DNA of 64,000 bases from Podarcis cretensis (taxonomy: Eukaryota). Below, piece by piece: positions 1 through 64,000 of this stretch. Each line of letters starts with the position of its first letter. The first letter of the stretch is position 1. Made by a program: the position numbers and the translations under genes. The stretch lies in assembly GCA_951804945.1 (NCBI GenBank), contig OX638158.1, positions 41,540,001 to 41,604,000 on the forward strand. Direction: 5' to 3'. The notes below the pieces were generated by a model. It was given only the letters and a program-made list of their open reading frames with translations, made no database searches and was not told the origin of the DNA.

Positions 1-3000
1 GCACTCATCAATATTGTAACAGTTCTTAAGGTAAACTTTGAACTTCTTCCAGTCTTCCTCCACCGTCTCTTTCTCTTGGTCACGGATTCTGCCAGTCATT
101 TCTGCCAGTCCCATAAAGTCAATCACTTTCGTCTGCCATTCTGCCAGTGTGGGAAGTTCTTGTGTCTTCCAATACTTTGCTAGAAGGATCCTTGCTGCTG
201 TAGTGGCGTACATAAAAAAAGTCCTATCCTTCCTTGACACCAATTGGCCGACCATGCCCAAGAGAAATGCCTCTGGTATCTTGTGAAAGGTACATTTAAG
301 TACCTTCTTAATTTCATTATAGATCATTTCCCAGAAGGCTTTAATCTTTGGGCAGGTCCACCAAAGGTGAAAGAAGGTACCTTCAGTCTCATTACATTTC
401 CAGCATTTATTATTGGGCAGATGATAAATCTTTGCAAGCTTGACTGGGGTCATGTACCACCTATAAATCATTTTCATAATATTTTCTCTCAAGGCATTAC
501 ATGCCGTGAATTTAATACCGGTGGTCCATAATTGTTCCCAGTCAGCAAACATAATGTCATGACCAATATCCTGTGCCCATTTAATCATGGCTGATTTAAC
601 TGTCTCATCTATTGTATTCCACTTCAGCAACAAATTATACATTCTTGATACATTCTTAGTATTGGGTTCTAACAATTCTGTTTCCAATTTCGATTTCTCC
701 ACCTGGAAGCCAATTTTCCTGTCTTGTTTGAAGGTTTCCATTATTTGGTAGTAATGGAGCTTTACTTTATTTTCTCAAAACTCTGTAGTTTAAATTCACC
801 GCTTTCTTGTTCTAAAATTTCAGAGTATTTTGGCCATTTGGATTCTATGTTAAGTTTCTTCACCTCCTTAGCCTCCATAGGTGATAACCACCTAGGAGTT
901 TTATTTTCCAACAAATCCTTGTATCGAATCCAAACATTATATAGTGCTTTCCTAACAATATGGTTTTTAAAACCCTTGTGAACTTTAACCTTGTCATACC
1001 ATAAATATGCATGCCAGCCAAACCTATTATCAAATCCTTCCAAGTCCAGAGTGTCTGCATTCTCAAGAAGTAGCCAATCTTTCAACCAGCAGAAAGCTGC
1101 CGATTCATAGTACAGTCTTAAATCCGGCAGGGCAACCCCCCCTCTTTCTTTTGCATCAGTAAGTATCTTAAATTTTATTCTGGGCTTTTTGCCCTGCCAG
1201 ATAAATTTAGATATATCTTTCTGCCACTTCTTGAAACAATCTAGTTTATCCACAATTTGTAATGTCTGAAACAAAAATAACATTCTAGGCAATACATTCA
1301 TTTTGATCACTGCGATTCGGCCTAACAAGGAAAGCTTCAGATTCGACCATATTTCTAGATCTTTCTTTACCTCTGTCCAGCATTTATCATAATTGTCTTT
1401 AAATAAATTCACATTTTTAGATGTCATGTTAATCCCCAAATATTTTACTTTCTTTGCCACCATTAACCCAGTTTCATTTTGGAATCTCTCTCTTTCAACA
1501 TTTGTTAATTTTTTTTCCAAAACTTTAGTTTTTTGTTTGTTCAGCTTGAATCCTGCCACCTGACCAAAGAATTGAATTAACTCTAAAACTCTTTTTGTAC
1601 TAGTGTCTGGCTCTTGTAAAGTCAATACTAGGTCATCTGCAAATGCCTTCAATTTGTAGTGTTTAGCTCCGACCTGAACTCCTTTTACCAGCTGGTCCCC
1701 CCTGATCATATTCAACAAAACCTCCAGGACTGATATAAAAAGTAATGGGGATATTGGGCACCCCTGCCGTGTCCCTTTTTCTATGGAAAGTTCATCAGTA
1801 ACCACGTTATTTACAATTAGCTTTGCCTTTTGTTCAGAATATATTGCACTTATACCATTTTCAAACCTTTGACCTACCCCCATCCCATGGAGATTCTTCT
1901 TCATGAAATTCCAAGAGATATTATCAAAGGCTTTCTCCGCGTCCACAAAGCTTAGGACTGCCTTCGTATTAATATTTACAGTTAGCAGTTCCATAATGTC
2001 AATTATGTTCCTTACATTATCTGATAAGTGTCTTCCTGGGAGAAAGCCTGCCTGGTCCTTATGAATCTCCTCCATTAACACCCTCTTCAGTCTTTTTGCT
2101 AAAATGTCAGCAAATATTTTATAATCCACATTAAGTAGTGACATAGGGCGGTAGTTCTTGATCTGGTTTTTTTCAGTTTCAGTCTTTGGTATAAGTGTGA
2201 TAAATGCTTCTTTCCACGATTCAGGTGCCTTTTTCCCCTCTAATATTTCGTTACAAACCTCCTTAAGCGGCTGTATTAACCATTCTTTCAATGCTTTATA
2301 ATATCTGGAGGTTAGTCCATCTGGTCCTGGAGATTTCCCTAGTTGCATGTTTTGAATGGCACCCTCCATTTCTTGATCTGTTATTTTCTCATTTAAAATC
2401 AACATACTTTGTTGCGAAATTTTTTGTAATCCATATTTCTTAAGAAAATCTTCTATATCTCCTTCGTTTTCCGGCCCTTGTGCATATAATCTCCTGAAAT
2501 AGCTCTGAAAGCAATTGCTGATCTCATTTGGTTTAAAGATGTTCTTTCCATCCACATCCAAGCTTGTGACTGTATTTAATTTCTGTCTCTTCTTCAACTG
2601 CCATGCTAGAAGTTTCCCGCATTTGTCCGCTGATTCAAATGTCCTCTGTCTCATTTGCTTGATTTTCCATTCTATCTCCTGGTTCATCAATTCCATATAT
2701 TGCATCTGATAAAATTTAATTTCTCTCAGAATCTCATGAGACTTTGGTTTAGACCTCAGTTTCTTTTCTCCTTCTTTTATTTTTTCCAGAATCTTATCCT
2801 TCCTTTCATTTTGTTTCTTTCTCTTTAAAGAGTTCTGTTGTATCAGAAAACCTCGCATCACGGCCTTGCTTGCGTCCCAAATCACTCTTTTCTCAACATC
2901 TGTCCTCAGATTTATCTCAAAATAGTCCTTCAAGGTTTTTTGGGCCTTTTTGTAAATCTCCACCTCTCTGAATAGGGTGTCATTCATTCTCCATCTGAAG

Positions 3001-3388
3001 GATCCAGCTGTTGTTAGTTTCATTTCCATCTTCACTGCGTTATGGTCGGAGCATGTCTTTGGGCAGATTTCCACCTTTTTTATCCTTGGAGCCATTCCAC
3101 TAGTAGTCCATATTTGATCTATTCTTGTCCATGTCATTTGTGCCTCTGAAAAGAATGTTCCCTCTCTCTCAAGAGGGTTTCTTGTTCTCCAGATATCAAT
3201 CAGGTCCATGTTTTCAGTCATTTCAAAGAAGGTCTTAGGTAGTCTCCCATCCTTAGAAACCACCTGTCTTTGTGCTTTATCCATATTTGTAGAGACCACG
3301 CCATTCATATCTCCTAATAAGATCACCTTATAATCCAAATAATCCATTAATGTCTCATGCAATTTCTTGTAGAATTCTGCCTTCCCTC
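1..3388 (-). mobile_element. 5'-truncated L1-clade LINE, ORF2 (APE endonuclease C-half plus reverse transcriptase); runs off the window start
   Basis: 866-aa ORF 762..3362 with TRIDQIW/SDH endonuclease motifs and KSPGPDG, NYRPMSLLNVDYK, GTRQGCPISPLLF, AFADD; frameshift near 762 relative to the second copy. Confidence 0.92.
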
Positions 3389-3626
3389 TCGAGGGAGCTG
3401 GCGTACAGCTTCTGTGACCAGCATGACAAAGCCACCTCTGGTAAACCAGAGCAGCACACGGAAATGCCGTTTACCTTCCCGCCGGAGCGGTACCTATTTA
3501 TCTACTTGCACTTTGATGTGCTTTCGAACTTCTAGGTTGGCAGGAGCAGGGACCAAGCAATGGGAGCTCACCCCGTCGCGGGGATTCAAACTGCCGACCT
3601 TCTGATTGGCAAGTCCTAGGCTCTGT
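3389..3626 (-). mobile_element. Sauria-type SINE fragment abutting the L1 5' end
   Basis: Matches the internal part of the other SINE copies (GTGCAAGTAGATAAATAGGTACC core on the minus strand). Confidence 0.85.
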
Positions 3627-4502
3627 AGAGAAGTTATGCAGGCACAACTTTTCTGAACTTGAAAGGGCCTTGAAAGGATGAAGACTATTTGCTTTTCTGC
3701 TGATATTTTTGCTTTTGAAATTAGAAAATTCTGGTGATAGGTTCACATTTACCTGCAGAATCTCTTGATTATTTTTTGTTGTATGCTGAACCTTAAATTC
3801 TACCATCGTCACCATTTTGCCCCACTTACTGTCTTCAAAGTTAATGAAACTGCACCCATTTACGCAATTCATTGTTTTAAGTGTGTTCAAATGTCCATAC
3901 AGAACAAGGTATGAGTAACACAGCTGGGGAACATGTTTATTTTTACATCTGAGGAAATAGTTTTGGTCAGACTCAGTGTGATTCTCAAGTCATGTTAGGG
4001 TGACTCAGGGCTCTGTCCTATCCTAAAAGAGTTTACATAATTTGGTCCAGGTGGTAAAGGTATTTGAGAAATCAAAGGGCAGTCGAGGGGGAGGGATGAG
4101 TCATGTCACTATTTCAGAAAAAGTAACACGTACTGCTGTCAAGTCATTCATAGGCCATCACTCTAAATAGTACATGACTCTCAAAGATAACTGAATAAAA
4201 TAAATGAGGCATGTACCATTGGGATTTTTTAATTTAAAAAAGCATGTTTCATAAAGACCAGTAAAGCCTATATTGTGTAAGTTACCAAAAAGTAAGAGAA
4301 CTGGGCATTTTTAATCAAATGTCTTGCTCATTGCTAAGTGAGCACAAACAAGTAAAATTCCTGTAGATGATTGAAAATCTATTTAAGTTTGTAAACCAAT
4401 ATAGAAAGGAAACAAGATGGCAAACTGAATAAACTGAATAGCCAGCTCTCTTATTGGCATGCACCATATACAGAGTGATTTTAGACTTTTATTTCTACTA
4501 GG

Positions 4503-4620
4503 CAGTGCTTTTATTTTAGAAATAAGGTGCCGATGCTCACAATAAAGTTGTTGCAGTAAGTGTCACGCTTTTAACCAATGCTTTTCTTCTACCCTTGAGT
4601 ACCCCCAGAAAGAAGCACTG
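4503..4620. mobile_element. Short hAT-type MITE related to 34751-35002
   Basis: TIRs CAGTGCTT / AAGCACTG; TSD CTACTAGG / GTACTAGG. Confidence 0.7.
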
Positions 4621-4699
4621 GTACTAGGGGCTATGCCCCTGCCCCTGCTCACCAACCCCTCTGCCATTTCCCCCTTATTAACTGCCTGGAGTTTTGCCG

Positions 4700-5450
4700 G
4701 CACAGATGCATAACGGCTATGGCAGGTGAAGGGAAGGCCACAAGAATGACACAGGAGACTGGTATTGGGTTGAATTATTGCTTACAACTTTATTGATTAC
4801 AGGAAAGAGTAGGTTTGGCTAAGGCATTAGGCATGTATCCCGCCTGCTACCTGATGGAAACCTGGTGGGGTCAAACCTTTGCTGCGAAGTCACCCCCAAC
4901 ATGGATTGGATGCCACAGCCCCACCCAGGCCACTGTTGGGAGAGGTATATGGGCCTGTTGGTCCCCTAGCAGACTCCTGGACAGAGTCACCCCTTCTGGA
5001 CTGCTCTAACGGGCTACCCTTGTTATTAAGGATGCAGCCCAATGCCTTATCCACCCAAGTTGTGATGGTTGCTCTGAGGTAGGAGAAACCTACAAGCCGG
5101 TCCATTTGCTTACAGGAGAAAGGGAGCCCTGAATAGGGCGACTGAATTAACCACAGCAAGGTCCATAGGCAATGTGCCCACTTTCCCCCCCTCCCCACCC
5201 CGGTGGGCCCCTAAAGACTTGGTGGGTGGAAAAATCCCATGGCGATCGGCCAAGAGGGCAGCTGCCACCTGGACAACCCCTTAGATAGGCTGGGTTGAGA
5301 TTGCAGCAGGCACTGCCCACCCTTTCTTGAGTGTCTGACTTGGCTAGAGGTGGGCAGTGCCAGCTATCCCTTTCCCTGGCCGCGCCTGGAAGACAGCAGC
5401 CTCCCTGAACCCACCACTGCCGTGCCATGCTGCAACAGCCACCCACCCGG
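4700..5450 (-). mobile_element. DIRS/LTR-like terminal region, related to 37110-37900
   Basis: Shares ACAACTTTATTG, TTGGCT-AGGCA and GCAGGTGAAGG-GGCCACAA blocks with the second copy; boundaries approximate. Confidence 0.4.
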
Positions 5451-5935
5451 AGTCCCAGGTGAGCAGATACTCCCTTCCTATCCCATGCAGCTACTAAGTT
5501 CGTTATTCCCCTTCACGGCCCCGTTTCGGTCTTCTCTTCTGCAATTCTGCTTTGCACCTTTGCTTTCACCTTCACCCTCATGCCCTCATGCCCTGTTTCC
5601 CTCTGTGCCCCTCCATATGCTTTACTCAAAGCTCTGCTGTTGTTAAAAACCACCATTTTCCTCTCAGTTACCTCCACCCCTGCTTTACTCAAAACTTCTG
5701 CTGTTGTTTTGAACCACCACTCTTCCCCTGACAGGGTCCCTCCCTTCTCACTCTCTTTTGATGGCTGCTGGTGCTGTGCAGCCTGCCTTCTCTTTTGCTC
5801 CCCTGCCCCACCCTGCCCTCATACAAATACAGGATTGTGATGCGGCACGACTGATCCTTCAGTGGTGGACACAGGATGATATAGCCTTGCACGTTTATGT
5901 ATATAGGAGGATGGGTGTATCCATAGGTTTTTCTG

Positions 5936-5963
<28 letters not shown>
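5936..5963 (+). repeat. (GAT)n microsatellite
   Basis: Direct reading. Confidence 0.9.
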
Positions 5964-5966
<3 letters not shown>

Positions 5967-8053
5967 AAATGAGTTGTGAAACACCTCTTGGGTCAGTGAT
6001 GAAACTGATATTGACTTGCAGAGAGAGGATACCAAAATTCATATCATGAAGATTTGTAGACAGGTCCTTGTGACAGTATTCGTTCCCATTTACCTACTGG
6101 CAACATAGAAGAATGGTGCATGGTTTCTGTTCCAGTCATGTCAGTTTCCAGGATATGTGGGAATTTGAGATCCTCTTTTCCCCCTATCTCTAAGAGATAG
6201 TTGGGGTTGGCAGTGCTGATCATCAGCTAGGTTTGGGTCAAGGTGATCTATGATCAAAGCAGCAGGCATGCAGTTTCCTGCTGAGTCTCTTGTTCTCTGG
6301 ATTTGAGCATTGTGTAGCCACAATCACTTCCTCTTCCCCCATGTCAGCTGGGAAAATCTTGAATGAGACCCATTTGTTTGTTGTTCGTAAAATGAAATTG
6401 TGTTGTCAGACACAGAACATGTTTCTAATACATCTGTATACATTTTGAAGCAATTGTCTTGCCAAATGTCCTTTTCAAGATGAACAATAACAGTAAAGCA
6501 CAAAAATCTACTAAAATTAGACTTTCTCCTTCTGTTTACAAAATTCCCATTGAAGTGCAGTATCCTAAGTTTTATGTTTAAATTGCTTGCCATTGTGTAA
6601 GCATTCTATATAAAATAGGTCAGCTTATAGTACTGGCATTTGGACATTATGTTGGCAGAACAAATGTTAATTTTCTATCACTCTGACAGTGCAAAGTAGA
6701 AGGCATGTTGCACTAGATGTTGCATATTAATTGAAAAGGCTTTCATAATGTGCAACATCTGGGTTGTATGGAACGTGGCATGACAATCAAATATAGAAAA
6801 ATAGATCTGTGTTAAATAAATGTAGAACATCCTAGGGCACAAAAGAAAGGACTGTGTGCATGGCTGAAATATTAGTCAAGCCAACTGAGAAATATGATCG
6901 TGCATTGTTTCTAAAATTTATTCAGGCTGATGGGGAAATTCTAGACAAACCCACAAGACAGGATTTGGATGGCATGTTCAACAGCCATTGGCTTAGGTAA
7001 GCATGGCTTGGGAGCAAAAAGGACCAGAAAGGAGCAAACCAGCTTCAAGCTCCTCCCTAGAAGCCCATGTGTTTGTGCAGTTCCAGTAAACCATAGTAGG
7101 GCTTTCTGTGTCATATGAACCAGGCCATTGCCTTTTTAAACCATTGCAAACTTTGTAAAATTATTGCATAAAAGCTCATGATTGCTTCTGTTATCAGACT
7201 CCAATCTCCTTTCTAAAGAGAGCTGTGCACTCCAACAGATGATGATGTCTCAATATGGCAGACGTGATCACTGATGACATTGTAGGGACACCTTCTCTTG
7301 AGGTGTCAGCCTCATCACAGGCTTAATTAACAGATCTGTTCCCATTAAGGGTGCCATACGATTGTCATACTGAGTTTCTCTCTCCTCAAGTTCACAGCTG
7401 TCCACACCTCAGCTTGATGGGTCAATGAAACCAGTAGCCTAATTATTTTGAAGGCAAACGTTTGGAACTCAAAATCTCTGTTCTCAGGCGGGATTTATCT
7501 AAAACAATTCTAAGTCTGTGGATCAAAAAAGATCATAATCACAGAGAGACCTAACCGAGCTGAACACAAAGCAACAATATTTCTGTGCCAGGGTGCTTTT
7601 TCTTTCCCTTTCCCCTCAAAAAGACTGCCTTCTTTTACTGCACATGAAATATGAATTATTATTTGGCAAAAGAATTTGTGCACACGGTAAATGTTTCTCT
7701 TGTTCAGAGGAAGTTTCTTGGCTGGGAAAGAAGAGTGAGGATCACTGTCAGCACCTTTTCACCTTGTCTGAAACCATTTACAATGAGAATATGTAGAAGA
7801 TACCTGCAACCACTTTCACTGTCCTTACCTCCCATCTCCTAGTCTTCATCTGCACTGTGTGCTCTGAGCATTCCTTGGGTAGAACTTTTCTGTGTTATCT
7901 GGATTCCTACTTTTTGCTGTGTCACAGATCATGTGTGCAACTTGTACCTCCATTGAAATCAATGATAAATTAATCACTGAAATTGATTTCACGGGGTCTG
8001 TTCCTAAGCATGACTAAGGCTGCATTTACAGCATGTATTTGAAGCATTATGAT

Positions 8054-8501
8054 CAGTGTCAGATTTACATATAAGCTAAACAAGCTATAGCTTAGGGCCC
8101 CACTCTCTTGAGGGCCCCCAAAAAATTAAAGGGGAAAAAACTGGATCTACATTTCCAAAATATAAGATAAAAAACAAATTAAATAAAATCTACATACAGC
8201 AACAGTGTTTTGTGTTGCGTAGGCTCCTGTGGTGTAAGTAATGGGCCCCGTCTGCTAGCCTGCTCCCTAAAATTGTATTTCAGTTCAACAATTACTTTGA
8301 TAAAATACATATTTTGTTATGTGCAAATAGCTTTAGATACCTATTACCATAAATTACCATATAGGTCCATAAATTACCATATAGCATATATTCAACACAA
8401 AAAACAGTGACAATTTGTTGTTGACAAAGGACAGCTGGACATATCAAGGGCCCCATTACCTTCAGTAGCTTAGGGCCTCATCATACCTAAATCCGGCCCT
8501 G
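8054..8501. mobile_element. hAT-type non-autonomous DNA transposon (MITE)
   Basis: Imperfect TIRs CAGTGTCAGATTTA / TAAATCCGGCCCTG; 8-bp TSD ATTATGAT / ACTATGAT. Confidence 0.8.
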
Positions 8502-9751
8502 ACTATGATACATCTATAAACAGTCATGACTTGCCCCCCAAAGGATCCTAGGTCAAGGGTGCTAAGAGTTGTAGGGAGACTTCTGTTCCCGTCACAGAGC
8601 TATAATTCGCAGCATAGTTTTAACAATAAAGCCCTCTTCACAGAAAGCTCTGGGAAGGGAATAGTGGCATCTCAACAACTCTCAGCACCCTACATGGGGA
8701 AAGCCATGACAGTGGTCTCATAGTGCTTTAAATGTATGGTGTGCATGTGGCATAAATCTGGATCCAACCCATAAATTCTGTGCGCAGAGAGCAGATGAGG
8801 ACATGGAGGTCAGAAGTGGGCACAGCAGCTGGTATCTCCCTTCAGAAGCATGTGTTTTTTCAGATTTATGTGTCAAGAGCCATAGATATTTGTGACTTGT
8901 TTCTGAACACTATCCTGATAAATGTATGTGTTCATGGAATACCATGTAGCATCAGAAAACTAGTTATTCTTTCCCCATAATCTTCTGGCAATTCTATTTT
9001 TTTTTTGTTTTTCTTTAATTATTGAAGCCCCCTTTCCAAAAGTGGGTTATAAGAAAATTAAACATAATGTGGAGCAACATGTTTAGCCCTTCAAATTTCA
9101 GGATTAAAATGTGGGATTATCTGCTGAGTAATTTCTGTGCTTCACTTTTTAATTGGTGTGATAACCCCACAGTTGCCTTGTAAACTTTAAGAGTGCAGTT
9201 TGATCTGTCAAACTGTATTAGTTATGCAGCAGTTTCTACCTTCAGGCCTCCCAAACTATGACTGACCATGCAACATTTCTGCTGCAAACAATAATTCTAG
9301 ATGACAGTATCCCTTTGGTTTCTGTGCATCTATGAGGCAAATGCAGAGCAGAGGTCATTATCATCACAAGCTGTTATGTAACTGCATAGAACAAAAGCAT
9401 GCATTCCTGTGATTTAACGTGGGGCAACGTATTCTTAGAGACTTTGCTATCCGACAGTGCCTAAGAGCCAAGCTACACATCCAACTTTAAAATAACTTTT
9501 GTGTCAACAAATGGCATTTACCTGTGCTTTTGTCAAGCATGAATTCAAAACTGCTGTCTTACCCCATTATTAACTCATCCCTCAGGAGCCAAGCATGACA
9601 GAAATAATCTCGTTTTTAAAGCAGAAAGAAAAGCTTAATTTTCCTGTGAGGCAATTTGGGGGGGGTCTGCTATTATATCCCCAGTGGAAGATCTTTGTCT
9701 GTTTCCTTTCAGGACAGAAAAGCCAAAGCTTTAGATAGCTAGGTGCATCCT

Positions 9752-10099
9752 AGGTAAAGGGTAAAGGGACCCCTGACCATTAGGTCCAGTCATGGATGAC
9801 TCTGGGGTTGTGGCGCTCATCTCGCTTTATTGGCCGAGGGAGCCGTTGTACAGCTTCCGGGTCATGTGGCCAGCATGACTAAGCCGCTTCTGGCGAACCA
9901 GAGCAGTGTATGGAAACCCCGCTTACCTTCTCGCTGTGATACCTATTTAGCTACTTGCACTTTGACGTGCTTTCAAACTGCTAGGTTGGCAGGAGCTGGA
10001 ACCGAGCAACAGGAGCTTATCCCATTGCAGGGATTCAAACCGCCAACCTTCTGACCGGCAAGCCCTAGGCTCTGTGGTTTAACCCACAGTGCCACCTGC
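9752..10099 (-). mobile_element. Sauria-type SINE, near full length
   Basis: tRNA-like head, shared core, CCTTTACC tail on the minus strand; CTAGGTGCA on both flanks. Confidence 0.88.
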
Positions 10100-11247
10100 C
10101 TAGGTGCAGGTAAACAGAAAATTTAAGCTGATACTTTTTACCCCTAACACCAAAATAAATTTACTGGTTTGTGGGGGGTGAGGGATCTGATGTCAGCAAT
10201 ACTGAGATGTCTAAATAATACATGCAAGCAATGCATGTATTAATTTGGGCTTTTATTCCAATAAAATCAAGTTAGTTTTAATTGATTAAGTACAGTAATT
10301 GATTAAATCCATATAGATTTGCATACAATTGAAACAATAGTTTTGAAGGCAAGCCTTTGCTTTCAGATGGATATATGTGTGTGAATGTCACTGCAGATGT
10401 TAGCTTAGAAAAGTAATTAGACAGCATGTCCACTCCAGGTGCCCAAGTGGCTAGCTCTGCCACTGCCCCCATCCGGGCATTCAGACAGAATCCTTCCCCC
10501 TGGACCACTTTACCGGGGTACCCTAATATCTGATTAAGAAGTAGTGTGTAGGACTCCTTTCCTCTGTTTAGGCTAAGGATGTAACTCAATGCCTTTTTCT
10601 GTCAGCAAGTTGTGACAGTTGCCAGATCCTTGGTCCCAAATACAGCGACCAAGTAACTCCATAGCAAGGCTGTCCATTTACCCATGGTCAGCTGAGGCTG
10701 ATGACAACACCAGCTGGCCCCATGGGAAAGAATCTCCCCTCCCAGTTTGCCCATAGCCATGCCAGGCTGCAACTGCCGCCCCTGCCAAAATGGTAAGCGG
10801 TTTTGTGTTCCTTTCTAATAATGAATGAACAAGTCATCAACTAAAAGCAGCTAAGTCAAAACACCAATTTTAGTTCCTCAATGAGATGAAGCTGGCTGAA
10901 ATCCAGATATTTTAGTTTAAACAGTTACTGTATCAGAGTGATGAATGATTAACCTCTGCAAAAACTATAAATCATCAAATCTGTAATTTACTGCCTAACC
11001 TTATAAAAACCTCAGACACACTCTCCTGCAGAATCCACTCCTGCTTAAGCTTTTAATATTCTCTCTGTACTGTATTGATCTGCTTCACCGTGGTTTAATT
11101 AAACTAAGTGAATTATATTATTAAGGTATAATTATTTCAGAAGAGTCTTTAGAATACAATAACATAATGGATTGGAAAACCATTTTACGAAGTGACATAT
11201 ATGCTTCAGATTATTGTGTGTATTCTTTGAGACATTGAGGGTATTAT

Positions 11248-11384
11248 CAGGCATAGGCAACCTTCGGCTCTCCAGATATTTTGGACTACAACTCCCATGA
11301 TCCCTAGCTAACAGGACCAGTTGTCAGGGATGATGGGAATTGTAGTCCAAAACATCTGGAGGGCTGAAGGTTGCCGTTGCCTGC
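11248..11384. mobile_element. Short palindromic MITE (related fragment at ~30555-30645)
   Basis: GACTACAACTCCCATGATCCC ... GGGATGATGGGAATTGTAGTCC inverted arms. Confidence 0.65.
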
Positions 11385-12158
11385 AATAGATTGTCAATAA
11401 CAACTGCCGCCTAATAACAACAACTAAAAATCCTCCCCATTCCTAAGTTACATAGGTTGCTGAAAAAGAAGTTTGGCAGGAAAACCAGTAGTGGATTCTT
11501 GTGTGAAAGGAATTGTAAGCTTCATTCAGATAATGATCACAAATTCCTAGGCTGGGTATGATATCAGAGGCACCATGTTTTTTAATTCTTAGCATATGTC
11601 TTCCCACCCGACTACCATTTTGTACTGGGCTCTGGCTGGTGGATCTAAAATATTAAGCATATCCCACAAGTTCCATCCTGCCAGGTGAGTGGTTTGTAGC
11701 AGTCAATACCAATAGTAGCCTCACTGGCTTTGAAAGGCATAGGAGGTGAACTTGCATGGGACTGATCAATAATACTATGTGTGTTTTACTATGCCATGGG
11801 TATATATAATGTCACTTTCATCAAAGGTTTACCTTATAATGCTAATTAAAAGATGAAAGGATATAGTTGCAAGGAAAGTGTTCGGCTCTCCTCTCCTGCC
11901 AACAATTCTCTGCGGCAAATTGCTTCCACCTGATCAGTTTTGATCCAGTGTTTATTCACCTGATCTCCAAGATCAGAACTAAGCCAGAATGAGGGGGTGG
12001 GGGCATTTGCAGAATAGTGGGCAGATGATGGAAAGGCATGTCAGTTAACCCATACAATTGCCCTGGACTCAGCCACACATTTATGTTACCTCAGAAAACA
12101 TAGGTTTGGGGACATATGAGTGCTAAGGAAACAGACAGTTTTGCCCTAAAATGTAATA

Positions 12159-12355
12159 CAGTGGTACCTCTACTTACGAACATTCGCACCCCGAAAAGTC
12201 CGTAAGTAGAGTGCTGCTACTGCGAATACGCGAAGCACACAGATTGCTTCTGTGCGCATGCGCACAGGGAACTCGGAAGCAAACACTTCCGGGTTTGCTG
12301 CATTCGTAACCTGAAAAGCCACAATGTGAAGCAAGCGTAACACAAGGTATGACTG
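12159..12355. mobile_element. Tc1/mariner (Tigger-like) MITE
   Basis: TA|CAGTGGTACCT ... AGGTATGACTG|TA. Confidence 0.8.
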
Positions 12356-12657
12356 TACTGGTGGCTTCTGTTACAAGAATTTTAAAATACATTATGCGAA
12401 CCTTATACTGACACCTGACAGCATATTTTACTGTTCAGTGGAATATAACTCTAGACTGTTGGTACTTTTCAAAGCAGGGCATAGCCCTGCATATTAATCT
12501 GAGAGAGGCATTTCATTCCCATTGTTTTCAAAAGTTCTTAGAAATTTTCCAGCACTCAAGCTTTAGTTCTGTTAGATTTTCTGAAATTGGAGATTAAATC
12601 AATACAATATTTTCATGCTAAATGTTTTCCTCTTGCATATTTTCTCCATCTTTGCAG

Positions 12658-12759
12658 GAATTTGCTGCACTTACAAAAGAGCTAAATGCATGCAGGGAAC
12701 AACTACTGGAAAAAGAAGAAGAAATTTCTGAACTGAAAGCTGAAAGGAATAACACAAGA
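12658..12759 (+). CDS. PPFIA2: Liprin-alpha-2 coding exon ([34 protein letters not shown])
   Basis: tttgcag|GAA...AGA|gtaagt; 102 nt, phase 0/0; peptide matches liprin-alpha-2 as I recall it. Confidence 0.95.
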
Positions 12760-13697
12760 GTAAGTATAAAAATAATCAGTTATGCGTTTTCTGTACAACG
12801 ATGTATCAGATAATTTTAGCACTGCTTTTTATCTTATAAAATTCTATGAGAATTGTGAAAATACATTCTGATGGACCAGAACCATCATGCCTGACTATTG
12901 ACATGCTGGCTGCAGCTGATGGAAGTTAGAATCCAACAATATTTGCAGAGCCACTGGTTCATCAATGTCATTCTTTTGTAATAGCCTTTTGATAGTTCAA
13001 GTGGTTTGTTTGGAAATTCATATCTTGAGTTCTATTTTCCACCTGCTCTTTGGGGAGTAGTTTAAAAGTAGACATTCACTGATCAGATTTGGGTTGATTT
13101 AGCATTTATTAACTTTCTGGATTTCTCCCAGTCTGGCTTTTGATCAAAGTGTGAAATTGAACAGTGTCTAGCACCAAAAAGATTGACAGGGAAAATTTGG
13201 CTTCTAATCAGTTGATTCCCAAAACCTTTTCATGGTCAATGTTGTGACTGGAATATGACAGTGTGTGGACTGGTGAACATTCCTGGGATAATTTTTGAGC
13301 AGTTCTGACTTTTCAGAGCAGCGATATACCAAAGAGTGCTAATGTATGATGAGTAGAGGAGTCTTCCTTACAGAATTCCTATCTCCCTACCTTTCTGATC
13401 AATGTTTATACTGAACCAGTTTATATATGGAATTTTGGAGTTAGTGTTATAAGCATGATGAAACCTGGTCATGTGTTTGATGTTTCTTCCAACCCATGTA
13501 CTACCAGTTTCACAGTGATTTCCTTCAGAATGGATAAATATATGTATGGAAACAAAAGTATCTTTGATGCCTTCATCCATTAGGCAGAAGTTGCATTTGG
13601 TAAAGCAAGTACCACTTTGTAGAAGTTGGGATCCACAGGAAAAGGCATATCTTTGGCAGCTTCTTAAATTAAGAGCTGTATTGTCTAGGAGCCCCTT

Positions 13698-14010
13698 ACT
13701 GGTTTTCCCAGTTGTGATGTATGGAAGTGAGAGCTGGACCACAAAGAAGGCTTATCGCCTGGAGAATTGATGCTTTTGAATTGTGGTGTTGGAGGAGACT
13801 CTTGAGAGTCCCATGGACTGCAAGAAGATCAAACCTATCCATTCTGAAGGAAATCAGCCCTGAGTGCTCACTGGAAGGACAGATCCTGAAGCTGAGGCTC
13901 CAATACTCCAATACAATTCAAAAGCATCAATTCTTCGGCAATCAGCCTTCTTTATGGTCCAGCTCTCACTTCCATACATCACTACTGGGAAAACCATAGT
14001 TTTAACTATA
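13698..14010. mobile_element. Rearranged BovB fragment: sense piece followed by an inverted copy of its own 5' part
   Basis: 13698-13911 matches ~14891-15097; ~13914-14010 is the reverse complement of the same start. Confidence 0.85.
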
Positions 14011-14527
14011 GTGTTACGCTGAACTAACTCCAAGAAGTGAATAATGGATCCTTTACTTTTCTCATACCACAAAAAAAATTAATTGCAGCTATAGATGCAT
14101 ACACCGAGGTCAAAATAAAGACTTTTCACTGCAGGTTTGTTATGTTGTAGAAAACAAAACACTCCACTGGATAAATGAAAATGTGGAGTCAAGGGATAAT
14201 TATGTCTGTCAACATTTTTGAGTGGCTTCACAATTCCTATCTCAGAACAATGCTGTAAGAATCGGAGTAAGAAATACGACTCAGCCCAGAGTCAGCTTCC
14301 GTGACTCAGCAGGGATCCAAACCTGAACCTCCCACTCCATTCACTTCCCCACACTTCCCCTTGCATGTCTGTTCAAGCATTTAACAAATACATACAGGAT
14401 TTAAGGCCTATGAAAGTGAGCAGCTCCTAACAGTTAAACGTTCGTGCCAGGGTGTCTATTTATCTTAAGCAACTATAGAGAGTTTTTCTCTACTGGCATA
14501 ATATATGTTGCTCCCTTACACCCCATT

Positions 14528-15329
14528 ATGCCCAATATCAACAACCTCAGATATACAGATGACACAACATTGATTGCAGAAAGTGAGGAAGAATTAAAGA
14601 ACCTCTTAATGAGGGTGAGAGAGGAGAAAGCAAAATATGGTCTGAAGCTCAACATCAAAAAAACTAATATCATTGCCACTGGTCCCATCACCTACTGGCA
14701 AATAAAAGGGGAAGAAATGGAGGCAGTGAGAGATTTTACTTTCTTGGGCTCCCTGATTACTGCAGATCATGATCACTGTCACAAAATTAAAAGACGCCTG
14801 CTTCTTGGGAGAAAAGTGATGACAAACCTAGACAGCATCTTATAAAGCAGAGACATCACCTTACCAACAAAGGTCCGTATAGTTAAAGCTATGGTTTTCC
14901 CAGTAGTGATGTATGGAAGAGAGAGCTGGACCATAAAGAAGGCTGATCGCCGAAGAATTGATGCTTTTGAATTGTGGTGCTGGAGGAGACTCTTGAGAGT
15001 CCCATGGACTGCAAGAAGATCAAACCTCTCCATTCTTAAGGAAATCAGCCCTGAGTGCTCACTGGAAGGACAGATTGTGAAGCTGAGGATCCAATACTTT
15101 GGCCACCTCATGAGAAGAGAAGACTCCCTGGAAAAGACCCTGATGTTGGGAAAGATGGAGGGCACAAGGAGAAGGGGACAACAGAGGACGAGATGGTTGG
15201 ACAGTGTTCTTGAAGCTACCAGCATGAGTTTGACCAAACTGCGGGAGGCAGTGGAAGACAGGAGTGCCTGGCGTTCTCTGGTCCATGGAGTCACGAAGAG
15301 TCGGACACGACTAAACAACAACAACAACA
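14528..15329 (+). mobile_element. BovB (RTE-clade) LINE 3' fragment
   Basis: NINNLRYTDDTTLIAESEEELK RT segment, MVFPVVMYGRESWTIKKADRRRIDAFELWCWRR...HGVTKSRTRL, (CAA)n tail. Confidence 0.92.
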
Positions 15330-16478
15330 CTATGATGTGCTGTGCTTGCTGTAAAATAGTATAAATGAGTGGGGCAATGTTAATGTACTATTGTGAGTTG
15401 TGGTGCAGGGGGAGAGTAGGCTGTTTGCTGAGACCCTTCTAACCCCTGGATCCAGCAGCTGTTAAAATATAAGCCAGGCTAGCTTCCTGGTGAGATGATA
15501 GCCTAGGTAATGGGCCATTAAGGGAACAAAGGAAATGGGTCTGTGCCAGACGAGAAATGGATGGGCTCTCTCCTTCAACTGACCGGTAGTTTAAAAGAAA
15601 TGGCCAGGGTTGAGATTTGCATGAGGTGAGCTAGGAGTTGGAAGGAAAGCTGCAGACTGGGAAGCCAGAGAGAGTCAGAGCTTGATTTCTGTTTGAATCC
15701 AAGGCTGCGACTATGGGGGAAGCAACAGGAGCAAACTGCAATCCAGGAAAAACCTGAGTTGCTGTTTGTTGCACTTCAGCTTTAAAGAGTGGGTTTTCAC
15801 GGGGAAAGCTCTAGGGCAACAAAAAGAGTGCTCAGACATGGAGCTTCTCAGTATGGGCCTGTGCATGGAAAGAGCAGGGCAAAAGGTGTGGATAAGCCCT
15901 CTCTTTATTCACCTCTCCTCAAGTCTGTTTCTGCAGTCATGAATGTGGGAAATACATTCCAAAAGGTTACAAGAGGGAGTTTGTTACATGAGTGCTGGCA
16001 TTGGATACAACCCCTTTTGATCAAATACAGAAACTCAAAATGTTAATAAAAAACGTTAGTTTTTTGCATATCTGTTCATGTTTTGAAATGCAGTTGTGCA
16101 ACTAATTTCAGCATCGGTTACATACTGCACTGTGATATGTTTCTTTAATCTGACGGTTTAAGTAGTTCCATTTAACAATATTTCAATGTCCTAAAATGTC
16201 TTAGTTTGGACACAACAAAGGTGAGTGGAACAATTTGCCATCTTGGAAAATTTGCATGAGAGTTCAGTAGATATTAATCACATTTATACTTTATTCCCCT
16301 TTATGTTCTCTGCAATAATATCATGGAAAACTGCCAAACAGAGTCACCATAAACCTTCAAGTACGGTGAAACCTGCCTGTGTCATTATCATTTTGAACTA
16401 GAATTATGGTGCCGGTGACCTTCAGGTGAAAATGAGCTAACTTTCTTTATATATATATATATATATTGAATCCAATAG

Positions 16479-16667
<189 letters not shown>

Positions 16668-17062
16668 TGACTCAGCATATATTTCTTAAGCTTTGTCATG
16701 TATGCCTACACTAGACTAGTTCCCTCATTCTCTTGGCATATGTAACATAATAGTGTTTCCAGGGTGCCATTTTATATTCTTCCAAGGTCATGACAGAGGC
16801 ACCAGGCCTCACACCCTGAATGGTGGTGGAGATTTCCATGGGACTTATGCAGGGCCATGGGGCCCTTCCAGGAAGTCAAACCCAGTTGATTCAGGCTAGT
16901 TGCATACTGTAAGTTGTTTATATTCCTTTTAGGCCCAGAGAGACAGAGAGAGATGGCGGAGGGGAGCAGGAGATGGAGAGAAAATCTCTGATGCTGTCCC
17001 CAAAGCAGTCATCAAGCTACATTTACGCATCCAAGTTGAACTAAATATTCTCACTACATTTA

Positions 17063-20000
17063 TTTTTTTTAAAAAAAATTAAATAATATTTATTAAAGTT
17101 TTGAAAGTTACAGGGGAAAAAAGAAAAAGAATTAAACATAACAAAACCATACAATACAATACAATAAAAAGACAAAAATACTACATATACATAACAAACA
17201 TAAAACAAAAACAATTAAAAAAAACAAAAAAACCACATCCAATGCTTTCAATGTTATTAACTTTCTTTTACTTGTTTCAGCGACCTCCTCACACCTCCCT
17301 TTTTTGTATTCCACTTCGATTAATTGTTTCAGCAAATCCTTTCCATCTTCCTCAATTTTCTGTCCTATCATTTAACTTAACAAATTCTAACATTATTTTT
17401 TCCTTTAATCCATTTACAATCTATTGTACTTAATTCTTTATAACATTTCTGCTAAAGCCATGTAACTTCACTCCAACATCTTTCTAACATTCCTTAATTT
17501 TACAATATTTCTGTAGATAATCTTTAAATTTCTTCCAATCTTCTTCCACCATCTCTTCTCCCTGGTCTCGGATTCTACCAGTCATTTCCGCCAATTCCAT
17601 GTAGTCCATCAACTTCAACTGCCACTCTTCCCGGGTGGGTAAATCTTGAGTCTTCCAATACTTTGCGATGAGTATTCTTGCTGCTGTTGTTGCATACATA
17701 AAAAATGTTCTATCCTTCTTTGGCACCAATTGGCCGACCATGCCCAGGAGAAAGGCCTCTGGTTTCTTCAGGAATGTATATTTAAATACCTTTTTCATTT
17801 CATTATAAATCATCTCCCAGAATGTCTTAATCCTTGGGCATGTCCACCAAAGGTGAAAGAATGTACCTTCAGTCTCATTACATTTCCAACATTTGTTTTC
17901 GGGCAAATGATAATTTTTTGCAAGCTTGACTGGTGTCATGTACCACCTGTAAATCATTTTCATTAAATTCTCTCTTAGGGCATTACATGCCATATATTTC
18001 ATACCTGTGGTCCATAACTGTTCCCAGTCAGCCATCATAATGTTATGTCCAACATCTTGTGCCCATTTAATCATAGCAGATTTCACCATTTCAACAGCAA
18101 GTTATACATTCTTGACAAGTTCTTAGTTTTGGGATCTAACAATTCTGTTTCCAATTTTGATTTTTCCACCTGGAAGCCCAGTTTTTTATCTGTGTTATAT
18201 ACCTCCATTATTTGGTAGTAATGGAGCCAATCTCGCACTCTATTTTTTAATTTTTCAAAACTCTGCAATTTTATTCTGTCTCCATCTTGTTCCAAAATTT
18301 CCCAATATTTCGGCCATTTGGCCTCCATATTGAGTTTTTTCTGAGCCTTCGCTTCCATTGGTGACAACCATCTTGGGGTTTTACTTTCTAACAGATCCTT
18401 GTATCTCATCCAAACATTAAACAGTGCTTTTCTAACAATATGGTTTTTAAACGCTTTGTGTGCTTTGACCTTGTCGTACTACAAATATGCATGCCAACCA
18501 AATACATTGTTAAAACCTTCCAGATCCAGCACATCAGTGTTTTCAAGAAGCAGCCATTCTTTCAGCCAGCAAAATGCAGCTGATTCATAATAAAGTTTAA
18601 GGTCTGGCAGGGCAGATCCACCTCTTTCTTTAGCATCAGTTAATATCTTAAATTTTATTCGAGGCTTCTTGCCCTGCCAGACAAATCTAGAAATATCTCT
18701 CTGCCACCTCTTGAAACAGTCCATTGTGTCTAGAATTTGCAATGTTTGAAACAAAAACAGCATCCTTGGCAATACATTCATTTTTATCACTGCAATTCGG
18801 CCTAACAATGATAGTTTCAAATTTGACCATATTTCTAAATCCTTTTTCACTTCAGTCCAACATTTTTCATAGTTATCCTTAAATAGATTCACATTCTTGG
18901 CAGTCATGTTTACCCCTAAGTATTTCACTTTCTTAACCAATGTTAATCCTGTCTCCTTCTGAAACTAATCTCTCTCAATCACAGTTAGATTTTTCTCTAA
19001 AACCTTAGTTTTCGTCTTGTTCAACTTAAAACCTGCTACCTGACCAAATTCTTGAATCAATTCCAATACCCTTTTAGTACTAGATTCTGGCTCCTGTAAA
19101 GTCAATACCAAATCGTCAGCAAAAGCTTTCAGTTTGTACTGTTTAGCTCCCACTTGTATACTTTTAACCAATTGGTCCTTTCTAATCATATTTAGCAGAA
19201 CCTCCAGGACCGATATAAAAAGTAATGGAGAGATTGGGCAACCTTGTCGTGTCCCTTTCTCAATCTTGAACTCTTCTGTCACTACATTGCTCACAATTAA
19301 TTTTGCCTTTTGTTCTGAATAAATTGCACCTATACCATTTTCAAAACCTTGACCTACCCCCATCCCCTGTAAATTCTTCTTCATAAAACTCCAAGAAATA
19401 TTGTCAAAGGCTTTCTCCACATCCACAAATATCAGAACTACTTTAGTATTAATATTCACTTGTAATTTTTCTAAAATATTAATTGTGCTCCTCGTGTTTC
19501 AGACAAATGTCTGCCTGGGAGGAAGCCCGCTTGATCTTTATGAATTTCTTCTACAAGCACCTTTTTAAATCTCTTAGCCAAAATATCTGCAAAAATTTTG
19601 TAATCCACATTAAGCAGCAATATGGGGCGGTAATTCTTAAGTTGTGTCTTTTCAGTCTCTGTTTTTGGTATAAGGGTGCTGTAAGCTTCCTTCCACGACT
19701 CTGGTGCTCTTTTCCCTTCCAATATTTCATTACAGACTTCCTTCAATGGTTGTATTAGCCATTCTTTCAAGGATCTGTAGTATCTTGAAGTCAAACCATC
19801 TGGTCCTGGAGATTTACCCAATTGCATGTTCTGTATGGCCCCTTCCACTTCCTGATCCGTTATTTTATAATTCAACATTAACTTGTTTTCCTGAGAGATT
19901 TTCTGTAGTCCATTTATTTTCAGAAATCGATCAATGTCCATTTCTTTCTGCTTCTCCTGTGTGTATAGTTGTTTAAAGTACCTCTGGAAGCACTTTCTGA

Positions 20001-20912
20001 TCTCAACTGGGTTCTGTATATTCTTTCCTTCCACTTCCAAATTCGTAATAGTGTTAAGTTTTTGTCTTTTTTTTAATTGCCAAGCCAACAATTTTCCACA
20101 CTTATTTGCCATTTCAAATGTCTTTTGTCTCATTTGTTTGATCTTCCATTCTATTTCCTGATTCATCATTTTCATATATTGTACTTGATATAACTTTATC
20201 TCTTTCAGGATCTCCTGTGATTTCTGTTTTGCTCTCAGTTTCTTCTCTCCTTCCTTTATTTTCTCCAGGATTTTATCTTTTTTTTCATTCAGGGTTCTCT
20301 TCTTAATTGCATTCTGTTGTATCAGAAATCCTCTCATAACCACTTTACTTGCGTCCCAGATCACTCTTTTTTCCACTGTAGTATTCATATTTATCTCAAA
20401 ATAGTCTCTCAAGGTTTTTGGGGCCTTCTTAATCACTTCTTCATTCCTAAACAAAGTATCATTCATCCTCCATATGAAGGAACCAATTGGCATCAATTTC
20501 ATTTCCATCTTCACAGCATTATGATCAGAACAAGTCTTGGGGCAAATTTCCACTTTGCTGGTCTTCGGAACCAGTCCTCTAGTTACCCAAATTTGGTCAA
20601 TTCTTGTCCATGTCATTTTGGCCTCAGAGAAGAAAGTTCCCTCTCTTCCCAGAGGGTTCTTCGTTCTCCAGATATCAGCTAAATCCATATTTTCAGTCAT
20701 GTCAAAAAAGGTTTTTGGTAGTCTACCATCTTTGGTAACTACCTGTCTCTGAGCCTTGTCCATATTTGTGGACACCACTCCATTCATATCTCCCATCAAG
20801 ATCATATTGTAATCCATATAGTCCAACAGAGTCTCATGTAGCTTCTTAAAAAAATCCGATTTTCCTTCATTTGGTGTGTAAATGCCTACTATCAAAAATT
20901 TCTCTCCTTGTG
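17063..20912 (-). mobile_element. 5'-truncated L1-clade LINE with frameshifted ORF2, 3' UTR, A-rich tail and 18-bp TSD
   Basis: ORF2 split over five ORFs (19471-20922, 18965-19459, 18479-18940, 18083-18409, 17484-18089 with C-terminal CWKC...HLWWTC); TSD ATATTCTCACTACATTTA at 17045-17062 and 20913-20930. Confidence 0.93.
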
Positions 20913-22355
20913 ATATTCTCACTACATTTAAAGCACATTTATACTACTTCAACAGTCATGGCTTCCCCTAAAGACCCAGGGAGCTACAGTTTACAACTCA
21001 CAGACTTATAATTCCCAGTACCCCTTACAAACCACAGTTCCCATAAATCTTTGTGGGAAGTTACATACTTTAAATGTATGGTGTGGGTGTGACTGCCTGA
21101 TCCAAAAATGTGCGGTCATTTCAAACAGTTTAAAAACCTATCAGTCAACTGTATGGGAGGAAAGGAGGTGAGAGGAGGGGTTTAACCCTATCCTTGTTCC
21201 CCTTCCCAAGCAACTGATCAGCAGAATGTTAATATTTTTGAAAGGACACCCATATTCATGTATGGATACAGGGGCACCTAGGCTTGCCATACGTCAGGAA
21301 AATTCCTGACATATCCTGGTTTTCTGGTGTAAAAATGATGTCGGAGGAATTTTGCCAAATCGGCAAAATGTCAGGGGAAACCCAGTTACAGAATATGGCA
21401 ATGTGATGGAAAAAGCAGCAGAAACAGCTCCATAACCTTAAAGTCACTATTTTGGGGGAAGGTTTCTCCAAAGAAGCTCAACAATCTTGGAGGTTTCCTA
21501 AGAAAATCTCAACAACTTTGCGGGTGTCAGGAATTTTATTGTCTCTTATTTCCACTATGAGTAACTGAGGGCAATGCTATGCGAACACATTTAAACATTT
21601 TAAATGTCCCTGGAAGTTTTTGGGTTTTCTGCTGAACTTAAACGTTGTAGCTGGGACTTACATAATGAGCATTACTAGCAGTAGTCTTTGGAGATTATTA
21701 TGGTTTATAGACTAATTTCACTTTCCAGTATTTGAGACTGATAAAAAAAAAACTATTAGGGAAGTGGTGACGCCTTGTTTTCTCAAACTACTTTAATTGA
21801 TGAGAAATGAACTTGAACTTTCTGCAAGCAATTAATCAGAAACATCCTATGTATTGTACATTTTGTGTTTTAAACTCAGAATTGAAATTGAAGGATTTTC
21901 TCTGGCGGTTTGGGTGACGCAAGGTATGTTACGAAGCAACTGGTAAGCGTTGAATCTGCACTAAGGTGATTGCCTGCTTATTTCTGAGTGATTCACCAGA
22001 CCTTCTGAACTGCTACAAACCTTCCAAAAGTGGATTGAATGCTGGCGCGTTGAATTATTGATCATAAATCCATCCGGCCCATGGAATCAGTCTGAGTGCA
22101 ACATGCAGCAACAATGTAACCACAACTTCATTTGCAGATTCAGCACTCTCCAATTGCCCAGTAAGCCATGTCCAAACCAACTAATGGGATATGTCTGAAG
22201 GTTCATTGGTTATTCCCCCCCTACCCAACCCAATAGAGATTTGGGGATCTGGGTATGTGGTGATGTTTCTTACATGACTGGTCAAGTTAACCATAGGCCA
22301 TTATTCAACAAACGGCTTCTAAAGCAGACTTGTTCGGAATCTTGAAAGTTAAAAA

Positions 22356-22802
22356 TAGTGGTAGCTTGGTTCTCAAACTTAATCCGTTCCAGAAGTCCAT
22401 TCCAAAACCAAAGTGTTCCCAAACCAAGGAGCTCTTTTCCATTGAGAGTAATGCAAAATGGGCTAATCCATTCCAGACTTTTAAAAACAACCCCAAAAAA
22501 GCAATTTAACATGAATTTTACTATCTAACAAGACCATTGATCCATAAAATGAAAGCAATAAATAATGTACTACAGTCACACAATCAATCAGTAGTTGAAC
22601 TGGGTTCCACACAGTCACAAAAAAGAGCCACAAAAATGCAAAATAAATAGCAAAAACAGACAGACCTCTGCGTAACACTCAAAACAGAGCATGTTTTACT
22701 TTCAAAAAAAGTTTGCAAACCAGAACACTTACCTCTGGGTTTGCAGTGTTTGGGTTCCAAGTTGTTTGAGTACCAAAACATTCGAGAACCAAGATACCAC
22801 TG
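22356..22802. mobile_element. Tc1/mariner MITE
   Basis: AGTGGTAGCTTGGTTCTC ... GAGAACCAAGATACCACTG|TA. Confidence 0.78.
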
Positions 22803-23040
22803 TATAGCAAATGGATGGACTCAATTAATTTATGTGTGGGTGCAGCAGCTTCATATGGAGAAACTACCCAAGTCTTGCTAGAGCCCTTTCTTCCCCAGTT
22901 CCTTTTAGCCATAAAAACTGCACGGCAATACACCCAAGCCACACAATGGGGTATATGTGCCTCAAGTGCTCCCATCTATTTATTATTTCAAGTTCTAGAG
23001 CTCAAATAATTTGAATGGTACAATTTTTTTCTTCTTCTAG

Positions 23041-23115
23041 GTAAGGGAACGACTGAGGGTTTCTTTAGAAAGAGTCTCAGCACTTGAGGAGGAACTAGCA
23101 GCTGCTAATGAGGAG
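23041..23115 (+). CDS. PPFIA2: Liprin-alpha-2 coding exon (VRERLRVSLERVSALEEELAAANEE)
   Basis: ttctag|GTAAGG...GAG|gtaaat; 75 nt, phase 0/0. Confidence 0.93.
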
Positions 23116-24654
23116 GTAAATACAGAACTTTTCTCTGTCTTGTATGATGTAACTTTTTAATCATATCATTTTGTGGATTAACATTAGATTTACAACCTGT
23201 GTAGATACTGCTTTGCTTCTATTCTGAAAATTTAGGCAATCCTGCTACTTTTAAAGGGGTATGATTTTTGTTTTTTGTTTTTTTCTGGGGAGGGGGTTAC
23301 CTTAAGCTGTTAGAAACCCACAGCATCGAAGATAGCAGGAAAGTTTAAAAAACGAATTGTGACACTTAGGTTACAATTGAAGAGCATGGGTTTATACAGC
23401 TTTTTCAATACATTCACTGCAAAACTCGCTGTCTTCAGTCACAAGGTGGTGGAGTGAGCTTCCTCCCCTCCCTCCGTCAGCACCACCAGACAGAAAAACA
23501 TCTTAGGACATTAAATTCAATGCTCATTTATTGTCACAATCATGCAATTTCTCCCTCCTATTTTTGAAGATGGGAAGAGCCATTTGAGCTGGACCTCCAG
23601 CCATTGCGGAGTGTTCAGTTCACACTGCTATCTACATGGTAGCAGTGAGGGAGCAAGTTTGCTACGCCACTCTATGAGCAGGGATGCTGTCCCAGCAAAT
23701 GTATGAACAAGAGCACTCCTCTGTTCCTGCTGTTTGCAAAGTGGTCCTTTTACTGAAGTGTTTAAAAATTGTTTCTTTGCTTGATTCCATGAGTACATAC
23801 ATTACGTCCTCTAACAGTGAACTCAGGTGCTAAGTACCAGTAAAAACTGAGCCAAAAATGGGGCTACTGAGAAATAAGAGGAAGATCTCTGCAGGCTTGG
23901 GAGAATATTGAGGTTTGGAGAAGCACAAGAAAGCATTTATTAAATAAATCAAGGGGGCAAAACACAACCTAATGAGAACTGAGCATGTTCAGTGGCTGCA
24001 GTATGTAGAGTATCAGGTGAAGAAGAAAAGTGGAGAACAGAGGAGTGAGGAAAGTGGAATGCTCTGTTTTGAAGGAATAGCTGGACAGGAGCACTCCTAT
24101 TAAGAGGAAGGAGACACTGCAATATTCTGTTGAAAAATCCCAGTTGTGTCTCCTGTCTAAGGAGTATTCCTGCCTAAGGTTCCAGCTAGCTGTTCATAAT
24201 ATCTGGGCATTGCTCCTATTGTTCTCAGAGAGTTACTAATTGTTTAACCAAGGAAGGAATCCAGGCACAACAGAAATGAAGAGGGAAGAATGGGGGGAAG
24301 CTACAAAAATTGCTGCTTACCAGTTTTACTATTTTTATCTTCCTCCACACCTGCAGTGTACTGATGATTTGAAATATATGTTAAAACAGTACCCTGCTAA
24401 GTATCCAATGTTTGAAGTCTATTCTGGCAAAGCCACTTGGTCTGCCTTTTTTCTGTGCAGCTGAATATTTTTTCTTCACAAAACCTTGATCCCTCATAAC
24501 TGCCTCGGTGTATTTCTTAGCGTGGGATTTTCATTTCACCTTCCTGGATCATAATTACAGATTATATGTCACCAGTTTTTGTTAACAATAGGTATTGCAA
24601 TAGTACTAGCAAGGAGCACAAACTTTATTAGTGCATTTTAAAAATAATAATATA

Positions 24655-24896
24655 CAGTGGTACCTCGGGTTAAGTACTTAATTCGTTCCAGAGGTCCGTA
24701 CTTAACTTGAAACTGTTCTTAACCTGAAGCACCACTTTAGCTAATGGGGCCTCCTGCTGCTGCTGCGATGCTGGAGCCCGATTTCTGTTCTTATCCTGAA
24801 GCAAAGTTCTTAACCTGAAGCACTATTTCTGGGTTAGTGGAGTCTGTAACCTGAAGCATATGTAACCTGAAGCGTATGTAACCCAAGGTACCACTG
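24655..24896. mobile_element. Tc1/mariner MITE (multi-copy family)
   Basis: TA|CAGTGGTACCTCGGGTTA ... TAACCCAAGGTACCACTG|TA. Confidence 0.88.
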
Positions 24897-25121
24897 TAGT
24901 ACTAAATATCTAAAAACCTTCTACAGATCACAAGATTTGAGAGATTTGAATTCTAACTAGGACATTTATGTAGAGGCAGAAAATAATAACACCCCCCCCC
25001 CTTCAGTCCAGTTTAAAATTAATCCCGTAAAGCCTGATTAACTACCTGGACATGCAGGGAATGTCCAGAAATTAACCTATCTCTCCCCACAAAATTGCAA
25101 TCTGGCTATTTAGGCCCCTTT

Positions 25122-25612
25122 TTGTCATGACCCCAGAGTCCAGCAGAGCAAGAGGCTGTAGAGTCTCCAGCTAAGGAGCAAGACCCGGTCCAAGCTTCTA
25201 AGTCTCCTGCTGGAGATCAGGAGGCAACTAATCCTGTTACATATCATCTTGGGACATCCCAGAATGATCAAAATGAGCTCCAAGGAAAATGGGCACAGTT
25301 CCCTGAGGAACCTAGTGCCTCCCACTGTTCCTCACTGGATCAGCAGTGCCAGGGATGTGCCAGGATGAAGGCTATGGAATTGAGGAGTCTTCATTTTTAC
25401 TCCAGAATGTTGGCCATTTAAGGCTCTAAAGTAATCCACAAGATAGTGGACCCTGAGAAGAGAGAGCCTGGGGGCAGGTTCTTAAAAAGACCCCGACTGC
25501 TCTCAAGCTTCATCAGGGCAAATTACTCACTCAGAGCTATCCATGGTCCTGCAACGTCTGACCTGCCTTTCCATCTTCTCCAAGGAATCTGGCATCAGAC
25601 CTAAATGTAACA
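25122..25612. mobile_element. Possible solo LTR
   Basis: TGTCATGA ... TGTAACA termini; flanks CTTTT / CATTT. Confidence 0.35.
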
Positions 25613-25749
25613 CATTTGTACAAACTAAACTATGTTACTGGGCACTGGTAAGAGCACACTATATCTTCCCAGTGCAATGTGGGTCCTCCTTGCCATCCGT
25701 CGCTCATTAGTTTGTTTATTGTTGTTTATTATTTATTTATTTATCTGCC

Positions 25750-25890
25750 TTGGTAGCTCAGTCACTAGAGCATGAGACTCTTAGGGTTGTGTGTTCAAGC
25801 CCCATGTTGGACAGAATATTCCTGCATTTCAGGGGATTGGACTAGATGATACTTGAGGTCCCTTCCAACTCTACAATTCTATGATTCGAT
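25750..25890 (+). mobile_element. tRNA-derived SINE with CR1-like tail
   Basis: GGTAGCTCAGT..AGAGC..GTTCAAGCCCC head; TTGGACTAGATG...GGTCCCTTCCAACTCT...ATTCTATGATTC CR1-type 3' end. Confidence 0.7.
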
Positions 25891-26159
25891 GACTATTATA
25901 CCCTGCCTACTAAGTGAAGTTTTTGAAGTAGTTTCCAGTATGTTGAAAATACAGCACTAGATGTTAATTCCTTAACAGCCCAGAGGCCCCGCACCGGGCT
26001 GCTGTTGATGTTTCTCGTAAGTCTCCTCCATCCTCCAATGTTCTAGCTACTGCTCTGCAGCTGAATCTCCTTGCCAGGAATTAGTCCCAGATGTTAGTCC
26101 CTCACAAGTCAGATGTTAGCCCGGGTTTCTTCATTGGGCTGCTGCTAATGTCTACGTGT

Positions 26160-26510
26160 CAGTGGGTGGTTTTGCTCTAAACCACTGAGCCTCTTGGGCT
26201 TGCCGATCAGAAGGTCAGCAGTTCAAATCCCCATGATGGGGTGAGCTTCCATTGCTCAGTCCAAGCTCCTGCCGACCTAGCAGTTCAAAAGCATGCCAGT
26301 GCAAGTAGATAAATGGGTACCACTGCGGCGGGAAGGTAGACAGCATTTCCGTGCACTCTGGTTTCCATCACAGTGTTCCATTGTGCCAGAAGTTGTTTAG
26401 TCATGCTGGCCACATGACACTGAAAGCTGTCTGTGGACAAACACCAGCTCCCTCAGCCTCAAAGCGAGATGAGTGCCACATCCCATAGTCACCATTGACT
26501 GGACTTAACC
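26160..26510 (+). mobile_element. Sauria-type SINE
   Basis: CTAAACCACTGAGC head, GTTCAAATCCC B-box-like motif, GTGCAAGTAGATAAAT core. Confidence 0.85.
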
Positions 26511-27956
26511 CTAACCCTAACCCCCCCCCTTTACATGTCAGAGGAGGGGAGATAGTGTGAAAAAGTGCTTGTAGGTTCCCAAAAGACAGTGGCTGCTCCT
26601 GTTTGTGGGCAACTTATTCAGGGTGGCTGGGCACTGTGGGAACTTCCAGGCATATATGTCAGGGAGAAACATTTGAGGAATCTGAGGGATGAGAAAATCC
26701 AAAGTTTTAGTAAGGCACTTGCATTTATTGGGATGTGGGGAAGTCCTGTTCATCTCTACTTAAATACTTACTTTCCTTAAGTGTCACATACATTATATAT
26801 AAACCACTTTGAGGTTTCATTACAATCAACTGGCATGTAAATGTTTGCAAAGCTAGCTTTCACTTTCAAAGCAAGATGATATTCAGGTGTGCTTCTCCTT
26901 CCTCTTCCATACAAATTCACCCACTTTTCTCATCAGCATTGCCTACGTGGCATTATGCAGATGCTGACAGTAATGCTAATTGTGGTTACTTTTTACCTGG
27001 TTTTGTAAATCGACTTCAGCCCTGGGTAAAAGTATCTGTGCTGTGGTGCAGCTGGCAATTGTGTAGAATAAGTGGTTTTCACTGAGATTTCATTCCACGG
27101 TTCTTCTAGGAAGAGTGTCTGCTGGAACTCTATCTGAGATGGAATCCTTTGTTTTTAAAGAGTTGAAGTGGAGAGAAAGAAACCCATTTTGGGTAGAAAG
27201 GTGCTTTACAGCATCCTTTCACCTAAGAAGAGGATGAAAAGGGCTTTGTGGTTGCTGAAAGCAACATCCCAAACCAGTTTTTGAAACTCTGAAAGGCCTT
27301 TTCTTCTGCCTTTTGTTCCCTTAAAGTGCAACTTGCACTAGTGATAAATGCCATATAAAGCCGTCCTTACTGCAATGTAGCGTCTTCCTGTGGCTGAAAA
27401 TATTTTGATTGCCTTTTCACAACACAGATGTCATATATGTGCTATTAAACGAATAACAGATCGAAGAAGTAGACCCCCTGCTGTTGAGAATGGGAAATCT
27501 TGAGTGCTTCAGCATTCAAGCCATCTCTTCTGCCTTAACCTCAGCATTTAACCTAAGGTGTCCACCCCCCCCACACACACACATAATATTAAAGTAGTTT
27601 GTGGGGAATTTCTGCATGTTGGTTAACAGAATCAGAATTTTAAAAGGTTCTCTTGCTTTAGCTTCCTATCACATCGAAGCAGCACACATTAAACTGCAGG
27701 TTCTCATTAACACTGCATTCATTTGCATTGCAATTATGAAGGCAATGGAGGAAGCAGTTCAAACTTGTTTGCGAAGCTTGAAATGGGAAGGGGGTCACAA
27801 ATTGGACAAATACAGTATGTAAAGAAATAAACTTCACTGAACTTGGCATGTTCCATCACTGACTAAGAAAGTAGGCATTTACAATTTTCCGGCAAGATGG
27901 TGTAGCCACAGCCTGTATACCATTGAGTTGTGATGCAATCTATCTGAGAAAATATA

Positions 27957-28184
27957 CAGTAATATCTCCGCAAACGTCCACCCTGTTGACCGTCCATTTC
28001 GGCGAATATCTGCTGCAAACCTGGAAGTACCGAAACGGGTTGCTTCCATGTTTGCTGCTCATGCATGCGCAGAAGCGCAAACCACTCTGCGTGTGTGCGC
28101 AGAGCGTCCCTTTCATCGAGCGTCCCTTTCGTCAAGCGTCCAGGGCTCCAGAACGGATCCCGGACTCAAAACAAGGTACCACTG
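27957..28184. mobile_element. Tc1/mariner MITE
   Basis: TA|CAGTAATATCT ... AGGTACCACTG|TA. Confidence 0.7.
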
Positions 28185-28479
28185 TACATGTTACTTTTGC
28201 ATCAAGTGTGGCATGTGGCCATTTAAGCATCATATCAGCCTATCATTATGACCATAAGCTATCATTTGGCAAGTTGCCTCTCAACCAAAGAACAAAGGCA
28301 AGATATGTTCTATTCTGGCCCCAAGGTTGCCACCATAAATGGCATCCCATGGCAATTTCCAACCTAAAATATATAGAACATCTTATTGATATAAAAATCT
28401 TAGGTTTCAGTTCTGGCAAACTGATAGTAATCAATTTTCTTGAAAATCCAGTTGTCTTTGCACACATATTTAAGAACAA

Positions 28480-28840
28480 TAATGAATAATAATTTTATTA
28501 CTTGTACCCTGTCCATCTGACTGGGCTGCCCCGGCCACTCTGGGCAGCTTCCAGCATTTACAGAAACATAATAAAACATCAAACATTAAAAACTTCCCTA
28601 TACAGGGCTGCCTTCTGATGTCTTCTAAAAGTCAGATTTTTAAAATTTCCTTGACATGTGAAGGTAGAGTGTTCTACAGGGTGGGTGCCACTACTGAGAA
28701 GGCCCTCTGCCTGGTTCCCTGTAACCTCACTTTTCCCAGTGAGGGAACCACCAGAAGGCCCTCAGAGGTAGATCTCAGTGTTCGGTCTGAACAACGGAGA
28801 TGGAGATTCTCCTTCAGGTATACAAGGCCAAGGCTCTTTA
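28480..28840 (-). mobile_element. L2-clade LINE 3' fragment
   Basis: Same family as 31862; ATT-type tail. Confidence 0.75.
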
Positions 28841-30177
28841 AATGTAAGATATCCCTGTTAGATATTCAAACAAAAGTAGGCTATTTATCTAAATAAAAAT
28901 AATGTATATTTATTTAGATTTTAAAACCCCACCAATTCTAAATATATATCTTTTAAACTGGATGTATAAGCAGGCACCCTATTTTTAAGTGAGAAGGTGG
29001 TGACTAATCAGATTAGAAATGAATGAAACCACACTAGGAGCTGGAGAATTATTGTTATTATTCAGAAGGCTTGAGTATAATTTGTACCTAGAACTCAGGA
29101 ACAGAAATTGAGCAAGCAGACTGTATCTTAAATGCCAAATATAATTTATTTGCATTTATTCTGTCTTCATTATAGTCTTTGCTTACAGAATCATAACATT
29201 TTATCTTACTTAGCTTATATCCAAGCACACCATCACACTATGCTTTGTGCCGTGAATTTTGCATTGCAGTTCTCCAGTGAAGTCAGTTGTACCAAAATGC
29301 ATATACTTGCATAAAGTGTGCAGATAAATGCATATATTAGTGGAAATAATATGCAAAAGCACATTATGCATACAAACTGCATCCAAGCAAGTGTGTAGTA
29401 AGAGAAATTTGCACTAAAATGCTGGTGTATTTTAATGAAGACTTTAAAAATAAAGGATGGCAAACTGTTTTGGAAACATGGGGAACCAAACTTAAAATTG
29501 GGGGGGGGGGATGAGAAACTGAGAGAAATAAAAATGGACAGATTTTCTTATCCCCAATTGTGACGTGTGAATGTGGTCGTTTTGCATTGTTTGCTTAATA
29601 CATGGCGGTCACAAAGCTGGCAAAATCTACATTTTTACATAAGCTTAACTTCCAAAGACAAAGGGGATCCTTCTTATCCCAGCTTCCTCTCAAGATTTTG
29701 TTTGACTAGTATAGAATTGAACATATGTGGATAGATAGTTTCTCAATTATCTGGCTCTTCAAGGCTTTAGATGCAAGATGGAGGTCTGACACAAGACATT
29801 TTATTTAGCATTAGCATCTGTGTAGAAGAAATCTGTTCCTAAGAAGGGTAAGAAGGAAGCCTGATTTTGAATACTGTTTGCTGCAGTGAAACAAATATAG
29901 TTTCCCACTAGATTTTTAATAGGATGTGGAACATCTGTTTGTAAATGTTAAAGTTGTTACAGTTTGTCAGGAAAACAAGCTTGAGTGATTAAAGGTTAAG
30001 AGAATTTGGTGCGGGAGGTGAGAATGAAACCATTGACAGGAAATATTCTGTTATGCTGGGGTACCATGCCAGGGCTTTCCTGGAGAGGGGGGGGGGTGTC
30101 CTGCTTCTGGCTGCACACAGATCAGAGCAGCAAGACATCAACAGGGGCAATCTAAGATGTAAAGTCAAGTAGAAGTC

Positions 30178-30223
<46 letters not shown>

Positions 30224-30315
30224 TTTCATTTATACCCCGCCCATCTGACTGGGTTGCCCAAGCCACTGTGGGCAGCTTCCAAGACATAAAAACATAATAA
30301 AACATCAAACATTAA
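30178..30315 (-). mobile_element. L2 3' tip with (AAT)n tail microsatellite
   Basis: (AAT) run then CCCGCCCATCTGACTGGGTTGCCC, shared with ~28505. Confidence 0.7.
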
Positions 30316-30646
30316 TAGTAACAATCTGTTCCAGTATAAAAGTCACGATAACTTTAAAATAACATATCAAACAAAGCAACATTCAACAATCCATCAGAAT
30401 CTAATAGTAAACAGTAAAATTAAACATCAGCAAATAACAAACAGTTCAACCACAATAAAGAATTGCCAATCTATAACCAATAAAAGTAACAACAAATCAC
30501 AATGCATAAAATACCACAAAACATACAAAACCATGTAAAACAGTAGTGACCTAACTTGACCCTCCAGCTGTTTTTAGACTACAACTCCCATCATCCCTAG
30601 CTAACAGGACCAGTGGTCAGGGGTGATTGGAATTGTAGTCCCAAAA

Positions 30647-30675
30647 TTCTCTCTCTCTCTCTCTGTCTCTCTCTT

Positions 30676-30708
<33 letters not shown>

Positions 30709-30734
30709 AATACATACATATATATACACACACA
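30647..30734 (+). repeat. Compound (CT)n/(CA)n/(TA)n microsatellite
   Basis: Direct reading. Confidence 0.9.
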
Positions 30735-30944
30735 CAGTGGTACCTCGGGTTAAGAATTTAATTCGTTCTGGAGGTCCGCTCTTAAACTGAAACTGTTTTT
30801 AACCTGAGGTACCACTTTAGCTAATGGGCCTCCCGCTGCTGCCGCACAATTTCTGTTCTCATCCTGAAGCAAAGTTCTTAACCCGAGGTACTATTTCTGG
30901 GTTAGCGGAGTAACCTGAAGCGTCTGTAACCCGAGGTACCACTG
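30735..30944. mobile_element. Tc1/mariner MITE (same family as 24655) inside a CA microsatellite
   Basis: CAGTGGTACCTCGGGTTA TIRs. Confidence 0.85.
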
Positions 30945-30955
30945 TGTTTGTGTGT

Positions 30956-31318
30956 GGCATACGGATGGCACTGTGGTCTAAACCACTGAGCCTAGGGCTT
31001 GGTGATCGGAAGGTCAGCAGTTCAAATCCCTGCAATGGGGTGAGCTCCCGTTGCTCGGTCCCTGCTCCTGCCAACCTAGCAGTTTGAAAGTACGTCAAAG
31101 TGCAAGTAGATAAATAGGTACCACTCTGGCGGGAAGGTAAACGGCATTTCCGTGTGCTGCTCTGGTTTCACCAGAAGCAGCATAGTCATGCTGGCCACAA
31201 GACCTGGGAAAACTGTCTGTGGACAAATGCCGGCTCCCTCGGCCAGTAAAGAGAGATGAGCGCTGCAACCCCAGAGTCATTTGTGACTGGACTTAACTGT
31301 CAGGGGTCCTTTACCTTT
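30956..31318 (+). mobile_element. Sauria-type SINE, near full length
   Basis: Same head and core; GGGGTCCTTTACCTTT tail. Confidence 0.88.
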
Positions 31319-31861
31319 ATATATATATATGTCCAGCGGCTGCTGCTGCTCCTCCTGCTGTTCTCAAAGTCATAGTCTGCTGAAAGGCTAGGTGGGGCAA
31401 GGCAGGTATAAATGCTATTGCCTGCTGAGGAACAGAAAGTCTCTCTCCTCTCACTGGGGCAACCCAAGAAGCAAGGTTCAGAAACAGTCAGAGGTTCAAA
31501 CATGGCAAGCTCAGTGAACACCTAGGTGGCAGTGACCCATGAGTCAGGAAGCTGGCACAAAGATGTTCTGGTACTCCATGCCTGCAACTGAAGGCTTTTA
31601 GATCTCCACCCAGAAGACAGCAACAAGGCACCCATGTTGCTTACAGATTTGGTCTTCTGCAATGACTAGCTTCCTCACGAGTATTCGTCACCCGGCACTT
31701 TAGAATCTGGTAGCCAATGGAGCCTGTATCTTGAGGCAGCTGTGGTCCCTAGGGCTTGGTGACTGCTCAGTATCTGTCTCTGAATCTGAAAAAGGGAAAG
31801 TCAGATTGCCAGTTTCTCTGAGGGCCCTGGGCGCTTAACACAGGGTGTTCCTCTGAGAGCC

Positions 31862-32136
31862 CTAGGTCAGCCTCGGCCCAGTATACTTGAAGGAGTGTCT
31901 CCACCCCCATCGTTCTGCCCGGACACTGAGGTTCAGCTTCGAGGGCCTTCTAGTGGTTCCCTCACTACGAGAAGTGAAGTTACAGGGAACCAGGTAGAGG
32001 GCCTTCTCGGTAGTGGTGCCCGCCCTATGGAACACCCTCCCATCAGATGTCAAGGAAATAAACAATTATCTGACTTTTAGAAGACACCTGAAGGCAGCCC
32101 TGTTTAGGGAAGCTTTTAATATTTGCTGAATCATTG
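31862..32136 (+). mobile_element. L2-clade LINE 3' fragment
   Basis: Translates RAFSVVVPALWNTLP, typical of the L2 ORF2 C-terminus; reverse-complement match to 28480-28840. Confidence 0.75.
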
Positions 32137-32138
32137 TA

Positions 32139-32364
32139 CAGTGGTACCTCGGGTTACATACGCTTCAGGTTACAGACTCCGCTAACCCAGAAATAGTGCT
32201 TCAGGTTAAGAACTTTGCTTTAGGATGAGAACAGAAATAGTGCTCCAGCAGCACGGCAGCAGCGGGAAGCCCCATTAGCTAAAGTGGTGCTTCAGGTTCA
32301 GAACAGTTTCAGGTTAAGTACGGACCTCCGGAACGAATTAAGTACTTAACCTGAGGTACCACTG
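32139..32364. mobile_element. Tc1/mariner MITE (same family) nested in an L2 tail
   Basis: CAGTGGTACCTC TIRs; L2 3' sequence resumes afterwards. Confidence 0.85.
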
Positions 32365-34750
32365 CATTTTAATAATCTGCTGGAATTATTCTTATTATTA
32401 TCCTCCAAAGAAGATCCAACCGGGGCATGACTGGGGGATGTGGGGTCCCATTGGCTTCATCTCTTCCCTGACTCCTTCTCTTCCTGATGACGATACCCCC
32501 AATGTTTTTGTTCTGCCACTAAAATTTAGCAGTAGCAGTGCCAGCAATGCCTCATGTTCTAGGAAGGGAGGTGGTGGCGAGCCTCACTGGGTGGGCAGGA
32601 AGTGGCAGGGCTGTTGGTTGTGGCTGCAGGTGCCAAGCACAGTCCCTGCCCCCACCCCCTGCAAAGAACCCACAGGGCATAGTGTGGATGCCACTATTCG
32701 CTTTTCCTAGAGACACCATTTTGCAGAGCAAATACTTGTACTTTTGGTTTTCCTTTAAATAAGAAGGAAAGCATATTTTTGCCCCAAGAAAAAAAGAACT
32801 GCAAATTAACAGGAGAGGCGAGATAAGGTGTTTTCAAATGTTATACACACCTGACAAACCTTCTCTGAAAATAGACCTTGACCTCTTTACATTTTTACTA
32901 TACTGTTAATTAAATTAAGCCCTTTTAGTACATCCTAGACAAGTGATTGAATTGGAAGCAAATTACAATCAAGATAATTAGACTGACATAATTTAATCCG
33001 TTTTGCTGACTGATGTTTTTAAATGCAAGGAACATTAAGAAAAAAAACAGCATTGGATTTCCCTTGGATAAGAAGCCGATCTATATCATTGCCATGTCTG
33101 CTTTTAATAATCAGCCACCACTGTATATAATTTCTTTTATTTATTTCTGTTCCATAAAGTAAATGCATAATGTATAATGCAGAGACTGAAATCTTTATTA
33201 TAGTGAAAGAGGAAAGACCTTGGTTTGGGGAATAGGTTTTTTCTCTTCCAACCAGCTCATTGGGGGTCACAGTACTTTGGCCCAGCCACTAATCTTTACT
33301 CCCCGCCCCCCAACCTCAGGTGTAAAGCAGATGGGTGTGGCTTGTCCATAACAGCTTCATGGGCTAAATGGACTGGCCCAGAGTTTCCCCACCCTCTCTA
33401 ACAGCATTATATTTTCTTTCCATTTCCCTCCATTTTTGCATTTTGATTGTTTCTTTTATTTTTTGGCTAAGGCTTAAGGAAGTTCTAATATTTGGCCCCC
33501 TGGTGAAAGAGCAGGTTGGTGCCTGATAAATTTTCCTTAAAGGCATATTTTGCTCTGCCTGTGTTGTGTTTCAGCATGGGCCAGCAAGTATAGTTCAGAG
33601 ACAAAAGTATATGCACAGAAACCAACCTGGATTTCTGTTTTCAAGTGTGGACCATGATATCCTCTGGAAATTAAGTTAATGGAAACACACCAGTTTAATT
33701 TAGGGGTCCAATAGGTAGGTGTTGTTTATGCCCATTGTAGCTTTTATTTCTATGACTCTTAAGATAAATGAACTATCTGTATTCCAGGTGGGTGTAAAAC
33801 GAATGTGAACCTTTTCCTATTAATTTTGGGCTGTTTCTGTTTCAGAGCAAATGAAATGGAAGTGTGTTTTTGTTACTTAGCTCAGAATTACATTATGGCT
33901 GCATCAGAGCAGAAGGTCTCAGTTCCATTTCATAGATCCCCCACCAGGTCTAATAATGATTTCTACAGCCTCTGATTCTTAGTTGAGCAATGTGACCAGT
34001 CACTTTAGATATCCACCCTGCTGTGCAACATTTAAGCAACCCACTTTTTTTATTTTATTAATCCCTTGAGCTGTGAAATGGTTGCATGTAATGGCATGTT
34101 ACATTATGAATGTATTGTGTCCGATTTATTTCTCTTTTGGATTTATTTCTGCTTTGGATAAAAAGCGATAAAGACAGTTTATAAATAAATAACATGTATC
34201 ATTACTATCGGAATTTCATGCTCACCAAAATGAATAAGAGCTCATCTGGCATAGATTGCTTTACCATTTCCCAGTATTATTATTTTTTACTGTTATCATT
34301 GCAGCTAAAATGCCTAGACACACTTTGTGATCAAAACTGAGGCAGTGATTCAGCACAATTCAAACATTGCCCTTTGTTGTCTTTCTATATCCTTTATAAT
34401 GTGAGTGTTTCCTTTTCTAGAAAAAGAAAGGGTATAAGGAGCTTCCTTACAGTTAGATCTAAATTGTGTATGACAGCAACAGTGTGGACATCACTTTCCC
34501 CACTTCTGTCACCACATCCCAGTAATGCCAAACTAAGTGTGATGTGTAATGTGACATTGTGATACTCTACTTTCCCCCACCTCCCTTCCTCCTCATTGGC
34601 TGCCACTTGCAGGGGTTCAGGACCAATTAGGTTGTATCACGCAAGTTGCTTACTTAGACATTGGCAGGCAGTTTTGAGTTGGCAGATGCTACAGCCCTCT
34701 TCAGGTATGGCACCCATGATGGCACTATGTGAGTAAAAAAGGGATTCAGG

Positions 34751-35002
34751 CAGTGCTTTTTTCGGGGGGGGCACAGGGGTACGCATACCCTTAAACCTTT
34801 TGTGAATCTGGCAGGAGAAGAAACTTAAAAACTTTTTTAAAAATTAGTTTATTCTCTAGCACAGTGAATCGTCAGTTCCACCCCCAATTGGCTGCCTTTT
34901 GTCCATTTACTGTATTTATTTTTCTGATTTTCCCGATTGGTGATTTTCTTGAGTCAAAATGAGAGTACCCGTAACCTTTTTTTAAGGAAAAAAAAAGCGC
35001 TG
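34751..35002. mobile_element. hAT-type MITE
   Basis: TIRs CAGTGCTTTTTT / AAAAAAGCGCTG; TSD GATTCAGG / GATTTAGG. Confidence 0.75.
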
Positions 35003-35223
35003 GATTTAGGACTATGTCTTTTAGCCTGATGACTCAAGCCAGCTACCCTGTATTTTACTATAACTGCTGCAGTGGGGAACCGTTTTTAAACATATCCTCA
35101 GTTGTGCAAGGAACCCCCCCAAAGTGGAACAAGTTATCTGAGAATATGGAAAGACAACAGTGAGGGAAGGCATGGCCCCACAACCTATTTCAGCTGGATT
35201 TGCTGCTTTGTGGTTGTAATGTA

Positions 35224-35457
35224 CAGTGGTACCTTGGGTTACAGACGCTTCAGGTTACAGACGCTTCAGGTTACAGACTCCGCTAACCCAGAAATATTAC
35301 CTCGAGTTAAGAACTTTGCTTCAGGATGAGAACAGAAATCGTGCAGCAGCGGCAGCAGGAGGCCCCATTAGCTAAAGTGGTGCTTCAGGTTAAGAACAGT
35401 TTCAGGTTAAAAACAGACCTCTAGAACGAATTAAGTTCTTAACCTGAGGTACCACTG
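35224..35457. mobile_element. Tc1/mariner MITE (same family)
   Basis: TA|CAGTGGTACCT ... AGGTACCACTG|TA. Confidence 0.88.
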
Positions 35458-35766
35458 TATGAAGAAGGCATATGTGTCCCATAGCATAATCCAGTACTGC
35501 TCTTCTAACCCAATAAGGATGTGTCCCAACTGGTAGAAATCAATGGATGTTATTGCTTCATCACCCCCACTGCACAGTTAAATACAATTTTTAAAAAATA
35601 TAGAGCTATTTTGGAAATTAAAGTTCTGTTCACGTCTGTTAGAAGCAACCTTGTGTAAAACTTGTACTGAGTGATCTTGCTGATCTGAGTGTCTATGAGA
35701 TCAAACGATTTCAATCTACATATACTATTTCCTGGCTTCTGTGCTTTTTGAGGGGTGTGTTCTCTA

Positions 35767-36068
35767 CAGGGCTGTCTTAAGTATATGCATCGCCAGGGTG
35801 CAAAGATCTGCCTGGCGCCCCCTCCCCAGGTTGCCCAGTCCCAGGCACGCAGGAGAGCAGAGACGCCTCAGCTTCTCGCTGGCTCGGGCACCCCTGAACT
35901 CATGGCGCAGAGCCACCCGCAGCAGAAGAGCCTGCTGCAGTGCTCCGACCGACAGGCAGGCTCATCCCCAGACTCAACTCTCAGGCCCCGGACTCTCAGC
36001 CTGGCGCTCCTGAGAGCCCTGCGCCCGGGTGCCCTGCACCCTTAGCTCCTATGGATAAGATGGCCCTG
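35767..36068. mobile_element. GC-rich hAT-type MITE
   Basis: TIRs CAGGGCTGTCTTA / TAAGATGGCCCTG; exact 8-bp TSD GTTCTCTA. Confidence 0.85.
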
Positions 36069-36722
36069 GTTCTCTAGTATTGTAAAGTGCAGTATCATTA
36101 ACAATTTTGCTGATAAACCTATTAGGCTGATGGTGTGCTCTATTCTCTTAAAGGGTTTGATTTCATCTCTTCCCTTTACAAAGCATAGCTGTGTGGGAAG
36201 GAGGGTGTCCTCAATTAGGATTATGGTACAGAGAAGATGAGTTACCCCTCTTTGCTCTCTTTTCCTTTTGGAAATGGCCCCTCGATGCAAATGTTTCCCC
36301 CAATTGATAACTTATTGTTAAAAACTCTCCCTGACCATGGTCTTGATCCATATCAGCTCCCCCACTGACTGTGGGTGCATTTTAAGAGAGGAAAAATATG
36401 TTGCAAGTTCCAATCATGGAACTGCTGCAACACGCTTAGTTTGACCTTTCATAATCACATAAACTAGTTCTTTCAAATGCATAGCTGATAAAGGCTTGAA
36501 GGAAGATATAAAATGATAGCATTTAAGGGTGATGAAGAAAGATGATAACGAGATACCATCTTTAAATATTTTTCCACATTTTGATTTGTAGCATATTGAT
36601 ACAATGTGGAGAATAGTGTTAAAATATTGTCACATTACTGCTTAGAATGCTGTGTATTTGTGCTCAAGAAATGAAATTCTTACTTGCTGTTTGTTCTGAC
36701 CTTAATCTTAATTCTTTTCTAG

Positions 36723-36839
36723 ATTCTAGCTTTGCGTGAACAAAATGCACACATTCAAAGGAAAATGGCATCAGGAGAGGGTCCTACTGACTCAGAGCTT
36801 ATTAAAGGAATGGAGCCTGGACAAAAAGTTCATGAAAAG
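36723..36839 (+). CDS. PPFIA2: Liprin-alpha-2 coding exon (ILALREQNAHIQRKMASGEGPTDSELIKGMEPGQKVHEK)
   Basis: ttctag|ATT...AAG|gtataa; 117 nt; GMEPGQKVHEK identifies the alpha-2 paralog. Confidence 0.93.
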
Positions 36840-37109
36840 GTATAAAGTAACAGCTTCCCTTTGAGAGTCTTCGTCATTTGAAAAGTTCAAATCAAAGCCC
36901 ACTGCTCTAAGCTCCCAAATCCATTTCTGCCTTCTAAGATGAACTTAATGTGATGAATAAAACCTGGCACCTATGCAAGATGAGTCGCTAGTGTATTCTG
37001 AATCAATGCCTTGAGCAGTCTCTTTTGTTTATGCCCACCTACAGAAATTAAAGCTGCTTCTTTCTAATTAAGATAGTAGTGAAGAAGTTTCATACAGCAT
37101 CAGGTTACA

Positions 37110-37900
37110 TGGTGAGGCCCCGAGCCCCACCCCCATTTCTTTGATAATGAAACACACAGACACCAGTATTTTGGGTTAATGGGATAAATAAGGCCACAAC
37201 TTTATTGGTTGCAGATGTGAGCAGTATTGGCTTAGGCACTGGAACTGAACCGACTATATCAGACTCCTGCCCATCATGCAGGTAGTCTCATAAAAGTCAA
37301 CTACCAGTAGGGGGAGTCCTGTTGTTGTACATTAACTGCGAGCTCCCCCAGGGTCCCCGATGGGGTCATGGCATGGCCCTAACCCTTACCCAGGTTTCAA
37401 ACAGAATCTACACACCCGGATCCCTTTAACGGAATATCCTTAAAGAGGAGGGGCAGGTGAAGGCCACAACCTCCCCTCCCATAAACCAGGTTTACCAATG
37501 CCTAACCGCCAAACCTTACTAGGTTTTGACGATTACTGCAAGGCAGGCAAAAACCACATGGCTGGTGCTATTTGCCAAGTGGGAAAATTCCTACCTGGCC
37601 CCCTCAACAGGTGACCAATCGTGGTCCATAGCAAGGCCAAGATGAGAAACGCATGAAAACAGGGCGGGAGGTCGGGAGATCCGACGCAGGAGGAGAAGAG
37701 GAGACTGAGCCCTGGCCGCGAGGATGTTTAAATCAGGTAAACCACGCCCCCGGTCGACCAGATTGGTCGGCTGTGGGGTGTGATGCAGCTGGAACTCCCA
37801 ATGACATAGGCGGCATTGCCACGCCCCCCACTGTACACGGGGTGTGCTTGTGGCCAGCCTGCAACTCTGCCCCCCTGGGAATGTGAGTGGTTCTATAGGA
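37110..37900 (-). mobile_element. DIRS/LTR-like terminal region
   Basis: GC/CpG-rich; AATAAAGTTGTGGCC on the minus strand; internal direct and inverted repeats; boundaries approximate. Confidence 0.4.
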
Positions 37901-39270
37901 ACTTCAGGCATAAATGAACCTCATGACCTCATTAAGCTACAAAATGGATCTATTGTGATCCAAGTGCTGACGCTGCAAACCATTTCGATATTCTAAAGTC
38001 AGTGCTAGGAAAATCAGCCTTAACGTGTGGGGTTTGCAAACGGTCCCTCAAAAGGGTTCTGCCAATGGGCCTTAAACTGAAGCTTTTTAGCAGTAGGTCT
38101 AATACAACATCAATGTGTGAGATCTTCAGCTGTTCTTTATTCCATACGTATTTTAGAAAAAAATAAAATTCTTAGCAGCCAAAAGACAATTTTAACATTC
38201 CTCACAAGCAAATCTAGGGATGGAAGGTGATAGAAACAATTCTACTTGCACTTCTTATAGCGGTGATGTAAAAAAATAATAATCAAAGCTGTTTTGTAGC
38301 AGCTTGTCATCTTAGCAGCTTCTACTGCCTTTGTAACTTTCTAGGTTCAATTTTGATATCCACTTCTTGTCATGTGTAGATAATTTATGATGCAAGAATG
38401 GAGCTCTTCAACCAGGCTGGAAAGCTCTTTTTCAAGTTAATCATCTGCATATATTTATGCAAGGAAGTTACAGAGTTGTTTCCAGCATTAGTGTTTCTGT
38501 GTTAATAGCATGCAATATTTTGAAACGATGACAAACAACTTTGGAGTCTTTCTCTGAAAGACAGTGCAAGGCAGTTCAGGGAAGAGACATATAGGGAGCT
38601 ATCACTGACCTTCAGAGGTTGATTATAACTTGGAGAAAATTTGCTTCAAGGAATTGATGCTATAATTTTGTGGTTTATTAAATACAGTCATTATGCTTGA
38701 TGTGTAAAACATAGGTCAAAGGCTTCATCCTTGCCCTCCGAGGATTTACATTCTCAACTAGAAAATCAATACAATTCTAGCCCAAAATGTAGCTGTTCAT
38801 AACAATATGGTTTAGTCTAAGAAGCAACGCATACACTGCCTGTGTTTTCGAATTCTTTACTTCGTTCAGTGGGTGATTATTGATAGACTTTACTGGAAAA
38901 ACTATGTGTGCATGGAATTTGATCAAAACATCTGCTTGTTTGGCACATAAGATAAGCAAAAGGACTTACAAGGAATGCAAAATGGACAAAGGAGAGGTAA
39001 GGAGTCCCAGGTGTAATAGGCATTGGGTGGGGAGAGGATGAAAGCATCTGAGAATTATTTTGTTAAGTTACATCTGAAGCAATAATGTGAATAGTCCACA
39101 GAGAGATGCATGTGGAATGAGATGTGTAGCTGTCTTGATATGTACGTTGTGAATTGTGGGCATGGAAAAGATATAATGTGGTCTAGTAATACATTTTTAA
39201 GCTTAGTAATTATAGTGGACTGTAGAGAAGACTGGAATGATTTATTTAGTTGCACAATCTTACCATCTTG

Positions 39271-39446
39271 GGAAGGGCTGTGGCTCAGTGGGTAGAGCAT
39301 CTGCTTTGCATGCAAAAATTTCCAGGTTCAGTCCTTAGCATATCCTGGTAGGGCTGGGAGAGAGCCCAGTCTGAAATCCTGGAGAGCTGCTGAGCTAGAT
39401 AAAGTAAAGATCTGGCTCAATACAAGGCAGTTTTTCTATTTTCTAT
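39271..39446 (+). mobile_element. tRNA-derived SINE (Squam3-like)
   Basis: GGGCTGTGGCTCAGTGGGTAGAGCATCTGCTTTGCATGC head, then CTGAAATCCTGGAGAGCTGC body. Confidence 0.7.
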
Positions 39447-41701
39447 TCATGATGCTTTGTCATCTCTGCACTCTTCAGTTTGGAAGACAAGTGGTGTTGG
39501 TTTATGTGCTTTAAGACAAAAATGATAATTGTATTTCATTTTCATTTTGGTTGGCTTGCGGTGTTTCTCTTGTTAGCCTCCTAAAACTCTTAAATTCGAG
39601 AGAGAGAATAATATTTTACTTTCTAGATCACTGTTCCAGGAACAAGAGATATAGCCTCCGTTTGGTTGGGTGTTTTATAATGTTCACATTTACACATGTT
39701 AAAGGTTAAATAGATTGAGATATTAACCTCAAGGCCATAATGCCAGGCTGTTGAAGGATTAAATGTTTATCCAACAAAATAAAATAAAAAGTACATGATT
39801 ATAAAATAGTGGAAAGTTCATTAACACCGTGTCTCTTGATGCAGATGGTATTTGTAAGTTTTAAGGTTTGAGAATCTTAGCAGGAATATGAGAATCCAGA
39901 GATGGGAGAATAACTAAGAACCTCTGGAGAACTGAGCATATATAATGCATCCCAGTCTTATGATCAGTTAAATCTTATTTCCAGCTCAGGTAAGCATGCA
40001 TAGGATTGCAGCCTTAATATTATGGCAGCTTTATTCACTTTTATTCACCCTGTAAAGCATTGCCATGTCATAAATATGTTTAAACAAATTTAGGAAGTAT
40101 AGTCATATGCAAGAAAATACAGATCAGACACTATAGACAAATAGAAAAGTCAATCTTGCAGTTCATGAACCTGAAATATCACTGCTTTATCCTCATCTAG
40201 AATTTTTCTCCCATTACATTGCTAATATCTCCAATTCCTAGCTCTCTCTTCCCTGGCATGTTTAATTTTAATTTCTTATTATCCAATGACATTCTTGCTC
40301 ATTTTGATAGGTAATTGGGGGCTGCAAAAGAAATTTTAGCTATATACCGGTAAGTCCATATATTAAGCCTCCCTCTGATTGCAGATACATTGTCTCTGCA
40401 GACACCAGTTTGCAGTTGCTGCTGTGTTTTGATCTAGGGAGAGAGGGGAGAAATAGCACATTATCGGTGTGACTTTCCTTTTCTGGCAATTTAGGAAGGG
40501 AAGACCATGATCATGCTTTCCTCTTCTTCTCTTCTCTTACAAACCAGTCTCAGTTTGATAGTGTGTGCTGGTTGTTTCCCCCCTGGACCTCTTCCACATT
40601 TAATCTCCATTGCGCTTTGTGGCACAAGTTCCCACAGGGTATTTTTGAACTTTGATTTTCTCCATGGCCTGCCTGCTTTGTTGTAGCTAATACCATCACT
40701 GATATCAGATTTGCTTGATAACACTTTCATCTCTCTCTTTCTCCCCCGGGCTATTACTACTATATTTGGACAGCTATTAAAGCTCTTTTCCAACAAAGAA
40801 CTCGGCTGCGCTTCCACCATATATGAGTGCTGATTTCAGAGATGCACCACATTCTTGAGACTTGTTGCTGCTTTTTAGGGTGACTTAGAAAGGGGGAAAA
40901 ATTCGCACGATGAAAGTGGCTCCCTTTCCCCTTTTTAAGCATTTAACCAGCAAAATTCTTGTCAGTATGATGAGTGGGAGTGGGTAGCAATATGAAGCCC
41001 ACAAATCGCAGACTATTGCGCTCCCCAAAGTGGTACACATATTTATGACACACAGCTGGAATTTCTCTGTGTAGGCAGTGCCTAACTTCCTAACATTGCT
41101 ACTCTTTTCATAAAACGTTTACTCTTTTTTCTGTTTTTATCAATCATACCATTTTAAATTGTGTTATTATAAGCTGCCTTGCACATTTCCTGGAAAGGCA
41201 GTATATGAATATTAAAATAAATAAATCCATAACATGCTGATACAGCATAAATGGTGGCCTGTAATCTTCTCAAGGTGAGGTCTTCGTATAACTCTTTGAC
41301 TGGAACCACATGTGCTGTAGGTTGTTACAGCAAAGTCTTGTGAGAGTAAAATTGCCTGTACCACTTCAGATTGCAACCAGAGGAATGAATACACACATAC
41401 ACATAAACACACAAACACACAAACACACACAGTCACATATGAGTTGTTAACATGCATAATAACCACCCATTGTGCACCAGGAGGATGTGCACATATTCCT
41501 TCCATGAAGAAAAGAATGTGCATATTAACCAGTCATTATGCATAATCTCCAACATGCCTTGGGGAATATGCATATCTCAACCCCATTTTCTATATTATCC
41601 AGGCAATATGCACATTCTTTGTTCAGTAGGCATAGAAACATGCCTCTTTTTTATTTCTTGTTAAGGCATCTTCAATTTGTACTCCCCAGCCTGCTTCTGG
41701 C

Positions 41702-42450
41702 GAGGGCCGGATTTAGGTATGATGAGGCCCTAAGCTACTGAAGGTAATGGGGCCCTTTATATGTTCAGCTGTCCTTTGTCAACAACAAATTGTCACTGTT
41801 TTTTGTGTTGAATATATGCTATATGGTAATTTTGGATCTAATAGGTATCTAAAGCCATTTGCACATAACAAAATATGAATTTTATCAAAGTAATTGTTGA
41901 ACTGAAATACAATTAAGAAAAAGTATATTAATAGTGAAATACAATTAAGAAGTAGTATATTAATAGTGAAATAATTATTAAGCTCTAACTTAAAATGATT
42001 TTTATATGATTATTGCTTTCATTTTATGGATCAGTGGTCTTATTAGATGGTAAAATTAATATTAAATTACTGTTTTAGGGGTTGTTTTTAAAAGTCTGTA
42101 ACGGATTAATCCATTTTGCATTACTTTCTATGGGAAAGCACGCCTTGGTTTTGGAATGCTTTGGTATAGGAACAGACTTCCGAAACGGATTAAGTTTGAG
42201 AACCAAGGTACCACTGTATATAGAAATGAGCAAACCAGTGATATTTTAGGGAGCAGGCTAGCAGGCGGGGCCCATTACTTACATCATAGGAGCCTACACA
42301 ACACCAAACAAAACACTGTTGCTGTATGTAGGTTTTATTTTATTTGTTTCTTATCTTATATTTTGGAAATGTACATCCAGGTTTTTTTCCTTTAAAATTT
42401 TTTGGGGCCTAAGCTTTAGCTTGTTTAGCTTATATGTAAATCTGGTACTG
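41702..42450. mobile_element. hAT-type MITE of the same family as 8054-8501, opposite orientation, with a nested Tc1/mariner MITE fragment
   Basis: Exact 8-bp TSD CTTCTGGC (41694-41701, 42451-42458); about 300 bp extra internal sequence including GGTACCACTGTA at ~42219. Confidence 0.85.
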
Positions 42451-44647
42451 CTTCTGGCCCACTACCTAATTTTACATAGCCCACAATATATACCACCACC
42501 CTCAATCAGTGAAACAGCAAGAAACACTTTTTGTCACTTGGTCACTCCAGTCTTCTGACATGCATACAACCCAGGAGATACATAGTCAGATTTGATTTTT
42601 GTATATGAAGTACTAGGGTGCTGATTTTTTTTTAAGTGGAGGTCAATGAAAAACCATATATAAAGCATTATTAATCCACAGACAAGTACAAATAAAATGA
42701 ACTGAACTCACAATCCGACACAGCTGTTCTTTTTCTTCCCTATAAGCAGTATTAAGTGGCTTTTAGCCAACATACAATCATATACAAGATCACAGGCTCT
42801 TCCAAGTGTCATAACTGAATGGGCAACACAAAAAGCAGCAAAAGTAAGCTAGACTTTCACCAGTAAGAGGAATCTACTCAGCTCACTTGGCCTATTCTGA
42901 GAGACAGCCAGTCAGCTTTGAAAGACTCAATTAACCATCTCTTCTTCCAGCTAGGGGGTCTCATAGAGGCAAACTGTTTAACACTGTGCTATTAGGGACA
43001 TTGGAAAATCAACATGGAGTGATGGAATGCATGTAAGACATTTAAATTATAAGTTGATTAGTTAATGTGTTTTACCGTCTTTGGTAGCTTTGAAAAATAA
43101 GTGATTCACTGTGGTAGGTGTGCTTGTTTGAATGCCAAATTATTAAAAGTGCTTGCCTAGGCTCTTAAAAAAATAATCTTAATTTAACAAAGCTAGTACT
43201 ACATCATCAAGTCTCCACCAAGTGTTATAGTCATTTAATTAACTGTTTGCATGGCTCAGCATATCCTTTGAAAGAAAAAAATGTGCTTCATTTGAAGACC
43301 AAATTAGCTGGCACTGGTCTACAGCAAATCCATCCCACTGCTGCTTGTCACCCTAGTTGGCCAGCTGGGGCTATTGTAGGGCAACATGTAGACATTGGCC
43401 ATGCTGATTCATAAACAGGTTCCCTTTAACAGGACAGCAGCATAGACTGTAGTCATGTGCCCATGTTGGCTGTAAAGGTTGGTATGGTACCCCCTTGTTA
43501 AAGCTCCCTCCCTTGGTCAGAAGGGGCCACTGCAGCACATACATATCATCATTACGTCTTAAGAATGCTCATGGAAGTCATGGTGGCAGCCTTCGTGAGT
43601 GTGATATCTTTGGAATATGGAAATACTGCTCAAAGAAGCTGCAGCTATGTGTTCCTCAGTATCTTTATCACACAAATGGATCATTCATGAAAGCAGTTAT
43701 TTGTGAAAATGAGCTGATGGATATACCGTATGAACCAGCTCCAAAACTGAATGATAGAATTTTCAGCTTTAGCTATTATCTTTACACAATATTCGTGTGA
43801 TGGTAGGTGGGGATTTATTATATTAATTTGCAAATAGAGCTTAGTTCGGTTCTGTACTTCACATAATATAATTCCAGTGTTTGTGTGTTTCTAAGCTAAT
43901 GAATCTCAGACTCTAGAAAAAAATATTTATCTATTACAGCTAACATGAATGTGCCTATCAGTTTTATCAGCAGCTGTAAAAAAAAAGAAAAGATATTTTA
44001 ATGCATGTGCAGACATCTATATTTTTAATTGGATTAAAGCAAATAGTAAGTTGAATAGAAAAAATACTGCAAAGACAAAGCAAGACTCATACTGTTACTT
44101 CCTGCGGCATCACTCAACCGTTACAATGACTGGGAGCTGTACAGCAAATATAAGCTTTCAAATGTAGACTTACCAGAGGTAAGAGAATAAAAGAGACTAG
44201 ATCTTTCACAGGTTCTTTTCACAGTGTTCTGTCATTCTGAGGGTCATATAAATTGAGCAAGATTTATAACACAGACAGAATGCTCTGTGTGCAATTACTC
44301 GTATTTGGAGCATATCAGCAACTATGCCCTCTTGTAGTTACACACAATCCAGGAGACAAGTGATGACTGCTACAGAAAGCAGCATAACTCCATGCTTTTC
44401 CCCCACTAAAATGTTGGGGGAGGAATATATGAACAGTTCAGTTGCCAGGTGTGTACTTGCCCTCCCTATTGCCTGTGATGCTTTTGTTGTTGTTGCAACA
44501 AGACACCATGAGAAAATACTGTAAGGAGCTATGTTCAGAAATGGGAAAAGTCACTGAGGATAGAGGATAGTTGTGTGAGAGTTTTCCTTTATTTAAATTA
44601 GGTTTGGAGTGCTGCCGTTTTAGGCACCTGGTCTCTCTTTCTGATAA

Positions 44648-45147
44648 AGGATTCACATCTTTGCGTTTTCAGTGTATGCCCTCCGCCTATCTAACAGGAA
44701 GATTTAATAATACCCCTGTGTACCAAAGACTCTGCATCTGTAAGTCGAGAGACGTGGAGGACATTCAACACTATTTGCTACGATGCCTTTAATATACATC
44801 CCCTAGACAAAAATTCCTCGATTACATCCTTTGTTCTTTTCCCAGCTGACCTCCCCTTGAGCAAATCTCTATTTTGCTAGCTGGCAATAATGTATTTATT
44901 ACTGCACTAGTTGCAAAATTTGCTTTGTCTGCAAGTAAGTTGAGAACTAGGTACCAAGACAAGTATCATAATGGGGAGTGAAGTTCTTAACTTATGCAGG
45001 TGTGATTTTGCATTTTGGTAAGTCTGTTTTCCTGTTGTTGTTGTTCAGTTTTGATTCAATTATTTGTATCCCATGTACTGTGACCATTTCCCAACTTGTG
45101 TTGAATTGTGATGGCTTATAGCTTTTAGCAATAAAGATTTCATTCAT
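44648..45147 (+). mobile_element. 5'-truncated LINE 3' end with CCHC knuckle (RTE-X-like)
   Basis: GRFNNTPVYQRLCICKSRDVEDIQHYLLRC; AATAAA followed by (TTCA)n tail; TSD TCTCTTTCTGATAA / TCTTTTTCTGATAA. Confidence 0.7.
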
Positions 45148-45328
45148 TCTTTTTCTGATAAGCAGTAGCAATCTATTTTGAAGACTTGACCACTGTAGAA
45201 ATCTGAATCATATGGAAAAGTGCCAACAGTATATTCCTGTTGATTTCATACACTTTGCTCCGTTTCTTCACTAAGTTGGTGAAAGTAGGCTAATGTGAGT
45301 GGTCTATGGTTTGTTTGTTTCTTAATAG

Positions 45329-45550
45329 CGTCTGTCAAATGGCTCCATAGACTCAAATGATGAGACCAGCCAATTGGTGGAACTGCAGGAACTTCTTGAA
45401 AAGCAAAATTATGAAATGGCACAGATGAAGGACCGCTTGGCTGGATTGTCTTCCAGAGTCGGGGAGGTAGAGCAAGATGCAGAGACAGCTAGGAAAGACC
45501 TCATTAAAACTGAAGAACTGAACAGCAAATATCAGAGGGACATTAGGGAG
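45329..45550 (+). CDS. PPFIA2: Liprin-alpha-2 coding exon (RLSNGSIDSNDETSQLVELQELLEKQNYEMAQ...KYQRDIRE)
   Basis: taatag|CGT...GAG|gtaaaa; 222 nt; overlaps ORF 45374..45640. Confidence 0.95.
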
Positions 45551-45733
45551 GTAAAAAAAATTTCCACCTCCATTTGTTTTCGTTCATCTGTACATTCATT
45601 CATTCCTTTTGAAGCTGGTACATCTCAAAGTCAAGTTTAGATTATAAGCCATCTAATGACCTCCTGCTAGCTACATGAATATTGGCAGCGATTGTAAATT
45701 GTAGTCTTTTGATGTATTGTTTGTTCTTTTAAG

Positions 45734-45880
45734 GCAATGGCTCAGAAGGAAGACATGGAAGAAAGGATCACTACCCTTGAAAAGCGTTACCTAAGTGCTC
45801 AGAGGGAATCCACCTCCATACATGACATGAATGATAAGCTGGAAAATGAGCTGGCAAACAAGGAAGCTCTCCTGCGTCAG
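45734..45880 (+). CDS. PPFIA2: Liprin-alpha-2 coding exon ([25 protein letters not shown]...KEALLRQ)
   Basis: tttaag|GCA...CAG|gttcag; 147 nt. Confidence 0.95.
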
Positions 45881-46820
45881 GTTCAGTATCTGGGATCACT
45901 GCTAAGAGACTCTTCATAAGTGTCCTCTCATCATTTAGCTGAAAAGAATGGCAAATGTGTGTTCTTGCTATGATCTTACTCTGCCATCCAAATACTGCTA
46001 GATTTGGATCAAAAGGGAATGAGGACTTTTCTTTCCAGCAAGAGAAGTCAAAGATAGATCAGATTTGGGCCCAGATCTGATTTTTCCAGAGCTAAGATGT
46101 TCAAGACAAGGCTAGAACATATCTGATTGTCAAACCTGATTATCTGATTATCAAGTCAGGGTGGCAAGATTCTGGGAGTGAATCCAGATTGGGTGAGATG
46201 AAGGAAAATCAAGGTAAGCTAGAAAGGGAAAGTATGACAGGTTTATAGCAGCAAGCTGAGCTACACATGAACTATACAGACTGGATCATAAACTTTGACC
46301 ATCAGTAGATTTTGGGAGAGGGTGAATGATGTGCAGTGCCAGCCAGGAGAGTATCTATGACTGCAGCATGCAAGCTATGTTTGCTAATATAAAACAGCCT
46401 AAAATAGTGGGAAACTAAGAGCGTGCTATTAAAAAAAAAAAAAAGCTTTGAACTTGCCATAGGAAGTTTCTTACTCATAAGAGTAAGAAACCACTTGAAG
46501 GTGATATGTCTTGGTTCATGAGAGCATGGGACAAGTTACTGATTGCTCCTATTTATATGTTTTATTAACTTTCCAGTTTGTTGTAGCGTTCATTCATATT
46601 AATGCCTTTTCAGTACATCTCTCTATATTAACACTTCTTCAGTGCATCTCTATATGAATCATTACATGCTTCATCGGTTGGGTTTGAGAAAGTGAGGAAG
46701 ATTTGCTCTTCGAGAGCCAACCAGGATGAACCATTGGAAGTCCAATCCCCTGAGAACGGCAGCAATTTCCTGATCCGGCCTTTTATTTATTTATTTAACC
46801 GTCTCATTTCTGGGTTTCAG

Positions 46821-46955
46821 ATGGAAGACAAAAATAGACAGCTGCAGGAACGGCTTGAACTAGCTGAGCAAAAGCTGCAACAAACAATGCGGAAAGCTGA
46901 AACGTTGCCTGAAGTGGAAGCTGAACTGGCTCAGAGAATCGCAGCCCTGACTAAG
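46821..46955 (+). CDS. PPFIA2: Liprin-alpha-2 coding exon ([45 protein letters not shown])
   Basis: tttcag|ATG...AAG|gtattg; 135 nt. Confidence 0.95.
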
Positions 46956-47919
46956 GTATTGTACACTTGAGAGCAGGTGAATTTCAGAAACACATTTTCC
47001 TTTAACATTGATTTTCATCCCTTTTCCCTTCCTTCAGCACCATCAGCAGCAATAAAACCCTGTTTTGGAGTGGACAAGATGATTCTACTTATTGGCACCG
47101 TAAATAAATACTAATTACACATACGACGTTATTTGCTTTAGCTTAATTTAATGGCAGAGGTATTGCTTCGTATTTCTTGTATGGCTTGAGTCCATTTCTC
47201 CCAAAATCCCAAAGGAGTTTATTTTATAATACTTTGTATTATAAAAGAGTTATGATTAATCCAATTCAGCTAAAAATCATGAACTTTATTTGCCATTGAT
47301 TTTTTTCCATGATTTCCCACATCACATTAATTCAAAGAAACACGGTGATCACTTTCATTAAAACAGACCAAAAGAAAATAGACACTTTCTTTTCCAGGCT
47401 CAAATGAATCAGGGTTGCATGAGAGCATAAGATGGATAGGAGAAATACCCAGTGGATTGTTCCTATAGGAAGTAGTATCACACAAGTTTCATGCAGATAT
47501 ACAAGTTGCCAGTTTCGATGATACACAAGTTCAAAAAGAAAAGGCACATGTCAATCACATATATTCTGCTGGCTCTTCTTTATAATGCCTAAAACCACTC
47601 TTGTCTTACCTTCCCGCCCCCCACCCATGTGGACTTAGACTCCATTTCTATGCACACTTTGTTGGAAGTCCATTCCTCACTGAACTGATTGACACTCAAT
47701 ATCTGAATAGGGTGCAAATGCATTTACAGAAGTGTTCTGGAACACAGTAATAAAATCTTTGATGGCATGTAAGAGAGAGAGAGATTTTTCATCAGTAACT
47801 CAGAAAAGTCACCAAAAATTGGAGGGTTTCTTTTAATGCTTCTCAGGTTTCTTTTAAAAAACAAACCAAAAGACAATGGCTCATTCCTGTGGGTATCTGT
47901 TCTAATGCTTTTTGGATGT

Positions 47920-48253
47920 GCACAGAGCCTAGGGCTTGCCGATCGGAAGGTTGGCGGTTTGAATCCCTGCGATGGGGTGAGCTCCCATTGTTCGGTCCCA
48001 GCTCCTGCCCACCTAGCAGTTCGAAAGCGCGTCAAGTGCAAGTAGATAAATTGGTACTGCTCCGGCGGGAAGGTAAACAGCGATTCCATGCGCTGCTCTG
48101 GTTTGCCAGAAGTGGCTTAGTCATGCTGGCCACATGACCCGGAAGCTGTCTGCAGACAAACGCCGGCTCCCTCGGCCTATAGAGTGAGGTGAGCACTGCA
48201 ACCCAAGAGTCGTCCGCGACTGGACCTAACGGTCAGGGTTACTTTTACCTTTT
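47920..48253 (+). mobile_element. Sauria-type SINE, slightly 5'-truncated
   Basis: Core and TTTACCTTT tail; many CpGs retained, so probably young. Confidence 0.88.
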
Positions 48254-50614
48254 TAAAGTAGTTTCATGGGTGAATATCTTCTTCCTTCATTAAGATTCCT
48301 TGTAAAGTTCAGAAAAAGTCACACCAAGCTAACAAAGTGATGTGTGAATGGGCCCTCCAATGCACACAGGTGGTTATTTATTTATTTATTAAGTCTTTTC
48401 TGTACAGTGAGCAGCTCAGTGTGTGGGAAGAAAACTATTAGATGTGTTTTCCTCCCATTCCCTCCACGGAACAAATGGAGAAATCGCCATGCAAAGCAGC
48501 TCCAAAATGGAGCACGCACAATGCTGAAGTGTTTATGTGTCCTGTAGTCAGCTAATATAAGAGCTACTGTAAGTGACATTAGGAAAGGAAGGTTGCCATG
48601 TTCATCCATTGGGTGGGTGGAGAGAAGACCAAAATAATAATAATAATACAGTATAGTTACCACTCTGTGATTATAAGTTGCATAGGTTTCTAGCCTGTTT
48701 GAATGATCATTTCTGTATTGATGAGGAGAAGAAATGGGGGGGGGGATCCTCATTCATAGGAATCCCAGCCCTTCTGTGTCTTTTCAGTTCTGTTCCTGTT
48801 AACTAGATATATATGATCTGTGTGTTCCATCTAGATTTTGTTGTGCAATTTATATCAGGAACTGAGTGAGACAGAATGTATATGTTACTTAATTGAGGGC
48901 AAAACTACTATTTGGACAACAAGATCACAAGCAATGCAGCCAAACATAGCCAAAAATACATCTGTAGCCATTGATGGCACTAGTGACCTCTTTTGAATGC
49001 CAAGCAAGAGCCTACTTGGTCTCTGCAATGCCAGTCAGGGGACCTTGTTTGCACTGCCTAATGTGTGGGGAGGGAGTCAAAGGCAAGTTACACTCTACAT
49101 CCCAACTGAGTCAAGGCCCTTAACCCACTGCTAACTTCTCCCCAAATAGTTTTCTGGCCAACTCAGTTGCCAGCTTCATTGAAGCCAGCAGAGAGGGCAG
49201 AATCAGGGGAAATCAAGGGTCCTAATGTATTACTGTTATTATGTTTTAAGTTTAAGCAAGCTAATCAACATAACTGACTTCTTTCCTAAAAACAGTGGAT
49301 AAAAGCGAGAATAGACTTTACTGGAACCCTCCCCACAATTCGCTCTACTAAAAAGATGCTTAATGTATTGGGCTCAGAAATCCAGATTTTTTACTTCTGA
49401 CACATTATTTTCTGTTGATCAATTTGTATAAGATTTCAAGTGTTACATAGCAAGAAGAAAACTAACATCAATTTAAACTGGTCTAACACACATGAAATCT
49501 GAAATCTTGTTTTTCCCTCTGGTGCGATCAACAGTTCTTAGGTGATCACACTTACCCACTGATTAGTTTTGGGGGCCGCCTTGATGTGGATACGGAAGAG
49601 ATGTGTATGCAGTTTTGCCACTGATACTGAAGTCAATGGAGGAGTCCTTGAATATTGGGTGGGAGTTCACATAAGCACCTCCTTTACTAGGAAGTATTGG
49701 TAATCTGGTAAAACTATAGCCATGTTATGAATTTTTTCATCTTATAACTACTCTATAGTAGGCTTGTGTTGTTCATAACATTGTGTTTCAAATAATAATA
49801 AATATATTATAAATGAATGAACAATTCTAATTCAACTAAAGTAAACCTATTCTGCACCCCTAAATTTAAATATATATTGGATTGGATCTTGACTTAGTCA
49901 TGCTTGAAGCAGCTTGAAGCACACCTTAAGTGCACTGGTTTTTAATGAGTCTGTCTAAGCATGATTAAGTCTGGAGCCAACTCATTCTTAGTATATTTTT
50001 GGAAGTTGCTTGCGACCAGTTTCTCAGTGAGTTCCAGGGATAGGGAGTTCCTGAACGAAGAAGCAATAGTACAACAAAACAAAAACAAGGAAGCATCCAA
50101 TGGAAAAGACAAAAAAAAAAGTATCAAAGATGCTGAAGAGAAATACACTTTTTATTAGTGCCCAACATGTTTCAGCCCACTATGTCAAGGGATTTTATGT
50201 TTTCTTGTAAACAGCTCAAAAACATCCACGTTGAAATTACTGCAAGGCAAAACTCCTCAAGAGTTCTTCCAAGGTTCCAGAGGGAGGGAATCATGTCTAG
50301 GATAGTGTTTCCTCCTTTTTTGCTACAATCAGAGCGAAATTGCTAGGATACAAAAGGGATGAGTTACGCAGCTTGCCAGACTGGCACCTCCTTCCTCCTG
50401 CCTGCCTACTTTGTTTTTATCTCAATACCAGCAGTTTGGTTGCTCCTTCATAGTATCAATTTCATATTAATGCAGTCGCATTGATGAGGAATGTCAATTT
50501 ACAGACTATGTACCTCCTTTTTCAAGCAAGCAGTTCTCCCTAAATCAAAGCAAAAGCCAGTCATGAGGCCTAGCTTCTGATCTATATGCATGCATAGTGG
50601 ATAACAGATTACAG

Positions 50615-50958
50615 TCTCATACCCTCCAATATTTCTCTGATGAAAATAGGGACGTCCCATTCCATAATGATAATTTTACTATTTATGCTCCACATATCTT
50701 ACTCGGTTGCCCCAGCCACTCTGGACAGCTTCCAACATATATAAAAACATAATAAAACATTATTAAAAAACCTTTCCTATACAGGATCGCCTTCAAACGG
50801 CTTGGGGATCTGATAACTCCATACCCTCCAACATTTTTCCAATGAAAATAGGGACATCCTAAATAAAAGTGGGACATTCTGGGATCAAATCAGAAACCGG
50901 GACGGCTTCTCCAAATTAGTGATGTCCCTGGAAAATAGGGATACTTGGAGGATCTGCA
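50615..50958. mobile_element. Composite of a MITE-like repeat (GAAAATAGGGAC units) and an L2 3' fragment
   Basis: ATACCCTCCAA...GAAAATAGGGAC occurs twice around an L2-like tail segment. Confidence 0.55.
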
Positions 50959-51603
50959 GTCTTCTTCATGTCCTGGGGAGGCTGTTAAACTTCCCCACTC
51001 TGAGAGAGAAGGAGACAACACAGAAACTGAGTTTTTGGAAAATGATCAAGAGATTAAAAATTGTGGGATAAGCAAATTATTAATGAGATATGTAAACACC
51101 AGCAAATGCAGAATGAATGCTCTTTGTCATATAACCACCCCATAAACAAATCGGAATGAATGTTCAATAAAGACTGGACATAGTCTAACACCACAAACTT
51201 TTGCAACAAATCAGGATGAATCCTGAATAAATAGGCTATCTGGAGGAACCCTAGTACTCAGTGTGATCCCTAATTTCAAAATGAGAATATTTTCAGCACT
51301 TTGCATCAAAATAACATCAACTCAATCAGCAAAGGAAACTGTTGAAGAAATATGCTCTGAAATTGTTGTGTTACTTAAGGATAGTTTTTGTGCAACTCCA
51401 AAAATGAAGTTTCTGTCTAGACACTAGAAGATAGTGCCAGATATCTGCTGAACTTACACAAAGTGCCCTAAAGGCATTCAAAGACTAATTAAATGGGACT
51501 CCAAAGAAGGAAGACAATCTAGACATTTTAACCCTAGAGAAGTTCAGTCATTGCATTAAAAACAGATGAGAGCAAAGTTTTCATCCTGAAGTGATAACAT
51601 CTA

Positions 51604-51826
51604 CAGTGGTACCTCGGGTTAAGTACTTAATTCATTCTGGAGGTCCGTACTTAACCTGAAACTGTTCTTAACCTAAAGCATCACTTTAGCTAATGGGGCC
51701 TCCTGCCGCTGCGCCGCTGAAGCATGATTTCTGTTCTCATCCTGAAACAAAGTTCTTAACCTGAAGCACTATTTCTGGGTTAGCGGAGTCTGTAACCTGA
51801 AGCGTATGTAACCCAAGGTACCACTG
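51604..51826. mobile_element. Tc1/mariner MITE (same family)
   Basis: TA|CAGTGGTACCT ... AGGTACCACTG|TA. Confidence 0.88.
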
Positions 51827-54720
51827 TATAACCATTTCAGAAGTGTATTTCATCCTATCCAGCTGCACCTTCAACCCCAGGAAGCATTTTTGCATTGTTA
51901 ATTCAACTCAGTATTGAGTGTTTTCAAGTAGCCAACCCTGTGGATATTCTTGATGTGGCCTTAGTGTCACATTCGGCCTACAAAGTATGATTCTATTTTT
52001 GAAACCTACCCAAATGATACCTTTGTTGACTTTTACCCAGGAATGAAGGAAAGAATGGTGTTCAGTTGTGTCTTGCCTAAATAAAAAAAAGCACTTCATT
52101 GTCAGCCTAAGAGGTCTTTTCCTCCCATCCAAAGACTAGAAATGCAGTATCCATAACATAAGTGATAGCAAGGAAGCTGACCAGGGTTGGCCAGGAATAG
52201 TTCTTATGTGCTAGTCAATCTAGGAATGATGGTCTCCTGACAAGAAATGAATGGTCAGGACTCCACAGAGATACATGAGATCTTTCATGCTCCAACAGGA
52301 TGCCATCAAGGCCCATAGCCAAGGTAGAAGAAGATTTATTTGCATTTCGCCTAATGTCCCTGGTGGAAATAAAGTTAGCAGACTGGATCAGGTGACCAGT
52401 CGGCTTCCAACTGTGCAAGGTGAATGCTTCATTTTAAGGTAATCAAGTATTAAGTTTCAACCAATCAATATAAGTGCCAATCCTACCCATGATCCAGAAG
52501 ATCACAGAGTGCAGAATGATGTAAATCAAGAACTGAAATGGTTCAGTCATTATTGGATTTTACCTCAAAATGCAATGTCACTATATCACTATAGTGTTAG
52601 AAAGGACCCTAGTGGTCACCAAGTCCAAGTCCCTGCAATGCAGTTACCTCAACTTGCAATCTCCCATCCAATCTGAAACCAGACCAGACCTGGCTTAGCC
52701 TTTGCAAATGTGCTAGCAGTTTTACTGCTATACCACTATGTCTACCTTCTCTGCAATTTTGGTAATCAAAATCTTTTAGATGCAGTTTCTTGTGGCTGTT
52801 GCTTTTGCCTGTAGGTTTTCAGTGTTGCAGTCAATAAGGGCCTATATGCCTTTGCTAAGGACAAAGAAATGTTGAGCCTCACCCTTTCTTCATCCTTAAA
52901 GTAAATTTCTTCTGTAAGCTTCAGGGGGTATTTTTCTTTGTTCTTACTTAAACCATTTCTCCTCAAGGGAAAAAAAGTTGCACATATTGACCTTACATGA
53001 TCAAGCCTTGGTGAGCCTTTGGTTCATGTGATTTCCCCTCAGCCCACCTGTTCTCCTCTTCTGGCTACAAAGAGGTGAAAAGAAGCTGTTGCTTCTGTTT
53101 TTAACTAACCACTGTTTAGCATTATATCCAGTCCCAAACAAACTGTGCTTAACGTTGAGTATGGTTTACTAAGACAGCCCAGTTTCTGGCTTGTTTCAAT
53201 AAACCATTGATAAGATTAATCACAACTTTGAGTTCAGACTAAACTTACTGCTGTCCTGCAGTAAATTGTAATGGAGATGATGTCTGATGTCTTCCTTGGA
53301 AGGAGGAATAGGCAAGGGGGACCAAGGTGCATTCTATGTTAAACCATGGTTTAGCGTTACAACTGAATGAGGCAACTGTGGGCTCGTAGAGCTCTTAACA
53401 TTTTACCTGAATAGATGGGAGGTCTTTCATTAAGCACACCTCTCAGACAATTTACAGGTAAGAAAAAAGTCCACTGTCAAACAAATTATCAGCTTCATTT
53501 TATGCTTGGAAAGGTGTTGAATCGTTGGATGAGCCTTTATTATTAATATTAAATATTCATGTTGATCTGAGTGCTCTTTTTATCTTGTAGCATATACTGA
53601 CACATTATAAAGAGTGTCATCTCTTAATTTTGACTTTGGTCTTGTGAGTCACCAAGCCAAATGCAGCCCATCAGCTACATATGGTCGTCTCCCCAGGGTA
53701 CTGATAATCCTCCTGCTTTTGCGGCCTGCCTGGGACTGCAAAACAAAAATGGGAATTGCCAAAGACCTGGAAGACCCTAGTCCAGGTGGGCTGCATATGG
53801 CTGGATAGGGTTGCAGGTTGTGTCCTAAAATGTTTGCAATGAACTTTAATTTAGGCTGAAAGGGGTTAACTAGTCCAAAATCCAGAATTGGTCATACTCA
53901 GAATAGGCCCATTAAAATCAGTAGGCCTAAGTCAGTAATGTTCATTTATTTCAGTGGGTCTACTCTGAGTATGGCTAACAGGGATACAACCCATTATTCA
54001 TTCTGTTTAAATAAGGAGTAATTCACATTGACTTTTTTTAGAAGTGTGTGTTAATGGGACATGCAGTAAACATAGGATCCATTGTGATACATTACCTAAC
54101 TGAGCATTTGTCCAGATCGTTGTTCACTAAACTAAAGAGTGGCATAGCAAGACATAATGTGAGCAGCTTGTGGAACGACCAGACACCTGCTTTGCATTCA
54201 CCACAAACTCAGTAACCCTTTCATAGTAAGCCCGGGAGAGTTATGATATTTCCTTTAGTTATATGCTTTCATATCTCTTAGGCAACCTACCATAACATTA
54301 TTCTAGAGATGACTAACCCATTTGGTTTAGTATATTCTGTAACATAATATACATTGTTTTTGTTATGATAAGACTGTAGGATGGTCTATTTAAAAAAATA
54401 ATAATAATTCTGGCATTGGCTCCTCAAAGTTGTGTTCTGGTCTTGTGTTTATCCAAATTCCAATCAGGCTTTATATTTGCCATAATTGCTTTGAGATCCC
54501 TCTATAGAGGAAGAGTAATTCTTACCAGCCAGCCATCACTAACCTGAAATTTCCATACCTAGGTTGTTAGCTTTTTTAGCATCCCATTGTTTTTAGTTCA
54601 TCCGCATCAACTGCCTCATGTCACCCTATTGTAAGTGTGGTTTATTCTACATAAAATTATGTCAGTTAAAGTATTAAATTTGCAATCACACTTTTCTTTT
54701 GAGCATTCTGTGCTGTGTTC

Positions 54721-54932
54721 NNNNNNNNNNNNNNNNNNNNNNNNNNNNNNNNNNNNNNNNNNNNNNNNNNNNNNNNNNNNNNNNNNNNNNNNNNNNNNNN
54801 NNNNNNNNNNNNNNNNNNNNNNNNNNNNNNNNNNNNNNNNNNNNNNNNNNNNNNNNNNNNNNNNNNNNNNNNNNNNNNNNNNNNNNNNNNNNNNNNNNNN
54901 NNNNNNNNNNNNNNNNNNNNNNNNNNNNNNNN
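54721..54932. other. N run (212 nt), assembly gap or masking
   Basis: Direct reading. Confidence 0.99.
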
Positions 54933-55020
54933 CTTATTTTTAAGAACTCTTTTTAAAAAATTTATGTATTTCTTTTATTGATAATCAACCATTGTGCGGT
55001 TCAGTGCTTAAAGAGCTTAC

Positions 55021-55193
55021 NNNNNNNNNNNNNNNNNNNNNNNNNNNNNNNNNNNNNNNNNNNNNNNNNNNNNNNNNNNNNNNNNNNNNNNNNNNNNNNN
55101 NNNNNNNNNNNNNNNNNNNNNNNNNNNNNNNNNNNNNNNNNNNNNNNNNNNNNNNNNNNNNNNNNNNNNNNNNNNNNNNNNNNNNNNNNNNNN
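55021..55193. other. N run (173 nt), assembly gap or masking
   Basis: Direct reading. Confidence 0.99.
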
Positions 55194-55317
55194 ATTTTTG
55201 AAAACTAAGTTTGCAGTTAGCAGTAGCTTGCTTTACATTTTCTTTAAAACAAATTGAGATTTTGGCTCAGAAAGCTCTTTAAGTTTCAAAGAAGTGTGTT
55301 TATTTATTTTTATATAG

Positions 55318-55401
55318 GCAGAAGAAAGGCATGGCAACATTGAAGAGCGCATGAGGCACTTGGAGGCCCAACTGGAGGAGAAGAACCAGGAGCTTCAAAG
55401 A
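55318..55401 (+). CDS. PPFIA2: Liprin-alpha-2 coding exon ([28 protein letters not shown])
   Basis: tatag|GCA...AGA|gtatgt; 84 nt. Confidence 0.95.
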
Positions 55402-55705
55402 GTATGTGTATTGTTGATCATTTGATTTATAGTTTGACTCGTCTAAGCTAAATGCATCACACTGTTACACATAGTCCCCCTTATACCTAAAAAATGAGTC
55501 TCATGTCTAGAAGCTCAACTGGAAGAGAAGAATTGGAATTTCCCCCAAATTGCTTACATTTATTTATTTTTTGACTTGATGAATATGAACTGAACGATTA
55601 TCAGGTATTGAATGTGCGCAAATGTTTGATTCAGCAGTAGTGCTAATAAATTTTATCCTCTGGCAGTATTTGTTTTTGCTGTGCGCTACTGTACCATGGG
55701 TACTG

Positions 55706-56061
55706 TGACACGGGTGGCACTGTGGTCTAAAACACAGAGCCTAGGGCTTGCCAATTGGAACCTCGGCGGTTCAAACCCCCATGACGGGGTGAGCTCCCAT
55801 TGCTCAGTCCCAGCTCCTGCCAACCTAGCAGTTCGAAAGCACGTCAAAGTGCAAGTAGATAAATAGGTACCACTCCAGCGGGAAGGTAAACAGCGTTTCC
55901 GTGCGCTGCTCTGGTTTGCCAGAAGTGACTTAGTCATGCTGGCCACATGACCCAGAAGGTGTACGCCGGCTCCCTTGGCCAATAAAGCGAGATGAGCGCC
56001 GTAACCCCAGAGTCATCCGCAACTGGACCTAATGGTCAGGGGTCCCTTTACCTTTACCTTT
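55706..56061 (+). mobile_element. Sauria-type SINE, full length
   Basis: Head, core and CCTTTACCTTTACCTT tail; flanks CTGTACCATGGGTA / CTGTACCAGGGTA resemble a TSD. Confidence 0.9.
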
Positions 56062-56184
56062 GCTGTACCAGGGTATCATTACTGTGATTTCAGTTACAAT
56101 AATCCACCACTCGTGTTTCACTAATGATAACATTTTAGATAATTTTGGAACCGCCCATTTTGTTTCCTTGATACTTTACTGAAG

Positions 56185-56316
56185 GCAAGGCAAAGAGAAA
56201 AAATGAATGAAGAGCACAACAAGAGATTATCAGATACTGTGGACAGACTTTTGACAGAATCTAATGAGCGCCTGCAGCTACATTTAAAAGAGAGAATGGC
56301 AGCATTGGAAGAAAAG
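56185..56316 (+). CDS. PPFIA2: Liprin-alpha-2 coding exon ([44 protein letters not shown])
   Basis: ctgaag|GCA...AAG|gtaaaa; 132 nt. Confidence 0.95.
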
Positions 56317-56926
56317 GTAAAATGAGCAAAACAAATGGTTCATATCCAATGGTAGTCATGCTCAGAACAGAATCAATGGATCAGCCTAAGAAGAAATGTA
56401 CTAAGCTGCCTTTTGCTTAGATATTGGTCCATCTAGCTCAATACACTCTGAGTGTATGACCCAATTGAGGATTGTCCCATACTTACCTTGATTTGTATTT
56501 GGTGGGGGGGGGGGTGTTCTTGATACTATGGGGGGAAAGCAAATAAATACTTAAGGCTTGATCCCTTGCCCATCAAATCTTCCTGTTCCTTTCCTGTATG
56601 TGAAATCCTCACTGACTTTCCTTCCTGCCAGCTTTCTTCAAAACTCAATGGAGCTACTCATGTACTCCGGGGTATTTGCAGTGCACAGACTGGGCCATGT
56701 GCTTAATGTTTAAAATGTCAATCCTATGTTGATGGCAAAATGTCAGTCCAAAATTGATGTTGTCCGATAGCTATCTGTGTTAATAGTATAACTTTTAACA
56801 TATTCATAAAAGGATAGTCAATACTTGTTATTACAATGGGAAGCATGAAAAAAATTGCAGATTCTGCAGAAATGTGTTTTATTTTGCTGTAATTTGTCTC
56901 TACTTTTGATCTTTTCTCTTTCTTAG

Positions 56927-56989
56927 AATGTTTTAATACAAGAATCAGAAAGCTTTAGGAAGAACTTGGAAGAATCATTACATGATAAG
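56927..56989 (+). CDS. PPFIA2: Liprin-alpha-2 coding exon (NVLIQESESFRKNLEESLHDK)
   Basis: tcttag|AAT...AAG|gtattc; 63 nt. Confidence 0.93.
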
Positions 56990-57289
56990 GTATTCTTTCT
57001 TTCCTACCTGCATTCACCTTTATTTTAAAAAGCAACTGATTACCAAAAAAGAAGTAGTAGTCTTCGGAATTCAAAACCTGAAAATGTTCCTAAAGATAAT
57101 GGAACCTAGGGTTGTATCCAACTAAGACGCTGCAAGAGGAACAACTTCTACTTGTCCAAGGGATTCTCTCCACGCCCAGTGGCATCGCAACGGGGAGTGG
57201 GGGGCGGTACGCCCCTGGTTCCATGTCTGCGGGGGTGACAAGAAGTCACCCTGTGGGGGCTTGTGATGGCACAAGCAGCCATCGCACCA

Positions 57290-57910
57290 CCGCAGCCGCA
57301 TGTGGAGGATCCTCCATTCGCTGCTGCAGCTGTGAGCAGAGCATCCCAGCGCCAGTGGCAAACCACTAAGTACAGCACATGTGCAGTGTCACATGCATGT
57401 GCTGTACGTAGCGACGCTGCGCATGCGCTGTATAGCAGTTTGTAGCCAGCACCGTTCCAGCACTGTACGGACAGTGCCAGGATCCCTCCTTCACTGCTAC
57501 AGCTGCGAACTGAAGAATGGGATTTTCCGTTCGTGGCTGCAGCCGCGAGCAGAGGATCCCAGCACCGTTGTACGGTGCTGGAGCGGCGCCGGCGGCAAAC
57601 CGCTATACAGCACATGCACAGTGTCACACACAAGGGCTGTACGTAGTGACGCCACCCATGTGCTGTATAGCGGTTTTCCGCTGGAGCTGCTCCAGCGTCA
57701 TATGGACAGTGGCAGGATTGTCTGCTTCTGGCTGCAGCTGCAAATGGAGGATCCTCCATTCACGGCTGTAGCAGCAACGAAGGGATGCCGGCACTGTACA
57801 TACGGCGCTGGAGTGGCGCCGGCGGCAAACCACTATACAGGATATGTGCAGCGTCGCTTTGTATGGCGCATGCGTCGTTTGTAGCAACGCTGCACATGTG
57901 CTCTACATCA
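57290..57910. repeat. GC-rich array of alternately inverted ~114-bp monomers
   Basis: Perfect palindrome at 57743-57760; perfect 20-bp inverted repeat 57597-57616 / 57657-57676; ~230-bp direct periodicity. Confidence 0.8.
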
Positions 57911-60118
57911 TGACAGCCACTCCGGGTACTACAGCACCTTCCTTCACCCCTGCCCACACCTCCCTTTGTGTGCCCCTTGCACCCCCTCTATATCTGATAT
58001 GGAGCTCCCTCAACCCTCCAAATCAGATTGCAGGGGGTGCAATGGAAGGAGAAGGAGGAGAAGTTTCATTGTGTGAGCAATTAAACTGGACAGTGCTATT
58101 GTTCACACATCCGAGTGAAGATATGAGAGAGCTACATGCCGCACAGCATCAACATTCAGCCATACACTAGAGAACCCGCACCTCTGTAGGCTGCAATCCT
58201 TGGCACATTTCTCTGGGAGTGAGCCCCATTGAATGCAACTTACTTCCAAATTGGGCTGTACACTTCAAGTAGTGTTCATTGGCCTGCTGATAATATTTAT
58301 GAACCCTAGTGCAGGCATGAATTGCCCCCACAAAATATGTGGGCTGGATACATTTGGTTGAATGAAAGACTTTCCTCCAAACTGCCACATTCTTATGTAA
58401 ATACCTCCTTCCCCACTCTAGAGATGCATTTTGATTGCTCTGCTTCCATAGAATGCTCAAGTCTGGGTGGTCAATGGCCAGAAACTTATTGAGGACATGA
58501 GTCTTGAGCTTTCAGCCCCACATCTACCCAATCCTGACAGTCATATTAAAAATAGCATCAAAATTGCCCTTTGCAAGTCAACACAGCTTAACCCATGTAC
58601 CATTGATTTAATGAACCAGTCAAATTCATTACAAACATTTATAACAAATGCCATTTTTCTAATTCTTTACCAACCTACAGCCAGTAGATAACATAAATTC
58701 AACCAATCATATTTAAGTAAGCAGAAAGTAATTTTGCTAGGTATCAGATTAAATAGAAATAGAAGGAGTGGAATGGGAAAGAATTGTGGCTGAGCCCTGA
58801 GTCTAGGGGCAAAATAACTGTTAATGCGTGATATCGGAACCAAACATGAAGGGAATAAATTGTAGACAAATACATTTTTTAATTTGGCTGTCATTTGTTC
58901 CTAAAAAGAGAATTTCCAGAAGGAATGGGTGGGATTAGACTTCTGACTATGACTCATGAGCTCCTTGTTGCTTCATTTGTTTATTTTAATAATTTGTTGG
59001 CCACATTCTGTTCCAAAGAATTGTACCCGAAGCAGTGTGCTTCCTTCCAATTATGCTTATCCCCATATTTTCTCTATACTTGTTGTCAGGAAGAGACTGA
59101 ATCTTTTTTTTGGGGGGGGGGAGAATGTCATATTTAGCATTTATGGAATGTAAATAGCTGTTGCCTATATGTATTTTGAGCAGTTGAAAAATATGTTTCC
59201 AGAATTTATTCATGTATTTGGTTTTTGATTTACTGCATTTATAGCTTCTCTCTCCCCCCCCCCCGAAGAGCTCAAGACATGCTTGCCCCATGTTTTGTCC
59301 TCCTAACAACCCAGTGAGATTCTTCAGTTTTCTTCTTGTCCTGAGTTGGGATTTGAACTGGAGTCTTCCTAGCCCTAGTCTGACACTCTAACCACCATAC
59401 CATGCTGCCCCCCCTTTTTTACATTTTCTTAGCTAAAAGTACAGAATAAGTGGCACAGCAGAAGGATACTATGATTCTTCCTGATACCAAGAACAAGTGG
59501 GGGCAGGTTTCACGGGAAGAGGTAGATCCTCTTTTCCCAACATGATACCCTCCAGATGTTTCATACAACAATTTCCACCACTCAATGCAGCACAGCCATG
59601 ATAGCTGCTCCTTAAGGGAGTTCTATGAGCTGGATCTGGACCTATTCATACTTATAGTAGAATACTCAAATCAATTCTTTTAAAAGGACTATTCTAAACC
59701 TAAGTCTGGATCCGAGCCAAATCATTTAGTATATAAAATCCAGTGCACTTTTCTTTGACTGCTTTCGTTGAAAATTCAAGCTGTATTTTTTTTCCATTTT
59801 CGATAGAGAAGTGTCTAGATTCCTGTTGTTGTTCTTAGTATATTAATTTAGGAATAGTTTCTTGCTTATGCAGTTCACCCCTGTTCATTGAGGGCTAGTG
59901 GTTTTATCATGCTAAACTGAGCTCAAACTGCTATACTAGACCTTTTAAAAAAATTAGGGGAAGTGTTCTTTGTCCTCGATCCTGTTATCTGTGACTGACC
60001 CATAAGAACAAGTAAGAAACAATTGATTCGAATCTGATGGTTTTCAGTGTGCAAGCCAGCTAACGTTAGCTGGATTTATGTATTTGTTGCAAAGTGTAAT
60101 TCTTTTAAGAACTCTGTA

Positions 60119-60360
60119 CAGTCAAACCCCGGTTCTTAAACTTAATCCGTTCCGGAAGCCCGTTCGGCTTCTGAAACGTTCAACAACCAAGGTGCAGCTT
60201 CCGATTGGTTGCAAGAGCTTCCTGCACTCAAGTAGGAAGCCGCGTCGGACGTTTGGCGTCCAAAAAGCGTTCGAAAACCAGTGCATTTACTTCCAGGTTT
60301 TTGGCATTTGGGAGCCAAAAGGTTCCAAAACGAAGGCGTTCAGGAGCCAAGTTTTGACTG
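60119..60360. mobile_element. Tc1/mariner MITE
   Basis: TA|CAGTCAAAC ... GTTTTGACTG|TA. Confidence 0.78.
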
Positions 60361-60845
60361 TATAAACTTTAAAACAGCAAAGAAGGAATGCAAAATTGGT
60401 GAAAACTGGAATCTTTGGAATGTATTTATAGTCTTCCATTTGTTATGTCTGGCATCACTAAAAATCACCAATGATTAGTTTGTCTAGCTGACAAAGGAAT
60501 TTTTTTCTACAATTCTCCCGTTAATAATTTATTTTTCATATTGTAAAAATATCTATAGACGTGCTTTGTTGGGCTGTTTAAAATGATTAGTTGGTTTGTT
60601 GCAACTTTAACCTTAATAAGTAATGCTAGTCAATAAGTAATGAGTCTAACAAATTACTTATTTAACAAATATTAGTTTTAATGAAAATAATATTTTTACA
60701 ACCCCTTGCTAGGCTGATACACTGTAAGTTGGTACTTAGTTGCCGAGAAGCTTAATGTTGTTCGCTGATATTAATTTTGATAAATGTAAGTTTTGATATA
60801 AAAACACTGTTGACTTCTTATTATTGTCATTATTATTATTTTCAG

Positions 60846-60937
60846 GAAAGATTGGCAGATGAAATAGACAAGCTGAGAGTTGAACTTGACCAATTGAAAA
60901 TAAGAGCAGGTTCTTTAATTGATCCCACGTTGTCAAG
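60846..60937 (+). CDS. PPFIA2: Liprin-alpha-2 coding exon (ERLADEIDKLRVELDQLKIRAGSLIDPTLS-R)
   Basis: tttcag|GAA...TCAAG|gtagcc; 92 nt, ends phase 2. Confidence 0.92.
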
Positions 60938-61651
60938 GTAGCCTAAGAAAACCATAATATTTTCTTAATTTTAATACATTTAAAATCATACTATGTTGAA
61001 AATACTGTTTGCAGTTCACCATCCACCATGCGTTGCAAGCAGCCTTAGAAAATGTTATCATTTTAATCATCGTCATTTTCTAAGGCACTGGGTGAAGTGC
61101 TTCCTTTCATAACTGCCAATGGGAAATCTGCTTTAGGCATTTATAGGTTGTTTTACGTGGGTTTTGAGAAAGTGTTGGCAGGAAGAGGAATGGACAAATA
61201 AGTCCATGATTAAATTCAGATGTGATGAATATTGCATTAGTTCTCCTGATTATAATGCTAGCACATCTGTCCCATTTTCTAATGTTCCTTTCACGTTGCA
61301 GTACCTGTTGCATTAGGGAACTTGTAGCAATTAGTGCTAACGTTCATTCACACCAGTGGTCATGGTGTGACACACAGTGAATGTCACTGGATGAGGTTGA
61401 TGCTCCCCCATTCATGCTTTCACATGTGTGCTTCTGTTTCTCCATTACGTCCCCATGAAAACAGTAGGAAAGAACTGTATGCCAATGTACCACCCCCAAT
61501 TTTGTCCCTTCCATGATTTTCTGGGTTAAGGGGCTGCAAAGTGATTTTTTTCTAGTAACAGGTAGGTAGCCGTGTTGGTCTGCCATAGTCGAAACAATAT
61601 AAAAAAAAATCCTTCCAGTAGCAGCTTAGAGACCAACTAAGTTTGTTCTTG

Positions 61652-61689
61652 GTATGAGCTTTCGTGTGCATGCACACTTCTTCAGATAC
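61652..61689 (-). ncRNA. Minimal type I hammerhead ribozyme motif
   Basis: Reverse complement reads GTATCTGAAGAAGTGTGCATGCACACGAAAGCTCATAC, with a perfect stem II. Confidence 0.72.
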
Positions 61690-62078
61690 ATTGAAACAAA
61701 AGTCACAGAGGGTGGGAAAGGGTATTGCTCAGAAGGTTGGTGGGGATGGGTGGTTGGCTGATAGGTGTGGTAAACCAGTTGACAACTGCAATTGGTCTTA
61801 CAGGAAAAAGCAAGGGGTGAGATGGATTCTTATCTCATTATACATGAGATGGATTTTTATCTCATTATACATGTGGATTCTTCTCTCATTATACATGATA
61901 AAGCTATTTTTAGCCATCTCACCCCTTGCTTTTTCCTGTAAGACCAATTGCAGTCGTTAACAGTCGTCAACAGGTTTACCACACCTATCAGCTAATCACC
62001 CATTCCCACCACCCTTCTGAGCAATACCCCTCCCCACCCTCTCACTATATATAAGGGTCTCGTGACTTCTGTTGCAGT

Positions 62079-62116
62079 GTATCTGAAGAAGAGTGCATGC
62101 ACACGAAAGCTCATAC
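62079..62116 (+). ncRNA. Minimal type I hammerhead ribozyme motif
   Basis: GTAT-CTGAAGA-A-GAGTGCATGCACAC-GAAA-GC-TC-ATAC: stem I GTAT/ATAC, CUGANGA and GAAA cores, UC cleavage site at 62111-62112. Confidence 0.7.
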
Positions 62117-62888
62117 CAAGAACAAACTTAGTTGGTCTCTAAAGAGCTGCTGGAAGGTTCCCCCCCCCCCAAAAAAAAATCAAATAACATGGAAGTGAGC
62201 ACTAAACATGACCATATACCACTGGTTTTCAGGAAATGGCTATTATGTCATGTGACAGCTCACATGCAATTCAGAAATTAACAATTAGGGAAATGGAATA
62301 AACTTCATGTAAATGCAGCCTGTTTCTGATTTGTATGACTTTTATATACAGTCACCCATAAGTCTGCTTCATCTCCATGTTAAGTTTTATTTCAATCTGG
62401 GGGAGGGGGAAAGATCACATTTCAAGTGTATATTTAAGTGTGTCTTTTAAAATGTATCTTCTCTCAAAATACACCCTTGTAAATGATGAAACGTTTGAGC
62501 TGAGAATTATGCAGAAACATTTGAGAAGTGCAAAAGCTAGTGGGAAACTTAAGCATCATCCAAGAGTTGTTCATTTGGTCTTGAATCCTGGTTGATTTCA
62601 ACCCAAGTCTTGCCAGGTCAAGTTTCATTGCTCTCTCCACACCACACTGACTATCAGGAAAACGTGTCATTTTGAGTTTTACTGATTATTTCTAGTTTCC
62701 ATTCAGATACATCACAGAGCTTTATTACCCTCGTAGCATTTCAGGAAACCACCCAAAATTGTTTTCTTTATGTATAGAATGAGATTTCATAGGATGAACG
62801 TCTCTGCACATTGTAAAACAGTTAATAAATTGTTGATTTTTTTTTTTTTTACGGTTTGGCTTATTCGTGTGCTGCAACTGTTTTTCAG

Positions 62889-63024
62889 ACCACATCTTGA
62901 TTCATCAGCAGAGCTGAGGTACTCTGTGAGCTCCCTAGTTGATAGCCAACCAGATTATAGGTCTACTAAGGTGATAAGAAGACCTAGAAGAGGCCGTATG
63001 GGAATCCGGAGAGACGAACCAAAG
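62889..63024 (+). CDS. PPFIA2: Liprin-alpha-2 coding exon (PHLDSSAELRYSVSSLVDSQPDYRSTKVIRRPRRGRMGIRRDEPK)
   Basis: tttcag|A CCA...AAG|gtttat; 136 nt; completes the split Arg codon of the previous exon. Confidence 0.93.
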
Positions 63025-63373
63025 GTTTATCTTGTTCTTTGTTTATTAAAAGCAGTGCTCCTATTATAGTAATGGAAATGGATAGGTTTTAGCCATAGTG
63101 GTCCAAGGAGTCTGGATGTTCAGTGACAGAGGCACAACATTCACTGCTACTCAGGAAGATTGGCTTGGTAAGGAGGAACTGTAGTCCAGCCAAGGCCTTG
63201 CCTCAAGGCCATTCCTCTTTCTGGAAAGTGACTCTTGTACAAGTGGCCTGAGAAAACTAAAAGGTGTTAATCAGTGCCAACAGTGTTTCAGTGTACTAGG
63301 CTTTCTGTTTTTAATTTCTCTCAAAATTAACATTTGAAATGAGGCTGATCGGTATGCATTTCTTTCCAATTAG

Positions 63374-63594
63374 GTGAAATCCCTTGGAGATCATGAATGG
63401 AGCAGAAGTCAACCGATGGGTGTTCTGAGCAGCCATCATTTTGAGAGTGACACTGAAATGTCTGACATTGATGATGATGACAGAGATACAATATTTAGCT
63501 CCATGGATCTTCTGTCGCCAAGTGGACATTCTGATGCCCAAACCCTTGCTATGATGCTTCAGGAACAACTGGATGCAATCAACAAAGAAATCAG
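63374..63594 (+). CDS. PPFIA2: Liprin-alpha-2 coding exon (VKSLGDHEWSRSQPMG...AMMLQEQLDAINKEI-R)
   Basis: aattag|GTG...ATCAG|gtactt; 221 nt; contains the conserved DAQTLAMMLQEQLDAINKEIR motif. Confidence 0.95.
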
Positions 63595-64000
63595 GTACTT
63601 GTACATCACCAAAAAACAGAGAGCTTTCTCATCCCAGGCAACAAATCGTGCAAATACTTGCAATAAATAAAATGGGTTTATTCACATGCATCTGGCTGGT
63701 CTCTGAGGGAAGCAGAAGAACCAACTTAGGTGGAATTTTATTCATAGCAGCAGTGCAATCCTGAAACACATATTATGTATTTTTCAAAAGAAAAGGCAAA
63801 TGTGTATATTTGTTTAAGAGAATTTGTATACCGCTTTATTGTCAGCAAAACCAGTAAGCATTTAATGTCTCCCCAAAAGTAGACCCTTTAGTTCAGCTAT
63901 GTTCATGTAACATAAGAGACAACTACGCAATACCTTTCAGCCCCTTAACATTTCAACTGTTTGTTGTGTAGGTTTTCCACCTTTCAAGGTGGAATGTTTC

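Follow-up and report, generated by a model that had tools for sequence, protein, structure and literature searches.

Inside an intron of a liprin-alpha-2 (PPFIA2)-like gene of Podarcis cretensis, two minimal hammerhead ribozyme motifs face each other on opposite strands of a near-palindrome. The initial annotation of this locus saw in it a non-coding, non-autonomous family of ribozyme-bearing retroelements and a potentially damaging ribozyme silenced by its own antisense arm. The question is therefore whether the fold-back is a mobile unit, a structure kept by selection, or the trace of a single insertion. Analysis of the window (the whole 64,000-nucleotide stretch of DNA containing the locus) and of the surrounding genome argues strongly for the last of these: the locus very probably goes back to one unique insertion, in which two 5ʹ-truncated 3ʹ ends (pLTRs) of a Penelope-like element (PLE) lie head-to-head. 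A single event of target-primed reverse transcription likely produced it, with likely neutral decay afterwards.

Structure of the locus

As had been proposed, the fold-back occupies the intron between two PPFIA2 coding exons. Both have GT/AG boundaries and an open spliced frame, and the exon after them matches a liprin-alpha-2 peptide (PDB 6iuh_C, E 2.6e-9), so that the host is taken as a PPFIA2-like gene. The features are as follows.

60846 to 60937, + strand: upstream coding exon of the PPFIA2-like host gene
61550 to 61825, - strand: left arm, an inverted, 5ʹ-truncated pLTR copy of the PLE with a tail (blastn to intact elements L141 and L143; alignment with 70 copies)
61550 to 61586, - strand: left-arm tail, made up of codons 1 to 12 of the ORF (MADQHGYLPVTR; start of the intact ORF, MADQHGYLSVTG), from intact-element mapping
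61652 to 61689, - strand: minimal type I hammerhead motif, antisense to PPFIA2, identical to the commonest family form (regex)
61824 to 61897, + strand: junction filler, a 23-nt unit repeated three times (61824, 61851, 61875), corresponding to the codons that close the GIY-YIG ORF (intact-element mapping)
61874 to 62157, + strand: right arm, a 5ʹ-truncated 3ʹ end (ORF end and pLTR) of the PLE without a tail, 90% identical to intact elements over 284 nt
62048 to 62055, + strand: TATA-like box of the family pLTR, a putative promoter element (family alignment)
62079 to 62116, + strand: minimal type I hammerhead motif in the sense orientation of PPFIA2, with C62112 as the last nucleotide before the predicted cut (regex, alignment, folding)
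62889 to 63024, + strand: host-gene coding exon on the downstream side
63374 to 63594, + strand: next coding exon, matching 6iuh_C

The inverted arms (61611-61825 and 61914-62157) pair in three blocks (96, 82 and 48 nt; 90-96% complementarity), and folding of the region gives -396 kcal/mol (z -37 relative to 20 shuffles), which supports the near-palindrome of about 550 bp annotated at 61611-62157. The left end of the element, previously placed at 61555, is moved to about 61550 by blastn against intact elements and by the survey of fold-back ends described below. A 353-nt contig from a same-species sequencing run, possibly of the source sample, spans the left junction with 0 differences, and on the left flank family ends cluster at 61550-61558 and 61602 in contigs of all four sequencing runs (4/4); among the contigs listed, none was specific to this locus in a relative. 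Because a C11-A9 tract adjoins the right end, the true right edge is uncertain. At the centre, the third 23-nt unit shares its register with the right arm and encodes GFFSHYT followed by a stop at 61896-61898. The left arm differs from the older-subfamily majority by 12 substitutions in 213 columns; the right arm is 94-96% identical to the best older-subfamily copies among 40 scored of 1,870 first-look genome candidates.

No target-site duplication (TSD) was found for the window copy, the longest direct match between its flanks being 5 nt; in place of a direct duplication, 61540-61550 and 62171-62180 form a 10-nt A/T-rich inverted match. The left insertion end also contains, at 61545-61567, a short acceptor-like site with a donor-like site 6 nt on. 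The 6-nt micro-exon that these might define would be in frame, although this is speculative and the pyrimidine tract is weak. The left flank itself (61200-61530) is moderately repeated, with many contigs and joints at 85-90%, and represents another old repeat, while a separate short MITE-like element with 32-nt inverted ends (72% complementary) lies upstream of the first listed exon, at 60110-60369.

The hammerhead motifs

Over the whole 64 kb, a generic regex for minimal type I motifs, with stem I set at 4 bp, returned exactly two matches, 62079-62116 (+) and 61652-61689 (-), which are the two opposed motifs that had been annotated; a motif pattern gave 0 chance matches in 100 shuffles. Both motifs consist of stem I (GTAT/ATAC), CUGAAGA, an extra A, a 6-bp stem II, GAAA, GC and UC, and contain the CUGANGA, GAAA and UH core with stems I and II that defines the minimal type I class. 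Rfam models miss these motifs: no hammerhead family was among the 15 matches at E<=10. MIR2646 and the other miRNA matches were dismissed, being below gathering score and reflecting merely the long hairpin.

For the minimal hammerheads of metazoan PLEs, paired motifs on opposite strands with 100-700 bp between them have been described, and so have motifs in turtle and snakes (PMC4209133). The window motifs share with them a 4-bp stem I, a long stem II, an extra nucleotide that separates position 9 from 10.1, the G10.1-C11.1 pair and a palindromic remnant of stem III. They differ from the motifs of PMC4209133 in sequence that is specific to the family and in a stem II mismatch private to the + copy. 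This mismatch is a T>A change at 62092 that breaks pair 10.2-11.2, beside G10.1-C11.1; it occurs in 0/70 family copies and weakens the predicted fold of the + motif from -6.0 to -0.8 kcal/mol (stem III outside the model). The 38-mer of the - motif, on the other hand, is identical in 40/70 copies.

The annotation had also noted a TATA box about 30 nt upstream of the + motif that is absent from the other arm. Indeed, TATATAAG begins at 62048, 31 nt upstream of the motif, and the left arm lacks TATATAAG at a 19-bp gap. The idea that the TATA sequence was inserted specifically into the right arm was rejected: it is family sequence, followed in the family by an Inr-like TCAGT (62074-62078, with a private T>G in the window copy). 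The left-arm deletion is found in 0/66 copies and has a single genome match, and a second private deletion of 10 bp lies in the same arm. As aligned, the asymmetry is a private deletion and no design feature.

Similar motifs occur elsewhere in the genome. In 19 other hammerhead-like matches, stem II pairs at 63 of 95 positions (shuffle mean 39.7, sd 4.7; 0/5000), a count that comes from a search pattern excluding the family's 10.2/11.2 bases and from mutually related matches, one of them a family member. Their majority stem II is GAGTTC/GAA[CT][CT]C as against GTGTGC/GCACAC in the family, and pairing is kept with a different sequence in these related motifs. At loci L065-L081 and L083 such motifs are older, minimal-hammerhead-like and built on another 6-bp stem II, L066 and L080 being a separate type. 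A tblastn search of the 19 loci with the family ORF found nothing.

The parent element

The proposed PLE origin is supported by the arms themselves, which map onto the pLTR and ORF ends of intact elements. Longer family copies extend 5ʹ into a GIY-YIG frame ending in GFLSHYT and a stop, and stepwise upstream walking from these copies led to intact elements with 910-aa ORFs, the autonomous RT and GIY-YIG partner that the annotation had suggested looking for. In the tandem L141 (G000:C14:51054501-51064500, positions 977-7893), two intact 910-aa ORFs recur with a 3,011-bp period at 99.97% identity, providing evidence of very recent family activity. L143 is laid out as inverted pLTR, direct pLTR, ORF and pLTR. 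The pLTRs thus derive from tandem or partial-tandem organisation, as seen in the 3,011-bp units of L141 and the direct pLTRs of L143.

The single ORF encodes RT together with a GIY-YIG domain at the C terminus (RVT_1 at 438-586, E 9e-12; GIY-YIG at 808-854, at the cut-off), carries DKG and YIDD motifs, and has a CX4CxxC linker between RT and endonuclease (CNKPRCQLC at residue 770). A CX2-5CxxC linker marks the Neptune clade and is common to Nematis (PMC8557442), and on this linker the family is classed as Neptune-type. Its ATG lies 64 nt after the predicted hammerhead cleavage site; an ATG in the stem II loop was rejected as ORF start, the frame closing after nine codons in intact elements. 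No name for this PLE was found in the literature searched. Judged by sequence, the window element is the truncated 3ʹ end of an autonomous, RT- and GIY-YIG-encoding Neptune-type PLE, of whose ORF the window copy retains only the first and last codons; the family is not non-coding.

A close comparison among reptiles is Poseidon_Ac (PAc) of Anolis carolinensis (PMC11167929), which likewise forms tandem arrays, carries a hammerhead at the pLTR-ORF junction and has two classes of 3ʹ end, with and without a tail. Unlike PAc, the window family has the CX4CxxC linker of the Neptune/Nematis type, and its ATG comes after the point of cleavage; in PAc the start of the ORF falls within the hammerhead (PMC11167929). 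In the window family, the order of the TATA/Inr-like site, the motif and, 64 nt on, the ATG means that a tandem transcript would carry two motifs 3 kb apart, and these could dimerise.

Origin of the fold-back

Fold-backs are a regular product of this family. A 30-nt family motif has 7,956 exact matches in the genome (control, 0). Among the first 100 matches listed, covering 8.3 Mb of one contig, 19 head-to-head ('-+') neighbours within 3.5 kb were counted against one tail-to-tail ('+-') pair, where about four close pairs in any orientation were expected; by extrapolation, there may be ~1,500 fold-backs genome-wide. Opposed hammerheads are present in 12/57 sampled family loci, and at 21/57 an inverted family piece adjoins the 5ʹ truncation point. 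Both ends could be seen in 23 fold-backs: the tail is confined to one arm in 20 of them, and direct repeats of 11-14 bp flank 17. A few 'tails' in this survey are ORF continuations, and three of its loci are possibly duplicates. Three fold-backs on C2 (L130, L131, L133) have near-identical flanks, two of them opposed 30 kb apart, and probably reflect a duplication or a nested event.

Complex insertions of EN+ PLEs, composed of an inverted 5ʹ-truncated copy, a pLTR, a one-sided tail of 30-40 bp and a TSD, have been described (PMC8557442; Pen2a_Av in PMC3846280), and the inverted 5ʹ-truncated copy with a one-sided tail is called typical in the same sources. The window copy has both of these traits, its tail being confined to the left arm. 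It further resembles such insertions in its head-to-head inverted pLTR, its strong 5ʹ truncation, a tail that reaches into the ORF start, and a pLTR with TATA and an Inr-like site. It departs from them in that both arms are reduced to pLTR, the ORF end is triplicated at the junction and a TSD, which is optional in PLEs, was not found. The locus is thus a new copy of an already described insertion type, opposed hammerheads and inverted pLTRs both having been published.

In the proposed mechanism, the element endonuclease would nick both target strands, and each nicked end would prime copying of element RNA, beginning in one case at the tail site, within the start of the ORF, and in the other at a T-tract site. 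Both cDNAs would stop early and then be joined, slippage at the ORF end producing the triple repeat. Two-site priming is borrowed by analogy from Anolis PAc, a Poseidon element that cuts and extends both strands and whose reverse transcription starts from two sites matching the tail and no-tail ends (PMC11167929). An account proposed in PMC3846280 has the fold-back made instead by self-priming on an antisense template, and the present data do not separate this from two-ended priming.

A second insertion beside an older one could also have made the palindrome. The missing TSD and the divergence of about 8% between the arms would fit such a history, as would the cutting of AT-rich DNA by the PAc endonuclease close to the ORF-pLTR junction of PAc itself (PMC11167929). 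Both arms, however, carry diagnostic bases of the older subfamily and a common variant present in 0/64 other copies, which points to one source; the tail on one arm, as in 20/23 fold-backs, and the strong bias for '-+' over '+-' likewise speak against two independent events, which are highly improbable.

Alternatively, the fold-back could belong to a retrozyme- or MITE-like family that carries ribozymes, is mobile without being autonomous, and relies on the PLE for movement in trans. Fold-backs are abundant in the genome, PLE pLTRs can act in trans (PMC3846280), and animal retrozymes derived from pLTRs have been reported (bioRxiv 2026.07.22.740005). Moreover, another junction is shared by L003 and L012 (C17, 1.7 Mb apart; 647 nt at 95%) within different flanks; it matches only these two loci genome-wide, and may reflect gene conversion or else a fold-back that was, as a rare event, copied again. 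Against this, the window junction at <=1 mismatch has one match in 1.5 Gb and the TATA deletion also has one, making the window copy a one-off with no mobile fold-back family behind it, and spans and junctions differ from one fold-back to the next. A fold-back subfamily was therefore rejected, with one match for the window junction and two for that of L003/L012. The non-LTR retrozymes are similarly short, pLTR-derived and hammerhead-bearing, but they are direct tandem repeats amplified as a unit (bioRxiv 2026.07.22.740005), whereas the window holds an inverted one-off pair with ORF-start and ORF-end codons in its arms. Mobility as a unit is largely refuted for this copy and extremely unlikely, and the annotated non-coding, non-autonomous family gives way to the end of a coding, autonomous PLE.

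Decay, sequestration and ribozyme activity

After this presumed single event, the insertion has likely decayed neutrally. Two points stand against the preferred reading: the window copy has no recognisable TSD, unlike the 17/23 fold-backs with a flanking direct repeat, and its arms diverge by 3.7% and 5.6% from the older-subfamily majority, further than most sampled older copies (0.9-5.4%), although those were chosen as best matches. Within the PLE itself the hammerhead is probably meaningful: older and younger subfamilies differ at 0/38 motif positions and at 15/180 and 3/39 flanking positions (18/219), and young copies vary by 0.4% inside the hammerhead versus 1.6-1.8% outside. In older copies the motif is no better kept (2.8% vs 2.3-2.7% in the flanks); these counts come from non-independent copies and, for the older set, from copies chosen by similarity to the window.

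In PPFIA2 pre-mRNA the arms would zip into a duplex of ~230 bp, burying the sense hammerhead. This part of the annotated self-silencing holds as a prediction, the + motif being paired to the left arm in the full fold-back with a mean pairing probability of 0.97. The modelled sequestration is likely, and it would be automatic and redundant. Any head-to-head pair reads antisense then sense from either direction, so sequestration follows from geometry. The + motif would also cleave poorly anyway; the insertion is thus likely without ribozyme effect and removed with the intron, and both window motifs are likely inactive here. The damage that was to be silenced had been overstated, given the stem II mismatch, the lone motif and the geometry-driven antisense arm.

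Selection could still have favoured the fold-back, its antisense arm silencing a hammerhead that cuts PPFIA2 pre-mRNA. The predicted 97% pairing and the conservation of the hammerhead in active lineages lend this some support. So does the orientation of family pieces in 344 kb around the host gene, a region that presumably takes in its first coding exon as well as a late one, both placed by motif: the only sense piece lies inside the fold-back and the other four are antisense, although five pieces are too few for an orientation bias. Cleavage within an intron need not prevent splicing. Fold-backs arise frequently regardless, and the + motif carries its private mismatch and has no same-strand hammerhead partner in the 344 kb. 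Furthermore, single minimal hammerheads gave no cleavage and dimers cleaved weakly (PMC4209133), and cleavage by the Anolis hammerhead needed the element's protein (PMC11167929). Selection for self-silencing at this locus is accordingly very unlikely, and neutral decay of a single insertion remains the preferred reading.

Significance

Taken alone, the locus is of little importance, being a single decayed stub out of thousands, and its fold-back shape is a known and common by-product of PLE insertion. The family is of wider interest: it has been active very recently, has intact tandem masters and ~8,000 motif copies, and shows regular TSDs of 11-14 bp as well as tails on one side. With these traits it could serve for testing two-site priming and what PLE hammerheads do in vivo. 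Additionally, its many fold-backs are a predicted source of long intronic dsRNA, which could serve as editing or siRNA substrates; Penelope inverted repeats yielded siRNAs in Drosophila (PMC3681739). A broader proposal, that head-to-head PLE insertions silence the hammerhead they carry, whatever the host gene, and that this insertion is a tolerated, self-muted copy, is improbable. Were minimal hammerheads to cut host pre-mRNA in vivo, solo sense intronic copies would be purged and fold-backs spared, and the ~8,000 motif copies and ~1,500 extrapolated fold-backs would offer a population-scale test of PLE hammerhead activity in vivo.
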